Assembly: GCA_039190745.1 (NCBI GenBank)
Contig: JBCCXZ010000009.1
Location: 1-64,000, forward strand
Direction of reading: 5' to 3'
Origin: Planctomycetota bacterium
GTDB taxonomy: Bacteria > Planctomycetota > Planctomycetia > Pirellulales > Lacipirellulaceae
Length of the DNA stretch: 64,000 nt
Shown piece by piece: positions 1 to 64,000 of the stretch. The position numbers and the translations under genes were made by a program. The notes below the pieces were generated by a model. The model saw only the letters and a program-made list of their open reading frames with translations, did not search any database and was not told where the DNA came from. Each line of letters begins with the position of its first letter. Position 1 is the stretch's first letter.

Positions 1-651
1 CCAGAGTCTTGGAGAACCGCGGCGGAACCCGGCGAAGGCGATAAAGTCTACGGCGAGACGATGACCGTGGGCCGGGTGATGGAGGAGGTGCTGCGGGACC
101 GGGCGTTCTACAAACGCTCCGGCGGCGGGCTGACCCTCTCCGGCGGCGAGCCGACAATGCAGCAAGAGTTCTGTCTGGCTTTGTTGTCTGAGGCCAAACA
201 GGCCGACATCCACACGTGCCTGGACACTTCGGGGCTGTTCCACGACCAGTTGCTGGAGAAGCTCGCCCCGTTGGTCGACCTGTTCTACTTCGATTACAAA
301 GCAACTGGGGAAGAACTCCACCGTCGCCTCACCGGGGTCGCCCCAGGGCCGATTCTGGAGAACCTTGGCCGCCTGTACGCGAAGGGCTGCTCGATCGTCT
401 TGAGGTGCCCCTTTGTGCCTGGGATCAATGTTTCGGCTGAGCATCTCGCCGAGCTTGCATCCATCAGTAAACGGTTTCCGGATCTCAAGGGCATCGAAGT
501 CCTGCCGTATCACCGAGCGGGCAGGCACAAGTACGACGAGTTGTGCTACCCCCGTCCCGAATTGCGTTCGCACGAGCCGGACGAATCCGAAGTCGAGGGC
601 TGGCTGGCAGAACTGAGGTTTCTAGGGGCTGATCGAGTGCGTCGTGGTTAG
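1..651 (+). CDS. Glycyl-radical enzyme activating enzyme (radical SAM), 5'-truncated by the window edge
   Basis: Frame is open from base 1 (PESW...KVYGETMTV). It has FY..SGGGLTLSGGEP, HTCLDTSG, DLFYFDYK and EVLPYHRAG motifs typical of PflA-family activases. The CxxxCxxC motif lies upstream of the window. Confidence 0.85.
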   Translation, partial: PESWRTAAEPGEGDKVYGETMTVGRVMEEVLRDRAFYKRSGGGLTLSGGEPTMQQEFCLALLSEAKQADIHTCLDTSGLFHDQLLEKLAPLVDLFYFDYKATGEELHRRLTGVAPGPILENLGRLYAKGCSIVLRCPFVPGINVSAEHLAELASISKRFPDLKGIEVLPYHRAGRHKYDELCYPRPELRSHEPDESEVEGWLAELRFLGADRVRRG

Positions 652-919
652 GACCTCGCCCAGCGTGCTGGGCATCGGGGAGGCTCTTTTCCGCTCTTGT
701 TACTTCTCTCTTCCGAAATTTGACTTGTCGCTAGTGTCCTACGAATCCTTGGTAAGTATGGGATCTGCCTGTTTTCTGTGCCCGATCTTTTGACTCGACG
801 TGCGGGTACAAGTAGACTGGCGCTTGCGGCTACCCACTCTGACTACTTGGTTTCCCTCACGAGTTCTCGATCTAACGGTCCGATCTCCATCCCGCTCACG
901 CTGGGAACGCTAGTGAACT

Positions 920-993
920 AAACGGCATTCAGACACCTCTCTCCTACTGCGCGCCTGCGCAGTGTGAGGGGCGTGTCTGACTGCCGTTTTTTT
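920..993 (+). terminator. Long stem-loop with T7 tract in the leader of a PEP-CTERM gene (terminator/attenuator candidate)
   Basis: AAACGGCA/TGCCGTTT, TCAGACAC/GTGTCTGA and ACTGCGC/GCGCAGT pair in nested order, followed by TTTTTTT. Confidence 0.6.
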
Positions 994-1050
994 ATTGCCT
1001 CTCGAACCGCTGCTCGGTTCGCCTCGATCGAAGACACCTAGAGCGAGCTC

Positions 1051-2253
1051 ATGAACACCACCATCCGAGGGATCCGCTGCTGCGCGCGCTTGATGCGCCC
1101 GGCGGCAATCTGCTGCGTTGCGCTGCTTCCTGTTGCCGCGAGCGGTATGCCGCTTGCGACGTTTCCCGACCAGACCGAGCTGAACAAGTACCTCATCGTC
1201 GGCATGACCTCAGACGGCGACGCTGTGGACGTACAGAACACCGAACTGGGCGCCGACCGGCAGGTGCTCTCCGACGGGAGCAGCGTTCCCAACTCGCAGA
1301 GCGAAGCGGGGCCGAATACGTTCGACGTGTTCGCCGAGCGTTGGGGCGACGGCACAGAGACCTCGGTACCGCCCTCGCCGGCGGCGCCGATCTTTGAGGG
1401 GATCGACTGGAGCGGCAACGTCGCGATCACCGACGACGACGGCGAGTTCAGCATGTCGAACATCGACCTCTACGCCGACATCGGCGTGCAGTGCAACGGC
1501 ACGCCATGCGATCAGAGCGTGAGCAACACGCTGTGGTTCGAAGACCAGCAATTGACCGCCACTGGAAACGTGCCAAGCGTCGGCGTTAGCTCGTTCAACT
1601 CGGGGCCGCTGCTGACCGAGATCCAGGGCTGGAAGGACTACATCGACGGCCTGACAGCCGAGACGACCATCACGAGCAACATCGTCAATCAGAACGATAT
1701 CGACGGCACCGGCCCGTTCATCACCGACCTCGACGCAGCCGACACGAACAACGACAGTTTGGCGGTGATCGACATCGTGATCGACGGCGGCAACAGCGAC
1801 TTTGAGCTGAACAACTCCGACTGGATCCTGCAGGGCTCGGAGGACGTGTTCGCCATCTTCCGCATCCGCGGCGACAGCAACTTCAACATCAGCAACGGCG
1901 CCATCTTGCTGGGCGACGGCGGCATCGCCGACGGCTCCGACACCGATCCGCCAACCAGGCTGGGGGCCATCTTCTTCAAGGGCGACGAAGAAGGGTCCGA
2001 CAGCAGCGACGCGGTGTTCAACGCCGACAACGTCATCTTGAACGGCATCGGGTTCTACGACCTGGTGACCGTCGGCGACGGCGGCAGCACCCAGATCAAC
2101 ATCCAGAACGGCCAAGGGTGTGCCCAATTCGTGGGTTCGAGCGTCGACATGGACAACGTGCGGTTCAACCACTGCGCGGGCGCGGTGATCCCGGAACCGA
2201 CAACGCTGGTCTTCGTCGCAGTGTCTCTGCTGTGGTGTGCGTCACGCCGTTAG
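1051..2253 (+). CDS. Secreted acidic PEP-CTERM protein of unknown function
   Basis: N-terminal signal-like segment, D/N/G/T-rich body, and C-terminal IPEPTT + hydrophobic helix + RR. Confidence 0.85.
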   Translation: MNTTIRGIRCCARLMRPAAICCVALLPVAASGMPLATFPDQTELNKYLIVGMTSDGDAVDVQNTELGADRQVLSDGSSVPNSQSEAGPNTFDVFAERWGDGTETSVPPSPAAPIFEGIDWSGNVAITDDDGEFSMSNIDLYADIGVQCNGTPCDQSVSNTLWFEDQQLTATGNVPSVGVSSFNSGPLLTEIQGWKDYIDGLTAETTITSNIVNQNDIDGTGPFITDLDAADTNNDSLAVIDIVIDGGNSDFELNNSDWILQGSEDVFAIFRIRGDSNFNISNGAILLGDGGIADGSDTDPPTRLGAIFFKGDEEGSDSSDAVFNADNVILNGIGFYDLVTVGDGGSTQINIQNGQGCAQFVGSSVDMDNVRFNHCAGAVIPEPTTLVFVAVSLLWCASRR

Positions 2254-2418
2254 TGCAAAGCTCCTAAAGATTTCGTGTCACGATTCTCACGAGCCCAGAG
2301 CGCGCGGTCTGTGGCTGCGACACCGTTTTCTGGTTTTCTGCTGCGTTGTCGGTATACTAACGCGCGCGGAGCCGGGTTCTCCTGCGCCGCTTTCTCTTCG
2401 ACAGTAGGGGGTAGCGTG

Positions 2419-4800
2419 ATGCGCCGTTCAGTGGACCCGCGGTCGGCTTTGATTTGTTCTACGAGGCGGCTGGGCACTGCCTGTGTGCTGTGGTCGCTGA
2501 CGATCGCTTCGTCGCTAGCGGCGGATGCGTCACTCGACCGGACGGTACTGCCGATCAAGCCGCCGTATGAGGAGCCGATCACGACGCTCGACGCGCGGGA
2601 CGCCACGGCGCCGCCGATGTTCCAGGTGAAGGCCCCGGAGAAGGCGCCCAACGTGGTGATCATCCTTGTGGACGACCTGGGCTTTGGCGGCACGAGCCGC
2701 TTCGGCGGGCCGATCCCGACGCCGACGTTCGATAAACTGGCCCGCGAGGGGCTGAGCTACAACCAGTTCCACACGACCGCGCTCTGCTCGCCGACGCGGC
2801 AGGCGCTGAAGACAGGCCGCAACCACCACTCGTGCAACCAGGCAAAGATCACCGAGGTGGCGACCTCGTTCCCCGGCGCTACGGGGCAGCTGCCCAGCGA
2901 CGTGGCGAGCGTTGCGACGGTGCTCAGCCACAACGGCTACAGCACGGGTGCGTTCGGCAAGTGGCACGAGACGGCGGTTTGGGAGATCAGCCCCTCGGGT
3001 CCGATGACGCGCTGGCCCAACAGGCAGGGCTTCGACAAGTTCTACGGCTTCCTGGGCGGGGAGACCAACCAGTGGTCGCCGATGGTGTACGACAACCTGA
3101 ACCCGGTCGAACCGCCCGACGAGCCCGGCTACCACTTCATGCGGGACATGACGACCCAGTCGATCAACTGGGTGCGTTCCCAGCAGGCGTTGACGCCGGA
3201 CAAGCCGTTCTTCGTCTACTTCGCCCCCGGCGCGGTCCACGCGCCGCACCACGTGCCGGAGGAGTACATCGAGAAGTACCGGGGCAAGTTCGACGCGGGT
3301 TGGGACGCGGTGCGCGAGCAGATCTATCAGCGGCAGCTCGTGAGCGGCGTGATCCCGCCGGGGACGAAACTGGCTGACAAACCGGACGACATCAAGGACT
3401 GGGCAGAGCTTTCTGAAAAGGAGCGGAAGCTTTTCGCCCGGCAGGCGGAGGTGTTCGCGGCCTACCTCGACATGTGTGACACGGAGATCGGCCGGTTGAT
3501 CCAGGCGATCGACGACATAGGCGAGACGGAGAACACGCTGGTGTTCTACATCGCCGGCGACAACGGCACGAGCGCCGAAGGCATGGCCACCGGTTTGTAC
3601 AACGAGATGACGTACTTCAATGCCGAGCCGAAGGGGTCGGACGTCGACTTCATGATGCAGTACTACGACGCCTGGGGCGACCCGACGACGTACCCCCACA
3701 TGGCGTCTGGGTGGGCGGTTTGCTTCGATTCGCCGTTCAAGTGGACCAAGCAAGTGGCGTCGAACTACGGCGGCACACGGCAAGGCTTGGCGGTGCGTTG
3801 GCCGGCGGGCATCGATTCGGAGGGCGGGCTGCGTTCGCAGTGGCACCACGTGATCGACGTTGTGCCAACAATCCTGGAAGCGGCGGGGCTGCCCGAGCCG
3901 CGGGTGGTGGACGGCGTGCCGCAGCGGCCGATCGAGGGCGTGAGCATGCTCTACAGCTTCAACGACGCCGACGCGGCCGACCGGCACACGACGCAGTACT
4001 TCGAGATGTTCGGCAACCGCGGCGTGTACCAGAACGGCTGGTTCGCCGGCACCGTGCACGTAAAGCCTTGGTCGGTCGTCGAAAACGGTTTCGCCGAGGA
4101 CACGTGGGAACTGTACAAGGTGGACGAAGACTTCAGTATGGCCGAGGACCTTGCGGCGGAGCATCCGGAAAAGCTTGGGGAGCTGCAAGACGTGTTCTTG
4201 GCTGAGGCTGCCAAGTACAAGGTGTTACCACTGGACGACCGGCGGACGGAGCTTTTCGACCCGAACCGAGCGGGGCGGCCGGACCTGATGTTCGGCAGGA
4301 GATCGCTTACGCTCTACGAGGGCATGGGCTCGATGATGGAGAACGGCTTTATCAACGTGAAGAACACGTCGTTCGAGATCGTGGCTGACATCGAAGCCGC
4401 AGGGGCGGAGACCGGCGGCGTCATCGTTCAGCAGGGGGGGCGTTTCGGCGGGTGGTCGTTGTACACGCACAAGGGCAAACTGAAGTTTGCCTACAACTAC
4501 CTGGGGCTGCAGACCTTCGCAGGGGAGAGCGACGCTGTCTTGCCGCGCGGCCCCGTGACCGTGGGCGTCGACTTCGCGTACGACGGGGGAAAGCCCGGGG
4601 CGGGGGGGACCGCTACACTGATGATCGGAGGCAAGCCTTCCGGCTCGGTGCGTGTCGAGAAGACCGAGCCGAACGTCTTCTCTGCAGACGAAACGGCCAA
4701 TGTGGGCAAGGATACCGAGACGCCGGTGACCGAAGACTACGATCGCACGTCGAGCCGGTTCTCGGGCTCGATTGAGACGGTGACGATCAATCTGAAGTAG
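2419..4800 (+). CDS. Arylsulfatase (Cys-type, long form with C-terminal beta-sandwich)
   Basis: PNVVIILVDDLG, CSPTR formylglycine motif, GKWH and GDNG. Start set at the ATG before the signal peptide (estimate). Confidence 0.92.
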   Translation: MRRSVDPRSALICSTRRLGTACVLWSLTIASSLAADASLDRTVLPIKPPYEEPITTLDARDATAPPMFQVKAPEKAPNVVIILVDDLGFGGTSRFGGPIPTPTFDKLAREGLSYNQFHTTALCSPTRQALKTGRNHHSCNQAKITEVATSFPGATGQLPSDVASVATVLSHNGYSTGAFGKWHETAVWEISPSGPMTRWPNRQGFDKFYGFLGGETNQWSPMVYDNLNPVEPPDEPGYHFMRDMTTQSINWVRSQQALTPDKPFFVYFAPGAVHAPHHVPEEYIEKYRGKFDAGWDAVREQIYQRQLVSGVIPPGTKLADKPDDIKDWAELSEKERKLFARQAEVFAAYLDMCDTEIGRLIQAIDDIGETENTLVFYIAGDNGTSAEGMATGLYNEMTYFNAEPKGSDVDFMMQYYDAWGDPTTYPHMASGWAVCFDSPFKWTKQVASNYGGTRQGLAVRWPAGIDSEGGLRSQWHHVIDVVPTILEAAGLPEPRVVDGVPQRPIEGVSMLYSFNDADAADRHTTQYFEMFGNRGVYQNGWFAGTVHVKPWSVVENGFAEDTWELYKVDEDFSMAEDLAAEHPEKLGELQDVFLAEAAKYKVLPLDDRRTELFDPNRAGRPDLMFGRRSLTLYEGMGSMMENGFINVKNTSFEIVADIEAAGAETGGVIVQQGGRFGGWSLYTHKGKLKFAYNYLGLQTFAGESDAVLPRGPVTVGVDFAYDGGKPGAGGTATLMIGGKPSGSVRVEKTEPNVFSADETANVGKDTETPVTEDYDRTSSRFSGSIETVTINLK

Positions 4801-4905
4801 CCGTCGAGAGTGGGTGACCGAAGTTTAGGCGTGGTACAGGTCCCGGGCGATTTGGGCTTGCCGCACCGCGACCGGGCCCAGATATTAATGGATTGGCCGA
4901 GCCAC

Positions 4906-4978
4906 GCCCCGTTCGTCTAGTGGCCCAGGACACCGCCCTCTCACGGCGGAGACAGGGGTTCGACTCCCCTACGGGGTA
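4906..4978 (+). tRNA. tRNA-Glu (CTC)
   Basis: Acceptor stem GCCCCGT/ACGGGGT, anticodon arm CCGCC-CTCTCAC-GGCGG, T-loop GGTTCGACTCC. CCA is not encoded. Confidence 0.95.
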
Positions 4979-5089
4979 CTCTTCTTGCTTGATTTCATGG
5001 GTTGGACGCGGTCAACTTCTTGCGTTGGGACTTCCACCGGGCTTTCTTTCTATCCCTGCGCCCGAGTTCGGCGGCCGGGCCTTCCGCTC

Positions 5090-6472
5090 GTGCTTTTGCT
5101 GTGTGTGACTGGCGCCTTTGTCAGCGCACAAGCCGCCGCGGAAGCGCCGCCCAACTTTGTCTTCTTCCTCGTGGACGACTTGGGCTGGGGGGCGATGAGC
5201 GCCTACGGCTCGAGCCTGCACGAGACGCCCGCCTTCGACCAGCTCTGCCGGCGCGGCATGCGGTTCACCAACGCTTACGCCGCTTGCACGGTTTGCTCGC
5301 CGAGCCGGGCGGCCATCCTGACGGGGCAGGCGCCCGCACGGCTGCGGCTGACGGATTGGATCCCTGGCCACCCGAGCAAGAACGCCCCGTTGGCCGTGCC
5401 GGATTGGGAGCAGCAGATGGCCGCCGGGCAGACGACGCTGCCCGAGGCCTTGGGTGCTCACGGTTACCAGACGTGGTTCCTCGGCAAGTGGCACCTGATG
5501 CCGCTGTACCGCAAGTGGTCCGCTGAGCAGCGTCGGGCAGCCCGTGGGTTGCACACACCCGAGGCGCACGGTTTCGGCGTAAACATCGGCGGCCGCGAGT
5601 GGGGCCAACCCAAGGGCAAGGGCAGGTTCTTCTCACCCTTCGGTATGCCGGGGCTCGAAGAGGCGCCGGCGGGCGAGTACCTCACCGACCGCTTAACCGA
5701 CGAAGCGATCCGGCTGCTTGAGTCTCGGAGCGCAGAGCCGTTCCTGCTTTACCTGTCGTACTACACGGTGCACACGCCTCTGATGGCCAAGCCGGAGGAC
5801 GTGGCTTACTTCCTGGAGAAGCAAGGCGACGAACCCGGGCCGGAAGCACAGAAGCGAGCCGTCTACGCGGCGATGCACAAGAGCCTCGACGAGAGCGTTG
5901 GACGCATCGTGGCGAAGCTCGAAGCGTTGGGGCTCACAGAAAACACGGTTGTGGTCTTCACCGGCGACAACGGCGGGGACCGCCACGATGCGTGCGGGGG
6001 CCTGCGGGGCAGGAAGGCGACTGCGTTCGAGGGGGGGACCCGCGTGCCGACGTGCGTGGTCTGGCCGGGGGAGGTCGAGCCGGGATCGGTTTGCGAGGAG
6101 CCGATCATCGGGATGGACTTCTACCCGACGATGCTCGAAGCAGCGGGGCTGCCGCCGATGCCGGAGCAGTGCCTAGACGGCGAAAGCCTGGCGCCGCTGC
6201 TGAGCGGCGGCGGGCTCGGCGAGCGGGCGCTCTACTGGCACTACCCGCACTACCACCGCACGACCCCGTACGGCGCCGTCCGCGACGGAGACTGGAAGCT
6301 CATCGAGTTCTACGAGGATGAGCGTTCGCTGCTATTCAACCTTTCCGACGACCCTGCGGAGCAGACCGACCTCGCGGCGGCGGAACCGGATGTCGCAGCC
6401 AGGCTGCGGCGGTCCCTCGGTTCTTGGCGGACGAGCGTAGGTGCTCAGATGCCGACGCCTGTTCGGGAATAG
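5090..6472 (+). CDS. Sulfatase (Cys-type)
   Basis: PNFVFFLVDDLG, CSPSR, GKWHL, GDNGG and YWHYPHY. Start at GTG is an estimate. Confidence 0.92.
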   Translation: MLLLCVTGAFVSAQAAAEAPPNFVFFLVDDLGWGAMSAYGSSLHETPAFDQLCRRGMRFTNAYAACTVCSPSRAAILTGQAPARLRLTDWIPGHPSKNAPLAVPDWEQQMAAGQTTLPEALGAHGYQTWFLGKWHLMPLYRKWSAEQRRAARGLHTPEAHGFGVNIGGREWGQPKGKGRFFSPFGMPGLEEAPAGEYLTDRLTDEAIRLLESRSAEPFLLYLSYYTVHTPLMAKPEDVAYFLEKQGDEPGPEAQKRAVYAAMHKSLDESVGRIVAKLEALGLTENTVVVFTGDNGGDRHDACGGLRGRKATAFEGGTRVPTCVVWPGEVEPGSVCEEPIIGMDFYPTMLEAAGLPPMPEQCLDGESLAPLLSGGGLGERALYWHYPHYHRTTPYGAVRDGDWKLIEFYEDERSLLFNLSDDPAEQTDLAAAEPDVAARLRRSLGSWRTSVGAQMPTPVRE

Positions 6473-6498
6473 CCTCTGCCCTGGGCCGTCGCTAAACA

Positions 6499-9666
<3,168 letters not shown>

Positions 9667-9689
9667 TTATGGCCCGCCCGGGTCCGCAG

Positions 9690-10616
9690 CTATTCTTCAC
9701 TCGGTGCGAGTTGGTAGACGCGGACGTAGTCGACCTCGTACCGGATGGGGAACGCCGCCGATGAGGGGTCGCCGCCGTGCACGCCGCCGACCGCAAGGTT
9801 GAGCCGGATGTACTGGGGTTTGCGGAAAGGGTTCTCGCCGAGCCCGCCGCTGCCCGTGGCCCGGGCGACGTCGATGCGGTTCACGAGCAAGTCATCAGCG
9901 TACAACTCGATTGCGTCGGGCGTCCAGTCCATGCGCCAGACGTGGAAGCGGCTGGCCCAGCCGGGTTCGCCGAGTTCGGTGAGGGGCATCTTGGCTGCGT
10001 ACCAGACGATTTTCTGGTTGCTGCCCAGCCACGCCGCGTTGGCGAGGATCGAGCCGCGGTAGTACTCCATGATGTCGATCTCCCCGGCCGCGGGCCACTT
10101 GCCGTAGCCGACGGTCCAGAACGCGGGCCAGGCTCCGGGGTCGATGGGGATGCGGGCCTTGGCGACGAACCGGCCGTACCGCCAGTCCTGCTTGCCGCCG
10201 GTGTGCAGTGACGCGGACGTGTACTGAGCGGCCTTGCGTTTGACGCCCCATTCCTGCAGGCCCCGGCGGGGCGGCTGGTTGAAGTCGGGATTGGGCCGTC
10301 GCTCGCGGCGGGCTTCGATGACAAGCCGCCCGTCTTCGCAGAAGGCGTTCTCTTCCTGGTACCACTGGAGCTCTCGGTTGCGGACGAAGCCGCTCTCGAA
10401 GTTCCAAGACGACTCGTCGGGCGGGCCGTCTTCGGTGAACTCGTCCGACCAGACGAGCCGGTAGCCGCCGGCTGTGAACTCGTCGTCGCTTTCTGCGTGT
10501 GCCGCCCCGGATGAGGCCGCCGCCGCGAACGCCCCCACGAGGAACGTCCGACGAACCCAAGCACGCCGCGTGGCACTCCGCCCGATTGGGACGGCACTCA
10601 CTCTAAGCGGCTGCAT
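9690..10616 (-). CDS. GH16 glycoside hydrolase (laminarinase-like) with Tat signal
   Basis: LVWSDEF, WPAFW, catalytic GEIDIME and NLAVGG; RRTFL twin-arginine motif. Start may be ATG 10616 or GTG 10601. Confidence 0.88.
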   Translation of the reverse strand: MQPLRVSAVPIGRSATRRAWVRRTFLVGAFAAAASSGAAHAESDDEFTAGGYRLVWSDEFTEDGPPDESSWNFESGFVRNRELQWYQEENAFCEDGRLVIEARRERRPNPDFNQPPRRGLQEWGVKRKAAQYTSASLHTGGKQDWRYGRFVAKARIPIDPGAWPAFWTVGYGKWPAAGEIDIMEYYRGSILANAAWLGSNQKIVWYAAKMPLTELGEPGWASRFHVWRMDWTPDAIELYADDLLVNRIDVARATGSGGLGENPFRKPQYIRLNLAVGGVHGGDPSSAAFPIRYEVDYVRVYQLAPSEE

Positions 10617-11472
10617 AGATTTCGCCCAACTGCGTGAGCCCGCCCTGCATGTCGAAAAGGGCGGAGGTACCCAGGGCGCGGTTGGTTTGTTTGGCCGAGA
10701 ACCATGCGTAGCGTTTGACGAAATCGAGCTCTTCGAGGGCCGGCAGGAGTTCTCGCATGAAGCGGACAATGGTCTCGGGGGAATGGCGGTTTTCTTCGGC
10801 TTTCTTCGCACGCCAGTCGCCGACGGCGAACTCGGTGATCCAGAGCGGCCGGCCGAACTCGCGGTGGACCTTCTCGAGCCGCTTGACGAGCGCCTCGGGG
10901 TTGGGGCCGCCGTAAGAGTGGACAGCAATGAAGTCGACCCGCAGATTCTGCTGTTCCACGAGCCCCATGAAGTTGCGCATCCACTCACGGTCGGGGTGGA
11001 CGCACCCGGGGCTCACCAGCGGTATGCCCGTTTCCATGAGTTGAGGCCACAAGTCGACCACCCTCTCGACGCTCATGTTGCTCTGGTTCGCCGAATCGGG
11101 CTCGTTGAAGCCCATCAGGTATCGGATCTCGTCGTTCTCGTACTGCTGCTTCAGCCTCTCGAGCACGCTAGCGAGTTTGTCGTCGCGGCCGTCTCCCCAA
11201 ATCATCGGGCAGTACTCGATTCCCGACGGCATGTCCGCGGGCTTGTTCGACCCCCAGGAGTAGTGCCACTTGGCGTTGAGCTTGGTGACCCGGCTCCGCC
11301 ATCCGTTGCCGTCTCGCACGACGAAGCAGGCCCCTTTCTTCGGTGAGCCGGCCGGCGAAGCCAACGCCGCGGCCGCCGGGGGGGAAGCCAACGCGGCGGC
11401 GCCGGCTGCTAGGAAACCGCGGCGGGAAAGGGAGGAGTTCACGGGGGCGCTCCGGGGGTTCTCAGCATTCAA
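10603..11472 (-). CDS. GH128-type glycoside hydrolase (beta-1,3-glucanase family) with Tat signal
   Basis: SRRGFL Tat motif; WHYSW, PMIWG, GFNEPD, PLWITEFA and RYAWF. Confidence 0.85.
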   Translation of the reverse strand: MNAENPRSAPVNSSLSRRGFLAAGAAALASPPAAAALASPAGSPKKGACFVVRDGNGWRSRVTKLNAKWHYSWGSNKPADMPSGIEYCPMIWGDGRDDKLASVLERLKQQYENDEIRYLMGFNEPDSANQSNMSVERVVDLWPQLMETGIPLVSPGCVHPDREWMRNFMGLVEQQNLRVDFIAVHSYGGPNPEALVKRLEKVHREFGRPLWITEFAVGDWRAKKAEENRHSPETIVRFMRELLPALEELDFVKRYAWFSAKQTNRALGTSALFDMQGGLTQLGEIYAAA

Positions 11473-14400
11473 CGGGTCATGCGGCGGCGGCCGTAGGCGG
11501 CGAGCGTCGCGAGGGCGGCGAGCAGCACGCCGGAAGGTTCGGGCACCGCGGAAGCGGCCGGCAGCGTCAACGAGCCGGTGTACTCCGACTGCCAGACCAG
11601 CAAGTCTTGGAGATCGGAGTCTCCGTCACCGTCGGCGTCCCCCTCGGCGTTCATGCCGAAAGCGGTCTGCCACTTCGCCAGGTCTTGGTCGTCGACGTCG
11701 CCGTCGAAATCGAAATCGGCGACCGAACCGGCGACGGTCAGCGTGACCGCCGTGCTGGTGTAGTCGACGACAAACACCTGCCCCGCGGCCAGACTCGGCA
11801 GGGTAATCGTGTCGAACTCGCCGAGGATGCCGCCGTCGGCCTCGACGAGCGTAAACGAGTCGCCGAAGTCGGGCGCGAACCCGGCCACGTCGCTCACGTC
11901 CAAAAGGCCGCCCAGCGTTGCGGCGCCCGTGACGTCGAGCATGTCGTGCGTCGCGGGGTCGAGCAGGTCGATCTCAAGCGTGCCGTCGGCGTTCTGGGTG
12001 TAGTTGCCGTCGATATGCATCGTGGTTGGCGGTGTGGCGCCCACTCCGACCAGGGCGAGGTAGTTCTGCTCCACGTCGGCGGCGTCGAAGACGGAGTTGT
12101 TGTAGTACCGGACGGCGGCGACGCTGTCGTGGTAGGCAACCGGGCTCCCGCCCGCGCCGAGCGCGTCTGCGAACTCGCCGACACCCGCGATGTTGCCCCC
12201 GGACCAGTCGTCGATCAGGAGGTTGTCTAGCGTGCCGACGAGCGTGTTGTTCACGTAGAGCGAGATCGAATCGTTCGCCAGGTTGTCGTTCGTGCCCGTC
12301 AGGTCGATCACGCCGACCGCGTGGTGCCAGCCGACGCCGAGGGATTGGCTGAGCGAGAAGGTAGTGCTCCCGGCGCCGTCTCCGTTGACGTTGAAGCTGA
12401 GCGAACCGTTGTCGAGCAGCAGCGACACGCCGCGGTCGGCTCCGCCGGCCTCGAAGAGGACTTGGTCTCCTGCGGAAGAGGCGTCGGCGACGTGGAACAC
12501 GACCTCGAAACTCGCGTCCTGCAGGCTGCGGGGGCCGTTGAGGTCGAAGAAACCGTTGAGCCCGCTGGCCCCGCCGGTGGTCGGGATGTGGTAGGCGGCC
12601 TGGATGCCCGGGAAGGCGGGGTCGGACACCGGCGTGGCAGAGGCGGCGGCGCCGAACGTGAGGTCGCCCACGGCGGCGCCGGCGTTGGACCAAGTCGCGT
12701 CGCCGCTGACGTCGAGAGCGGCGTCGTAGTTGAGTTCCAGGCCCGCGCTGACGATCGACGGCAGGGGCGGGGCTTGCGAGAAACCGGTTCCGCCCACACT
12801 GACGGTCGATGCGGAAACCGTCAGGTCGCCCACGATCGACGCGGAACTGCTGAGCACGGTGACGGTCGACCCGGCCGTCGCGTGCAGCGTGCCGGAGACC
12901 TGGCCCTTGAGGACGAGCGATTGCCCGTTCAGTGTGTACCCGCCGCCGTGGCTGGTCACGTCGAAGTGACCGGTTTCTTCCACTTCGATCGAGGGCGTGC
13001 CGCTGAGCGTCGCCGCGGCGCCGAGCTTGAGCGTGCCCCCTTCGATGGCGGTGGGTCCCTCGTAGGTGTTGCCGGCGTTGTTGAGCCTGAGCGTCCCCGT
13101 GCCCTGTTTCGTGAGGCCGCCCCCGCCGCCGCCCGCCGGCGCGACCAGCGAGCCGTTGACGACCAGCAAGCCGTCGCCTGAAAACCGAGAAGTGTTGTGC
13201 AGGGTGCTCGTGCCGGAGACCGAGTGCGTGCCGTCGAGGATCGGGTTGCTGTGGATGGCTCCGCCGCGGAGCTGCATGTCTTGCGCGAGGTCGGCTCCCG
13301 CGCGGTCGCCGGCCGAGCCGAGGGAGATGGTCGCCCCGGGGTGGAGATCGAAGGCCCCGGTCCCGGCGACTTGCACGCCGCCCTCGAGGCTGAGCGACCC
13401 GCTTGTGGCGATCAGGCTCCCGCGGTTGTTGATGTCGGCTCCGACCAGCCGGACGGTGTTGGCGCCGGTTTTCTCGAGGGTGGCGCCGGCGTTGATTTCC
13501 ACCCAGCCCGCTCCGGAGACGCTGAAGTCGTTGACGCCGCTGGTGAGGCTGTGCCCCTCGACGGCGTAGACCGACTTGACCCCCGGGCTCACGGCGCCCG
13601 AGTTGGTGAGCGTCCCGCCCTTGAGGTAGGCGATCTTCTGGCTGTCGTCGGCTCCGGCGAGGTCGTAGGTCTCGCCGGGCGTGTACGCGGGGATGTAGGC
13701 GTCGCCGACGTTGGTCGGGGTGAGGATGCCGCCCACGTCTTCAACGACGCGGGAGTCGTCGAACGACTGGTAAAAGGAATAGGCCTCGACGTAGCTGCGG
13801 CTCTCGAGCTGGGGGATGACGATGTCGAGGAACTCTTCGTTGGCGTCCCGGATTTGCTGGTCGGTGTACAGGCCGTTCCAGTCGTGGATGGCGAACTCGG
13901 TGATCCACAACGGCAGACCGTAGGTGTTCCAGTAGTAGTCGACGCGGCTGAGGAAGTTGTTGGCCGCCGCGGTCCCGTTGGGGCTGCTGGCTCCGTACCA
14001 GTGGAACGCGAAGCCGTCCATGCGGTAGTTGTTCGCGTTGGCTTGGGTCATAAAGTCGTCGATCCAGGCGCGCCCATCGGGGTCGTCTGATATGCCCGGC
14101 GTGATTAGGTTCATCCCCGTGGCCTCGAACGACGGCCAGGCCGCGATCGCATCGGTCACTGACACGTCCGATTGGGATTCGCGTTCGGGTTCATTGAGCA
14201 CCAGGATGGTGTCGACGTCGTTGTATCCGGTGATGGTGTCGAGCTTGCTCTGAAGGGGCGTAAACTTGTCGAGGTACTTTACGAGCGGGATCCACTCGGC
14301 GTTGGCCGTGGCGTCGCCGGTGGGTTTGGTGTGCCACCAGTGGTAGTACCAGTTCGCATTCCCCGCGTCGGCCAAGCCTTCCTGGCCGCCCGCCCAGCCG

Positions 14401-14507
14401 CGTTTGCCGTCGACCGCGTGCGCCGGGTTCGTTGTCGCCAAGGCAACGCATACGCCGAACGCAGCAAGCACCGCAGGCGAGCTGAAGCCGTGTTGCCTGT
14501 TTCTCAT
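11469..14507 (-). CDS. PEP-CTERM surface protein: GH128 + autotransporter-associated beta-strand repeat + LamG-like module + dockerin-like Ca-binding repeat
   Basis: WYYHW, LNEPE, PLWITEFA; LTKQGTGTLRL..NTYEG.T; DFDFDGDVD; VPEPS-TM-RRR. An RBS (GAGGAG) precedes ATG 14507. Confidence 0.88.
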   Translation of the reverse strand: MRNRQHGFSSPAVLAAFGVCVALATTNPAHAVDGKRGWAGGQEGLADAGNANWYYHWWHTKPTGDATANAEWIPLVKYLDKFTPLQSKLDTITGYNDVDTILVLNEPERESQSDVSVTDAIAAWPSFEATGMNLITPGISDDPDGRAWIDDFMTQANANNYRMDGFAFHWYGASSPNGTAAANNFLSRVDYYWNTYGLPLWITEFAIHDWNGLYTDQQIRDANEEFLDIVIPQLESRSYVEAYSFYQSFDDSRVVEDVGGILTPTNVGDAYIPAYTPGETYDLAGADDSQKIAYLKGGTLTNSGAVSPGVKSVYAVEGHSLTSGVNDFSVSGAGWVEINAGATLEKTGANTVRLVGADINNRGSLIATSGSLSLEGGVQVAGTGAFDLHPGATISLGSAGDRAGADLAQDMQLRGGAIHSNPILDGTHSVSGTSTLHNTSRFSGDGLLVVNGSLVAPAGGGGGGLTKQGTGTLRLNNAGNTYEGPTAIEGGTLKLGAAATLSGTPSIEVEETGHFDVTSHGGGYTLNGQSLVLKGQVSGTLHATAGSTVTVLSSSASIVGDLTVSASTVSVGGTGFSQAPPLPSIVSAGLELNYDAALDVSGDATWSNAGAAVGDLTFGAAASATPVSDPAFPGIQAAYHIPTTGGASGLNGFFDLNGPRSLQDASFEVVFHVADASSAGDQVLFEAGGADRGVSLLLDNGSLSFNVNGDGAGSTTFSLSQSLGVGWHHAVGVIDLTGTNDNLANDSISLYVNNTLVGTLDNLLIDDWSGGNIAGVGEFADALGAGGSPVAYHDSVAAVRYYNNSVFDAADVEQNYLALVGVGATPPTTMHIDGNYTQNADGTLEIDLLDPATHDMLDVTGAATLGGLLDVSDVAGFAPDFGDSFTLVEADGGILGEFDTITLPSLAAGQVFVVDYTSTAVTLTVAGSVADFDFDGDVDDQDLAKWQTAFGMNAEGDADGDGDSDLQDLLVWQSEYTGSLTLPAASAVPEPSGVLLAALATLAAYGRRRMTR

Positions 14508-14612
14508 TGTGTTCCGTCTCCTCTCGACCCCGCGGTTGCGGGGCCTGTTCGGCTTCGGCAGCGGTCGCGGCTTGCCGGCGACGACCGCTGCCAAAGCCTG
14601 GTTGATCCGTCG

Positions 14613-17600
14613 CTAAGCTAGGCCGTCGTTACGCCGCGAACTGCGCCGACGCCGCAGGGCGAGCCCGGCGATCCCTGAGAGCAGCATCGCCGCCGAGGCG
14701 GGTTCGGGCACCGCGCCCACCGCGCTAACCGAGCCGCCGGTGAAGGACGACTCCCACAATGCCAGGTCGGCGGGGCTGAACGGGTTCGGCGAGCCGCCGC
14801 GCTGCCAGAGCAGCAAATCGGCCACGTCGACGTCGCCGTCGAAGTCGAAGTCGCCATTGGCGGAGGCGCTGATGACCTCAACGATGCCGGTCGTCAGCAA
14901 CGCGGACGTGTCCAGGGCCAATCCGCCGCCCAGGCCCGAGACGCTGATCGACGAGAAGCTGCCCGAGGCGCTCCCGAAGTCGAGCAGGTCGAACGTCTCT
15001 CCCAGGGCGACCGTTCCGGCGACGCTGATGTCCAGCACGCCGGCCGCGGTGAGGGCGCCTTCCACGTCGACCAGGTCGCTGCCGAGCACCGCGTCGAAGA
15101 TGTCGAGTTCGAGCGTGGCGGTGGGGTCGAGCGTCAGGTCGCCGTCGACGGCGAGGGTCGCCACATCGATGAACGGGCCGTTCTGCAGCGCGGCGAAGTT
15201 AGCGCTGACGTCGCTCGACGAGAAAGCGGTCTGGTAGTAGCGGGCCGCGGCGATCTCGCCGTGGAAGTCGATCGGATTGGCCAACGCCTGCTCGGTCGCC
15301 GGCGTGGGGTCGAGGACCGAGGAGTTCGCACCGCCGACGGCCCATCCGTTGCCGCCCGCGTAGTCATCGATCTGGGCCATCTGCCCCCCGCCGATCAGCA
15401 TGTCGTTCACGTAGAGGCTGAACGTGTCGTCGAGGCTGGTGCTGTTGGGGTCGACGTCGTTGATGACGACGACGGCGTGGTGCCAACCGGTCGACAGCGT
15501 CGTGAACGCGGCGGTAGTCACAGACGCATTACCGTTGACGCCGGCGTTGAGGGTGCTCCCGTCGAGGGTGAGCGAGATACCTCGCGTGGCGCTGATGTCC
15601 AGCAGCACTTGCTCGTTGCCGGCATTGGTGTCGGTGACGTTGAACACAATCTCGAAGGTGCCGCTATTGGTGCCTCGGAAGTCGAAGAAGCCGTTTTCAG
15701 AACCCGGGGGCAGCGCCGCGCCGGCAGAACCGATGTCGTAGGCGGCGGTGATGCCGGGGAACGAGACGTCGTTGACCGGCACGGTCGAGGCGACTCCTCC
15801 CGAAAAGGAGAGGTTCACGTCGCCGACACCAGAAGACTCGGTCCAAAGGCCGTCGCCTGTCTGGTCGAGCGAGGCGTCGTAGTTCAGTTGCAGCCCGGTA
15901 GTGACCGACGGGGTTCCGCCGGCGACGCCGCCGACGCGTACCGTCGAGCTCGCGGCGGTGGTGACGTTGCCCGCCACCCGGCCGGCCGCGTCGAAGGTCT
16001 GGCCGGAAAGGGCCAGCGTGCCGCCGGCTGCGGTGACGTCGACGGTGGTGTTGTCCCGCACGTTGACAACCGCGGAGTTGAGCGACGCCGCGCCCTGCAG
16101 GGCCACTGTGCCGCCGCCGTCGATGGTGGTGTTGCCCGAGTGGGAGATGCTGCTGTTGACGACCAGGAGTCGGTCGGTCTCCGCCAGCAGGGTGAGGTCG
16201 CCCGTGCCGCCGATGCCGCCGGTGACGATAAGCCCGGGGTTCACTCCGTTGCCGGAGTTGGTGCTCACGGCGCCGCCCGTCCCGCCGAGGGTGATGGCGC
16301 CGGCCCAGGTAACGTTCCCTCGGCTGGCAAGTGGTACGAAATCGTCCGAGGGGCTTGTCGCCGCCAGCCGCGAGCCGTTGTTGAGCGTCACTGCCTGGTT
16401 GATCGTCTGGTTGGCGAAGTACCCCAGCTCGAGGCCGGAGTTGTTGTTCACCGTGAACGACCCCGTGCCGCCGGCGGAGGCGTTCCGCAGGCGTAGCGTT
16501 CCTTTGTTCACGGTCGAACCGCCGGAGTAGGTGCTCACGCCGTTGAGGTCGACGAAGCCGTTGCTGACCTCGACGCCGCCAGTGCCGGAGATCGACGGGG
16601 TCACGAAGCCGTAACCGGTGCGGTTGAACTCAAGCGTGCCGGAGTTGTTCACCGCGGTGCCAGCGGCGATGCTGCCGGTGTTGCTGACCCCGTCGCCGAC
16701 GGTGAGCCGGGCGGTGCTGGCGATGTTGACCTCGGCGGCTGCGTTCGACTGGGTCACGACAACGCGGGCACCTGCGTTCAGGTCGATCGACCCAGCGCCT
16801 TGGATCTCCCCGCCGGTGAGGGTGTAAGTATCGACGGTATTGTTGAAGACCACGCCGCCCGGGGTGACCGGTCCGGCGATGTTGACGGTGGTCTGGCCCG
16901 TGCCGTCGCCGAAGGTGGCCGTGTCGAGGTCGAAGAGGCGGCCGTCGGTCGTGGACCAGTTGGCGGTGGTGCCGACGTCCCAGGTGTTGTTGACGCCGCC
17001 GACCCACGCACCCGTTTGCGCGGGCGAGAAGCTTACCGTGACGGTGTCCGATACGGTATCGACGTTGACGACGATGCTGTCGTCCTGCCGGGTGTTGAAG
17101 GTGTTGCCGTCGGCGTCCTGCAGGCTGACGTTGAAGTCGCCCGCGTTGGCCGTGCCTGTGAGCGTACCCGCGGACATGATGGTGTAGGGGCCTGCGGCAA
17201 GGCTGCCCTCGACGGGAACGACGTTCAGTGTGTACGCCCCGGTCCCGCTCGCGTTGAGCGTGAGGGTGTTGGAGACGTCGATCAGGTCGTTGACGCCGGA
17301 GCCGACGGTGTTGGTGTTGCCCAGCTCGTAGTTCAGGGCGCCGTTGGGGTTGGCCTGCGTCTGGTTGATGGACAGGTTGCCGGTGACATTGAGCGTCCCG
17401 GTCGAGTCGCCCGGGGCGATGACCGCGTCTTCGAAGACCTGGAGCGTGCCGGTTCCCGCGTTGACCGTTCCGCCGCCGCTAAGGGTCTGGCCGATTTCGT
17501 CGCCGTTGAACGGGACCTGGTCTGGGTCTTCGACGACTTGGAGCGAGTAGGCGCTGAAGTCTGAAATGTCAAAGGTGCCGCCGCTCTGCACGTCGATCGT

Positions 17601-19631
17601 GCGGCTGGCCAGCTCGCCGTCGTTGCTGCCGTCCTGCAGGACGGCGAGGGTGCCCGACTCGATAGTCGTGTTGTTGCCCCACTTGCTGCCGGTGGCGTTG
17701 GAGGTGTCGAGCGAGTCGACCGCCGTCGCGATCGTGACTTGGTCGGTCGGGTCGTCGAGTGCGACGACGACGTTGACGTTGTTCCCGCGGATCGAGCCAC
17801 TGCCGGGTGTCGCGGCGTCGCCGATCTGGAAATCGCCCGTCCCACGGAACTGGAACGTGAAGAAGTCGTTCTCGACGGTGTAGGTGAGGGGCGTATCGAG
17901 AGTGAGAGTGGTTCCCTCGGCGGTGTTCTCGAACCGGGCGTTGCCGAACTCGCCGCCCCCGGCTTCGATCGTGCCGGTGATGGTGTTGTTTCCGGCGGTG
18001 TTGCGGATGTGCGCCTCTTGGACGCCGTTGAAGCGTGACAGAAGCCGGTTGAAGTTTTCGGTGATGGTGAGGGCTCCACCGGAGCCGTCGATCTCGACCG
18101 TGCCGCCGTCCTGTCCGACCTGCGTGTCGCCGGAGCCGGTGCCGAGGCCGCCCGCGCTGTCGACCACGAGGGCTCCTCCGTTGACAAAGATATCGCCGTT
18201 GAACCCGGCGGCGTTGGAGAGCTTCGCGGCCCCGTCGCCAGACTTGACGAAGTTGTTCGAGCCCGTGAGCGAACTCGTCACGTCAACCGTGTTGGCGGAG
18301 TCGGAGACGTTTAGGGTGGCGCCTGAGTTGAGTGTCAGCGACCGCGAGAGCGTGTTGAACGTAGTGCCGTCAATCCGGAGGACGCCGCCGTCGAAGACGA
18401 CGCCGTTGACGGCGTTGCCGAGGTTGGCGTTGCTGCTCACCGCGAGTGTGCCCGACGAAATGGTGTTCGCGCCCGTGTAGGTGTTGCTGCCCGAGAGCGC
18501 AACCGTGCCCGTGCCCGTCTTGGTCAGGCCGGCAGAGCCGGCGATCGGGGCGGCGATCTCGTGGGCGCCCTGGCTGACGCGGAGCTCGGCGTTTCCAGAG
18601 AGGGTGAGCGTCCCGCCGCCGGCGGCGACGGTGTAGCCGTCGGCGTCAGCGAGCTGCAGACCGCCGAGGTTGGTGTTCACGTTCAGCGTGACGGTGCGGG
18701 GCGCCGAGATGGCGGAGCCGAGGATGGCGTCCTCGCCGGGCGTGCCGACGCCGGGGCTGACGCCGCCGGTCCAGTTGCCGCCGGTCCCCCACAGGCCGTT
18801 GCCGTCGACGTTCCACGAAGCGGCCGGTGCGACCACGGCGTTGTAGTTGGCCAGCACCTGCGTGCCGGTCAGCGCCTGGTCGTAGTAACGGTAGAGGTGG
18901 AGGGCGCCGTTGAAGTCGTCGCCGGTGTCGTTGCCTGGGACCTGGCCGTCGATCGGGTGGGTCGCACCGCCGAAGCTGCCGAGGCCGCCCTGGTTGCCGC
19001 CGGCCCAGTCGTCGATGTTGGTCAGCGTCCCGGAGGTGTCGCCGATGAAGGCGCCGTTGAGGTAGAGCGAGATGAAGTCGTCCGCGGAGTTGTTGTTCGT
19101 TACGTTCACCACGCCGACCACCTGGTGCCAATCGGTGTTGGCGAGCGTCGTCGAGATCGAGGTGCTGGCGTTGCCGTTGGCGAGGAACTCGAGGTTGTTG
19201 CCGTCGAGCGAGATGATGGTGCCGCGTCCGGCGCCGCCGGTCTCTTGGATGATCTGGTCGGCGGTCGAGAGGTCGTTGGGCTTAAACCACACCTCGAACG
19301 TCGCGTTGCGGCGGCTGGCCTGCCCGACGCCGCCCAGCGTTTGGTCGTAGGCGTTGGAGAGGCCGTCGGCGCCGACCGTGTGCGCGAAGAGATTCAGCGT
19401 GCCGTCGGAGACCTGCCCGGCGGTGGGGGTTGCCCCGCCCACGAAGGTAAGTGTCTCGAACCCGAAAAGGCCGGTCTCGGTCCACGTGGCGTCGCCGCCG
19501 GCGTCTTGTGAGGCGTCGAACTCGAAGAGCGATCCAATGGTTTCAAAACCGAAAGCCGAAGGCGCCGGCGCCGCGAGGCACGCAGCCGTCAGCATGGCAC
19601 AAAAACGAGTGAAGCCGCACTTACCGAACAT
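14613..19631 (-). CDS. Giant PEP-CTERM protein with beta-strand repeats and two LamG-like modules
   Basis: GLTKTGTGTVALSGSNTYTG repeats, DFDFDGDVD and VPEPAS-TM-RRRR. GGAGG precedes ATG 19631. Confidence 0.88.
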   Translation of the reverse strand: MFGKCGFTRFCAMLTAACLAAPAPSAFGFETIGSLFEFDASQDAGGDATWTETGLFGFETLTFVGGATPTAGQVSDGTLNLFAHTVGADGLSNAYDQTLGGVGQASRRNATFEVWFKPNDLSTADQIIQETGGAGRGTIISLDGNNLEFLANGNASTSISTTLANTDWHQVVGVVNVTNNNSADDFISLYLNGAFIGDTSGTLTNIDDWAGGNQGGLGSFGGATHPIDGQVPGNDTGDDFNGALHLYRYYDQALTGTQVLANYNAVVAPAASWNVDGNGLWGTGGNWTGGVSPGVGTPGEDAILGSAISAPRTVTLNVNTNLGGLQLADADGYTVAAGGGTLTLSGNAELRVSQGAHEIAAPIAGSAGLTKTGTGTVALSGSNTYTGANTISSGTLAVSSNANLGNAVNGVVFDGGVLRIDGTTFNTLSRSLTLNSGATLNVSDSANTVDVTSSLTGSNNFVKSGDGAAKLSNAAGFNGDIFVNGGALVVDSAGGLGTGSGDTQVGQDGGTVEIDGSGGALTITENFNRLLSRFNGVQEAHIRNTAGNNTITGTIEAGGGEFGNARFENTAEGTTLTLDTPLTYTVENDFFTFQFRGTGDFQIGDAATPGSGSIRGNNVNVVVALDDPTDQVTIATAVDSLDTSNATGSKWGNNTTIESGTLAVLQDGSNDGELASRTIDVQSGGTFDISDFSAYSLQVVEDPDQVPFNGDEIGQTLSGGGTVNAGTGTLQVFEDAVIAPGDSTGTLNVTGNLSINQTQANPNGALNYELGNTNTVGSGVNDLIDVSNTLTLNASGTGAYTLNVVPVEGSLAAGPYTIMSAGTLTGTANAGDFNVSLQDADGNTFNTRQDDSIVVNVDTVSDTVTVSFSPAQTGAWVGGVNNTWDVGTTANWSTTDGRLFDLDTATFGDGTGQTTVNIAGPVTPGGVVFNNTVDTYTLTGGEIQGAGSIDLNAGARVVVTQSNAAAEVNIASTARLTVGDGVSNTGSIAAGTAVNNSGTLEFNRTGYGFVTPSISGTGGVEVSNGFVDLNGVSTYSGGSTVNKGTLRLRNASAGGTGSFTVNNNSGLELGYFANQTINQAVTLNNGSRLAATSPSDDFVPLASRGNVTWAGAITLGGTGGAVSTNSGNGVNPGLIVTGGIGGTGDLTLLAETDRLLVVNSSISHSGNTTIDGGGTVALQGAASLNSAVVNVRDNTTVDVTAAGGTLALSGQTFDAAGRVAGNVTTAASSTVRVGGVAGGTPSVTTGLQLNYDASLDQTGDGLWTESSGVGDVNLSFSGGVASTVPVNDVSFPGITAAYDIGSAGAALPPGSENGFFDFRGTNSGTFEIVFNVTDTNAGNEQVLLDISATRGISLTLDGSTLNAGVNGNASVTTAAFTTLSTGWHHAVVVINDVDPNSTSLDDTFSLYVNDMLIGGGQMAQIDDYAGGNGWAVGGANSSVLDPTPATEQALANPIDFHGEIAAARYYQTAFSSSDVSANFAALQNGPFIDVATLAVDGDLTLDPTATLELDIFDAVLGSDLVDVEGALTAAGVLDISVAGTVALGETFDLLDFGSASGSFSSISVSGLGGGLALDTSALLTTGIVEVISASANGDFDFDGDVDVADLLLWQRGGSPNPFSPADLALWESSFTGGSVSAVGAVPEPASAAMLLSGIAGLALRRRRSSRRNDGLA

Positions 19632-19730
19632 GGATATCCCCCTCCAAGAAGAGCAAAGCATCAAGGTGTGAAATGTGTGTTTCATGGATCTCATCAGATG
19701 TCGCATCGGGCCGCGCTTGGGCGGCCTCTG

Positions 19731-22700
19731 TTATCGGCCCCGCGGAGGGCCGAGCTGGGTTGGTAGAAACGCCGGGGTCGATCGGAAGCACGAAAACCAG
19801 CGGCAGGTGCACCCCAGCACTATTACCCCGCAGCTCAGGCCAGCGGCGGCCGATGGCTCGGGAACGCCGAGCACCGCGTTGACCGTAGTGTTGTCGCTAA
19901 ACGCGTCGCGCCAGATGGCGAGGTCGCCCCCGTCGACGACGCCGCTGCCGTCGGCGTCGCCGTTGGTGTTGTCGCTCTGGCCCGTGAGACCGAAACCGCG
20001 TTGCAGGATGAGCAGATCGCCGAGGTCGACGTCGCCGTCGTTGTCGAAGTCGGCGCCGAAGATGACGCTCAGCGTGACGGCGTTTGCGGAGTACTCGACT
20101 TGCCAGTGGAGGCCGGGCATGACGGGCAGGTTTACGGCGTCGAACTCGCCCGAGAGGCCGCCGTCGGCGGTGAGGACGGTAAACACATCCCCGACCGCAG
20201 GCGCGAAGCCGGCGACCTCGCCCACCTGCAGTACGCCGTCGACGACGGCGGCGCCGGTGACGTTCACCGCGTCGAAATCGGTGGTGTCGAGCAGGTCGAT
20301 CTCGAGCGTGGCCGCATCGTGCTGGGTGTAGTCGCCCTCGATCGCCAAATGGGTAGGGCCGGTCGAGCCGCCGACGGGGTCGACCATCGCGGCCAAGAAG
20401 TTCTGGTTGACTTCGCTGAGGCCAAAGGCCTCGTTCTGGTAGTAGCGGACGATGCCGATCTCGCCGTGGTAGGGGATCGGGTTCGCGGCGCCGGCTCCGG
20501 GGGAACTCGCCACGTCGCCGATGCCGGAATTGTTCCCGCCGGCCCAGTCGTCGATCAGGAGGTTATTGAGCGTGCCGACGAGCGTGTTGTCGACAAACAG
20601 GCTCATCGAGTCGTTCGCAAGATCATCGCGGTTGCCGACCAGGTCGATCACACCCACGGCCTGATGCCAACCGACTCCCAGCTGCTGTGTGATTGAGGAC
20701 GTCGCGGACGCGTCGCCGTTGACGTCGAAGCTGAGCGTGTCTCCGTCGAGTTGGAACGACACGCCCCGGCCGGCGCCGCCCGCCTCGAACAGGATCTGAT
20801 CGTTGCCGGCGTTGGTGTCGGAAACGTGGAACCACACCTCAAAAGTCGCGTCTTGCACGCTGCGCGGGCCGTTGTTCTCGAAGTAGTTGCCGGCCAGCCC
20901 CTCCGCCCCGCCGGTGACGGCGATGTCGTAGGCGGCGGTGATGGCTGGGAACACCGGGTTATTGACTGCGGAAGCCGGCGCAGGGCCGGCAAACGTCAGC
21001 GATTGCCCGCTGGCGGCGTCGACCCAGGCGGCGTCCCCCGGGGTGTCGAGCACCGCGTCGAAGTTGAGCGTCAGCCCGTCGGTCACGATGGGCGAGGGCG
21101 TCGGGGCCCCCGACACCTCGTTGAAGCCCGCGCCGCCGACCACGATGCCTGAGCCGGCGTGGGCGACGAGGTCTCCGCGGAACTGACCGTTGGTCAGGGC
21201 CAGCGAGCCGCTCTGGACGCTGAACGCGCCGGAGATGTCGACGCCCCCGCCGAGCGTCAGGTCGCTGGAGCCGGCCTTGGTCACACTGCGCCCAGGGCGG
21301 AACTCACGCACCTCGCCGTTGATCTCGAAGTTCTGATTGCCGTCGCCCTGGATCGTCAAGTCGTCGTAGACCTCGATATCGGCGTCGATCTTGAAGGTGA
21401 AAGCCTTCGGGGCGGCGTCGGAGGCGTCGAGGTTGATCTGCGGCGCTGCGCCGGCGAGGCTCTTGGTCATCATCAGCGGCAGCCCGTTGACCGTGCCTGT
21501 GTGGCCGGGGTTCAGAGTGCCGGAGGAGCTGATCAGGTTGATCTTGTTAGCCATGTACGCAAGCCCGCCTACGGCCGCGAGGTCGTTGGAGACCGCGTAG
21601 TCGCCGCCCGCTTTGGCGCGGAAGGTGAGCTCGTTGTTGGCGTAGCCGTCGCGCCAACTGGCCGTGAACGATCCGGCGTTCGTGTCGCCGTTGGTCCAGG
21701 CGTTGGCGGTCGAGAAGAGGGCGTTCGCGGAGGCCTCTTCACGGAAACGGAAGTGGTCGAACTGGTTCGTCTCGTCAGCCTGGTTGTCGAACCGGGGCTT
21801 GTCCATCTGGACGTGGTAGCTGGCCAGGAGTTGGCGTCCCTGCTGCAGGACTGCTTCGTTGGCAGGTGCGTTGACGACGTTGTTCGACTCGTCGATGTCA
21901 TTGTCGAGGTCGTAGAGCTGGTAGCCTGTGCCGTTCTGGTACATGAACTTCCACTTGCCGAAACGCACCGCCGACTGTTGGTTGTTGTAGCGTGAGATAA
22001 ACAGGCTCTCGTGGGCGACGCCCGGCTGCGTGCCGTTGATGTAGGGCAGCAGGTTGACGCCGTCGATCACCGCGGATCCGCCGAACGACCCGCCGCCGGC
22101 CCCGACCAGGGCGGTCGGAACGATGTCGACGGAGTGGACGAGGTCGGCCGAGACGGTCCCGTGTTGGGCGGCGTTCACGCCGGCGCCGGCGACGATCATC
22201 GGCACCCGCATGCCCCCCTCGAACTGGCTCCCCTTGCCGTTGCGGAGGTCGCCGTTGTCGCTGGCGTTGGGCCCGACGTCGCAGCAGTCTCCCCCGTTGT
22301 CGTTGAGGAAGATGACCAGGGTGTCGTCGGCCAGGCTGTCGGCGTCGTTGCCCGGGCCTGTGCCGTCCCCTGCGGGGTCGGCGATCGCGTCGAGAATCTT
22401 GCCGACGTTGCGGTCCATCGCGTACTGCATCGCCGCGTAGGTGCGGCGGTTGCCCGTGAAGGCGGGCTCGTTGAGCGAATCGATAAAGGCCAAGTCGGCC
22501 GCGGTCGCCTGCAGGGGCGTGTGCGGCGCGGTGAACGAAGAGTAGAGGAAGAACGGGTCACTGCCGCCGGCCTTGCTCCTGATATAGTCCGCCGACTGAT
22601 CGCCGAAGACGTCCGTGACGTACTGGCCGCTGTAGTTGTTCTCGATCGATATCGTCGAAGAAATGCCGCCCGCTCCGTCGGAGAACGTTTCGCGGAGCTC

Positions 22701-23282
22701 GCCGTCGCCGCTGACCCCACCGACGTTGTAGTCGCGAGAACCGCCCCAGAGGCCCTGGAAGAACTCGACGCCTTGGTTCTCTGGCCGATTGCCGAGTTGG
22801 CCGCCGCCGTTCCCGTGGGAGCCGATGTGCCACTTGCCGACCGCGGCGGTGTCGTAGCCGGCGCCCTGCATGTGTTCCCAGACGGTAACGCTGCTGGTGG
22901 GCAAACCTTGCGGGTGGGCCGCGGTGTTGATGGGGCTGGAGTCGCTGACGATGTTCGAGGAGTACCCGAACCGCGAGCCGTACTGGCCCGTGGTGATCAT
23001 GGCCCGCGAGGGCGAGCAGACCGAGCCGGTGTAGGCGTTGGTGAAAGTGACGCCCATCGCGGCGAGAGCGTCGAGGTTGGGAGTGGGGACGCTGCCGCGG
23101 TTGCCGGGGTCAGCCGCGGCGTCGGCGGAACGCATAAAACCGTAGTCGGCCCAACCGGCGTCGTCGCTGACGATGACTACTACGTTCGACTGCGCGGCGC
23201 CCTCGTGCGGCAATGCGGCGAGCAGCACGCACGCAGCGAGTGCGCCGATCAGCCCGTCGATTCTCTTTGGAAGTTTCGTCAT
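19731..23282 (-). CDS. Sulfatase fused to LamG-like module, dockerin-like repeat and PEP-CTERM-like tail
   Basis: NVVVIVSDDAG, CSPSR, GKWH and NDNGG; ADFDNDGDVD; VPEPS. Confidence 0.88.
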   Translation of the reverse strand: MTKLPKRIDGLIGALAACVLLAALPHEGAAQSNVVVIVSDDAGWADYGFMRSADAAADPGNRGSVPTPNLDALAAMGVTFTNAYTGSVCSPSRAMITTGQYGSRFGYSSNIVSDSSPINTAAHPQGLPTSSVTVWEHMQGAGYDTAAVGKWHIGSHGNGGGQLGNRPENQGVEFFQGLWGGSRDYNVGGVSGDGELRETFSDGAGGISSTISIENNYSGQYVTDVFGDQSADYIRSKAGGSDPFFLYSSFTAPHTPLQATAADLAFIDSLNEPAFTGNRRTYAAMQYAMDRNVGKILDAIADPAGDGTGPGNDADSLADDTLVIFLNDNGGDCCDVGPNASDNGDLRNGKGSQFEGGMRVPMIVAGAGVNAAQHGTVSADLVHSVDIVPTALVGAGGGSFGGSAVIDGVNLLPYINGTQPGVAHESLFISRYNNQQSAVRFGKWKFMYQNGTGYQLYDLDNDIDESNNVVNAPANEAVLQQGRQLLASYHVQMDKPRFDNQADETNQFDHFRFREEASANALFSTANAWTNGDTNAGSFTASWRDGYANNELTFRAKAGGDYAVSNDLAAVGGLAYMANKINLISSSGTLNPGHTGTVNGLPLMMTKSLAGAAPQINLDASDAAPKAFTFKIDADIEVYDDLTIQGDGNQNFEINGEVREFRPGRSVTKAGSSDLTLGGGVDISGAFSVQSGSLALTNGQFRGDLVAHAGSGIVVGGAGFNEVSGAPTPSPIVTDGLTLNFDAVLDTPGDAAWVDAASGQSLTFAGPAPASAVNNPVFPAITAAYDIAVTGGAEGLAGNYFENNGPRSVQDATFEVWFHVSDTNAGNDQILFEAGGAGRGVSFQLDGDTLSFDVNGDASATSSITQQLGVGWHQAVGVIDLVGNRDDLANDSMSLFVDNTLVGTLNNLLIDDWAGGNNSGIGDVASSPGAGAANPIPYHGEIGIVRYYQNEAFGLSEVNQNFLAAMVDPVGGSTGPTHLAIEGDYTQHDAATLEIDLLDTTDFDAVNVTGAAVVDGVLQVGEVAGFAPAVGDVFTVLTADGGLSGEFDAVNLPVMPGLHWQVEYSANAVTLSVIFGADFDNDGDVDLGDLLILQRGFGLTGQSDNTNGDADGSGVVDGGDLAIWRDAFSDNTTVNAVLGVPEPSAAAGLSCGVIVLGCTCRWFSCFRSTPAFLPTQLGPPRGR

Positions 23283-23459
23283 ATCGTCTCTGGAGGCGCT
23301 CCGGCCCGTGCAAGGCCCTGCGCTTCCGGGGTGCGCATCTCTGGCTGAAGATTCTTGAGTGTGGTTCCGTGTGTCGCCGAATCGGCCGGCTGCGCTGCCC
23401 GACAGCCGGCGCGATTCAGCACCGGGCCCGCGGCTCGCAGGCCGCGTCCCGACTGCCGC

Positions 23460-24158
23460 CTATCGCCGTCGTCTGCTCGCGACCAACGCCAGCCCCAATG
23501 CCGCAACGCTCATCGAAACAGGTTCGGGGATGGAGGCGACCTTGCCTGCCACGGAGACCGCCAAGAACTTGTTCGGGGTGTTGCCGTTGTTGGTGTTGTA
23601 TTGCTGCAGTCGGTTGCCGGGGTTGTTGTTCCAGGACTTCAGGCCGAGCTGGCCGCTGTTGCTGAAGTTGATGCCGATCGACGTGGAGTTGGCGTCCGCA
23701 ACAAAAGTGACCGGCGTGTCGAAGTTGACGTAGTGGACGTCGGTTGTCGTGTCCGTATAGGTAGCGGTAGCGGTTCCGATCGAGCTGAGCCCGCCCCCGC
23801 CCGTAGGCCCCGTGCCGCCGGCTCCCTGGCGGATGTCGAATGTGAACGTGCCGGCGGCTGTGTTCCCGCGGACGTTAAGTGCCACGCCGGTGATCGATAC
23901 CGTGTCGCCGATATCCCAGAGCCCCGCGCCGGGGAGCAGGACGGTCGCAAACGTTGCAAACCCCGAAGCGAGGTTGATGTCGTTCTCACCGCCCGTCGCA
24001 GCGCCGTCGACGAACAGGGTGTCGCCAGTGCCGCCGTTGGTCGACAGCAGCTGACTGCCCCCGCCTACGGTGTAGCTCGTCTGGAGCGCGGCGGCCATTG
24101 CCGGCCCGGCCGGTAAGGCGAGCGCAAGGGCGACGGTGAAAGCAAGCGTGGTCTTCAT
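23460..24158 (-). CDS. Small PEP-CTERM protein
   Basis: Signal peptide MKTTLAF..., IPEPVS-TM-RRRR, and GAGG RBS. Confidence 0.85.
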   Translation of the reverse strand: MKTTLAFTVALALALPAGPAMAAALQTSYTVGGGSQLLSTNGGTGDTLFVDGAATGGENDINLASGFATFATVLLPGAGLWDIGDTVSITGVALNVRGNTAAGTFTFDIRQGAGGTGPTGGGGLSSIGTATATYTDTTTDVHYVNFDTPVTFVADANSTSIGINFSNSGQLGLKSWNNNPGNRLQQYNTNNGNTPNKFLAVSVAGKVASIPEPVSMSVAALGLALVASRRRR

Positions 24159-24285
24159 CAGCGTTACCTCAATCAAAGATGTGGAAGAGACAAGAAAAGG
24201 GTGCGAGCAAAGCCGCCACGACTGCTCGCGGCTGACCCCGTCTCGCCTAGCTACAAGTCAAAAAGTATGTGGTGATCGGCGTCGG

Positions 24286-24765
24286 CTAGGGCCCCGGTTC
24301 TGCGGTGAGCACAAAGTCGGCTTCGTCGGTGCCGCCGGACGGGACTTCAAAACTGAGCGTGGTGTTTCGGTTGTAGTGCCAAGGAACGTGTTCGATGGTA
24401 ATGACCTCGACCTCGTCGGAGGTCGTGAGGTCTTTGAACCTCGACCGGTAGGTCGAGATGCGCACCGTGTGGGCTCCGACGACGGCGCCGCGTTGCTTTT
24501 TGAATGTTCGGAGCTGGAACTTTCCGTTTTCGTCTGTGGTGCCGATCGAGCCCGGGCCGACGATGCCCTGGCCGCTGCCGCCCCTGGGTTCGAAGCTGAC
24601 CGTGGCGTCTCTGAGCGGCTCGCCGTAGAGTGTGACCACGCCGGACACGGGGGCCAGCTCGTACGGATTGTTGTTGCACCCGCTGTACGCAATCAGCACA
24701 GCGGCAAGACAGGCCCCCCACTGGCGGGCCGCTGTTGGCCTTCGATTTCGATCTGGCATGAGCAT
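24286..24765 (-). CDS. Lipoprotein with carboxypeptidase-regulatory-like fold (usual DUF1559 partner)
   Basis: Lipobox AYSGC; APVSGVVTL.GEPL..ATVSF.P and G.TDENGKF.L motifs; lies downstream of DUF1559. Confidence 0.8.
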   Translation of the reverse strand: MLMPDRNRRPTAARQWGACLAAVLIAYSGCNNNPYELAPVSGVVTLYGEPLRDATVSFEPRGGSGQGIVGPGSIGTTDENGKFQLRTFKKQRGAVVGAHTVRISTYRSRFKDLTTSDEVEVITIEHVPWHYNRNTTLSFEVPSGGTDEADFVLTAEPGP

Positions 24766-24795
24766 GTTGATGAGACTACAGGTGGAGAAGTGGTC

Positions 24796-25854
24796 CTACC
24801 GGGTCGGCGGCGGCGGCGGCGGCGGGCCGGGCGCCGACGCGTTGATGGGGCCGTTGTCGAGGCCGCCCCCAATCGTGCCGTAGGCGAGGTAGACTTCTTC
24901 GTCGATGTCTTCGCTCAGCGAGGTCACCGAGCCGTCACAGAGCGCGAAGTTGATCAGCCCGTTGTGGAAGCTCGCGAAGCTGCGGTAGCAGTAGAACTTG
25001 GCTTCGGCGCCGTAGATCTGCTCGCCAATGTTGAGGCACTGGTCGAAGTCGGTGATCCGGAACACCGAGCCGCGGATGAAGTGCCCCTTGCTGTGGTAAC
25101 GCCACGGCGAGGCCCAGGCGCTCTTGCGTTGGCCCTCAGCCAGCACGGGGTCGTACAGCCCCGAGGTGGACTCGTACTGCCACTCGCCCATCAGCGCGGT
25201 CTGCGAGGTGCCGTCGGTGATCTGCGCGATCTTGGTCGGCTGCAAGACGTAGTTGGGGCCCGTCGCGGGCAGGGCGCCGCGCAGCAGGGGGAAGTCCTCG
25301 AGCTGCGTGCCGTTGTAGCGGCGGTCCCAGTAGCGCGGGTTGCCGCCCGATCGGGTGAGGTCGATCGTCCCTGCCACGGCTTTGTAGCTGGCCCAGGCCA
25401 TGTCGCCCTCGCCCTGCGGGACAATCCACTCTTCCGCGAACGGGTCGCTGGGGCACACGTATGAAGCGACGTTGTTGAGCGCGGCTTCGCGGTTGTTCGC
25501 GGTCCGGTAGTGCTGCCGGCCGCTGAAGTCGAATCGGTCGTAGATCGCGGCCTGCTCGAAGTACGGCAGGATCTCGATGGCCCAGCCCGTGCCGACGTTG
25601 TCACGCGTGTCGTCGTCGCCGTACGCCTTGCAACCTGGGGGCAGCGTGCCGTTGGTGGACTCGTAGTTCAGGGCCGCCAGGGCCATCTGCTTGAGGTTGT
25701 TCTGGCACTGGATGCGGCGGGCCGCCTCGCGGGCGGACTGCACCGCGGGCAGCAGTAGCGCCACCAGCACGCCGATGATGGCGATCACCACCAGGAGTTC
25801 AACCAACGTAAAGCCGCGAGAGCGGTCGAGCGGGCGGGTGCTTGAGATTGCCAT
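24796..25854 (-). CDS. DUF1559 prepilin-type N-terminal methylation protein
   Basis: GFTLVELLVVIAIIGVLVALLLPAVQSAREAARR, C.NNLKQ and H-X9-DG (HNGLINFALCDG). Confidence 0.93.
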   Translation of the reverse strand: MAISSTRPLDRSRGFTLVELLVVIAIIGVLVALLLPAVQSAREAARRIQCQNNLKQMALAALNYESTNGTLPPGCKAYGDDDTRDNVGTGWAIEILPYFEQAAIYDRFDFSGRQHYRTANNREAALNNVASYVCPSDPFAEEWIVPQGEGDMAWASYKAVAGTIDLTRSGGNPRYWDRRYNGTQLEDFPLLRGALPATGPNYVLQPTKIAQITDGTSQTALMGEWQYESTSGLYDPVLAEGQRKSAWASPWRYHSKGHFIRGSVFRITDFDQCLNIGEQIYGAEAKFYCYRSFASFHNGLINFALCDGSVTSLSEDIDEEVYLAYGTIGGGLDNGPINASAPGPPPPPPPTR

Positions 25855-25859
25855 ACTCT

Positions 25860-25914
25860 GGTTTCCTAACATCGGGTTCCCTAAGAAATGGTTCCCTGAC
25901 AATGAGGTTTTCCT
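25860..25914 (-). repeat. Four AGGRAACC-like direct repeats at 15-16 bp spacing, just upstream of the DUF1559 start
   Basis: On the + strand: ggtttcct 25860, ggttccct 25875, ggttccct 25890, ggttttcct 25906. Confidence 0.6.
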
Positions 25915-26006
25915 GGCTATGGATCGAGAAGAATATGAATCGAGAAGAGTGTTGGTCTCGGCGTCGAGTGATTGCGTCGCCGCCGGAGCGGCAGAAAAGA
26001 GCGTCG

Positions 26007-26036
26007 TCGTAAGGATTAGGTCTTCGTAAGGATTAG
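26007..26036. repeat. Perfect 13-bp direct repeat TCGTAAGGATTAG (17 bp period)
   Basis: Copies at 26007-26019 and 26024-26036; the second overlaps the FecR stop codon. Confidence 0.7.
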
Positions 26037-27595
26037 AGTTGAACCGGCTGCGGGACCTCCCTCACGATCGCGAAGTCCCATTCGAATCGGTCGTTGTAAG
26101 AGACGCCGCTGGGGCCGACCGCGATGTAGATCCAGTCGTCCTTTTGCAGGTCGCCTAGATCACCGCGGAAGCGGAGCAGGCCGTTGGCGTTGCAGGTTTC
26201 CTCGATCACGTCGGGGCGGTCGTTCACACGGACCCGGAGGTCGACGAACTGATTGGCGAGTTCGTTGCGCGATTCGGCCCGGACGAGCCAACCGGACTCA
26301 ATGCTGTAGACCCCAGATTGCGGGACCTGGAAGGCGGCGACGACGTAATGGTCGGTGTCGTCCTTGGTCTGGTCTCTGCCCTGGCCGGGGTGCCCGCCGC
26401 GGTAGGAGAAATTCGCCGCTCCGAGCCGGCTGCCGGCGATCCGGCCCGCGGTCCCGTTGGGGTCGTAGACCTCGCGGTCGGGGTCCCAGAGGAGTTCGCG
26501 GTAGCCGCTGGAGTCGGAGACGTCGGCGAAAACATTGGCGTAGTAGCGCCAGCGGCCTTCGAGGCGTTGCTTGTCGGGGGCGCCGGTGACAAAGTCGCGG
26601 CGGTACTTCGCGACGACTTCAACTTGGCTGTGGTCGGGCCGCTCGGGCAGGCGTTGCGAGAGCCGCTTCCACCGCTCGTCGTAAGTGCGGTCGACGATGC
26701 CGCGGCCGTTGGCGCTGACCGCGTCGCCCGCGGTGAGCCTGCGGTTCTCGGCGAGCAGCGACGGGGTGTCGTCGTCGCTACCGCCGAACAGCTCGACCTC
26801 GCCCTTGGCGACGCCGACGTTCACCTCTTGGTCGGTGGTGACCTCAACGACAAACTCCGTGCCGCGGTCGACGACTTCAAGCTTCGGCGTGTCGATACGA
26901 AAACCATCGGCCCAAGGAGGCACGACCGCGGCGAGCTTGCCGTGATCGAGCTCGCCCAACGAGGTCGAAACCGGGCAGAACTTGGCGGGGCCTTCCAGCA
27001 CGACAACGGCGCCTTGCCCGAACTCGATCTCAAGAACCCCCGACTGGAACTCGATGCAGTGGTGACTGCGGAGGAGCTCGCCGACGGCGGCCTGCCGGCT
27101 GCCTTCTTTCCAGACAACGTCGTCGGCGCGATTCAGGATCGCGGTGCCGTCGAAAAGGTGCGCCAGAGCAGCCGGACGCTGCGGAGCCTGGACTAGCTCT
27201 TCAGCGGGGCGAGAGAGGTAGAGGCTGCCGACCAGAGTCAACAGGGTGACGGCCGCGGCCATAGCGGCTCCGCGGAAGCCCCAAGTGGGCTGGCTCGGTC
27301 GATCCGCCGCGGCGTTAGACCGCGACGCTGCGCTTTGGGAAGAAGGAGAGGCGTGGGAATCGGCTGAAACCACCGAAAGCTCCGTCGGCGGAGCGGCTTC
27401 GGGGTCGAAGGGGCCCACGGGCGACGCCTGGGCTACCAACAGCCCGATCAGGTCGGTGTGCAGGGCCGCCCAGTTCAAGTAATGCTGCGCCGCGGCGGGG
27501 TCATCGGCCATGAGCGATTCCAGCTCGGCGACCTCATCATCGGTCGCACGGCCAGAACACACGCGTTCGCAAAGGGTGGAGAGTTCGGTCGTCAT
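26033..27595 (-). CDS. FecR-domain anti-sigma factor
   Basis: N-terminal anti-sigma-like helices, one TM segment, and FecR motifs (VVLEGPA.F, GF.I.TP...V.D.GTEF). ATGA overlap with the sigma gene. Confidence 0.88.
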   Translation of the reverse strand: MTTELSTLCERVCSGRATDDEVAELESLMADDPAAAQHYLNWAALHTDLIGLLVAQASPVGPFDPEAAPPTELSVVSADSHASPSSQSAASRSNAAADRPSQPTWGFRGAAMAAAVTLLTLVGSLYLSRPAEELVQAPQRPAALAHLFDGTAILNRADDVVWKEGSRQAAVGELLRSHHCIEFQSGVLEIEFGQGAVVVLEGPAKFCPVSTSLGELDHGKLAAVVPPWADGFRIDTPKLEVVDRGTEFVVEVTTDQEVNVGVAKGEVELFGGSDDDTPSLLAENRRLTAGDAVSANGRGIVDRTYDERWKRLSQRLPERPDHSQVEVVAKYRRDFVTGAPDKQRLEGRWRYYANVFADVSDSSGYRELLWDPDREVYDPNGTAGRIAGSRLGAANFSYRGGHPGQGRDQTKDDTDHYVVAAFQVPQSGVYSIESGWLVRAESRNELANQFVDLRVRVNDRPDVIEETCNANGLLRFRGDLGDLQKDDWIYIAVGPSGVSYNDRFEWDFAIVREVPQPVQL

Positions 27596-28122
27596 CCCGG
27601 GCGACCCTCTCTCGCGATGGTCGACTCGATGCAGTTGAAGAGCGCTTTGCGGATGCGGCTGATCGAGTTGTAGACGCCCGCGGCGGGGCGTTGCAGCTCG
27701 TCGGCGATCACGCGGATCGTCTTGTCCAGCGAGTAGCACTTGGTGATGAGGTCGCGGTCTTGGTCGCTGAGCTTCCCCAGGCAGCCGCGGAGCGCGACGC
27801 GGCGTGCTTCGCGGATGTCGTCGTCAATCGTGGCCTGCGTCTGGGCGAGCAGTTCCATCATCGAAGAGCTAAAAATCGTCTTGCGGTGACGCGACTGGAA
27901 GTAGTTCAGGGCGCAATTCTTGGCGATCTTGCAGGCCCAGGCGGAGAAGTTCGTGCCGGGGGTGTACTGATCGAAGTGCTCCCAGAGCTTGATTACCGTC
28001 TGCTGCATCAGGTCTTCCGCGTCCTCTCGGTGGCAGACCAGTGCGTAGAGGTAGCCGAATACCTTGTAGTGGTTCTCGGTGAGCAGTTCCAAGAATCGCT
28101 CGTTCGCGGTCTCGTCAGGCAT
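27592..28122 (-). CDS. ECF sigma-70 factor (Planctomycete/Verrucomicrobia type)
   Basis: DAEDLMQQT..KLW, F.AWACKIA.N, ALRGCLGKL and VYNSISRIRKAL..CI. Confidence 0.92.
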   Translation of the reverse strand: MPDETANERFLELLTENHYKVFGYLYALVCHREDAEDLMQQTVIKLWEHFDQYTPGTNFSAWACKIAKNCALNYFQSRHRKTIFSSSMMELLAQTQATIDDDIREARRVALRGCLGKLSDQDRDLITKCYSLDKTIRVIADELQRPAAGVYNSISRIRKALFNCIESTIAREGRPG

Positions 28123-28927
28123 ACTGCAGGGGCTCTTGTCGGTCTGGACGATCGCGGCTTTGAGGTTCGAGCTGCTCGTCTTTCGGCGCTCTCGTCGCCG
28201 CGGTGCACCGTGTGTAACGCCCAGGCCTTGGTTGATGGCTTTCTGCATCGGTTGGGCGTTGAATCTGGGTCTGACTAAGTCACAGCCGAAAGCTGCTGGG
28301 CTGAATAGGGCCGACGCGAAAAGGCATCGTTTTGCGATGCTTACCGGCGGCTGTTGCCTCTCATGACCTATATAGTTGGCAAGGGGCCAAAAGCTAACGC
28401 GAGAAATCGTCAGAAAAGCGTTCGGCGAGAAAACCCCGATTAAGCCGGAGCGTTTCTCGACCCTTTCTCAAGTCCTTAGCGTAAGTTGCGCGCAATCACC
28501 GACGCGCATGCGGGTCCACGCACATCGTATTGGCCTGCTGACAAGAGAACTGACAGGGGGCTTCTGTCAGAGGGTTCTCTTGTGTTGGTTGGAAGGCATC
28601 GAAGCGCTCGTTTCGAGCCGCCAGTTATCGAGAGGCTCTCTTCGTCTAACTCTCTCTTGCGCGGCAACTCGCCCGCACCTCACGGCGTTGTCCGATTTCG
28701 GTCGTGCGCGAGCGTGTTGGTTTGCAAAAAAGCGACTTCTCTCTTTGGATCTCTTTGAGACAGCCTCTCTCCTTCGCCCACGCGAATCCAATCAACCTCA
28801 CTGGTAAGGCCGTGCGGAATGAACGCCGGGCAATTACCATGTCGGAGCAAGCTTCATAGGCTTACCTTCTCTTCGCTTCGCACGCCCGGACACGGGCACA
28901 CTGCTATTCAACCGGTGCAACGACGAC

Positions 28928-30478
28928 ATGATTCGCTTCCGCTGCCTCATCGCACTGTTCTGTTTCGCTTTGTGCACGGCGGTGCGGGCGGAGATCGGCC
29001 CGCCAAACATTGTCATCGTCTACGCCGACGACGTTGGCTACGGTGACTTGGGCTGCTACGGCGCCACGGGCATCGAGACGCCCGAGCTCGACAAGCTCGC
29101 AAGCACGGGCGTCCGCTTCACCTCGGCTTACGCGAGCGCATCGACCTGCACGCCCTCCCGCTACTCGCTGCTCACCGGCGAGTACGCCTTCCGGAACCGC
29201 GACGCGGTGATCCTGCCGGGCAACGCTCCGCTAATAATCGACCCCGCAAAGCCGACGCTGGCTTCGGTGCTGAAGTCGGCCGGCTACGCAACGGGTCTGG
29301 TCGGCAAGTGGCACCTGGGCCTCGGCCTGCCCACCGAGCAACTCGACTGGAACGGAGACATCGCCCCCGGCCCCCGGGAGTTGGGATTCGATTACTCATT
29401 CCACATGGCCGCCACGGGCGACCGCGTTCCGACGGTGTACATCGAGAACGGCAGAGTGGCCGGGCTCGACCCCGACGACCCCATCGGGGTGAGCTACACC
29501 GACCCCATCGGCAACGAGCCGACCGGGCTGTCGCACCCGCACCTGCTGAAGACTCAGGCGGACGAGCAGCACGCGAAGACAATCGTCGACGGCACCAGCC
29601 GTATCGGGTACATGACCGGCGGGCAATCGGCCCGCTGGACCGACGAAGAGCTTCCCGACAGGTTCCTGCAGAAGGCGGTGCAGTTTATCGAGCGGCGCCG
29701 GGACGAACGCTTCTTCCTGTACTACGCGACGCACGAGAATCACGTCCCGCGTGTGCCTCACCCGCGGTTCCGCGGCTCCAGCGGGGTTGGGGTCCGGGGC
29801 GACGCGGTTGTGCAGATGGATTGGGGGGTCGGCGTCATCCTGCAGAAGCTCCGCGAGTTGGGCCTCCGGAAGCGGACGCTGGTGATTTTCTCCAGCGACA
29901 ACGGGCCGGTGCTGTTCGACGGTTACTACGACGGGGCGGCTCAACAGAACGGCGACCACAGGCCGGCCGGCCCGTTCCGGGGCGGGAAGTACTCCGCTTG
30001 GGAAGGTGGCACGCGGCTGCCGCTGCTGGTCTCGTGGCCGGGCACGGTCAAGCCGGGCCTCTCGGACGCGCTCGTCAGCCAGGTCGACCTCCTGGCGAGC
30101 CTCGCTGCACTGGCCTCTGCCGACGTGCCGGCCGGCGGCGCGCCGGACAGCGTCGATCTAGCCGACGCCCTGCTGGGCAAGTCAGACCTCGGACGCGATG
30201 CGTTGGTGCAGCAAGGCGTGAAGCTGAAAGCCCTCCGTCAAGGCCCGTGGAAGTACCTGCCCACGGGGGCTGTGCGGAACCGCGGCAGGATCGGGGAGTT
30301 CTATAAGGAGGAGATCGAAGGGCCGGGGGCGTTGTTCTACCTGCCGGAAGACCCCGGTGAGCAAAACAACCTCGCGAAGGCCTACCCATGGCGGGCGCGG
30401 CAGATGCGGGAGAAGCTCGAAGAGCTCGTTGCCGAGGAGCCGTCGGGCCTCCCCAACAAAGGGGAACTTGGTTTCTAG
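28928..30478 (+). CDS. Sulfatase (Cys-type)
   Basis: PNIVIVYADDVGYGD, CTPSR, GKWHLG and SSDNG. Confidence 0.93.
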   Translation: MIRFRCLIALFCFALCTAVRAEIGPPNIVIVYADDVGYGDLGCYGATGIETPELDKLASTGVRFTSAYASASTCTPSRYSLLTGEYAFRNRDAVILPGNAPLIIDPAKPTLASVLKSAGYATGLVGKWHLGLGLPTEQLDWNGDIAPGPRELGFDYSFHMAATGDRVPTVYIENGRVAGLDPDDPIGVSYTDPIGNEPTGLSHPHLLKTQADEQHAKTIVDGTSRIGYMTGGQSARWTDEELPDRFLQKAVQFIERRRDERFFLYYATHENHVPRVPHPRFRGSSGVGVRGDAVVQMDWGVGVILQKLRELGLRKRTLVIFSSDNGPVLFDGYYDGAAQQNGDHRPAGPFRGGKYSAWEGGTRLPLLVSWPGTVKPGLSDALVSQVDLLASLAALASADVPAGGAPDSVDLADALLGKSDLGRDALVQQGVKLKALRQGPWKYLPTGAVRNRGRIGEFYKEEIEGPGALFYLPEDPGEQNNLAKAYPWRARQMREKLEELVAEEPSGLPNKGELGF

Positions 30479-30501
30479 ACTTTTTCTTGAGTACTTATCC
30501 T

Positions 30502-31950
30502 ATGCCGTCGCTCTTCTCACGATGCCTGTTGGCTTGCTTCCTCGTTAGTCTCCTGTCCCCGATCGCGGCAGCGCGACCGAACATCCTGCTGATCCTGGCG
30601 GACGACATGGGGTACGGCGACTTGGGCGTGATGGGCAGTGAGACGGTGCGCTCGCCGCACCTGGACGAGCTCGCGCAGAGCGGCGTCCTCTGCACGCAAG
30701 CCTACGTGGCGAGCGCAGTCTGCTCTCCTTCGCGGGCCGGGCTCGTGACTGGCCGCGACCCGCGCCGCTTTGGGTACGAGGGCAACCTCAACGAAACCGC
30801 CAACGGGTACGCCGCCCGGCCGGAGCTGCTCGGCCTGCCGCGGCAAGAGCACACGCTGGCCGACCACCTGAAGGCCGTCGGCTATCGCACCGCGCTCGTC
30901 GGCAAGTGGCACTTAGGAACCGGAGACGGGTTCCACCCCAACCGTCGCGGCTTCGACTACTTCTGCGGCATGCTGGGCGGCGGGCACAACTACTTCCCCA
31001 AGCCGAGCAGGAACCGACTGGAACGCAACGGCGAACCGCTTCAATCGTTTTCGAGCCCGTACCTAACCGACTTCTTCACCGACGAGGCGGTCGATTGGAT
31101 TTCACTTGCATCGGTTGACGAAGACGACTCGCCTTGGCTGATGTATCTGTCGTACAACGCCCCGCACACTCCGATGCAAGCGACCGAAGAAGACCTGGCG
31201 GCCTGCGAACACGTTGCCGACCCGGGTCGCCGGACCTACGCCGCCATGATGCTCGCACTCGACCGGGGCGTCGGCCGCGTCGTGCGGCGGCTCGACGAAC
31301 TCGGCGAGCGGGAGAACACGCTGATCGTTTTCCTCTCGGACAACGGGGGGGCGACCAACAACAGCAGTTGGAACGGGCCCTTGAGCGGCGCCAAGGGGAG
31401 CCTGCGGGAAGGAGGCATCCGCGTGCCGATGATCTGGAACTGGCCGGGGCGGATCGACGCCGGTCGGGTCGAAGACGCCGTGGTTTCGAGCTTGGACCTC
31501 CTCCCTACGTTCCTGGCCGCCGCAGGCGGGAAGCCGCTCCCGCTGAAGGCGCCACCGAGCTACTACGACGCCAAGAACGAACAGATAGCCCGCCGCAGGC
31601 TGGGGCACTACGACGGCGTCGACCTGATGCCGGTCTTGGAGAAAAGCGCGGCCGTTAGCGACCGGACTCTGTTCTGGCGCCTCCAGGGCCAGGCGGCCAT
31701 TAGGCGGGGCGACCTTAAGCTCGTCCGGCTCTCGCACCGGCCAGCGGACCTCTTCCAGGTTGAGAGTGATCCCGCTGAGCAAACAAACCTCGCGGGCTCC
31801 GCTCCCTCCGAGAGAGAACGGCTCCTCGCGGAACTCGGCGAGTGGGAGTCGCTGCGCCCGACCGTTCCGATCTGGGACTCGTCCCCCAGGTGGCACGCGG
31901 ACAGCGCGCGGATCTACGACAACTGGCAACCGAGGGACGAGCCTCAGTGA
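30502..31950 (+). CDS. Sulfatase (Cys-type)
   Basis: RPNILLILADDMGYGD, CSPSR, GKWHLG and SDNGG. Confidence 0.93.
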   Translation: MPSLFSRCLLACFLVSLLSPIAAARPNILLILADDMGYGDLGVMGSETVRSPHLDELAQSGVLCTQAYVASAVCSPSRAGLVTGRDPRRFGYEGNLNETANGYAARPELLGLPRQEHTLADHLKAVGYRTALVGKWHLGTGDGFHPNRRGFDYFCGMLGGGHNYFPKPSRNRLERNGEPLQSFSSPYLTDFFTDEAVDWISLASVDEDDSPWLMYLSYNAPHTPMQATEEDLAACEHVADPGRRTYAAMMLALDRGVGRVVRRLDELGERENTLIVFLSDNGGATNNSSWNGPLSGAKGSLREGGIRVPMIWNWPGRIDAGRVEDAVVSSLDLLPTFLAAAGGKPLPLKAPPSYYDAKNEQIARRRLGHYDGVDLMPVLEKSAAVSDRTLFWRLQGQAAIRRGDLKLVRLSHRPADLFQVESDPAEQTNLAGSAPSERERLLAELGEWESLRPTVPIWDSSPRWHADSARIYDNWQPRDEPQ

Positions 31951-32024
31951 AGCACTGCTGAGCAAGGCCGCACACCGGGGAGCGGGGGGTGTGAACGCCG
32001 TTTCTTGTGCTCGATTGGCGACGA

Positions 32025-32618
32025 CTACTCCGCGGCGAGCGCGGCCTCGATCGCGGCGACCAGTTTCGCGTCGTCCGGTTTCGTACGGGGGCTGAACCGC
32101 GCGGCGACGCTGCCTTCTCGGTCGACCAGAAACTTCTCGAAGTTCCAGCTGATCTTTCCCGGTCCCTGCGGCTTGGTTTCAAGTCCGGTCAGGTACTGGT
32201 ACAGCTCATGGGCGCCCTCGCCGTTGACTTCGATCTTCTCGAACAGGTCGAACGTCACGCCGTAGTTCTTCTTGCAGAACTCTTGGATCTGATCCGCCGT
32301 GCCGGGTTCTTGCCCCATGAACTGGTTGCAGGGGAACCCCAGGACCACGAAGCCGTCGTCGCCGTACTTCTCCTGCAACGCCTGCAGGCCTTCGTACTGC
32401 GGCGTGAGGCCGCAGCGGCTGGCGACGTTCACAATCAACAGCGTCTTGCCGCGGTACTCCTCGGCGAGGTTGACCGGCTCGCCCGCGAGAGAATTGATCT
32501 CGAAGCCAAACACCGCGGGCTTTGTTTCTGTGGACTCTTTCTTTGCCTCGGCGTTTGCTGAGTGCCCGAGATTGAGGGCAAGGCAAATCGCGGCGAGGAG
32601 GGCGGCTTTGGGCATCAT
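32025..32618 (-). CDS. Cys-type glutathione peroxidase family protein, exported
   Basis: VNVASRCG, LGFPCNQF..QEPG and WNFEKFLV; signal peptide. Confidence 0.93.
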   Translation of the reverse strand: MMPKAALLAAICLALNLGHSANAEAKKESTETKPAVFGFEINSLAGEPVNLAEEYRGKTLLIVNVASRCGLTPQYEGLQALQEKYGDDGFVVLGFPCNQFMGQEPGTADQIQEFCKKNYGVTFDLFEKIEVNGEGAHELYQYLTGLETKPQGPGKISWNFEKFLVDREGSVAARFSPRTKPDDAKLVAAIEAALAAE

Positions 32619-32849
32619 ATTCTATCCGTACTTAGGGTTTGATGGTTCTCTGGCTTGGAGACCGCTAACCGTGCCTGCGGTTCACTCCGTTGCTACTGGG
32701 CCGGCAGCCGCGGCTGTCGGCAGTTTAAGGCGCCGGAACGGGCGACACGACGGGGAGACTGTCTGCTTGGGGCTTCCGAAGTCGAGGAACCACTCCCGCG
32801 TTGACTCGGCACACGCACCAGCGACTAAGGCCGAACAACAGTCAGTCTG

Positions 32850-33243
32850 GTGAGCGAGATAAACGCCGCGACCGAGTGGGTTGACGCTTTGGTCGAGCTG
32901 CTCGAGCCGCTGTTGGGGGATGGTTGACCCGGCGGTTTTGGCCCGCCGAGGCCGGTTCCGCGTTGCGGGGACATAACGGGTTGTTTTGTCGGAGCTGGTC
33001 TGGGATTCCCCAGCGACGCGTAGCGTCGCGGCTATCTGCGGGCGGACAGAACGGACGGTGTTTTGGCGTGGGGCCGTTTGCAGAAGTCGTTGTCTTCTGA
33101 CCGCAGCGGCGGGCGTCAGGTGCTGCGTTTACCGGTTGGCTGCGCCGGCGCAACGGTCAAAACGCGGGCGGGTTCTGCGTGAGGCTCTTGGGCTTTTCTG
33201 GACGGAACAGGGGTATCACCCGGAGGCGCAAGGAGGGCGTGTC
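32850..33243 (+). mobile_element. Highly decayed IS5-family transposase relic plus repeat copy 1
   Basis: Frame-broken DALVELLEPLL ... GCFVG/LVW ... AWGRL pieces resemble the second relic (GCFEGLVWILRSG). 33101-33243 is duplicated at 35834-35975. Confidence 0.5.
33101..33243 (+). repeat. ~143 bp direct repeat, copy 1
   Basis: Aligns to 35834-35975 with one indel and roughly 18-20 differences by hand count. Confidence 0.9.
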
Positions 33244-33527
33244 CGTCGCTAGGCGAAGCACTGACGGCTGGCTGCTTGTCTGTGAGTTATCAAGGAGCGG
33301 TCGCTGTGGATCGGGTACCTGTATACCCGATCAGGTGGCCGTTTTCTACAAGAAACCGCGGCGCCTTCGTTGGCCCAGAGGCCCAGGGGAGGGTAATGGT
33401 GAACACTCCTACTCCGGCGCCCGCTTCGCATGCCGGGGGCAGGTCCGTGTTCGGCTCGTTGGGCGAAGCACTGCCGTAGGCCGGATCGCCGGTAGCGTGC
33501 CGCACCGGAACGGAAAACTGTGGTCCG

Positions 33528-35330
33528 TTAGACGCCTGCGCCCGGAGCGCCAAACACGGGCACGGGCGACCAGTCGGGCAACGCCTGTAGTGGCTCCGGG
33601 GCGTGGGCTTCAAAGTCCCCTTTGGCGTGCACCACTTTGCCGCCCGTAAGCGTAAGATCGGCTTCAATCTCGGTGATCTCCTCCTCGGGAACGGCAAAGT
33701 AGTCGCGATCGAGCACCGCGAAATCGGCGAGCTGCCCGGCCTTGATCTGCCCCTTCTTGCCTTCCTCTCTGCTGAACCAAGCAGCCGCTGCGGTCCAGTG
33801 ACGCAGTGCGTCGTGCCGGTCGAGCCGATCGGCAGGCGCCCATATCATGTCGCCGCCACGCCCTCTCCCCGAAACCGCCCAGTGGATCGCGAGCCAAGGG
33901 TTGTAGGAGGAGACCCTCGTCGCATCGGTGCCCGCGGCGAGTGGCGTACCCGAGGCCATCATCTTCTTGACGGGCATCACCTTGCGGAGCGCGTCCTCGC
34001 CGTAACGGTCGCGGTAGGCAGTCGTCTGGAACGCGATTCGGTTTTGGTAGCTGATGCCGCCTCCCAGCCGCGCCACCCGCTCCATCGTGGCCTCGGTGAT
34101 TGTCTCGCCGTGGTCGAAAATCCAATGCAACTCGTCCAGGCCACGATCACGCCCCGCGTCCTCGATGACGCTCAGAAGCCGATTCGCGCTCTCCTCATAC
34201 GTGCAGTGGAAACGGATCGGCCAGCGGTTGTCGAAAAGGAAGTCCAACACCGGACGCAGGTCGCCCTCCATCCGCTTTGGAAGTTCGGGGCGTGGATACG
34301 AAAAGTCCTCAAAGTCGTACGCCGACGCGACCAGCATCTCTCCGGCCCCGACGCACCTCAAGAAGTCATCGCCCTGGTCTGGTTTGACGATGTCGTTCCA
34401 TCGCTTGAAGTCTTGCAACTCGAACAACGGCCGCTGGGCGAACAGCTGGTAGCCGATGCGCACCGTCTGCTCGCCTCGGCGGTTGAGTTCGGTAATAACC
34501 CCGTAATCGTCCGGGTAGTTTAAGAACCCGCCGGCACAATCGAGTGCCGACGTAAGCCCGAGACCGTTCAGAGCCCGGAAGTAGTGCTTCGTTGAGGTGA
34601 TCTGCTGCTCGAAGTCCAGCTTCGGAGCCATGTCTAATAGGGCGTACAATGGCTGGGCGTTCGGGCGAGCCATAGCGAGGCCTGTGGGACGCCCTTGGTC
34701 GTTACGCTCCAGCCGGCCAGAGACAAAGGGCTCGTAGTAGTGCCGATCAATCCCAAGCGCACGCAACGCTGCGGCGTTGAGCCACGCGCGGTCGTAGAGG
34801 TGGAGGACGTAGACTGGGACATCCGGCGACACCGCGTTGATCTCGTCGAGCGTTGGCAGCCGCTTCTCAGCGAGTTGATCGACCGACCACCCCCCAACAA
34901 CGCGAATCCACTGGCCCGGCGGTGTCCGCTGCGCCTGACGCTCCAGCATCCGCAGACCCTCTGCCAGCGACGGGACGTGGTCCCATCGCAGCTCCATCGC
35001 GAAATTGTTGCCTTGCCGGATAATGTGCGTGTGGCTGTCGATCAGCCCCGGGATGACTCGGTTGCCCCGGAGATCGATGGTCTTGGTTTGTGGTCCGGCC
35101 AGCCTGAGCAGGTCCTTGTCGGAACCGACTGAGACGATCGTCGAGCCCGATACGGCAATGGCCGTCGCGTCGGGCTGCGCCGGGTCCATTGTCGTGACCT
35201 TTCCGTTGATGAGAATCTTGTCGGGTTCTCGGCCAATCGCTAGCGCGGCGCCGGCATCGCTATAACCCATCAAACCAACGGCCCCAGTCGCCACGGTAGT
35301 CTCGATGAACGTTCGCCTGGACATCGTCAT
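33528..35330 (-). CDS. YtcJ-like amidohydrolase (Amidohydro_3) with Tat signal
   Basis: SRRTFI Tat motif; PGLIDSHTH, RFH, DHGE, AGTD and GQIKAGQLADFAVL. Confidence 0.9.
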   Translation of the reverse strand: MTMSRRTFIETTVATGAVGLMGYSDAGAALAIGREPDKILINGKVTTMDPAQPDATAIAVSGSTIVSVGSDKDLLRLAGPQTKTIDLRGNRVIPGLIDSHTHIIRQGNNFAMELRWDHVPSLAEGLRMLERQAQRTPPGQWIRVVGGWSVDQLAEKRLPTLDEINAVSPDVPVYVLHLYDRAWLNAAALRALGIDRHYYEPFVSGRLERNDQGRPTGLAMARPNAQPLYALLDMAPKLDFEQQITSTKHYFRALNGLGLTSALDCAGGFLNYPDDYGVITELNRRGEQTVRIGYQLFAQRPLFELQDFKRWNDIVKPDQGDDFLRCVGAGEMLVASAYDFEDFSYPRPELPKRMEGDLRPVLDFLFDNRWPIRFHCTYEESANRLLSVIEDAGRDRGLDELHWIFDHGETITEATMERVARLGGGISYQNRIAFQTTAYRDRYGEDALRKVMPVKKMMASGTPLAAGTDATRVSSYNPWLAIHWAVSGRGRGGDMIWAPADRLDRHDALRHWTAAAAWFSREEGKKGQIKAGQLADFAVLDRDYFAVPEEEITEIEADLTLTGGKVVHAKGDFEAHAPEPLQALPDWSPVPVFGAPGAGV

Positions 35331-35678
35331 AGGTTTAGACCTTATTGAAAACCAGCTTGCAGGAATGGGTTTGCACGACGCGAGGCCCGACACAATATGA
35401 AGGTACCGATAGTGGCGAAGGATGCAACACAAGCGGAACAGAAGATTAAGCAACGGCGTGACCACCCAACCGGGCGTCAGCACAACTTACGCCGACAGAA
35501 GGCCCGAGGACACGAGCGGAGGCAACACTGCGGCAACTACAGCTAAACAGAGAACGACGTTTGTGTGTATCTCAGAACCTGCATTCGCTAGCTAAACGAA
35601 AGAGGGGGTTTCTCCTTAGGCGTCTCTGAATGGAGGCCTTTTTTCACAGCGGATCGATCCCGCTCCGGGGCGGGGTCC

Positions 35679-35845
35679 ATGATGGAACCCGCAATCGAAG
35701 ACCTGCAAGCCGAGCTCGGCGACGGGCTGTGGCTGCTGATCGCCGACCTGTTCGCCAACCCCGCGCCAGGCCCGCGGTGCGGCCGCCCGGTGGCCGACCC
35801 ACGCGGCTGCTTCGAGGGCCTGGTGTGGATCCTCCGCAGCGGCGG
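35679..35845 (+). pseudogene. Truncated IS5-family transposase N-terminus
   Basis: ELGDGLWLLIADLF...GRPVADPRGCFEGLVWILRSG matches the IS5/DUF4096 N-terminal pattern; no DDE core follows. Confidence 0.75.
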
Positions 35846-35975
35846 GCGTCAGGTGCTGCGTTCACCGGTTGGCGGCGCGGGCGCGCAGTCAAAACGCAGG
35901 CGGGTTCTGCGAGAAGCTCTTGGGCTTCCCAGGGCGGAGCAGGGGTATCACCCAGAGGCACAAGGAGGGTGCGTC
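35834..35975 (+). repeat. ~142 bp direct repeat, copy 2
   Basis: Aligns to 33101-33243. Confidence 0.9.
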
Positions 35976-36441
35976 ACGAGCTGCATGTTGCGGGGGTTGC
36001 CCGCAACCTGGACCTGATCGGCGATCCAGTGCGTCTGGTGCAAGAACAACGGCGTGTTCGCTAGGCGGTTGTCGTGAATCTGAGTGTCCGGCAGGGGCAC
36101 GATTGGGCAGGCGTCGGAGGCCCGTGCTGTTTGCATCGAGGTGTGGAGCACGAGCAAGGCGCAGCCGATCCGGACCAGAGACCTCTGAGGCGGTATGGTA
36201 CAACCGTCCGTTGTATGATTGAGCAGAACGCAACCCGCGGGGCCCGTATCCAACCGAGATGGGGAGCCGGCCCAAAGCGCCGTGCCCCGCCGACTTGAAT
36301 CGGACAGGGCCAAGAGAGTCGTGCCGATACGGCTTGCCTGACGGCCCTGCCACGCGCTGGGAAGTTCTCCACGGTCGACCGCCACGTTCCATCACTATCC
36401 GCTATCACAAGTCCTTCCGTCGGGGCCGTCACGCGAACCGA

Positions 36442-38364
36442 ATGACCCGTAACACGACTAGCCGAGAACGGTTCGAGGACTACCGGGCCGACCTCCGCCA
36501 ACGGGGCTACCAACCGACCAGCCGCCACGGTGCGGACCAGGCGGGGCACCGCCGTGAGCGTTCTTCGTGGGACTTGGTGCGGCGCTTTTTCGGGCTGCTC
36601 GACGAGCACCGCGCGAGCGTGGTCCTCTCGCTGGCGACGCTGACCGCGGCGACCATGATTGCGCTCGTGCCGCCTGCTGCAACGAAGTTCGTGGTCGACA
36701 ACGTGCTGGGCGGCGAGCCGCTACCGGAGTGGTTCCCGGCGTGGGTGCCCCGCGATCCCTGGCAGCTGATGCTGGTCATCGTGGCGGCCGTCATCGCAAT
36801 GTCTCTGGCGAAGATCGCACTGCATATTTGGGGGCGTTGGCACGCGACGCGGGTCACCAAGTTGGTGCAGATGTCGGTCCGCCGTAAGGTCATCAACCAA
36901 GCCCTCCGGCTGCCGCTGCACCGCGTACAGGAACTGAAGTCGGGGGGCACGGCGAGCATCCTCCGGCAAGACGCCGGCAGCGTGGGCGACCTGGTTTTCG
37001 GCCTGCTCTACAACCCTTGGCAGGCGATCATCCAGCTCTTGGGCAGCATGCTGGTGCTCGCGTGGGTCGATTGGCGGCTGCTGCTGGGAGCCCTGGTGCT
37101 CGTGCCGCTGGTGTTCATCACGCACCGAACTTGGATCGGCCGGATCCGGCCGCAGTTCAAGGCGGTCCGCACGCAACGCGAGGAAGTTGATGCGTTGGCG
37201 ACCGAGTCGTTCGGAGGCACACGCGTCGTGCGGGCTTTCAGCCGCCAACGTGCCGAATCGAACCGCATCATGCGGGGCAACCACCTCATGGGCCGGCAAG
37301 AGCTGCACGCCTGGTGGTGGATGCGGACCGTCGAAATCGTCTGGGAGGCGTTGATCCCGATGGCCTCGGCGGCGCTCTTACTCTACGGCGGGTGGCAGGT
37401 GTTAGAGGGCGACCTCACGCTCGGAGACTTGGTGATGTTCCTGGTGTATTTGCTGATGCTGCTCAGCCCGCTGGCGGTGCTCGCGCAGAGCGCCGCGGCG
37501 TTCCAGAACAGCCTCTCTGGCTTCGACCGGGTGCTCGACCTGCTGGACGAACCGCGGGAGATGGAAAACTCCGGTTCGGCCCACTTCGTCACGGGCGATG
37601 CATTCGACGGGCGGTTCACTTTCGAGGGCGTCAGCTTCGCGTACCCCAACTCCGAAGCCTTGGCCCTGGACGGCGTCTCGCTCGAAGTGGCCGCGGGAGA
37701 AACGGTCGCCTTGGTCGGCCCCAGCGGCGCCGGGAAGACGACGCTCTGCAACCTCATCGCGCGGTTCTACGACCCCACGAGCGGCCGTGTGCTGGCCGAC
37801 GGCCGCGACCTCCGCGACCTGAACGTGGAAAGTTACCGGCGGATGATCGGGATTGTCGAGCAGGACGTCTTCCTGTTCGACGGCACCGTGGCGGCTAACA
37901 TCGGCTACGCCGACCGCGACGCGACAGAGGAAGACGTCCGCCGAGCGGCCGACATCGCGAACGCGACCGAGTTTATCGATGCGTTGCCCGAAGGCTTCGG
38001 CACCGTCATCGGCGAACGAGGCCTGAAGCTCAGCGGTGGGCAGAGGCAGCGTTTGGCGATCGCCCGGGCGGTGCTCGCCGACCCCCGCGTGCTGATCATG
38101 GACGAGGCGACCAGCAACCTCGACACTGAGAGCGAGCGGATGATCCAGGCGAGCCTGCAGCTGCTCACCCGCGACCGCACGTGCTTCATCATCGCCCATC
38201 GCCTGAGCACCATCGCGCACGCCGACCGCATCGTGGTCCTCCGCGAAGGCCGGGTTGTGGAGACCGGCACGCACGAGTCGCTCATGGAATCCGGCGGGTC
38301 GTACCGCGAGATGGTCGAACTGCAGACGCGTCCCCCAGAGCCGGCAGAAGACGCGACGGCCTAG
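36442..38364 (+). CDS. ABC exporter, fused permease and ATPase
   Basis: TM domain, GPSGAGKT, LSGGQRQR, IMDEATS and IAHRLST. Confidence 0.93.
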   Translation: MTRNTTSRERFEDYRADLRQRGYQPTSRHGADQAGHRRERSSWDLVRRFFGLLDEHRASVVLSLATLTAATMIALVPPAATKFVVDNVLGGEPLPEWFPAWVPRDPWQLMLVIVAAVIAMSLAKIALHIWGRWHATRVTKLVQMSVRRKVINQALRLPLHRVQELKSGGTASILRQDAGSVGDLVFGLLYNPWQAIIQLLGSMLVLAWVDWRLLLGALVLVPLVFITHRTWIGRIRPQFKAVRTQREEVDALATESFGGTRVVRAFSRQRAESNRIMRGNHLMGRQELHAWWWMRTVEIVWEALIPMASAALLLYGGWQVLEGDLTLGDLVMFLVYLLMLLSPLAVLAQSAAAFQNSLSGFDRVLDLLDEPREMENSGSAHFVTGDAFDGRFTFEGVSFAYPNSEALALDGVSLEVAAGETVALVGPSGAGKTTLCNLIARFYDPTSGRVLADGRDLRDLNVESYRRMIGIVEQDVFLFDGTVAANIGYADRDATEEDVRRAADIANATEFIDALPEGFGTVIGERGLKLSGGQRQRLAIARAVLADPRVLIMDEATSNLDTESERMIQASLQLLTRDRTCFIIAHRLSTIAHADRIVVLREGRVVETGTHESLMESGGSYREMVELQTRPPEPAEDATA

Positions 38365-38609
38365 CTGTCGGTGCTGAGCGGGTCGGCCCAGTCGAGCCCG
38401 GTCGCCTGCGTCACGCGCTGCTGGAAGTCGCCCAACAAACCGCCGAAGACGCTCCAACCGTCCTTCTGCCGGGCCTCGAGATCGCCCTGCTGGTTGACCC
38501 GCACGATGGTCTCGTCGCCGATGCCGCTGGCCTTAAGCCCCTCGGCGTCCATCTCCCCGGGCTCGGCGAAGGAGAGCAGTTGTTTGCCGGTCATCTCGAT
38601 GAACTGCAT
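38361..38609 (-). CDS. Small hypothetical protein
   Basis: Compact 82-aa protein-like ORF (MQFIEMTGKQLL...VRVNQQGDLE) filling the gap. Confidence 0.65.
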   Translation of the reverse strand: MQFIEMTGKQLLSFAEPGEMDAEGLKASGIGDETIVRVNQQGDLEARQKDGWSVFGGLLGDFQQRVTQATGLDWADPLSTDS

Positions 38610-38825
38610 CGACTGAGGTTTCCTATTGGGCAAGATCGGTTTCGGGGCCGGCTGTTAATTCTCTCAGCAAGACTTACTACTCTCAGTAAAAGCGGAACTA
38701 CTGCTTGCCGCAAGTGGATCGGCGTTGATCGCTCAAGGTCTCGACTGGACTTCACTCAGTCGAGAGCACAAAATCGAAGCTAAAGGGCCGCTGCGCCCGA
38801 GTCTCTTGCCATCTGAGCGTACGCC

Positions 38826-39347
38826 ATGCCTTATAATTGGGACCGCGGCCGGATCGCCTTCCTCGCCGGCGAGGGGGGCGTGATCGTCATCAACCTCCGC
38901 GACCGCGAGAGCGAGGGCCGCTGTTTTCTCGAATGGTGTGCGGACGACGTGACCCGCGAGCGGCTGATTGCCTGTTACGCAGAGTGCTTCACCTTCCGCA
39001 AGGAGCAGCTCGGCATTGAGGCGTTGGCCAACCTGAAGGACCACGACGAGCCGGTCAAGCTGCTGGTGAACTTCCGACCGTGGCGGGAGCGCGAGGTGCA
39101 GGTCGAAGCATTCCGCGACTTCCGCGGCCTGCTGAGCGAGCGTGAGGAAGAGCTGCTCACCTGGATCGGCAACGACATCAGCGACGATACGATCGCCGAG
39201 GCGATGGGCATCACCATCCGCACCGTGCAGGGCATGCGGAGCGACATCAAGAAAAAGCTCGGCGTCACGCAGACCGCCGGGCTGATCCTCGCCGCCGACC
39301 GACTGGGCTGGGGCTTCCGCCGCGAGCAGCTCGAAGGCTGCGACTAG
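38826..39347 (+). CDS. LuxR-family HTH transcriptional regulator
   Basis: C-terminal LSEREEELL..I.....IAEAMGITIRTV.....IKKKLG. Confidence 0.8.
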   Translation: MPYNWDRGRIAFLAGEGGVIVINLRDRESEGRCFLEWCADDVTRERLIACYAECFTFRKEQLGIEALANLKDHDEPVKLLVNFRPWREREVQVEAFRDFRGLLSEREEELLTWIGNDISDDTIAEAMGITIRTVQGMRSDIKKKLGVTQTAGLILAADRLGWGFRREQLEGCD

Positions 39348-39377
39348 CAGCCGGCACTCTTTCCTCCGGCGTGCGTG

Positions 39378-40025
39378 CTAGTAACCAAAGTGCGCAGCCG
39401 CGTGCAGCTTGGCCAAGTCGGACTGGGCCAGGCCCTCGATCTTCTCGGCGTCGAACCGGTGGTCGTTGGTCAGGTGCTCGAAGAACGACATGCCGGCCAC
39501 GTCGGCCGGGGGAGCGTCGATCGTCTTGAGCCAGATGGCAAGCTCGGCGGCCCGCAGGCTGCGGAGCCACTTGCTCGGGGGCAACCCGTGCCGGGCCCGG
39601 CGTTCGGGGTCGGGCGTGCGGAACTCGGCGTTCGCTAGCCCGGAGCCCGGCGCGTCGAACCGCTTGCCCCGGTAGCCGGTGCGGACGGATTCGGGCGCCG
39701 CCGATTCGTCGAGGTAGCCCTCCACCGACTCAAGCGGCTCGCCGGTTTCGGTGTTCAGCGGCACCGTCACGCCGGTGAGTACCCACTCGCCGTCGATGAG
39801 CGACTCGCGTTCGTACCAACGCCAGCCGGGGTTGTGGCGAGAGCTCCAGTGTTCGGCTGTCTTCCGCTGGGGCTTGGCGGTCTCTGCCCTGGCGGGGGGC
39901 GTCGCGGGCGTGTCGGTGCGGTCCATCAATCCGGCGGCCAGCGCGTCGAGCGTTTCGGAGCGCACGGCCTCCGCCAGGCTGAACAGCCCCATGCCGAGCC
40001 AGAATGCGAACTGTCTGCGGAACAC
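39378..40025 (-). CDS. Hypothetical protein with RR-containing N-terminus
   Basis: FRRQFAFWLGMGLFSLAE N-terminus and His-rich C-terminus; start at GTG is uncertain. Confidence 0.6.
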   Translation of the reverse strand: MFRRQFAFWLGMGLFSLAEAVRSETLDALAAGLMDRTDTPATPPARAETAKPQRKTAEHWSSRHNPGWRWYERESLIDGEWVLTGVTVPLNTETGEPLESVEGYLDESAAPESVRTGYRGKRFDAPGSGLANAEFRTPDPERRARHGLPPSKWLRSLRAAELAIWLKTIDAPPADVAGMSFFEHLTNDHRFDAEKIEGLAQSDLAKLHAAAHFGY

Positions 40026-40319
40026 AACCACAGCCCTTGTTACCCCGGGGGGTGGGGACACACCGAACAGCGTCCCCCTGGGTCCTTTATACGTCGGACC
40101 GAGCGCCGGGTGTTCACGCCAACCCTTCCGCCCGCGAAGTCTGGGGCAACGACCGGCCCCCCAACCGCGACAGCCCGCGGCAGGCCGCCCGGGCCAGAAA
40201 GGCTCAAGTTCCGCGGCCTCGGGGCCGGTCGGTGGCACGCCGAAATCTGCTGGTGTATGTTCGCGTGCGCTGCCGGCTTCCCATCCGCCCGAACTACCCC
40301 CGAATGCGGCCCCGACGCA

Positions 40320-41654
40320 ATGAATCCACTCCGCTTGCTCCTGTTTCTGCTGCTCGTCTTCCCGGCGGTCTCCCCTCATGCCGCGAAGGGGCACGAACCC
40401 CCGAAACGCTTCACCGAGAAGGCACAGCACAAGCCGACGCCGCTTCCCGACCGGGTGATCCTCACCCTGACCGAGTCGCCCGCCACGTCGGTCGACGTCA
40501 CTTGGCGGACGAGCACCGAGGTGGAAAAGAGCGTGGTGGAGGTCGCCCCGGCAGACGGCGTCGCGGGGAACCTCATGGCGGGCATCGTGCCCTGGGCTGA
40601 AGAAGTCGCCGGCGCGCACGAGCCGTTCAAGTCCGACCTGGGGACGTGCCACATGCACACCGCCCGGCTGGAGGGCTTGAAGCCGGCGACTATGTACGTC
40701 TACCGCGTCGGAGACGGCGACAAACGCTGGAGCGAGTGGCACCAGGTGGTAACGGCCAGCGACGCGGCGGAGCCGTTTACGTTCATCTACTTCGGCGACG
40801 CCCAGAACGCGGTTCGGTCGATGTGGTCGCGTGTCGTTCGCGAGGCGAACCTGACCGCGCCCAAGGCGGCGTTTATGCTGCACGCCGGCGACCTCATCAA
40901 CCGAGCCAACCGCGACGCGGAGTGGGGCGAGTGGTTCTACGCCGGCGGCTGGCTGAATGGGCGGATCCCCTCCATCGCCACGCCGGGCAACCACGAGTAC
41001 GACAGGCTCCCCGGGGAAGACGACAAGAGCCTGTCGCTGCATTGGCGGCCCTCCTTCTCGTTCCCAACGAACGGACCGGAAGGGCTGGAGGAAACCGTCT
41101 ACTGGCTCGACTATCAGGGCGTGCGTTTCGTCGCGCTCAACAGCAACGAGCAGGTCGACCGACAGACCGAGTGGCTGCGCAGCGTACTCGCGGACGCGTC
41201 GCGGCCGAAATGGACTGTGGTCACTTTTCACCACCCGATCTACTCCGCGGCCCGCAACCGCGACAACCCCGGCCTGCGTAAGCAGTGGCGGCCGCTGCTG
41301 GAGGAGCAGGGCGTCGACCTGGTGCTGCAGGGGCACGACCACGCCTACGCCCGCTCCGGGCTAGGCGGTCCCGAAAACGTGACCGAAGGAGTGCGGACGA
41401 AGCAGAGCAACACGGTCTACGTCGTTAGCGTCAGCGGCCCGAAAATGTACCCGGTGCAACAAACCTGGGACATGAGCCGCGCCGCCTCGGGGGTGCAGCT
41501 CTTCCAGGTGATCTACGTCTCGCAGGATGACATCAAATATGAAGCCCGGCTCGCTACGGGCGAGCTCTACGACGCGTTCACGCTTACGAAGAACGCCGAC
41601 GGCGTGAGCACGCTCACCGAACAAGTGCCGGAGACAGAGGCAATCCGAAAGTAA
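40320..41654 (+). CDS. Purple acid phosphatase-like metallophosphoesterase with FN3-like N-domain
   Basis: GDAQ, HAGDL, GNHE, FHHP and GHDH; signal peptide. Confidence 0.9.
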   Translation: MNPLRLLLFLLLVFPAVSPHAAKGHEPPKRFTEKAQHKPTPLPDRVILTLTESPATSVDVTWRTSTEVEKSVVEVAPADGVAGNLMAGIVPWAEEVAGAHEPFKSDLGTCHMHTARLEGLKPATMYVYRVGDGDKRWSEWHQVVTASDAAEPFTFIYFGDAQNAVRSMWSRVVREANLTAPKAAFMLHAGDLINRANRDAEWGEWFYAGGWLNGRIPSIATPGNHEYDRLPGEDDKSLSLHWRPSFSFPTNGPEGLEETVYWLDYQGVRFVALNSNEQVDRQTEWLRSVLADASRPKWTVVTFHHPIYSAARNRDNPGLRKQWRPLLEEQGVDLVLQGHDHAYARSGLGGPENVTEGVRTKQSNTVYVVSVSGPKMYPVQQTWDMSRAASGVQLFQVIYVSQDDIKYEARLATGELYDAFTLTKNADGVSTLTEQVPETEAIRK

Positions 41655-41671
41655 TAGCCAGTGGGGAATGA

Positions 41672-41698
41672 ACCGCAGAGGACGCGGAGGGCGCAGAG
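41672..41698 (+). repeat. CGCAGAG 9-bp-period arm (left inverted repeat of the GxxExxY cassette)
   Basis: ACCGCAGAGGACGCGGAGGGCGCAGAG is the reverse complement of 42165-42191 at 25/27 positions. Confidence 0.9.
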
Positions 41699-41736
41699 AG
41701 AAAAAGAGAGAAAAGAAGTAGCAGGAAGGGGTTTGG

Positions 41737-42114
41737 ATGGAGGTGAACAAGGTTAGCGGGGCCATTGTCGATGCGGCAATGAAAGTGCACTCGGCACTGG
41801 GGCCAGGGTTATTGGAGTCGGCCTACGAAGGCTGTCTTACTTTTGAGTTGAATCGCCGGGGATTGTCGGTTGCTCGGCAAAACGAACTGCCCGTCGTCTA
41901 CGAGAAAGTCCGGATAGATGTTGGCTATCGTTTGGACTTGCTGGTTGAAGAATCCGTGATAGTAGAGCTGAAGGCGGTCGAGAAGCTAAAGGAAATCCAT
42001 AAGGCCCAGCTACTCAGTTACCTCAAACTGAGCAACAAGCCAGTCGGTCTCCTCATCAACTTTCACGTACAGAGATTGAAAGACGGAATCGTCCGCCTAG
42101 CAAACAACGCCTAG
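41737..42114 (+). CDS. GxxExxY protein (PD-(D/E)XK-like)
   Basis: VHSALGPGLLESAYE, RLDLLVE..VIVELKAV, QLLSYLK and GLLINF; visibly lower GC than its neighbours. Confidence 0.93.
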   Translation: MEVNKVSGAIVDAAMKVHSALGPGLLESAYEGCLTFELNRRGLSVARQNELPVVYEKVRIDVGYRLDLLVEESVIVELKAVEKLKEIHKAQLLSYLKLSNKPVGLLINFHVQRLKDGIVRLANNA

Positions 42115-42164
42115 CAGCCACGTACTTTCCTCTTCTTGCCTCTTTCCCTCTTCCTCTCCTTTTC

Positions 42165-42191
42165 CTCTGCGACCTCCGCGACCTCTGCGGT
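42165..42191 (-). repeat. CGCAGAG 9-bp-period arm (right inverted repeat of the GxxExxY cassette)
   Basis: CTCTGCGACCTCCGCGACCTCTGCGGT. Confidence 0.9.
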
Positions 42192-42205
42192 AAATCCCCT
42201 CGCGT

Positions 42206-43267
42206 TCACCGCGTTTGCAGCTCGTCCAGAGTCACCGCGTACTCCATCAGCCGCTGGCCCTCGCTGCCGATGCCGACCATTGTCACCAAGACCGGCTGGG
42301 CGCCCCAGTCGATCCGCAGCACGCCGAAATTGGTCTGCCGCAGCACCGGCGAGACGCGGAAGCGGTTCGGCTCGTCCGCTTCGCCGGGGTCCTGCGTCAG
42401 GCCCGACGAGGTAAAGTCGACCATCGGGTACGGCGCCGCCTCTTCCTCGTCGCGCGAGATCTCCATGAGGTGGCGGTCGCCGGAGACCATCACCACGCCG
42501 CCGGCGCCCGTCTCGCCGATCAGGTCGTACAGCCGCCGCCGCTCGTGCGGGAAGTTGCCCCAGCACTCCCACTGGTGCTCGTAGGGCACGACCTGGATGC
42601 TCGACCCGATCACGCGCAGGTCGGCCGGCTTCTTGAGTTGCTCGCCGAGCCACGACCACTGCTCCTCGCCTAGGAGTTGGGGCGATCCGTCTTCGTGCGG
42701 GAGGTACGGCCCAATGTTCCCGCGTTGCCAGTTCTCTGCACGCCGCAAGGCGTCGCGGTGGTAGCGGGTGTCGAGCAGGATCACCTGCACCCGCCGGCCC
42801 GGCGGGCCGAACACCCACGCGCCGTACACGCCTTCACGCTGCCAGCGGAGCGAGTCGGCCGGCTCATTGAAGAACATCAGCATCAGCTGCTGCGACTCAC
42901 GCTTCATGGGGAACTCTTTGCCCGCGTCGTTCAGGCCGTAGTCGTGGTCGTCCCAGGTGGCGAGCACCGGGCAGGTCCGCAGGAGCCGCTGGTACCCAGG
43001 CTGCTGCCCGAGCACTCGGTAGGCCTCGGCGATGTCGCCCGGCGAGCGCGGCTTCTCCGGCGAGTCGGCGTACATGTTGTCGCCGATGAACAGGAACAAG
43101 TCCGGCTGCTGGGCGATCACCTGATCCCAGATCGGCTGCGGGCGGTCTTCCTTGGCGCAGGAGCCGAAGGCGATCGTGTCGATCACCCCGTCGGCGGCGG
43201 AAACTGCCTGCATCGAAAGAACAGTGCAAGCGGCGAGCAGGATCAGAGCAGCGGCGGAGCGTGACAT
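42206..43267 (-). CDS. phoD: PhoD-family alkaline phosphatase
   Basis: IAFGSC, GDNMYAD, WDDHD, LLDTRY, LLGEEQW.WL and SGDRH. Confidence 0.88.
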   Translation of the reverse strand: MSRSAAALILLAACTVLSMQAVSAADGVIDTIAFGSCAKEDRPQPIWDQVIAQQPDLFLFIGDNMYADSPEKPRSPGDIAEAYRVLGQQPGYQRLLRTCPVLATWDDHDYGLNDAGKEFPMKRESQQLMLMFFNEPADSLRWQREGVYGAWVFGPPGRRVQVILLDTRYHRDALRRAENWQRGNIGPYLPHEDGSPQLLGEEQWSWLGEQLKKPADLRVIGSSIQVVPYEHQWECWGNFPHERRRLYDLIGETGAGGVVMVSGDRHLMEISRDEEEAAPYPMVDFTSSGLTQDPGEADEPNRFRVSPVLRQTNFGVLRIDWGAQPVLVTMVGIGSEGQRLMEYAVTLDELQTR

Positions 43268-43516
43268 AGCGGCTTGGCGGGTAGAAGGGCAGGGCGGGGC
43301 ACACGGGAGTGTGACCGTTGCCGACCGAGCCCGTCAACCAGCCGCCGCGAATCTTCACGGGCATAACGGACACCGCACTGGCGCGAGGGCCGTCTTGCTC
43401 TTTGTGGGAGGCCTCTCCGAGGCCGATGATGTTCTCAAAGCAGACCGAAATCGGGCTCAGAGAGCCCCCCCACACTAGGACGAGAGCAGGAGAAGCCGGG
43501 CCCCTTCCCACTTTCC

Positions 43517-43545
43517 CTCCGCGTACTCTGCGCCCTCTGCGGTTC
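43517..43545 (-). repeat. Solo CGCAGAG arm just after the preA stop
   Basis: Minus strand reads GAACCGCAGAGGGCGCAGAGTACGCGGAG. Confidence 0.8.
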
Positions 43546-43549
43546 CACT

Positions 43550-44680
43550 CTACCCGCGGGCGAGCGCGTCGCTCTGCTCGACGAAGTCGTCGCCGTCCCA
43601 CTCCTCGTCGGCGGTGATCATCCGCTGCCGCTCTTTCTCGGCCTTCTTCGCCGCCCGGGCCTCGGCCTGGCGTTTGACCAGGTCGGCGTGCGTGGTGAAG
43701 AACTGCAACGAGTGCCCGCGGAAGTCGTCGAGCGTCTCGAACCCGTGCTGCTCCATGAAGGCGAGCAGCTCCTCCTGCATGGTTTGCACGCAGCGGTAGC
43801 CCATCTTCATCACGCCGGTGCAGACCTGTACCGTGTGGCTGCCGAGCAGAATAAACTCCGCGGCGTCTTTGCCGGTCTCGACGCCGCCGATGCCGCTGAG
43901 CGTGCACTCTGGGAACTCGTCCCTCAGCACTGTGGCCACTTCCATACACATGCGCAGGGCGATCGGCTTAACCGCCTGACAAGAGTACCCGCCCGGCGTG
44001 GTGTAGCCCTCGACGTTCGGCTCGGGGCGGAGCGAGTCGAGGTCGACCCCAATAACGCTGCGGATGGTGTTGATCGCGGCGATGCCGTGGCAGCCCGCTT
44101 CGAGGCTGGCCCGCGTGGGGTCTTCAATGTGCGTGACGTTGGGCGTCATCTTGGCCCACACTGGCTTCTTGGCCACCTCCATCACCCAGCCGCACACCTC
44201 GCGGAGGATGTCGGGGTTCTCGCCCATCGCGGCGCCCATGCGGCGCTCCGGCAGCCCGTGCGGGCACGACATGTTCAGCTCGAACGAGTCGACCCCGGCC
44301 TCCTCGCAACGCCCGACGATCTCGTGCCACGCATCGCGGTTGTACTCTTCCATGATCGAGGCGATCAGGATGCCCTCAGGGTGCGAGTCCTTGAGCGCCT
44401 TGAACTCGTCGAGCCAGGTCTCGAAGCTGCGGTCGCTGATCAGCTCGATGTTCTCCCAGCCGTAGATCTCGTTCGACTCGCGGCTGCGGAGCCGGCCGTA
44501 GCGGGGCTGGACGTTGATCACCTTCGAGGCGTCGAGGCTGACCGTCTTGCAAATCACGGCGCCCCAACCGTCGTCGAACGCTCGGCCGATCACCTTGCCA
44601 TTGGTGCCGGGGGGGCCGGAGCCGATGACAAACGGGTTGGGGAGCTTCAGGCCGTTGACGGTCGTGGCGAGTGTGGGCAT
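43550..44680 (-). CDS. preA: Dihydropyrimidine dehydrogenase FMN subunit, plant PYD1-like, with no C-terminal ferredoxin domain
   Basis: NPFVIGSGPPGTN, NIELISDR, ELNMSCPHG, WAKMTPN, AINT, SGIGG and VQVCTG. Confidence 0.9.
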   Translation of the reverse strand: MPTLATTVNGLKLPNPFVIGSGPPGTNGKVIGRAFDDGWGAVICKTVSLDASKVINVQPRYGRLRSRESNEIYGWENIELISDRSFETWLDEFKALKDSHPEGILIASIMEEYNRDAWHEIVGRCEEAGVDSFELNMSCPHGLPERRMGAAMGENPDILREVCGWVMEVAKKPVWAKMTPNVTHIEDPTRASLEAGCHGIAAINTIRSVIGVDLDSLRPEPNVEGYTTPGGYSCQAVKPIALRMCMEVATVLRDEFPECTLSGIGGVETGKDAAEFILLGSHTVQVCTGVMKMGYRCVQTMQEELLAFMEQHGFETLDDFRGHSLQFFTTHADLVKRQAEARAAKKAEKERQRMITADEEWDGDDFVEQSDALARG

Positions 44681-44709
44681 GGCTCTGGCTTTCGATTCAA
44701 GAACAGTGA

Positions 44710-44851
44710 CTCTCGCAAAGGCGCGAAGGCGCAAAGGAGAGAGCCAAAGAGCTTCCTAAATGATGTCTTTCTGTTTTACCAAACTCGGCTATATACCTCT
44801 CGAAGAGCTAATGAAGACTCTTGATGTCTTCCCTTAGCGCCTTCGCGAGAG
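44710..44851. repeat. CGCAAAGG 8-bp-period inverted-repeat element with a short non-coding core
   Basis: CTCTCGCAAAGGCGCGAAGGCGCAAAGG (44710-44737) and CCTTAGCGCCTTCGCGAGAG (44832-44851). Confidence 0.8.
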
Positions 44852-44860
44852 CCTCTCCAC

Positions 44861-46216
44861 TCAGACTGTCAATTCCGAAAGCACCTCATCCAACGACGCG
44901 ACCAAGTAATCGGCGTCGTCCTTCGTGATGCACATCGGCGGTTTGATCCGCAGCGTGTTGCCGTACAGTCCGCCCTTGCCGACCAGCACGCTGCGTTCCT
45001 TCATCTTCTCCAGCACGTCGGCGGTCTCCGCGGCCGCGGGCTCTTTGGTCTTTCGGTGCTTCACGAGCTCGACGCCCAGCATGAGGCCCATGCCGCGCAC
45101 CTCGCCGATGAGAGCGTGCTTCTCTTGCAGCTCGAACAGCCGGTCTTTGAGGTGGCCGCCCACTTCCAGAGCGTTCTCCTGGATGCCGTCTTCTTCGATG
45201 ACTTCGAGCGTAGCCAGCCCCTGGGTCATGCTCACGGGGTTGCCGCCGTAGGTGTTGAAGTGCACGCGATTCTTCATCATCTGGGAGATCGGATCGGTCG
45301 TGGTGAACGCCCCCAGCGGGGCGCCGTTGCCGATGCCCTTGGCCATCGTGATGCCGTCGGGCACCACGCCCCAGTTCTGGTGGGCCCAAAAGTGCTTGCC
45401 TGTGCGGCCGAAACCGCCCTGCACTTCGTCGGCGTAGCACAGCCCGCCGTGCTCGCGGACGATGTCGTACACGATCTGGAAGAACTCCGGCGGCGGGGTC
45501 ACGGCGCCGCCGACGCCCTGGATCGGCTCGCCGATGAAGCACGCCACCTCGCCGGGGGTTTGGTACTCGATGACGTTCTTCACGTCGTGGGCGCACTTCA
45601 AGCCGCAGCTGGGGTACTCGAGGTTGAAGGGGCAGCGGTAGCAGTACCCCGCGTGCGTGTGCAGGATGCCCGGGGCCTGGTTCGACTTGAACCGCCACGT
45701 GCCGTGGGCGGTGAGGCCCATCGTGGTGGCGGTGCCGCCGTGGTAGGCGTTCCGCAGGCCAATGACGTCGGTGTTGCCGGTGTGCTCGCGGGCCGAGAGG
45801 ATCGCGACCTCGTTCGCCTCGCTCCCGGAGTTCGTGAAGTACGTCCGGTCGAGCCCCTCGGGCATGTGCGAGGCGAGCTTCTCGGCGAACTTGGCGATGT
45901 TTGGGTGCAGGTAGATCGTCGTCAGGTGCTGCAGCTTGCCGTTCTGCTCGTCGATCTTCTCGATCACCTTCGGGTGGCAGTGCCCGACGCTGACGGTGAC
46001 GATCCCCGCGAAGGCGTCGAGGTACCGCTTGCCGGTCTCGTCCCAGACGTACTGCATCTTCCCCTCGACCACCATCAGGGGGTCGCGGTAGTAGGTGATC
46101 ACGCCGGGCGAGACGTACTGGCTCCGCAGCGCGATGACCTCCTCACGCGAGGGGCCGTCGTAGGCCGCGGGCTCGTGGTCGATGATTGGCAACTGCAATT
46201 GGGCGTCGGTGGACAT
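44861..46216 (-). CDS. Class III PLP aminotransferase, AGXT2/PYD4-like (beta-alanine aminotransferase candidate)
   Basis: YLDAFAGI, GHCHP, TNSGSEAN, GEPIQG, ADEVQGGFGRTG, TMAKGIGNG and NTYGGNP. Confidence 0.88.
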   Translation of the reverse strand: MSTDAQLQLPIIDHEPAAYDGPSREEVIALRSQYVSPGVITYYRDPLMVVEGKMQYVWDETGKRYLDAFAGIVTVSVGHCHPKVIEKIDEQNGKLQHLTTIYLHPNIAKFAEKLASHMPEGLDRTYFTNSGSEANEVAILSAREHTGNTDVIGLRNAYHGGTATTMGLTAHGTWRFKSNQAPGILHTHAGYCYRCPFNLEYPSCGLKCAHDVKNVIEYQTPGEVACFIGEPIQGVGGAVTPPPEFFQIVYDIVREHGGLCYADEVQGGFGRTGKHFWAHQNWGVVPDGITMAKGIGNGAPLGAFTTTDPISQMMKNRVHFNTYGGNPVSMTQGLATLEVIEEDGIQENALEVGGHLKDRLFELQEKHALIGEVRGMGLMLGVELVKHRKTKEPAAAETADVLEKMKERSVLVGKGGLYGNTLRIKPPMCITKDDADYLVASLDEVLSELTV

Positions 46217-46237
46217 AGGTTGTTATTCGAGGGGAAT

Positions 46238-46272
46238 GGACAGGATAACAGGATCAGCAGGATGGACAGGAT
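46238..46272 (+). repeat. Four CAGGAT repeats (solo arm) upstream of the aminotransferase start
   Basis: GGACAGGATAACAGGATCAGCAGGATGGACAGGAT. Confidence 0.8.
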
Positions 46273-46278
46273 TTCGTC

Positions 46279-46372
46279 TCTCGCACAGGCGCAAAGGCGC
46301 AAAGGCGCAAAGAAGAGATTGAGTAGCAGATTCACTCTGGAGCGTTCTTTGCGCCTTAGCGCCTTTGCGAGA
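46279..46372. repeat. CGCAAAGG 8-bp-period inverted-repeat element
   Basis: TCTCGCACAGGCGCAAAGGCGCAAAGGCGCAAAG (46279-46312) and CTTTGCGCCTTAGCGCCTTTGCGAGA (46347-46372). Confidence 0.85.
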
Positions 46373-46387
46373 TTTCTTCTTTCCAAG

Positions 46388-47839
46388 TTACTCGGCGCCA
46401 ACATCCACATCCCCCACCTGGGGCGTCAGCACGCCTGGCGGTTCGCCGAGGCCGCGTTCTGCTTGCGTGCCGGGGATGAGGTTGTCCAATGCGATGCCCA
46501 GGATCGCCGCCACGGCCATGCCCGTCTTGCCGATGGCGCCGAGCAGCTGGCCAGAATCTCCCATTCTATCAAGCAACGCGGCGCCGGCCTCGCTATTGAA
46601 GTAGGCCGGCACGCTCAGGCCCATGAACAACGCGAAGCCGCTGATCAGCAGGTTGCGGTCGCTGTTCAGGTCGGCCTTCGAGAGCTGCCGGACGCCCACG
46701 GCGCTGATCAAACCGAACATCACGCAGTAGAGCCCGCCGACCACCGGCTGAGGGATCGCGGTGGCGATCGCGCCGAACTTGCCGAACAGGCCCAGGACGA
46801 TGAGCACAACCGCGGCGATCTGCACCACGTATCGGCTGCCCACCTTGGTGAGGCCCACCAGGCCGATGTTCTCTGAGTAGCTGGTGCTGCTGAAGCCGCC
46901 GAACACGCCGGTGAGCGCACAGCCGACGCCCTCGAAGCCGATTCCGCGGGAGAGCTCCTCCGCGGTGGGGTCGCCGCCGCCGGCCATGTGCTTGCAGGCG
47001 TGGTAGTCGCCGAACGACTCGATCATCGACGCCAGGTACCCCGCGAGCACCGCGACGATAAACGCCGCGCTGAACTGGGGCATTCCCCAGGGGAAAACGA
47101 CCGTCGACGTGCGGAACCACTCGGCGTCCTTCACCGCGTCAAGGCTCACCCGCGCCGGGTGCCCCTCGCCGTAAACGCCCGCGGCGGTCAGCACCGAGCA
47201 CAGGCCGACCACCGTAAGGATGGCGATCAGCATCGGGAACAAGCGGAACAGCCAATTGGTCTTCGAGAGCACCAGCGAGATGACGATGATGAGCACCATG
47301 GTGAGGATGCTCGTCGGCCAGTGCGACGCCGCGACCGGCGCCCCCGCCTGGTAGAGCGCCAGGCCGATCAGCATGATCACCGGCCCCACCACCACCGGCG
47401 ACAGGTGCCGCCGCACAAAGCCCATCAGGCCGGTGAAGCCGATAGCCATCTCGCACACGGCGCCGACGATCACCGCCCCCGCGATGTACCGCATGCACAT
47501 CGCCCCGTCGCCGCCGAGGCCGCCTTCCTCCACCGGCGCCACCACCGTGGGGATGATCACGCCGCTGAACGCCGCGAGGAACGAGAAGCTCACGCCCTGG
47601 ATGATTGGCAGCCGCGAGCCGAAGGTCGACTGGAGCAGCGTCGCCACCCCGCTGCAGAGCATCACCGACGAGATCAAGAGCGCGATCTGCGCGGGCGACA
47701 TCCCCATCGCCGGCCCCAACAACAGCGGCACAGCCACCGTCGAGCCAAACATCGTCAGCACGTGCTGCAGCGAGAGCACCACCGCCCGCCCGAAAGGCGG
47801 CTTGTCGTCGAGGCCGTAGATGATTTGCGGGGAAGACAT
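46388..47839 (-). CDS. NCS2 uracil/xanthine permease
   Basis: LQHVLTMF, RLPIIQG.SF, ESFGDY and the NAT signature ENIGLVGLTKVGSR. Confidence 0.92.
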   Translation of the reverse strand: MSSPQIIYGLDDKPPFGRAVVLSLQHVLTMFGSTVAVPLLLGPAMGMSPAQIALLISSVMLCSGVATLLQSTFGSRLPIIQGVSFSFLAAFSGVIIPTVVAPVEEGGLGGDGAMCMRYIAGAVIVGAVCEMAIGFTGLMGFVRRHLSPVVVGPVIMLIGLALYQAGAPVAASHWPTSILTMVLIIVISLVLSKTNWLFRLFPMLIAILTVVGLCSVLTAAGVYGEGHPARVSLDAVKDAEWFRTSTVVFPWGMPQFSAAFIVAVLAGYLASMIESFGDYHACKHMAGGGDPTAEELSRGIGFEGVGCALTGVFGGFSSTSYSENIGLVGLTKVGSRYVVQIAAVVLIVLGLFGKFGAIATAIPQPVVGGLYCVMFGLISAVGVRQLSKADLNSDRNLLISGFALFMGLSVPAYFNSEAGAALLDRMGDSGQLLGAIGKTGMAVAAILGIALDNLIPGTQAERGLGEPPGVLTPQVGDVDVGAE

Positions 47840-47840
47840 A

Positions 47841-47875
47841 GATAGGATAACAGGATCGGCGGGATCTACAGGATC
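47841..47875 (+). repeat. CAGGAT-type arm (left inverted repeat of the phosphatase cassette)
   Basis: GATAGGATAACAGGATCGGCGGGATCTACAGGATC; its partner is ATCCCGTCGATCCTGCAAATCCTGTC at 48307-48332. Confidence 0.75.
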
Positions 47876-48308
47876 AGTCGGATGCGGATTTCAATGTGCG
47901 ATAGGCTTCTCGGACTTCCGCCCAAAGAGAATCCTTTATGTCTACAGGCTTCTTGTCTGCGATGCGCTCTATCGCCTCGGCGGGGTCGATCGAAAGAACG
48001 TGAGCGAGGCCAAATGCAGCAACCGTTGGTGATCGAGACAAACCAGCAGAACAAGCGACAGCGGTAGGAGTTCCAGAATCAAGCAATCCGAAGACCGAAC
48101 GAAGTAGCAGCTTCAGCATGGATCGGTTGTTTCCTGCGCCGTCATTCAATGGATACCGAAGGTAAACGAATTCCCTTGGCAAACCGCATGGCTGCTCCTC
48201 GAGAGCCACATCAACGACTGCGGAAACACCCTGATCATGAAGCATCCGAAGATCGTTGAGGCCTGCTCGGGAACTCACCCAAAGCATGCCGGCATGAATC
48301 TCCGTCAT
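47874..48308 (-). CDS. Dual-specificity/tyrosine phosphatase-like protein
   Basis: AVVDVA.E, R.PLNDG and the CX5R motif ACSAGLSRSP; lower GC than the operon genes. Confidence 0.8.
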   Translation of the reverse strand: MTEIHAGMLWVSSRAGLNDLRMLHDQGVSAVVDVALEEQPCGLPREFVYLRYPLNDGAGNNRSMLKLLLRSVFGLLDSGTPTAVACSAGLSRSPTVAAFGLAHVLSIDPAEAIERIADKKPVDIKDSLWAEVREAYRTLKSASD

Positions 48309-48375
48309 CCCGTCGATCCTGCAAATCCTGTCAGTCCTCCGCCTTCCTCTGCGCACTCCGCGATCTCTGCGGTTC
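48307..48375 (-). repeat. CAGGAT arm (48307-48332) plus solo CGCAGAG arm (48347-48375)
   Basis: Minus strand reads GAACCGCAGAGATCGCGGAGTGCGCAGAG ... GACAGGATTTGCAGGATCGACGGGAT. Confidence 0.8.
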
Positions 48376-48385
48376 ATCCCCCGAC

Positions 48386-49258
48386 CTACAGCTCAACAAT
48401 CGAGCCGTAAGTCTCCGGCCGGCGGTCGCGGAAGAACTGCCACGTGTTCCGCACTTCACGGATCATGTCGAAGTCCATGTCCGCGATCACGATGTCGTCC
48501 TCGTCGCGTTTCTCGCTCGCGGCGACGAACTGGCCCCGCGGGTCGCAGAAGTAGCTCTGGCCGTAGAACTCACCGATCCGCCAGGGCTCTTCCCAGCCGG
48601 GCCGGTTGATGGCGCCGACGAAGTACTGATTCGCCACAGCGTGGGCGGGCTGCTCCAGCTTCCAGAGGTACTCACTCAGCCCCGCGACCGTTGCCGACGG
48701 GTTGAACACAATCTCGGCGCCGGCCAATCCCAGGCAGCGGGCGCCGTCGGGGAAGTGGCGGTCGTAACAGATGTAGACGCCCACCTTGCCGACCGCCGTG
48801 TCGAAGATCGGGTACCCCAGGTTCCCCGGGCGGAAGTAGAACTTCTCCCAGAAGCCCGGCGCGCAGTGCGGGATGTGGATCTTGCGGAACTTGCCCAGGT
48901 ACTCGCCCGTGGCGTCGATCACCGAGGCCGTGTTGTAGTACACGCCCGGCAGGTCCTCTTCGTACATGGGCACAACCAGCACCATCTGGTGCTTCTTGGC
49001 CAGCTCCATCATCAGCTTGGTCGTCGGCCCGTCGGGCACGGGTTCGGTCAGCTCGTACCACTTCGCGTCTTGCTCAGCGCAGAAGTAAGGTCCATAGAAC
49101 AGCTCCTGCAGGCAGCAGACCTGGGCCCCCTGCTCGGCGGCCTGGGCGATCATCTCGACGTGCTTGTCGATCATCGCCTGCTTGATCTTCTCCACCGGGG
49201 AGGTGGTCGGTTCGCAGGTGGTGGCTTGAATCAATGCGCCGCGGACGATCCTGGGCAT
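48386..49258 (-). CDS. Beta-ureidopropionase-like carbon-nitrogen hydrolase
   Basis: CLQELF, RKIHIP, FWEKFYF and YICYDRHF (E-K-C triad); pyrimidine catabolism context. Confidence 0.88.
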   Translation of the reverse strand: MPRIVRGALIQATTCEPTTSPVEKIKQAMIDKHVEMIAQAAEQGAQVCCLQELFYGPYFCAEQDAKWYELTEPVPDGPTTKLMMELAKKHQMVLVVPMYEEDLPGVYYNTASVIDATGEYLGKFRKIHIPHCAPGFWEKFYFRPGNLGYPIFDTAVGKVGVYICYDRHFPDGARCLGLAGAEIVFNPSATVAGLSEYLWKLEQPAHAVANQYFVGAINRPGWEEPWRIGEFYGQSYFCDPRGQFVAASEKRDEDDIVIADMDFDMIREVRNTWQFFRDRRPETYGSIVEL

Positions 49259-49408
49259 GCGGCTTTTCCTCTCTGGTGAGCTCGTTGTGTGGAAGATGAC
49301 GGGCGAAAATGCAATCGCCTAACCCTTGGTGCCGCCACTGGTTCTGCGGTATCGTAACGGATTCTTCACACAAATCCTAGCAATGCCTTTCGAGCCAACG
49401 AGGCCGCG

Positions 49409-50923
49409 ATGAGCACCCCAACCGCCGCCGTTCAAGAAGTTCCGATCCTCTCCGGGGGGGGTTGGTCGACCGTCGCCGCCAATCAGTACGAGGAGGTCTA
49501 CAACCCCTCGACTGGTGAAGTGATCGCGCGCACCCCGCTGTGCGACGCCGCAGCCACCGACGCGGTCGTGCAGTCGGCCGCCAAGGCGCTGCCCGCCTGG
49601 AGCGCGACGCCCGTGGTCGAACGGGCGCGGGTGATGTTCCGCTTCCGCGAACTGCTCGACAAGCACTTCGACGAGATCGCCGCGCTGGTCACCCGCGAGC
49701 ACGGCAAGACCCTCGCCGAGTCGCGGGCCGAGGTGAACCGCGGCGTCGAGATGGTCGAGTTCGCCTGCGGCATCCCTAGCCTGATCACGGGCCAGGTCCT
49801 GCCGAACATCGCCGGCGACGTCGACGCCGAGACCGTCCGCCACCCCGTAGGGGTGTGCGCCGGGATCACGCCGTACAACTTCCCGCACATGGTGCCGCTG
49901 TGGATGATGCCGGTGGCGCTCACCTGCGGCAACACGTTCGTGCTGAAGCCTTCAGAGAAGGTGCCGCTCTCGGCGGTGCGGCTGGGCGAGCTGCTGCAAG
50001 AAGCCGGCCTGCCCGAGGGCGTGTTCAACATCGTCCACGGCGGCAAGGAGGTGGTCGACGCGTTGCTCGAACACCCGCTGGTGACCGCGGTGTCGTTCGT
50101 CGGCTCCACGCCGATTGCTGAGTACGTCTACCAAGTCGGTACCGCGAATGGCAAGCGCGTGCAGTCGGCCGGCGGGGCGAAGAACCACCTCATCGTGATG
50201 CCCGACGCCGAGATGGATCAAACCGTCAAAGCGCTCGCCGCGAGCGCCTACGGCTGCGGCGGCCAGCGGTGCATGGCGGGCAGCTTTGCCGTGGCGGTCG
50301 GCGACGCGGGCGACGCCGTGGTCGACGGCTTGGTCGAGCACGCCGGCGGGTTTAACGTTGGCCCCTCCGACGGCGACGAGTCGGTCGATATGGGCCCGCT
50401 GATCCGCGGCGCGCACGTCGACCGTGTGGCCAGTTATCTCGACGTGGCCGGGGGCGAGGGCGCCAACGTCGCGCTCGACGGCCGGCGGGAGTTCGACTCC
50501 AGCGGCTTCCTGATCGGCCCCAGCGTGGTCGACCGGGTGAAGCCCGGTTCGCAGATGGCGTGCGACGAGATCTTCGGCCCCGTGCTGAGCGTAGCCCGGG
50601 CCTCGACGCTCGAAGAAGCCCTCGCGATGGGCGACGCGTGCGAGTTCGGCAACGGCGCCGCGATCTTCACGCAGAGCGGCCACGCCGCCCGGGAGTTCAA
50701 GCACCGCTTCAACGCGGGCATGATCGGCGTGAACGTCGGCGTGCCGGCGCCGATGGCGTGGTTCCCCTTCACGGGCTGGAACCGCTCGTTCTTCGGCGAT
50801 CTGCACATGCAGGGGCTCGAGGGCGTGCAGTTCTACACGCGGCAGAAGGTGACCCTCACCCGCTGGCCCAAAATGGCCGATTCGCACGCCGACCCGGTCT
50901 GGAAGTCTTCCGCCCGCGGTTAG
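49409..50923 (+). CDS. mmsA: CoA-acylating (methyl)malonate-semialdehyde dehydrogenase
   Basis: ITPYNFP, KPSEKVP, FVGST, GGAKNH, GQRCMA, EIFGP and GVPAP..FPF.GW. Confidence 0.9.
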   Translation: MSTPTAAVQEVPILSGGGWSTVAANQYEEVYNPSTGEVIARTPLCDAAATDAVVQSAAKALPAWSATPVVERARVMFRFRELLDKHFDEIAALVTREHGKTLAESRAEVNRGVEMVEFACGIPSLITGQVLPNIAGDVDAETVRHPVGVCAGITPYNFPHMVPLWMMPVALTCGNTFVLKPSEKVPLSAVRLGELLQEAGLPEGVFNIVHGGKEVVDALLEHPLVTAVSFVGSTPIAEYVYQVGTANGKRVQSAGGAKNHLIVMPDAEMDQTVKALAASAYGCGGQRCMAGSFAVAVGDAGDAVVDGLVEHAGGFNVGPSDGDESVDMGPLIRGAHVDRVASYLDVAGGEGANVALDGRREFDSSGFLIGPSVVDRVKPGSQMACDEIFGPVLSVARASTLEEALAMGDACEFGNGAAIFTQSGHAAREFKHRFNAGMIGVNVGVPAPMAWFPFTGWNRSFFGDLHMQGLEGVQFYTRQKVTLTRWPKMADSHADPVWKSSARG

Positions 50924-50978
50924 TGCCGTTCAAGCTGATGGGACTACTCAGCTCACCAATGCAATGCTGCGTGGGGTT

Positions 50979-51182
50979 AAGGAGATGTGGGGATGGGTGG
51001 AGATAAGGGGGATGGCCGCCGGGCAGCCAACGTACTCCCTCTCAAGCACCTGAAGCTGATGGCGTTTCTTGTTGGACGACATCACTGGGGCCGAGCAACT
51101 CGCAAAGGACTTTAGTTTGTATAAGGTAGGAATCCCCTCCAAATGCCATCTCCTTCATCCCCAGCTATCTCCACATCTCCTT
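50979..51182. repeat. GGAGAT-period inverted-repeat element with a ~128 bp AT-richer core
   Basis: 38-bp arms at 50979-51016 and 51145-51182 pair at 31/38 positions, or 35/38 counting G-U on the + strand. Confidence 0.85.
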
Positions 51183-51333
51183 TTTCTTACCTGCGTTCCC
51201 GCTAGCTCGAATCAAGGCGTAATCCTGATATCCTCGGTGACCCACGTGCCGTCGATTCAGTGATCGATTACCATGATCCGTGCCGCCGGCGGGGCGTAGC
51301 TCGCCGGCTAGGAATCCACGAATAGAGATAACG

Positions 51334-52437
51334 ATGTTAGAAGTCCCCGAACGCATTCTGCACGGCCCCGGCCCTTCGCCGGTGGCGCCCAGCGTCCTCC
51401 AGGCCCTCGCCAAACCGTGCATCGGGCACATGGACCCCGAGTTCATGCGCGTGATGAACGAAGTGCGCGAGATGCTGCAACAGGCCTTCCAGACCAAGAA
51501 CGAGATGACGCTCGCGTGCAGCGGCACGGGCTCGGCGGGCGCCGAGATGCTGATGGACAACCTCGTCGAGCCCGGCGACACGTGCCTGATCGGCATCAAC
51601 GGCGTCTTCGGCGGCCGGCTGACCGACAAGGCCAAACGCGCCGGCGGCGAGGTGCACAACCTCCACGCCGACTGGGGACAGGTGTTCGACCAAGACCAAG
51701 TGCTCGAAGAAATCGAGCGGCTCAAGCCGAACCTCGTTGCGCTGGTCCACGCCGAGACCTCCACCGGCGCCCACCAACCGGTCGACCGGCTCGCCGACGC
51801 GGTACACAAGCACGGCGGCCTGCTGGTGATCGACTGCGTCACGTCGTTTACCGGACTGCCGGTGAAGATCGACGAGTGGGGCGTCGACGCCGCCTACACC
51901 GGCACGCAGAAGTGCCTCTCCTGCCCGCCGGGGCTGGGGCCGGTGACCCTCTCCGAACGGGCGATGCACAAAGCCAACGCGCGGAAGACGCCGGCAAACT
52001 CCTGGTACCTCGACCTCAGCCTAGTCGGCAACTACTGGGGCGGCAGCCGGGCCTACCATCACACGGCGCCGGTAAACATGAACTACGCCCTGCACGAGTC
52101 GCTGCGGCTGGTGCTCGAAGAGGGGCTCGACGCCCGCTTCGAGCGTCACCTCCGCACGCACAAGCTGCTCAAGGCAGGCCTCGAAGAACGCGGCTTCGAG
52201 TACGCCTCCGACCCCGAGCACTCGCTACCGATGCTCAACCTGGTGAAGATCCCCGCAGGCGTCGCCGACGAGGCCGCCGCACGGAAGCGGCTCTTGGAAG
52301 AGTGCAACCTGGAGATCGGCGGCGGCCTGGGCGCGCTGGCCGGCAAGTGTTGGCGGATCGGCCTGATGGGCCACGGCGCCCGTGAGGAAAGCGTCGATTA
52401 CATCCTCAAGTCACTCGACCGGGTGCTCGCCGCCTGA
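51334..52437 (+). CDS. Class V aminotransferase (alanine-glyoxylate/serine-pyruvate, PucG-like)
   Basis: GPGPS, SGTGSAG.E, HAETSTG, GTQKCLS.PPG, YHHTAP and WRIGLMG. Confidence 0.88.
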
Positions 52438-53687
52438 TGCCCGACGGCTCGACCATCGTCGCCGGTCAACTCCTGCTGCCGGCCGAGGGCGGCTCGGCCC
52501 GCATCGCGCCGGGCTACCTCCGCATCGAAGGCGAGGCCATCGCCGAGGTCGTCGAAGGCGGCGCCCCTGCATCGGCTGTGGCTCCTTCAGCAGACAGCGG
52601 CGGGCCCTCGGCGCTCGTCTGCCCCGGGTTCATCGACTGCCACGCGCACCTGCCGCAGTTCGAGATGATCGGCGCCTACGGGCTGCATCTGCTGCACTGG
52701 CTGGAGCAAGTGACCTTCCCCACCGAGCGGCAGTGGGAAGACCCCGCCTACGCGGCGGCGGCGACCGAGGCGGCCATCACGCAGTTTTTTTCCCACGGCA
52801 CGACCGCCGCCTGCTGCTACGGAACCGTTCATCAAGCGGGAACCGAGGCTGCGCTTTCCGTCGCATCCGACCGCGGTCTGCGGGGCGTCATCGGGCAGAC
52901 GCTCATCGACCGCAACGCACCGGACTACCTCACGCTGCCGCGTGAGCAGCAGATCGACGAGACCGCAAAGCTGCTGGACCGGTTCCCGCCCGGCTCGCGG
53001 ATGGCCGCCGCGGTCACGCCGAGGTTCGCCGTATCATGCACCCCGGAGCTGCTCGCCGACGGGGGCCGCTTGGCCGACGAGCGCGAGGCGGCGGTGCAGT
53101 CGCACCTCGCCGAAACTGTCCCCGAGTGCGAGCTAATCTCCGACCTATTCGACGGCGTCCCCTACACGCAGGTCTACCGCGACGCGCGTTTGCTGAACGA
53201 TCGCTCGATCTACGGGCACGGGATCTACCTGGGACTCGAGGAGTTGCGAATTCTGCGCGACGCCCGAGCGGTGATCGCCCACTGCCCGACGGCCAATTCA
53301 TTCCTCCGCTCCGGCACGATGAATCGGCAAGAGTTGCTCGCCGCCAGCGTGCGGGTGGCGCTCGGCAGCGACGTGGGCGCCGGCTACGAGCGGTCGATGG
53401 TGCGCGTCGGCAGGGCGATGATCGAGGCGGCTGCCACATTGACCGAAACGCCCCCGAACGCCGCGCAGGCGTGGCATCAGATAACCGCCGGGAACGCCGC
53501 CGCGCTGGGCTGGCAAGACGGCGGCGTGCTCCGCGCAGGCGACCCGGCCGACGTGGTGCTCATCGAGCCGAACATCGACTGGCTCGGCGGCCGCACCGAT
53601 CCGCTCTCGCGGCTGATGTTCGCCTGGGACGACCGCTGGGTCCGCAAGACCTGGGCCCGCGGCGAAGTCGTGCACGGAGCGGCTTGA
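52437..53687 (+). CDS. guaD: Guanine deaminase
   Basis: PGFIDCHAH.PQ, LL.WL...FP.E, VTPRFA.SC, QSHLAE, HCPTAN and LGSDVGAG. Confidence 0.85.
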   Translation: MPDGSTIVAGQLLLPAEGGSARIAPGYLRIEGEAIAEVVEGGAPASAVAPSADSGGPSALVCPGFIDCHAHLPQFEMIGAYGLHLLHWLEQVTFPTERQWEDPAYAAAATEAAITQFFSHGTTAACCYGTVHQAGTEAALSVASDRGLRGVIGQTLIDRNAPDYLTLPREQQIDETAKLLDRFPPGSRMAAAVTPRFAVSCTPELLADGGRLADEREAAVQSHLAETVPECELISDLFDGVPYTQVYRDARLLNDRSIYGHGIYLGLEELRILRDARAVIAHCPTANSFLRSGTMNRQELLAASVRVALGSDVGAGYERSMVRVGRAMIEAAATLTETPPNAAQAWHQITAGNAAALGWQDGGVLRAGDPADVVLIEPNIDWLGGRTDPLSRLMFAWDDRWVRKTWARGEVVHGAA

Positions 53688-53699
53688 TAGGACGCGTTT

Positions 53700-54740
53700 C
53701 TAGGCAGCTTCGCGTCTGGTATCCTCGGTCAGCCGGTGCTTCACCGCACCGAAGACACGTTCAACGGACAAGTCTTCCATGCACTTGTGGTGGCCCAAAG
53801 GGCAGCTCGAAGCCCAACAGGGCTGGCAATCCAAGCTGAGCGAGAGGGTCGTCTCGTCGGCGTAGTGCGTGTCGGAGTGCCGCGGGCTGGTGGGGCCGAA
53901 GAGCGTCACGACCGGTTTGCGGAAGGCGATGCCGAAGAACCGCGGGCCGCTGTCGGTGCTCACGAGCAACCGCGACCGCTCGATGACCGCCTTCGCCAAG
54001 CCTACTGGCAGATCACGCCCGGCGAGGCTCACCACAGACGGGCGTCGGGCGAGCTTCACGACGTTTCGGGCCAACTCCTGCTCGGCGGGGCCGCAGTTCA
54101 CGAGCACGGCGAACCCTAGCTTGTCGTGCAGCCGCCGCGCGAGCGTGGCGAAGTGCTCGTCCGGCCACCGCTTCGAGGCCCCGAATGCCCCGCCCGAGTT
54201 GAGCACGACGACCCGCTCGCCCGAAGGCAGCCCCAGGTCGTTCCAGGCGTCGTCGGCCGCGGCACGGTCTGCTTCGGTGGTGGCCAGCTCAAGCTCCGGC
54301 GGCACGTAGTCGCCGCCGGCCGCGTAAGCCAGTTGCTGATAGTGGTCGAGCGTCGGCAGTTGCAGCCGCCGGCCGCGGCGCGTCGCTTGGCGGAAAACGG
54401 TGGTCAGCAGCGGCGTCCGCAGCGGACGGGCCGAGCCAACCCGCTCGGGCACGCCGGCCCGGAAGGCGATCCAGGCCGACCGGAGCGAGTTCGGCATGAT
54501 CACGATCTGATCGAGCGACTGCTCACGGATCAGACGCGCAGCCTCGCGGGGCTCTTTCTTCGGCTGGCAGTCGACCACCGCGTCGACCCACCCCAGCCCG
54601 CGGAGGGCGTCGCAGATGTGCGGCTTGCCAAACACGGCCAACCGGCCCGAGGGCCCAGCGAGACCGCGGAGCGAACGCAAAGCCGGGGTCGCCATCACGG
54701 CGTCGCCGATCCAGTTCGGCAGCATCACCCCAATGTTCAC
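53700..54740 (-). CDS. waaF: GT9 LPS heptosyltransferase II-like
   Basis: PNWIGDAVM, GAFGASKRW, DSGP, LFGPT, and C.PC...CPLGHH.CM. Confidence 0.85.
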   Translation of the reverse strand: MNIGVMLPNWIGDAVMATPALRSLRGLAGPSGRLAVFGKPHICDALRGLGWVDAVVDCQPKKEPREAARLIREQSLDQIVIMPNSLRSAWIAFRAGVPERVGSARPLRTPLLTTVFRQATRRGRRLQLPTLDHYQQLAYAAGGDYVPPELELATTEADRAAADDAWNDLGLPSGERVVVLNSGGAFGASKRWPDEHFATLARRLHDKLGFAVLVNCGPAEQELARNVVKLARRPSVVSLAGRDLPVGLAKAVIERSRLLVSTDSGPRFFGIAFRKPVVTLFGPTSPRHSDTHYADETTLSLSLDCQPCWASSCPLGHHKCMEDLSVERVFGAVKHRLTEDTRREAA

Positions 54741-54775
54741 GGCAGAGCGTCTTTCGTACTAGCGGGGCAGGGTGG

Positions 54776-55915
54776 TCAAGCGGCTCGCCGGGAAGGTTGT
54801 GTCGCATCCGCGGCGGGCGCCGAAGCCGCAGACCCGGTCATCTCGCGGTAGATTTTCAGGTACTGCGCGGCCGAGTTCTGCCAGCGGAACATCGCGGCCC
54901 GTTCCCGGAGGCGGTCGCCGTAGCCGGGCGCGGACACGGCGGAAAGCCCTTCACGGACCACAGCCGCCATTGCGGCCGGCTCGAACCGGTTCCAGTAGAA
55001 AGCGACATCGCCTCCGATTTCGGGCAGCGACGTGCGGTCGGAGAGAAACACCGGCCGGCCGGCGCTCATCGCCTCGACAACAGGCAGGCCGAAACCCTCG
55101 GTCAGCGAGGGGAACGCAAGCGCCGTGCAGTTCTGGAGGCACCACAGCCGCTCGGCGTCGCTGATCGGCCCGAGAACGGTCACACGGTCACGCACGCCGA
55201 GCCGGTCGATCTCTTCGGCGACAAATTCGCCGTAGGCGGAGCGGTTGTGCCCGGCGAGCACAAGGCGGTATTCCGGCAGCTCGGTCATCATGCCGACCAC
55301 GCTGTGGAAGTTCTTCTTCTCCAGAAAGCACCCGAGCGAGAACAGGAACGGCCCTTCGGGCAGCTTGGCCGGTCGCTCGCCTTGGCCGATGCTGCAATCG
55401 GCAGCGCCGTTGTAGATGACGTCCAGCGGCTTGCCGCGGAGGTCGAGGTGCTCGCGGACCTCGCCGGCGACAAACTCAGAGATCGTCGTCAACCGGTCGG
55501 CCTGATCGATTTTCCACTGCACTTCTCGGAGCAGCCGGCGAGTGACGTGGCGGTTCTTCTCACGCAGGAAGTTCAGGTCGTGGATCGTCAGCAGGATCGG
55601 AACGCGGCGGTTCCAGGGCAGGTACTTCGAGCACTGGTTGGTCATGTGCCACAGGTCGTACCGAGGGCCGGGGACAACCCGGTTCGCGAAGGCCTTGATC
55701 TTGCTCGTGTAGCGGCCCTTCTGCCAGCGGCGCACCGGCTTGGTCGTCACGCGGTCGCCGGCGTAGCGGCCGACCTGCTTCGGGGGCACGAAGTAGATTA
55801 GCTCCTCGCCCTCTCGCCGTTGGCGGATGAGCTCAGCGCCCAATTCCAGGCAGTACTGCCCGAGGCCGCTTTCAAGCAGCCGCAGTTTTTCGAGATCGAC
55901 AACGATCCGCGGCAT
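54776..55915 (-). CDS. GT4 glycosyltransferase
   Basis: TIHDL, KKNF and FPSLTEGFGLPVVEAM. Confidence 0.9.
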   Translation of the reverse strand: MPRIVVDLEKLRLLESGLGQYCLELGAELIRQRREGEELIYFVPPKQVGRYAGDRVTTKPVRRWQKGRYTSKIKAFANRVVPGPRYDLWHMTNQCSKYLPWNRRVPILLTIHDLNFLREKNRHVTRRLLREVQWKIDQADRLTTISEFVAGEVREHLDLRGKPLDVIYNGAADCSIGQGERPAKLPEGPFLFSLGCFLEKKNFHSVVGMMTELPEYRLVLAGHNRSAYGEFVAEEIDRLGVRDRVTVLGPISDAERLWCLQNCTALAFPSLTEGFGLPVVEAMSAGRPVFLSDRTSLPEIGGDVAFYWNRFEPAAMAAVVREGLSAVSAPGYGDRLRERAAMFRWQNSAAQYLKIYREMTGSAASAPAADATQPSRRAA

Positions 55916-56209
55916 GGACGCCTCGGCGTGGCTCTACAGAGAAACGAGCGGGAAGGGGCGCGGGCCGTGCCAGCTGCCGCCCCAACTCCCATAGGTGGCT
56001 TCGAGATGCGGCTTGATACTTGCGGCGGCCTCCCAAGACAAGGCCGATCCACCTGCCGACTGACAGCGAAGCCCGCCCACTGAAATCCGGCCTGGGCGTC
56101 ACCTGGCCATTCTGGTATTCCACCAACCCCGCCCGGGTGTGGTGCGCTCCTGCGCTTCCGCCCACAGGTCATGCATGCCCCGCCTAGCCCGCCGACCACT
56201 GGACCCGCC

Positions 56210-56980
56210 ATGGGCCTCATCAAGAACTTCAAACGACATCTCAAACGCCGCTACGGGTCGGAAGCACTGCTGACCCGTGTCGCCAAGCAACAGACCGGCA
56301 CCACGATCTCCGGCGGTCCGTTTCAAGGGCTCCGCTACGTCGGGAAGTCCTACAACGCGGCGTACCTGCCCAAACTCGCCGGCTGCTACGAGCGCGAGCT
56401 CAACCCCGTGATCGAGCAGGCCGTCTCTGGAGCGTACGACCGGATCATCGACGTCGGTTCAGCCGAGGGCTACTTCGCGGTCGGCATGGCAACGCGGTGC
56501 GATACCCCAGTCTACGCGTTCGAACTCGACTGCAGGGCCCGCGACCTTTCACGCGAGCTCGCCCGCCGCAACGGTGTCGAACAGCAAATCGAATTCCTGC
56601 CCGGCTGCGAACCGCCGGGACTGGAATCGGCCCTCGCCGGTAGCGACAGGCCTTTTGTGCTCATGGACGTGGAAGGCTACGAGGCCGTCTTGCTCAACGC
56701 GGACGCCGTCCCCTCGCTGACTCGCGCCGCGGTGCTCGTCGAGCTGCACGAGTTTGCCCGCCCCGGCATCACGGCCGACCTCTTCCGGAAGTTTGGCGCC
56801 ACGCACGAGATCGAGGTCATCTGGCAGACGCCCCGCACGGCCGACGACTACCCGTTCGCCAGCCCGCTGACCCGACTGGTCTCACGCCGGCAAATCTGGA
56901 AGGCCGTCGATGAAAACCGCGGCTTCTCCCAATCCTGGCTCTGGATGCTCCCGAAAGACCAAGCCGCTCAAGCAGCTTAA
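56210..56980 (+). CDS. FkbM-like SAM methyltransferase
   Basis: G.YE.E, IIDVGSAEGY, YAFE and MDVEGYE. Confidence 0.75.
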   Translation: MGLIKNFKRHLKRRYGSEALLTRVAKQQTGTTISGGPFQGLRYVGKSYNAAYLPKLAGCYERELNPVIEQAVSGAYDRIIDVGSAEGYFAVGMATRCDTPVYAFELDCRARDLSRELARRNGVEQQIEFLPGCEPPGLESALAGSDRPFVLMDVEGYEAVLLNADAVPSLTRAAVLVELHEFARPGITADLFRKFGATHEIEVIWQTPRTADDYPFASPLTRLVSRRQIWKAVDENRGFSQSWLWMLPKDQAAQAA

Positions 56981-57021
56981 GGCAAAGAAACACAAGCCGC
57001 TCGCCAACAATAGGTGCCCGT

Positions 57022-57999
57022 ATGACGCCCCGCCAAGCGCTCCGCCACTACTGGAAGGTCTTCCGCCTGGCAGTCACCGGCAAGATGCCCAAGATCGACC
57101 GCCGGGCCCTCACCCCGTCCCCGGGAGACCCGCTCTACGTCGGGCAAGACCATTCCGGCGGGTGCTCCTATGCCTACCCTGAAGGCCCCGACGGGGACGA
57201 CCGGCTGGTCAGCTGCCTGTGCACTGAAGACCAGCTCCGCAGCCCGACCTTCCGGTACTGGATCGGCCAAACCAAGGCCGCCTTCGCCATGCACCGTAAG
57301 CAATGGGAGTTCGGGTACGTGATGCAGGCCCTCCACGAACGGGGCTGCCTCGACACAGGCAAGCGGGGGCTCGGCTTCGCTGTAGGCAAAGAGCCGATGC
57401 CCAAGGTGTTCGCCTCCCGCGGATGCGAGATCGTCGCCACCGACCTCCACGAAGAAGACGAGCGTTCTCAAGTTTGGCGGAAAACCGGCCAACACATGAG
57501 CAAAATCGCCTCCGCGGGCCAAAAAGTGAACGAGTCGGACGGCTCGATCACCTACCGCCACGTCGACATGAACCGCATCCCCGACGATCTGACGGGATTC
57601 GACTTTACATGGAGCACCTGCTCGTTCGAGCACTGCGGCTCGATCCGATTGGGCCAGGAGTTTATCTGGAACCAGATGCGGTGCCTCAAGCCCGGCGGCA
57701 CCGCCGTGCACACGACCGAGTTCAACCTCTCAAGCAACACAAGCACCCTGAAAGAGGGCGCGACGGTGATCTTCCGTCGGACCGATATCGAGGAAATCGT
57801 CCGCGGGCTGGTGGCCGAGGGGCACCACGTCGAGCCCCTTTCGCTTGACCCCGGCACGGGGGAGTTCGACGAGCACATCGACTGGCCGCCTTACTCCAGC
57901 GACAAGCACCTCCGGCTCATGCTCAAGCGGTACGCTGCGACCTCGATCGGGCTGATCATCCGCAAGGCCGAAAGCGCGGCACTCGCTAAGAGCGCTTAA
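57022..57999 (+). CDS. Class I SAM-dependent methyltransferase
   Basis: RKQWE, GLGFAVG.E, VATD, FDF.WS..SFEH and LKPGG. Confidence 0.75.
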   Translation: MTPRQALRHYWKVFRLAVTGKMPKIDRRALTPSPGDPLYVGQDHSGGCSYAYPEGPDGDDRLVSCLCTEDQLRSPTFRYWIGQTKAAFAMHRKQWEFGYVMQALHERGCLDTGKRGLGFAVGKEPMPKVFASRGCEIVATDLHEEDERSQVWRKTGQHMSKIASAGQKVNESDGSITYRHVDMNRIPDDLTGFDFTWSTCSFEHCGSIRLGQEFIWNQMRCLKPGGTAVHTTEFNLSSNTSTLKEGATVIFRRTDIEEIVRGLVAEGHHVEPLSLDPGTGEFDEHIDWPPYSSDKHLRLMLKRYAATSIGLIIRKAESAALAKSA

Positions 58000-58015
58000 C
58001 CGGCGGGCCGGCTCC

Positions 58016-58051
58016 CCTCACCCCAACGCAGGGCGTCAGCCTGCGGTGAGG
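58016..58051. terminator. Hairpin between convergent genes
   Basis: CCTCACC/GGTGAGG and GCAGG/CCTGC stems; no T tract. Confidence 0.35.
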
Positions 58052-58052
58052 C

Positions 58053-58490
58053 TCAGTCTCGGAGCACCAGCACCGGGCAGTGCGCTAGCCGCACGACCCG
58101 CTCGGCCACCGAACCGATCATCAGCCGCGCCAGCCCGCTCCGCCCGTGCGAGGGCAGGACGATAAGGTCGGCGTCGAGCTTCGAAGCCAGCTCGGTGATC
58201 TCCTCCGCCGGCGCCCCGAACGCGACCTCGAAATTCACTCCTTGGTATTGGGGGTCGCTGAACTGCCGAGCCAGCATCTCTTTCAGATCGTTGCTGCGGG
58301 CTTGGTCGCTTATCACCTGCCAGGCCAGCGCGGGGTCGCCGGCGCCAAAGCTCTCCGCCGGCGGCGCGACGTGGACGATCGTGAGGTCTTCGGCACGCTG
58401 CAGCATGCTGCGAGCCATGTCTACTCCGCGGTGCGCCTGGTCGGAGAAGTCCGTCGGGGCGATTACGCGGTTTGCCATAAACTTCATCAT
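58053..58490 (-). CDS. Universal stress protein
   Basis: PTDFS, G.PAEEI, ADLIVLPSHGRSG...IGSVAERVVR.A.CPVLV. Confidence 0.92.
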   Translation of the reverse strand: MMKFMANRVIAPTDFSDQAHRGVDMARSMLQRAEDLTIVHVAPPAESFGAGDPALAWQVISDQARSNDLKEMLARQFSDPQYQGVNFEVAFGAPAEEITELASKLDADLIVLPSHGRSGLARLMIGSVAERVVRLAHCPVLVLRD

Positions 58491-59005
58491 CGTGGGACCC
58501 CCTTTCGCTGCCGGCCCTCTTCCTTGGGCTGAAGCGCTTCAACGATGGCACGAACCAAGTCGAGACTGGTCACCACCCCGACCGGGCGGCTCGCGTCGTC
58601 GACCACAATCAGCCGGTGCATCCGCGAGAGAGACATCCGCCTAGCAGCGGAAAGCAAGTCCGCGTCCGAGGCGATCGACTGCACCGCCGACGACATGTGC
58701 GTCTTCACGAGGTCGTGGCCAAGGCGGCCGACCGAGAACACGCCGGAATCGTCCGCCGAGAGCACGTAGTCGCCCACGCGGGTGCTGCCGTCGATCTCCT
58801 CCGCCTTGGCGTGCACGAAGTCGGACGACGTCAGCACGCCGATGCACTTGCCCAACTCATCCACCACGGGGCACCCCGTCACGCGGTTCTCCGTGAGCAC
58901 GTCGGCCGCTTCCGCCATGGTTTGGCTCAGACCAACGCACACCGCCTCACGCGACATCAGCTCCGAGACGTTCCGCCCCGCTAGGGCTAACAGCTTGCCT
59001 TCCAT
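58487..59005 (-). CDS. CBS-pair protein
   Basis: V.ELMS, GCPVVDE.G..IGV.T.SD and RLIVVD....VGVVTSLD. Confidence 0.88.
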   Translation of the reverse strand: MEGKLLALAGRNVSELMSREAVCVGLSQTMAEAADVLTENRVTGCPVVDELGKCIGVLTSSDFVHAKAEEIDGSTRVGDYVLSADDSGVFSVGRLGHDLVKTHMSSAVQSIASDADLLSAARRMSLSRMHRLIVVDDASRPVGVVTSLDLVRAIVEALQPKEEGRQRKGVPR

Positions 59006-59008
59006 CGC

Positions 59009-59359
59009 TTATCCCTCCACCTCGGGTGCGCTCGTCACGGGGGGGCTGCTAAGCCCGCTCGCCGAGACCACTAGCACCCGGTTCTCGATGCCCTCGATGC
59101 CTGGCAACTCCCGTAGGCACGTCTGCAGCACCTGCTTGAGGTAGAACGAGGGCAGCCTGCCCAACACTTCGAGCTTGCCCCCCCGGCAACGGATCGAGAG
59201 TTCCGACATCCGCGAGCGGAAGTAGTCGTGCTGTGCGACCCGCTTCGTCGCGGCCGCTTCTAGGAAGAGGTCCTGCGCCGGAGCGCTAGGGCCATCGTGC
59301 GCGTTCGCGCCGGGGTCGACCCGGAACCTCAACCCGAATTCTTTGCTTCCCGATCCCAT
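59009..59359 (-). CDS. BON-domain-like small protein
   Basis: L.V.GR.PSFYLKQ..Q.....LPG...I.N...V; GAGGAG RBS before ATG 59359. Confidence 0.7.
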   Translation of the reverse strand: MGSGSKEFGLRFRVDPGANAHDGPSAPAQDLFLEAAATKRVAQHDYFRSRMSELSIRCRGGKLEVLGRLPSFYLKQVLQTCLRELPGIEGIENRVLVVSASGLSSPPVTSAPEVEG

Positions 59360-59415
59360 CTCGCCCTCCTCACGACAAGCGGCCGCTTCGAGAGTCCCAC
59401 TCCAGCGGAAGCACA

Positions 59416-59431
59416 TGCAAAAAACAGACCG
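59416..59431 (-). promoter_or_regulatory. Candidate sigma-54 (-24/-12) promoter for the BON-CBS-USP genes
   Basis: Minus strand reads CGGTCTGTTTTTTGCA: GG-N10-GC spacing with TTGCA, 57 bp upstream of ATG 59359. Confidence 0.5.
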
Positions 59432-59596
59432 AACACGCAGGGCCCACGCCGCTCGGCTAGTGCCCGAGAACGCCGGAAGCCAGTGGCCCCGAGCGCGCCA
59501 CTCCGCACACCGGCGCGCTTTTCCGCACAGCGACGCATTCCGTTCCGGCCCAGGGCCGGGCATCATAGAGAGACAAGGCGTCTGGCGAGGGAAGGT

Positions 59597-61102
59597 ATGG
59601 GCAGCGAGAACTACGAGAAATTCGCCGAGCTGCAGCGGTACGTCGATTGGTCGGACGACGACGCGGCCAACATCCGCGGCGTTCGAGCAGTCTTGCTGCC
59701 GCACGTCGGCGCTATGGTCGATGACTTCTACGCTCGCATCGACCGCCACCCCCGCGCCGCCGCGGTCCTCACCGAGGGCGGGCCCCAGGTCGCACGGCTC
59801 AAGAAGACCCTGCACGCCTGGATCGAGCGGCTCCTGAGCGGGCCCTACGACGCGGCCTACGCCGAAGCCCGTTATCAAGCCGGCCGGCGGCACGTGCTGG
59901 TTGGCCTTGATCAGGTCTACACCAACGCCGCGATGGCGCGGCTGCGGAGCGGGTTTGTCGGTTACCTGGGCGACGCCCTCGGCGATAACCCAGAGGCCTT
60001 CACCCGAGCCGTCGTCTCGCTCAACAAACTGCTCGACCTCGACCTGGCGTTGATCGAAGACGCCTACCAGACCGAGTTCCTCGCCCGCCAGCAGAGCCTC
60101 GGCCGTGAGAACCAGCACCTCCGCGGCGCGCTCGCCGCTCGCGGCGACCACGGCGGCATGGTCGGATCGTGCCCCAAGATGCAGGAGCTCTACCGCCTCA
60201 TCGAGCGGGTCGCGCCGACCGACGAACCGATCCTGCTCGAAGGCGAGAGCGGCACCGGCAAAGAGCTCGTCGCCGCGGAGCTCCACCGCAGGAGCCGGCT
60301 GGCCAACAAACCGATGGTTGTGGTCAATTGCGCCGCGCTGCCCGAGTCGCTGCTCGAGTCCGAGCTGTTCGGCCACGAGAAGGGCTCGTTCACCAGCGCC
60401 GACGCCGCGAAACGCGGCCTCTTCGAGGCCGCCGACGGCGGGACGCTCTTCATCGACGAGATCGGCGAACTCGCCCCCGAGCTCCAAACCAAACTCCTCC
60501 GCGTGCTGGAGAACGGCGCCTTCCGACGGGTCGGCGGGCTCAAGGAGCAGCGTGTGCAGGTGCGGCTCATTGTCGCCACCAATCGCGACCTCGCCGCCGA
60601 CGTCGCCTCCGGACGCTTCCGCGAAGACCTCTACTACCGCATCAACGTCCTCACGCTCAAGCTGCCGCCCCTCCGCGAGCGGCTCGACGACCTCCGCCTC
60701 CTCGTCGAGCACTTCGCCGGCGACGAGTGGCTCTGGGGGGACGGTTTCCTCCACACGGTCCAGAACTACGGCTGGCCCGGCAACGTCCGGCAGCTCCGCA
60801 ACGCCATCGAACGCGCAAAGATCCTGGCCGAGGAAGACGAGCTCCTCGTCGAGAACCTCCCGCCCGAGATCGTGCGGCAAAGCCAACGCCCCCGCCGGGG
60901 CTCTCTCGACGGCTCGGAGATGGACGAGGTCAACCGCCGGCATGTGATCGAAACCTACAAGCGCCACAACGGCAACAAGGCCAAGACCGCCCGCGAGCTG
61001 GGCATCAACCGCCGCTCGCTCTACCGCATGCTCGAGCGCTACGGCATCGGGCAAAGCGGGGGCGTCGGGCAAAGCGGCGGCGTCGACCAAGACGGGAACT
61101 GA
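59597..61102 (+). CDS. Globin-coupled (protoglobin-like) sigma-54 enhancer-binding protein with Fis HTH
   Basis: N-domain with VDDFY..I and GRRHVLVGL (proximal His); GESGTGKE, GSFTSA, FIDEIGE, RFREDLYYR, WPGNVRQL and TARELGINRRSLYR. Confidence 0.88.
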   Translation: MGSENYEKFAELQRYVDWSDDDAANIRGVRAVLLPHVGAMVDDFYARIDRHPRAAAVLTEGGPQVARLKKTLHAWIERLLSGPYDAAYAEARYQAGRRHVLVGLDQVYTNAAMARLRSGFVGYLGDALGDNPEAFTRAVVSLNKLLDLDLALIEDAYQTEFLARQQSLGRENQHLRGALAARGDHGGMVGSCPKMQELYRLIERVAPTDEPILLEGESGTGKELVAAELHRRSRLANKPMVVVNCAALPESLLESELFGHEKGSFTSADAAKRGLFEAADGGTLFIDEIGELAPELQTKLLRVLENGAFRRVGGLKEQRVQVRLIVATNRDLAADVASGRFREDLYYRINVLTLKLPPLRERLDDLRLLVEHFAGDEWLWGDGFLHTVQNYGWPGNVRQLRNAIERAKILAEEDELLVENLPPEIVRQSQRPRRGSLDGSEMDEVNRRHVIETYKRHNGNKAKTARELGINRRSLYRMLERYGIGQSGGVGQSGGVDQDGN

Positions 61103-61103
61103 T

Positions 61104-63047
61104 TCAGCCCGCGTCGCCGGCGGCCGTTTCTACCACCGGCACTTCTGGCATTTCTTCCGCCCAGCCGCCCACGACGCACTCGACCCGCACCTTCAAATCG
61201 GGGCTGGCCATCGTGTCTCGGATGAGCCGCTTGATCTCTTCCGCCGAGGAGCGGGGCAGGGGGTGCGGGGAGGTCAGGATCACCGCCACGTCTACCGGGT
61301 CCACCTGACGGGCGGTGCCGGAACGCCCCATGAACAGCACGTCGACCCCCGGCTGCGTGGCGACGTGGTCCAGCAGCGCCTGGCGGAGATCGTCGGTCAC
61401 CGCGAACGCGATCGGAGCCGTCTTGCCCTCGCGCACCTGCTGCATGAACGAGGTCACCAGGGGGATGGATACCCCCACGACGCACAGCCCAAGTCCGATC
61501 ACAACGTTCCGGACCCAGAAGCGTCGGGGCGTGCCCTGCGTAAAAAGCCACAGTCCCATGCCGCTGAAAGTGGCCGCCGCCGCGAGGATGATCGCCAGCA
61601 CATTGGCAACCAGCAAGAACAGGGCGCCCAGGCTCGCGTGCCACCGGGCGTAGGACAGGCAGATGCCCACCGAGCAGAGCGGCGGGACCAACGCCGTGGC
61701 GATCGCCACGCCCGCGATCGTGCCCGCCACGCTCGGCCGCGCCAGCGCGTACGCCGCCGCAACGCCGGAGAACAACGCCACCAGCAGGTCGAGGATGTTC
61801 GGCTCGGTCCGCGCAAAGACCTCCGGAGTGAGATCCGTGCCGGGGGTGATCCAGCCGATCGCTGCGCTGATCGCCAACGCGGTGAAGAAGCCCCGGCCGA
61901 TCGCCCGGAAGCAGCTGTACGCTAGTTTGCGGTTGCCCTGGTTGAGCGCCAGCCCCATGCCGATCATCGGCGTCATCAACGGCGCCAAAAGCATCGAGCC
62001 GATCACCACCGCCGGCGAGTTCTGCAGCAGCCCCAGCGTGGCGATCGCCGAAGCCAGCCCGAGCATCATGATAAAGTCGCTGTTCCACCGCGAGCCAATC
62101 TGGAGCTGCTCGAACAGGTTGGCGTAGTCGGTCGGGTTGAGCCGCGGCAGCAGCCCCCGCATCCGCAAGCCCGCGCGGCCGACCTCCAAGCGTGCCCCGC
62201 GTCGGAACACTCCAATCGTTGCTTTGGGAGCCGCCTCGCACATCCGCTCGACGCCCGCCTCCAGGTCGGCGCCCACCAGCAGCAGGTCGCAGCCTTCGGA
62301 CTCGCCGCAGATGGCCGCCACGCGGTCGTCGCCCAGCACCGTCTTGATCGCCAGGTGACTGGATTCTTCCAGGCTCAGTTCCCGCAGCATGCCGCGCAGG
62401 GCCCGATCACCGACCTCGATGGCCCGCTCGCCGATGTCCGCCTCGACGCCCACGGCGGTCACCGAGCCCCCGGTGCTGCGCGCCGTCGCCGCGGCGACCT
62501 CCAACGCTTCGGTGTCGTGCGAGCCCTCCGACGTGCCCACCACCAACGAACCGACCTTCAGCGTCCGCGGCCCGTCGCCGTACAACACCACCGAACTGCA
62601 CGAGCACTTCGCCGCGAGCTGCTTCGGAACCGGCGCACGCTTGCCGTTCTTGCCCTCGGGCGACGGGCAGCCGGGACCAACCACCAACAGCTCGGGCGAT
62701 TCGACGCGCAGCCGCGACAGCGTCGCCGAGAGCGCGTCCGGCTCAGGCACCCGCCGGACGCTCACGTCGTGCCGGGCGATGCGCCCCCGCCGGGCGTGCT
62801 TGGTCCGCACCACCGACTCAACCGCCGCGTCGATCGCACGCCGCGTGCCGTCGGCGATGTCCTCCGGGCTGCCGTCGACCGCGATGATCATCGACTCGGA
62901 GGTCACCGACTCCGGCACGTAGTAAACGATCAGGTCGGTCCCCTGCGCCGCGGCAAATCGGCCCGCCCACACCACCACGCGGCGGGCTTCTTCGGCGGCC
63001 GAGACAAAGGCGGCGACAGACACGTGCGGGCCTGCGGGAAGGAGCAT
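61104..63047 (-). CDS. USP-like N-terminal region fused to DUF389 membrane domain
   Basis: IATLGLLQNSPAVVIGSMLLAPLM.P, RTEPNILDL and GVAIATALVPPL. Confidence 0.85.
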   Translation of the reverse strand: MLLPAGPHVSVAAFVSAAEEARRVVVWAGRFAAAQGTDLIVYYVPESVTSESMIIAVDGSPEDIADGTRRAIDAAVESVVRTKHARRGRIARHDVSVRRVPEPDALSATLSRLRVESPELLVVGPGCPSPEGKNGKRAPVPKQLAAKCSCSSVVLYGDGPRTLKVGSLVVGTSEGSHDTEALEVAAATARSTGGSVTAVGVEADIGERAIEVGDRALRGMLRELSLEESSHLAIKTVLGDDRVAAICGESEGCDLLLVGADLEAGVERMCEAAPKATIGVFRRGARLEVGRAGLRMRGLLPRLNPTDYANLFEQLQIGSRWNSDFIMMLGLASAIATLGLLQNSPAVVIGSMLLAPLMTPMIGMGLALNQGNRKLAYSCFRAIGRGFFTALAISAAIGWITPGTDLTPEVFARTEPNILDLLVALFSGVAAAYALARPSVAGTIAGVAIATALVPPLCSVGICLSYARWHASLGALFLLVANVLAIILAAAATFSGMGLWLFTQGTPRRFWVRNVVIGLGLCVVGVSIPLVTSFMQQVREGKTAPIAFAVTDDLRQALLDHVATQPGVDVLFMGRSGTARQVDPVDVAVILTSPHPLPRSSAEEIKRLIRDTMASPDLKVRVECVVGGWAEEMPEVPVVETAAGDAG

Positions 63048-63206
63048 GATGGAAAGAGACTTTGACGAGACTCATCTATCCTAGTCGTTGCCCGCGGGGG
63101 TCGAAACAAAATCCGCTTGGTAATCGCGGCCAGCAACGACCGTGCGGCTATTGGGGGGCAATCCCTAACGGTTACAACGAAGTCGGCGCGGCCGAAACCC
63201 GCCGAG

Positions 63207-63986
63207 CTAAGCGCCCGAAGCCAGCCGGTCGCGTGCCTCGATGAGCTGGGCCGCGATGCTCACCGCAATCTCGCCGGGGTGGTTCGACCCCAACGGCAGC
63301 CCGACCGGGCAGTGGAACGTGAGCCGCTCCGGGGCAACCCCCGCTTCGACCAATTCCTTGCATAGCACCGCCGCCTTCGCTTTGCTGCCGATCACGCCCA
63401 CGAAAGGGAACGCCGCATCGGCCCGGTAGATTTGCTCCAGCACCGGCAGGTCGGAGCGGTGCCCGCGGGTCATGCACAGCACGAACGCATCGTCCGGCAG
63501 AGACGCGACCGCCGCGGGCGGGTCGTCGGTCTGCACCGCCCGCACGCCGGGCGGCAACCGGCCGAGCCACTCCCCCCGAGGATCGACGCACGTCACCCGG
63601 CAGGGAAGCGTCACCAGCAACCGAGCCAGCGCCTGCGTCACATGCCCCGCGCCGAACACAACAACGTTCCACTCCGCAACGCCGACGCTCTCGAAGAACA
63701 GTTTCACCCGCCCGCCGCACGTCATGCCGACGTCGGCCTTCAGGTTCCAGTCGCGGAACCGCTGGGCGACACCCTCGGCGAGCATCCGCCGGGCTTCGTC
63801 GATCGCCTTCGCCTCGACGCGCCCGCCGCCGACCGTGCCCTCATCCAGGCCGTCGGCCGTGACGAGCATCTTCGCCCCCGCGTCCTGCGGCGTGGAGCCT
63901 TCCGCCTCCGCCAGCGTCACCAGCACAAACGGCGTCCCTGCATCAGTAAGTTCCGAGCAGCGGTGGAAGAAGTCGGAATGGTTCAT
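63207..63986 (-). CDS. xdhC: Xanthine dehydrogenase accessory protein
   Basis: GSTPQDAGAKMLV, GTVGGG, CGGRV, FGAGHV, MTRGH, IGSKAK and PGEIAVSIAAQL. Confidence 0.9.
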   Translation of the reverse strand: MNHSDFFHRCSELTDAGTPFVLVTLAEAEGSTPQDAGAKMLVTADGLDEGTVGGGRVEAKAIDEARRMLAEGVAQRFRDWNLKADVGMTCGGRVKLFFESVGVAEWNVVVFGAGHVTQALARLLVTLPCRVTCVDPRGEWLGRLPPGVRAVQTDDPPAAVASLPDDAFVLCMTRGHRSDLPVLEQIYRADAAFPFVGVIGSKAKAAVLCKELVEAGVAPERLTFHCPVGLPLGSNHPGEIAVSIAAQLIEARDRLASGA

Positions 63987-64000
63987 GCGGGGCTGCCAAA

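Follow-up and report, generated by a model that had tools for sequence, protein, structure and literature searches.

Tandem-unit hairpins of planctomycete operon spacers as a probable family of selfish cassettes with a GxxExxY nuclease gene

Intergenic DNA of a planctomycete genome carries inverted repeats whose arms are rows of short tandem units, and in the complete form these arms enclose a nuclease gene. We consider it probable that a family of selfish "hairpin cassettes" has given rise to the elements, some as copies, others as gene-less derivatives or broken remains. In a full cassette, TT(N)ACC lies outermost and is followed by about three tandem units of 8 to 10 nt, a purine-rich stretch, a promoterless gene of ∼125 amino acids from the GxxExxY family of PD-(D/E)XK nucleases, a pyrimidine-rich stretch, and the complementary arm; it is found in operon spacers or immediately 3′ of a co-oriented host gene. 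Sequence comparison indicates that arms and nuclease gene share descent and are distributed across phyla, and that relatives have gained, lost, or replaced cassette copies at orthologous sites. Given this turnover between relatives and the nuclease gene in the complete form, the elements look like undescribed selfish mobile DNA, which we read as analogous to REPIN/RAYT with a different enzyme. No description of such elements was found in the literature searched.

Elements in the window

The window is the whole stretch analyzed, 64,000 nt of contig JBCCXZ010000009.1. Between 41.6 and 51.3 kb, seven of eight intergenic gaps contain inverted repeats, or orphan arms, built from 2 to 4 tandem 8- to 10-nt units, in agreement with the initial annotation that most gaps are filled; the sole gap without an element is the divergent promoter gap at 49259-49408. 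Every arm claimed there was located, in place or a few bases off, and its four motif types hold for the window, while genome-wide there are about twenty unit types, 7-nt unit families among them. As it had also noted, every element in the window leaves the genes uninterrupted, and neither a transposase nor a target duplication is visible on inspection. The features are as follows.

41664-41703, + strand: cassette left arm, CGCAGAGG-type, CGCRGAG unit present three times, period 9 nt
41737-42114, + strand: GxxExxY/PDDEXK_3 gene, 125 amino acids, 51.6% G+C
42160-42199, + strand: cassette right arm, CGCAGAGG-type, complement of 41664-41703
43404-43476, no strand: REP-like doublet of inverted, GTAG-tagged hairpins, REPIN-like, a repeat family distinct from the tandem-unit arms
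43515-43545, − strand: orphan CGCRGAG (CGCAGAGG-type) arm, in operon sense, directly 3′ of the PreA stop
44710-44847, no strand: gene-less CGCAAAGG-type hairpin in the AT-PreA spacer, AT-rich 66-nt loop
46238-46275, + strand: orphan array of four ACAGGATNN units (CAGGAT), adjoining the aminotransferase start on its upstream side
46279-46372, no strand: gene-less CGCAAAGG hairpin in the permease-aminotransferase spacer, 30-nt loop
47841-47880, + strand: ACAGGAT-type arm (CAGGAT array), partner of 48307-48340
47874-48311, − strand: dual-specificity-phosphatase-like ORF, 145 amino acids from the ATG at 48311, 53.7% G+C, between ACAGGAT arms
48307-48340, + strand: ATCCTG-type arm (CAGGAT array), complement of the ACAGGAT arm 47841-47880
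48347-48375, − strand: orphan CGCRGAG (CGCAGAGG-type) arm, directly 3′ of the carbon-nitrogen hydrolase stop
50979-51182, no strand: GGAGATG/GGGGATG-type hairpin 3′ of the aldehyde dehydrogenase gene, 128-nt loop

The GTAG-type REP doublet at 43404-43476 had been overlooked in the initial annotation.

The left arm of the window's cassette begins 10 nt past the stop codon of the phosphoesterase gene upstream and is followed by a purine-rich stretch up to 41736; a pyrimidine-rich stretch (42125-42159) precedes the right arm. The two 40-nt arms flanking the ORF are 83% complementary. Among the hairpins, that at 46279-46372 has 96% complementary arms (46279-46314 and 46345-46372), and that at 50979-51182 has arms of 38 nt each (50979-51016 and 51145-51182) with 82% complementarity. 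The arms of the hairpin at 44710-44847 lie at 44710-44751 and 44818-44847. RNA folding of two hairpins folded whole gave z-scores of −3.9/−2.4 and −6.5/−8.3, and the Rfam 15 covariance models gave zero matches at an E value of ≤0.1 on either strand of 41000-52000.

The GxxExxY gene and other enclosed genes

The ORF at 41737-42114, described from the start as GxxExxY nuclease-like, matches PF13366 (PDDEXK_3) in Pfam with 143.6 bits (cutoff, 22; E value, 4e-42) and TIGR04256 (GxxExxY) in NCBIfam with 148.9 bits (cutoff, 35; E value, 7e-44). It has the PD-(D/E)XK core (D...E-x-K, with E77-x-K79) and the N-terminal GxxExxY motif, and residues G24, E27, Y30, D67, E77, and K79 are invariant in an alignment of five sequences that includes it. 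The predicted structure is an alpha-beta PD-(D/E)XK fold (pLDDT, 91) whose best structural matches are Cas4, lambda exonuclease, and Hjc, none of them at an E value of ≤0.001. Judging from the model and the conserved residues, the protein looks active. It shares 53 to 71% identity with proteins of other phyla and, when aligned with four copies from its own genome, only 32 to 57% with those; the gene thus appears to spread horizontally between phyla. Six GxxExxY copies in this genome have five or six different arm types. PF13366 was listed as "Unknown" with multiple transfers (Steczkiewicz 2012).

Enclosed genes had been characterized as lower in G+C, and indeed 41737-42114 and 47874-48311 have 52 to 54% G+C, versus 64 to 69% in adjoining genes. 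The identification of 47874-48311 as a phosphatase stands on a weak match (Pfam Tc-R-P, 35.2 bits, with a cutoff of 27; DSPc is under its cutoff), and clear tandem-unit arms surround this phosphatase-like gene in only 3 of 10 genomes. A 269-amino-acid ORF of ordinary codon score is also arm enclosed (C40 9559-10368), and several enclosed genes have ordinary composition and are situated between successive complete hairpins. The proposal that the arms carry cargo genes is supported for GxxExxY, the sole gene regularly found between arms; other cargo, including the phosphatase-like gene, is inconsistent.

Arrays across the genome

For the five main unit types, three-unit arrays number 52, 26, 15, 19, and 30 in the noncoding DNA of this genome, as delimited by gene calls from a crude codon-score finder in an assembly that is 95.5% complete, versus 0 to 1 in each of five runs of Markov-1 simulated noncoding DNA; genome-wide, such arrays are almost confined to noncoding DNA. 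Pairing and orientation are nonrandom, as the initial annotation would have it: 96 of 142 form proper head-to-head pairs and 5 improper ones, and orphan arms are common (41/142). The elements avoid promoter-only (divergent) gaps, with 1 of 54 there versus 25% expected from gap length.

Symmetry between the arms of a hairpin is maintained. An arm's own partner is its best match in 10 of 14, 9 of 10, and 8 of 8 cases in three tandem families and in 3 of 7 and 2 of 5 in two further ones, versus 6 of 28 in REP doublets, and in orthologous cassettes of four species the unit spacing of 1, 2, 1, 2 nt is identical in both arms. The loops of CRCNNAG hairpins hold nested CACTAATC hairpins and REP doublets. 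The genome lacks an intact resident nuclease whose arms match those of the CACTAATC hairpins, which are abundant, or of the 7-nt unit families.

Association of arms and nuclease

The tie between gene and arms extends well beyond the planctomycetes. Loci were counted as bracketed when their inverted repeat outscored 95% of mismatched upstream/downstream pairs. By this measure, 49 of the 79 GxxExxY loci for which both flanks were available, from more than 10 phyla, are bracketed (median score, 19, versus 8 in mismatched pairs), and the arms at nearly all bracketed loci read ACC-CRCNNAG x3. The loci tested include Acidobacteriota, Chloroflexota, Proteobacteria, Bacteroidota, Cyanobacteria, Verrucomicrobiota, and one Methanosarcinales archaeon. 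The recurring order of left arm, GxxExxY gene, and right arm agrees with the cassette-like, non-IS nature first suggested for these elements.

On a tree of 57 GxxExxY proteins from the window's bacterial family, arm class changes 14 times versus 24.7 times with shuffled labels (0 of 200 shufflings as low), and the CRCNNAG, CGCAAAGG, CRCNNATG, and NGGAT clades are supported; such concordance can also stem from plain co-inheritance, without arm recognition. The gene is co-oriented with its upstream neighbor in 50 of 57 cases. Across 41 genomes, which are related and hence not independent samples, the number of CRCNNAG three-unit arrays correlates with PF13366 copy number (Spearman, 0.73), and within-genus contrasts are concordant in 10 cases, discordant in 2, and tied in 3. 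Array counts range from 1 to 459 within one bacterial family. PF13366-free genomes have 1, 3, 11, 32, and 43 arrays, versus a median of 98.5; for the two with 32 and 43, a reversed-pattern control gave ≤4. An outlier has 450 arrays and only 2 nuclease genes. Because the GxxExxY protein is specifically tied to the arms, through bracketing, tree concordance, and copy number, it is the best candidate mobilizer, as had been proposed.

Turnover at orthologous sites

Presence/absence polymorphism among relatives, anticipated if the elements are mobile, is seen at queC-queE, AT-PreA, and other window spacers. Within one genus, the queC-queE spacer holds a cassette in four species, a gene-less CRCNNAG hairpin and, nested in it, a REP doublet in one species, and a gene-less NGGAT hairpin in another, and in yet another it is 36 nt long and element free. 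The AT-PreA spacer of the window's operon holds an NGGAT-armed cassette in three genera, a gene-less NGGAT hairpin in one genus, and the CGCAAAGG hairpin in the window. A relative diverged by ∼7% has other sequence in place of several window spacers, with 93 nt standing where the window has the entire 394-nt spacer of hairpin 50979-51182; its right arm of the hairpin at 44710-44847 is exactly one 8-nt unit longer than the window's. In the pyrimidine-degradation operon, every intercistronic spacer has a hairpin in all seven genera examined, with types that vary; this occupancy would also fit a host function. Inspection, which is not a statistical test, revealed neither a target-site duplication nor a defined junction in the listed hairpins or in filled versus empty queC-queE sites.

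Proposed mechanism and alternatives

We hypothesize that expression of the nuclease depends on read-through from the gene upstream and that the protein would recognize arms of its own type, whether by their repeated boxes in a row or by the hairpin or cruciform that they extrude, and would cut there. Homology-directed repair of such cuts could copy the cassette into hairpins whose arms are of that type (homing), and the cutting could also help gene-less hairpins to spread, in the way that REPINs are maintained by RAYT transposases. The arms may diversify yet stay symmetric through slippage of units and correction of one arm by the other.

It is unlikely that the hairpins are mobile through some other enzyme, of the host or unassembled, while GxxExxY is a passenger (a selfish, homing-type, addiction, or defense gene) that settles in loops like other small genes and hairpins. 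Loops do seem favored landing places, since CACTAATC hairpins and REP doublets nest in CRCNNAG loops and the phosphatase-like gene is arm enclosed in 3 of 10 genomes; the 32 and 43 arrays in genomes lacking a PF13366 match, and entire hairpin families without a cognate nuclease gene in the window's genome, point the same way. Against it, arm class tracks the nuclease tree, CRCNNAG arms surround the gene in more than 10 phyla, array numbers track nuclease copy number, and no Y1 transposase was found in the 95.5%-complete assembly.

That the hairpins are host-serving structures in transcript or DNA (intercistronic mRNA stabilizers, processing sites, or terminators) kept by selection and varied by unit slippage, with small genes as incidental insertions, seems to us rather improbable. 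The location at gene 3′ ends and in operon spacers with avoidance of promoter-only gaps (1/54), the occupied spacers of the pyrimidine-degradation operon in seven genera, the maintained arm symmetry, and the stable folds all speak for it. Against it, one species has the element-free 36-nt spacer at a site filled in seven relatives, element types vary freely at a single site, arms are linked to a horizontally spreading gene, counts run from 1 to 459 arrays in one family, Rfam gives no match, and neither strand shows a specific excess of G-U-compatible changes (39 versus 45). The last result also bears on the mechanism offered in the initial annotation, to which we give the least credence, although it could coexist with cassettes: arms would pair in the transcript and RNase III would remove the cargo, as in rRNA intervening sequences, so that inserts in operon spacers would be harmless. 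Predicted stems of 25 to 40 bp, cassettes lying within operons and co-oriented with them, and an architecture like that of the selfish, ORF-containing Coxiella 23S rRNA intervening sequence (PMC4990558) favor this idea. However, arm mismatches compatible with G-U pairing number 39 on the sense and 45 on the antisense strand, with no transcribed-strand excess, and so lend no support to the looping out of cargo in RNA; cargo cut from mRNA would also lose translation, and many arms are orphans (41/142).

We retain the selfish cassette as the preferred reading. A bolder version, which we put forward as possible and with less confidence, is that GxxExxY cassettes constitute a new autonomous class of mobile element, ranging from bacterial phyla to archaea, in which a minimal PD-(D/E)XK nuclease reads iteron-like 8- to 10-nt boxes in its own arms, moves or homes without transposase or integrase, and spawns gene-less hairpin populations that shape operon spacers, with nuclease/arm "dialects" that co-diversify. 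If so, PF13366, a very widespread and large protein family with no assigned function, would gain one. Its tie to a defined DNA structure yields a directly testable hypothesis, namely cutting or binding of its own arms. Since most operon spacers are occupied across a planctomycete family, the elements probably influence how transcripts are structured and how the genome rearranges, and they also account for many spurious small ORFs and for assembly contig breaks.

Comparison with known systems

REP/REPIN elements with RAYT transposases were reportedly treated by Bertels and Rainey in 2011. REP/REPIN elements with RAYT (TnpA-REP, HUH Y1) are extragenic palindromes at gene 3′ ends, often in inverted doublets (PMC3733652). 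Features shared with the hairpin cassettes are these extragenic palindromes, 3′ positions, and inverted doublets, the many gene-less copies per genome in numbers very variable among relatives, and a repeat-flanked gene for a cognate single-domain enzyme, with enzyme and repeat family covarying. The tandem-unit hairpins are likewise extragenic, multicopy, and inverted doublets (96/142 paired). They differ in that the cassette enzyme is a PD-(D/E)XK nuclease rather than an HUH tyrosine transposase, for which PF01797 (HUH Y1) has no match in the window's genome (95.5% complete, where absence is not proof); in that the arms are about three tandem 8- to 10-nt units rather than a 20- to 40-bp palindrome with an unpaired tag, no GTAG/CGTC tag being found on them; and in that the gene sits in the loop of a single long hairpin. 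This genome also has a genuine GTAG REP family (e.g., 43404-43476), which nests inside tandem-unit hairpins. Beside REPIN/RAYT, the cassettes would be a second, mechanistically different "resident" selfish repeat system.

The 23S rRNA intervening sequence of Coxiella burnetii with S23p (PMC4990558) is a selfish element with an internal ORF and shares with the cassettes the complementary ends around an ORF of ∼100 to 130 amino acids, the small size, and the tolerance within a transcribed unit. That sequence lies in rRNA helix 45 and is excised by RNase III, whereas the window copies are all between protein-coding genes; its ORF is S23p (four-helix bundle, PF05635, not found in the window's genome), whereas ours is PF13366; and the cassette arms, unlike its ends, are tandem-unit arrays.

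Bacterial MITEs (Correia/NEMIS, ERIC, RUP, and Nezha) are short nonautonomous intergenic elements with hairpin-folding terminal inverted repeats and presence/absence polymorphism, all of which recalls the gene-less hairpins. Unlike MITEs, the cassettes show no target-site duplication on inspection and no evident parent IS with a DDE transposase; their autonomous form carries a nuclease, and their arms are internally repetitive and diversify yet remain self-complementary. Foldback (FB) transposons of Drosophila, which are eukaryotic, kilobase scale, and served by different enzymes, also have long inverted arms of short tandem repeats, with unit number setting the length and genes occasionally enclosed, a likeness that does not imply homology. 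The short tandemly repeated repetitive (STRR) sequences of heterocystous cyanobacteria, which the papers found use for fingerprinting, form short, intergenic-only tandem arrays of 7-nt units that fall into families, and 7-nt unit families occur in the window's genome as well; to our knowledge, STRR have been described as arrays and not as nuclease-bearing hairpin cassettes. I-Ssp6803I is a PD-(D/E)XK homing endonuclease in a group I intron. PDDEXK_2 is listed as a "putative transposase" in PMC3424549. I-Ssp6803I and the Rpn/PDDEXK_2 recombination-promoting nucleases belong to other families without tandem-unit hairpin arms, and they provide precedents for small PD-(D/E)XK nucleases driving selfish DNA.

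Tandem-unit hairpins around a pyrimidine-degradation cluster

The genes and repeat elements of the 41.6-51.3 kb stretch of the window are listed below, where an arm is a tandem run of 8- to 10-nt units. We use cassette for a GxxExxY nuclease gene of ~125 amino acids (PF13366/PDDEXK_3) together with its left and right arms.

Table. Genes and repeat elements of the 41.6-51.3 kb stretch
41664-41703 and 42160-42199: arms enclosing a GxxExxY/PDDEXK_3 gene (125 aa)
43404-43476: GTAG-type REP doublet
43550-44734, minus: PreA-like dehydrogenase (dihydropyrimidine dehydrogenase subunit), last in the operon
44861-46216, minus: class-III aminotransferase, third in the operon
46388-47839, minus: permease, uracil/xanthine-type, second in the operon
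47841-47880 and 48307-48340: ACAGGAT arms around a weakly phosphatase-like ORF
48386-49258, minus: CN-hydrolase (carbon-nitrogen hydrolase), first gene as the operon is read
Divergent from the minus-strand operon: aldehyde dehydrogenase gene
Within the stretch: phosphoesterase gene
Within the stretch: PhoD-like gene

The minus-strand operon reads as a route of reductive pyrimidine breakdown, forming with the aldehyde dehydrogenase a cluster (43550-50923) whose gene order is kept in seven genera. All of the arms named in the initial annotation are present in the window, and its statement that they fill most intergenic gaps holds, with at least one tandem-unit arm in seven of the eight gaps and the divergent promoter gap (49259-49408) as the exception. 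The REP doublet was absent from its list. A fold of 50975-51124 takes in just part of the hairpin at 50979-51182 and is uninformative. The enclosed GxxExxY and phosphatase-like ORFs have a G+C content of 52-54%, compared with 65% for their context.

Genome-wide distribution and arm symmetry

In the window's genome (3.89 Mb, 125 contigs, 95% complete), motif counts gave no genome-wide over-representation of single units; tandem arrays are over-represented. With Tandem Repeats Finder, the non-coding DNA yielded 271 arrays with periods of 6-11, which fall into about twenty families of unit. Counts of three-unit patterns for the five main types are 52, 26, 15, 19, and 30 in non-coding DNA, versus 0-1 in Markov-1 simulations, and 10, 1, 1, 0, and 4 in coding sequence. 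The paired, oriented arms described for the window recur across the genome: of 142 arrays, a total in which the somewhat overlapping GGAT and GRGAT patterns count a few twice, 96 have a head-to-head partner, 5 have a partner in the opposite orientation only, and 41 are orphans. Periodic arms occur in 57 of the 204 non-redundant non-coding inverted repeats; three of these adjoin a contig end, and the other 54, placed with the gene calls of a crude codon-score finder built for this analysis, lie in 39 co-oriented, 14 convergent, and 1 divergent gaps. Because divergent gaps make up 25% of total gap length and hold only that one of the 54, the elements sit at gene 3' ends. Elsewhere, a poly-G/poly-C palindrome at a contig end (C2 140401-140507) and a perfect 71+71-nt palindrome at a contig start (C23 1-142) are most likely assembly artifacts.

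In three tandem families an arm found its best match in its own partner in 10 of 14, 9 of 10, and 8 of 8 cases, and in two others in 3 of 7 and 2 of 5, compared with 6 of 28 for REP doublets. Choosing the hairpins by pairing score inflates the identity within a hairpin but leaves the contrast with REP doublets unaffected. Unit spacing is equal in both arms of four orthologous cassettes and differs between species. The REP doublets (~73 nt each, for example at C54 9550-9622 and C7 77405-77477) belong to a GTAG-tagged family with 28 copies by pattern in the window's genome and dozens in G001, a genome of the same genus; a Y1/RAYT gene was not found in the window's 95%-complete assembly. CRCNNAG hairpin loops often contain complete CACTAATC hairpins or REP doublets, and at five sites (C102 5690-5841, C4 60198-60366, C27 30380-30544, C8 17065-17217, and C54 17441-17608) one of these lies inside the loop of a CRCNNAG or CACGAAAG hairpin, which suggests that hairpin loops are preferred landing sites.

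The GxxExxY nuclease and its arms

The predicted structure of the GxxExxY protein is a minimal PD-(D/E)XK fold (pLDDT 91), and its best Foldseek matches, Cas4, lambda exonuclease, and Hjc, are generic for that fold, none reaching E ≤ 0.001; a sequence search of solved structures found no relative of the family. Six PF13366 genes are present in the window's genome, each with a different unit type (CGCAGAGG, CGCAAAGG, CCGATGAACG, CACGAAAG, GGGGATG, and GATTGCG/CACTAATC). Against the window's protein, the four own-genome copies in the alignment reach only 32-57% identity, with the catalytic residues conserved. Two of the six look decayed, one (C17 35166-35513) having an in-frame TAA within the GxxExxY motif and the other (C3 36930-37271) having no ATG, GTG, or TTG ahead of the conserved N terminus.

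Scanning a single genome for each species brought up 589 relatives; the 80 best come from more than ten phyla plus one archaeon and are 53-71% identical to the window's protein. Among the 79 loci from these 80 with both flanks, 49 have flanks whose inverted repeat scores higher than the 95th percentile of mismatched controls, and in nearly all arms the sequence is ACC-CRCNNAG x3. Since the nuclease gene is co-oriented with its upstream neighbor in 50 of 57 cases, expression by read-through would fit.

Within the window's bacterial family, PF13366 is present in 36 of 41 genomes at 1-13 copies each. On a tree of 57 of the 59 distinct genes (one with a stop codon and one with a missing flank were left out), arm class changed 14 times, versus 24.7 with shuffled labels (0 of 200 shuffles as low), and each arm type formed supported clades. 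This shows gene and arms descending together, clustering alone being no proof that the protein recognizes its arms. The number of CRCNNAG arrays per genome correlates with PF13366 copy number (Spearman 0.73 across the 41 genomes, which are non-independent), and contrasts within genera were concordant in 10 cases, discordant in 2, and tied in 3. CRCNNAG arrays number 1-43 in the five genomes that lack PF13366, compared with a median of 98.5.

Turnover at orthologous sites

The pyrimidine operon is kept in six other genera with tandem-unit hairpins in every intercistronic spacer, the hairpins differing in type and contents and often being nested. Between the aminotransferase and PreA-like genes, three further genera carry an NGGAT-armed GxxExxY cassette. 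The upstream stop codon coincides with the left arm's outer end or falls within it, and 6-20 nt separate the right arm from the next start codon. At this position one genus carries an NGGAT hairpin that lacks the gene, and the window a CGCAAAGG hairpin. The permease-hydrolase spacer of two genera (L003 7985-9200 and L005 7950-9240) is ~1.2 kb long, with ORF-sized stretches on the opposite strand that at L005 lie inside NGGAT-type arms.

The initial annotation had proposed comparing relatives for presence/absence differences, and these exist in the queC-queE spacer of another genus. Four species have a cassette there; in a fifth the spacer is occupied by a CRCNNAG hairpin whose loop contains a REP doublet but no nuclease gene, in a sixth by a gene-less NGGAT hairpin, and in a seventh it is only 36 nt long, without a tandem-unit element; no target duplication is visible when this spacer is compared across species. 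A relative ~7% diverged in its genes, whose contigs are DNA and reveal only replacement and unit-number differences, has, at 44836, an arm longer by one 8-nt unit and, beyond the aldehyde dehydrogenase gene, 93 nt where the window has a 394-nt spacer, with other window spacers also replaced. Several joints across arms, including 41699->42167 and 47874->48325, were kept out of the count of empty alleles, their sides being only 25-33 nt and possibly derived from other repeat copies. G001 allows no empty-site alignment because it lacks the operon and its DNA-level matches to the window are repeats only, not genes.

Other enclosed genes

The proposal that the arms carry cargo stands for GxxExxY, which lies regularly within them, but the other enclosed genes are inconsistent, and enrichment of cargo as a general property is rejected: many of the enclosed genes have an ordinary codon score and simply lie between one complete hairpin and the next. 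Ten of the 41 family genomes carry the phosphatase-like gene; its tandem-unit arms are clear in 3 of the 10, and in another 2 the arrays are weak or present on one side. At one locus with a phosphatase-like gene (G041 C3, 5' of 270821), more than ten tandem CACGAAGG units stand upstream of the gene and only about three complementary units downstream, so that one arm is greatly expanded. At C40 9416-10508 in the window's genome, an ORF of 269 aa whose codon score is ordinary, and which by eye resembles an RNA methyltransferase, lies within 75-nt two-layer arms (ACAGGAT outer, CACTAATC inner), and a complete CACTAATC hairpin flanks it on either side.

Probable selfish cassettes and alternative explanations

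Gene and arms behave as a unit, spread horizontally, and turn over at their sites. The best-supported reading, which we consider probable, is that the elements are selfish hairpin cassettes and their gene-less derivatives, in which the nuclease would act as a mobilizer or homing enzyme. The main alternative casts the nuclease as a passenger, with the hairpins mobile independently of it. It is favored by hairpin families that have no cognate nuclease gene and by the arrays in nuclease-free genomes; we nevertheless regard it as unlikely.

We give still less credence to a host function for the stems, and least to the mechanism suggested in the initial annotation, in which paired arms would loop out the enclosed cargo in the RNA for excision. 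Against the latter, and against RNA-level selection generally, mismatches in tandem-arm hairpins show no G-U bias on the transcribed strand (39 versus 45); the same strand-specific test on other inverted repeats also gave no signal (63 versus 84), and an Rfam search of the hairpin-bearing stretch returned no match.

In the literature searched, under the family names (GxxExxY, PDDEXK_3, PF13366), under planctomycete repeat terms, and on STRR, IVS/S23p, and Rhodopirellula intergenic palindromes, we found no account of these elements. In Steczkiewicz 2012 (PMC3424549), PF13366 is listed as a family of unknown function with multiple transfers; the present analysis saw both the bracketing of the gene by arms across phyla and the co-descent of gene and arms.
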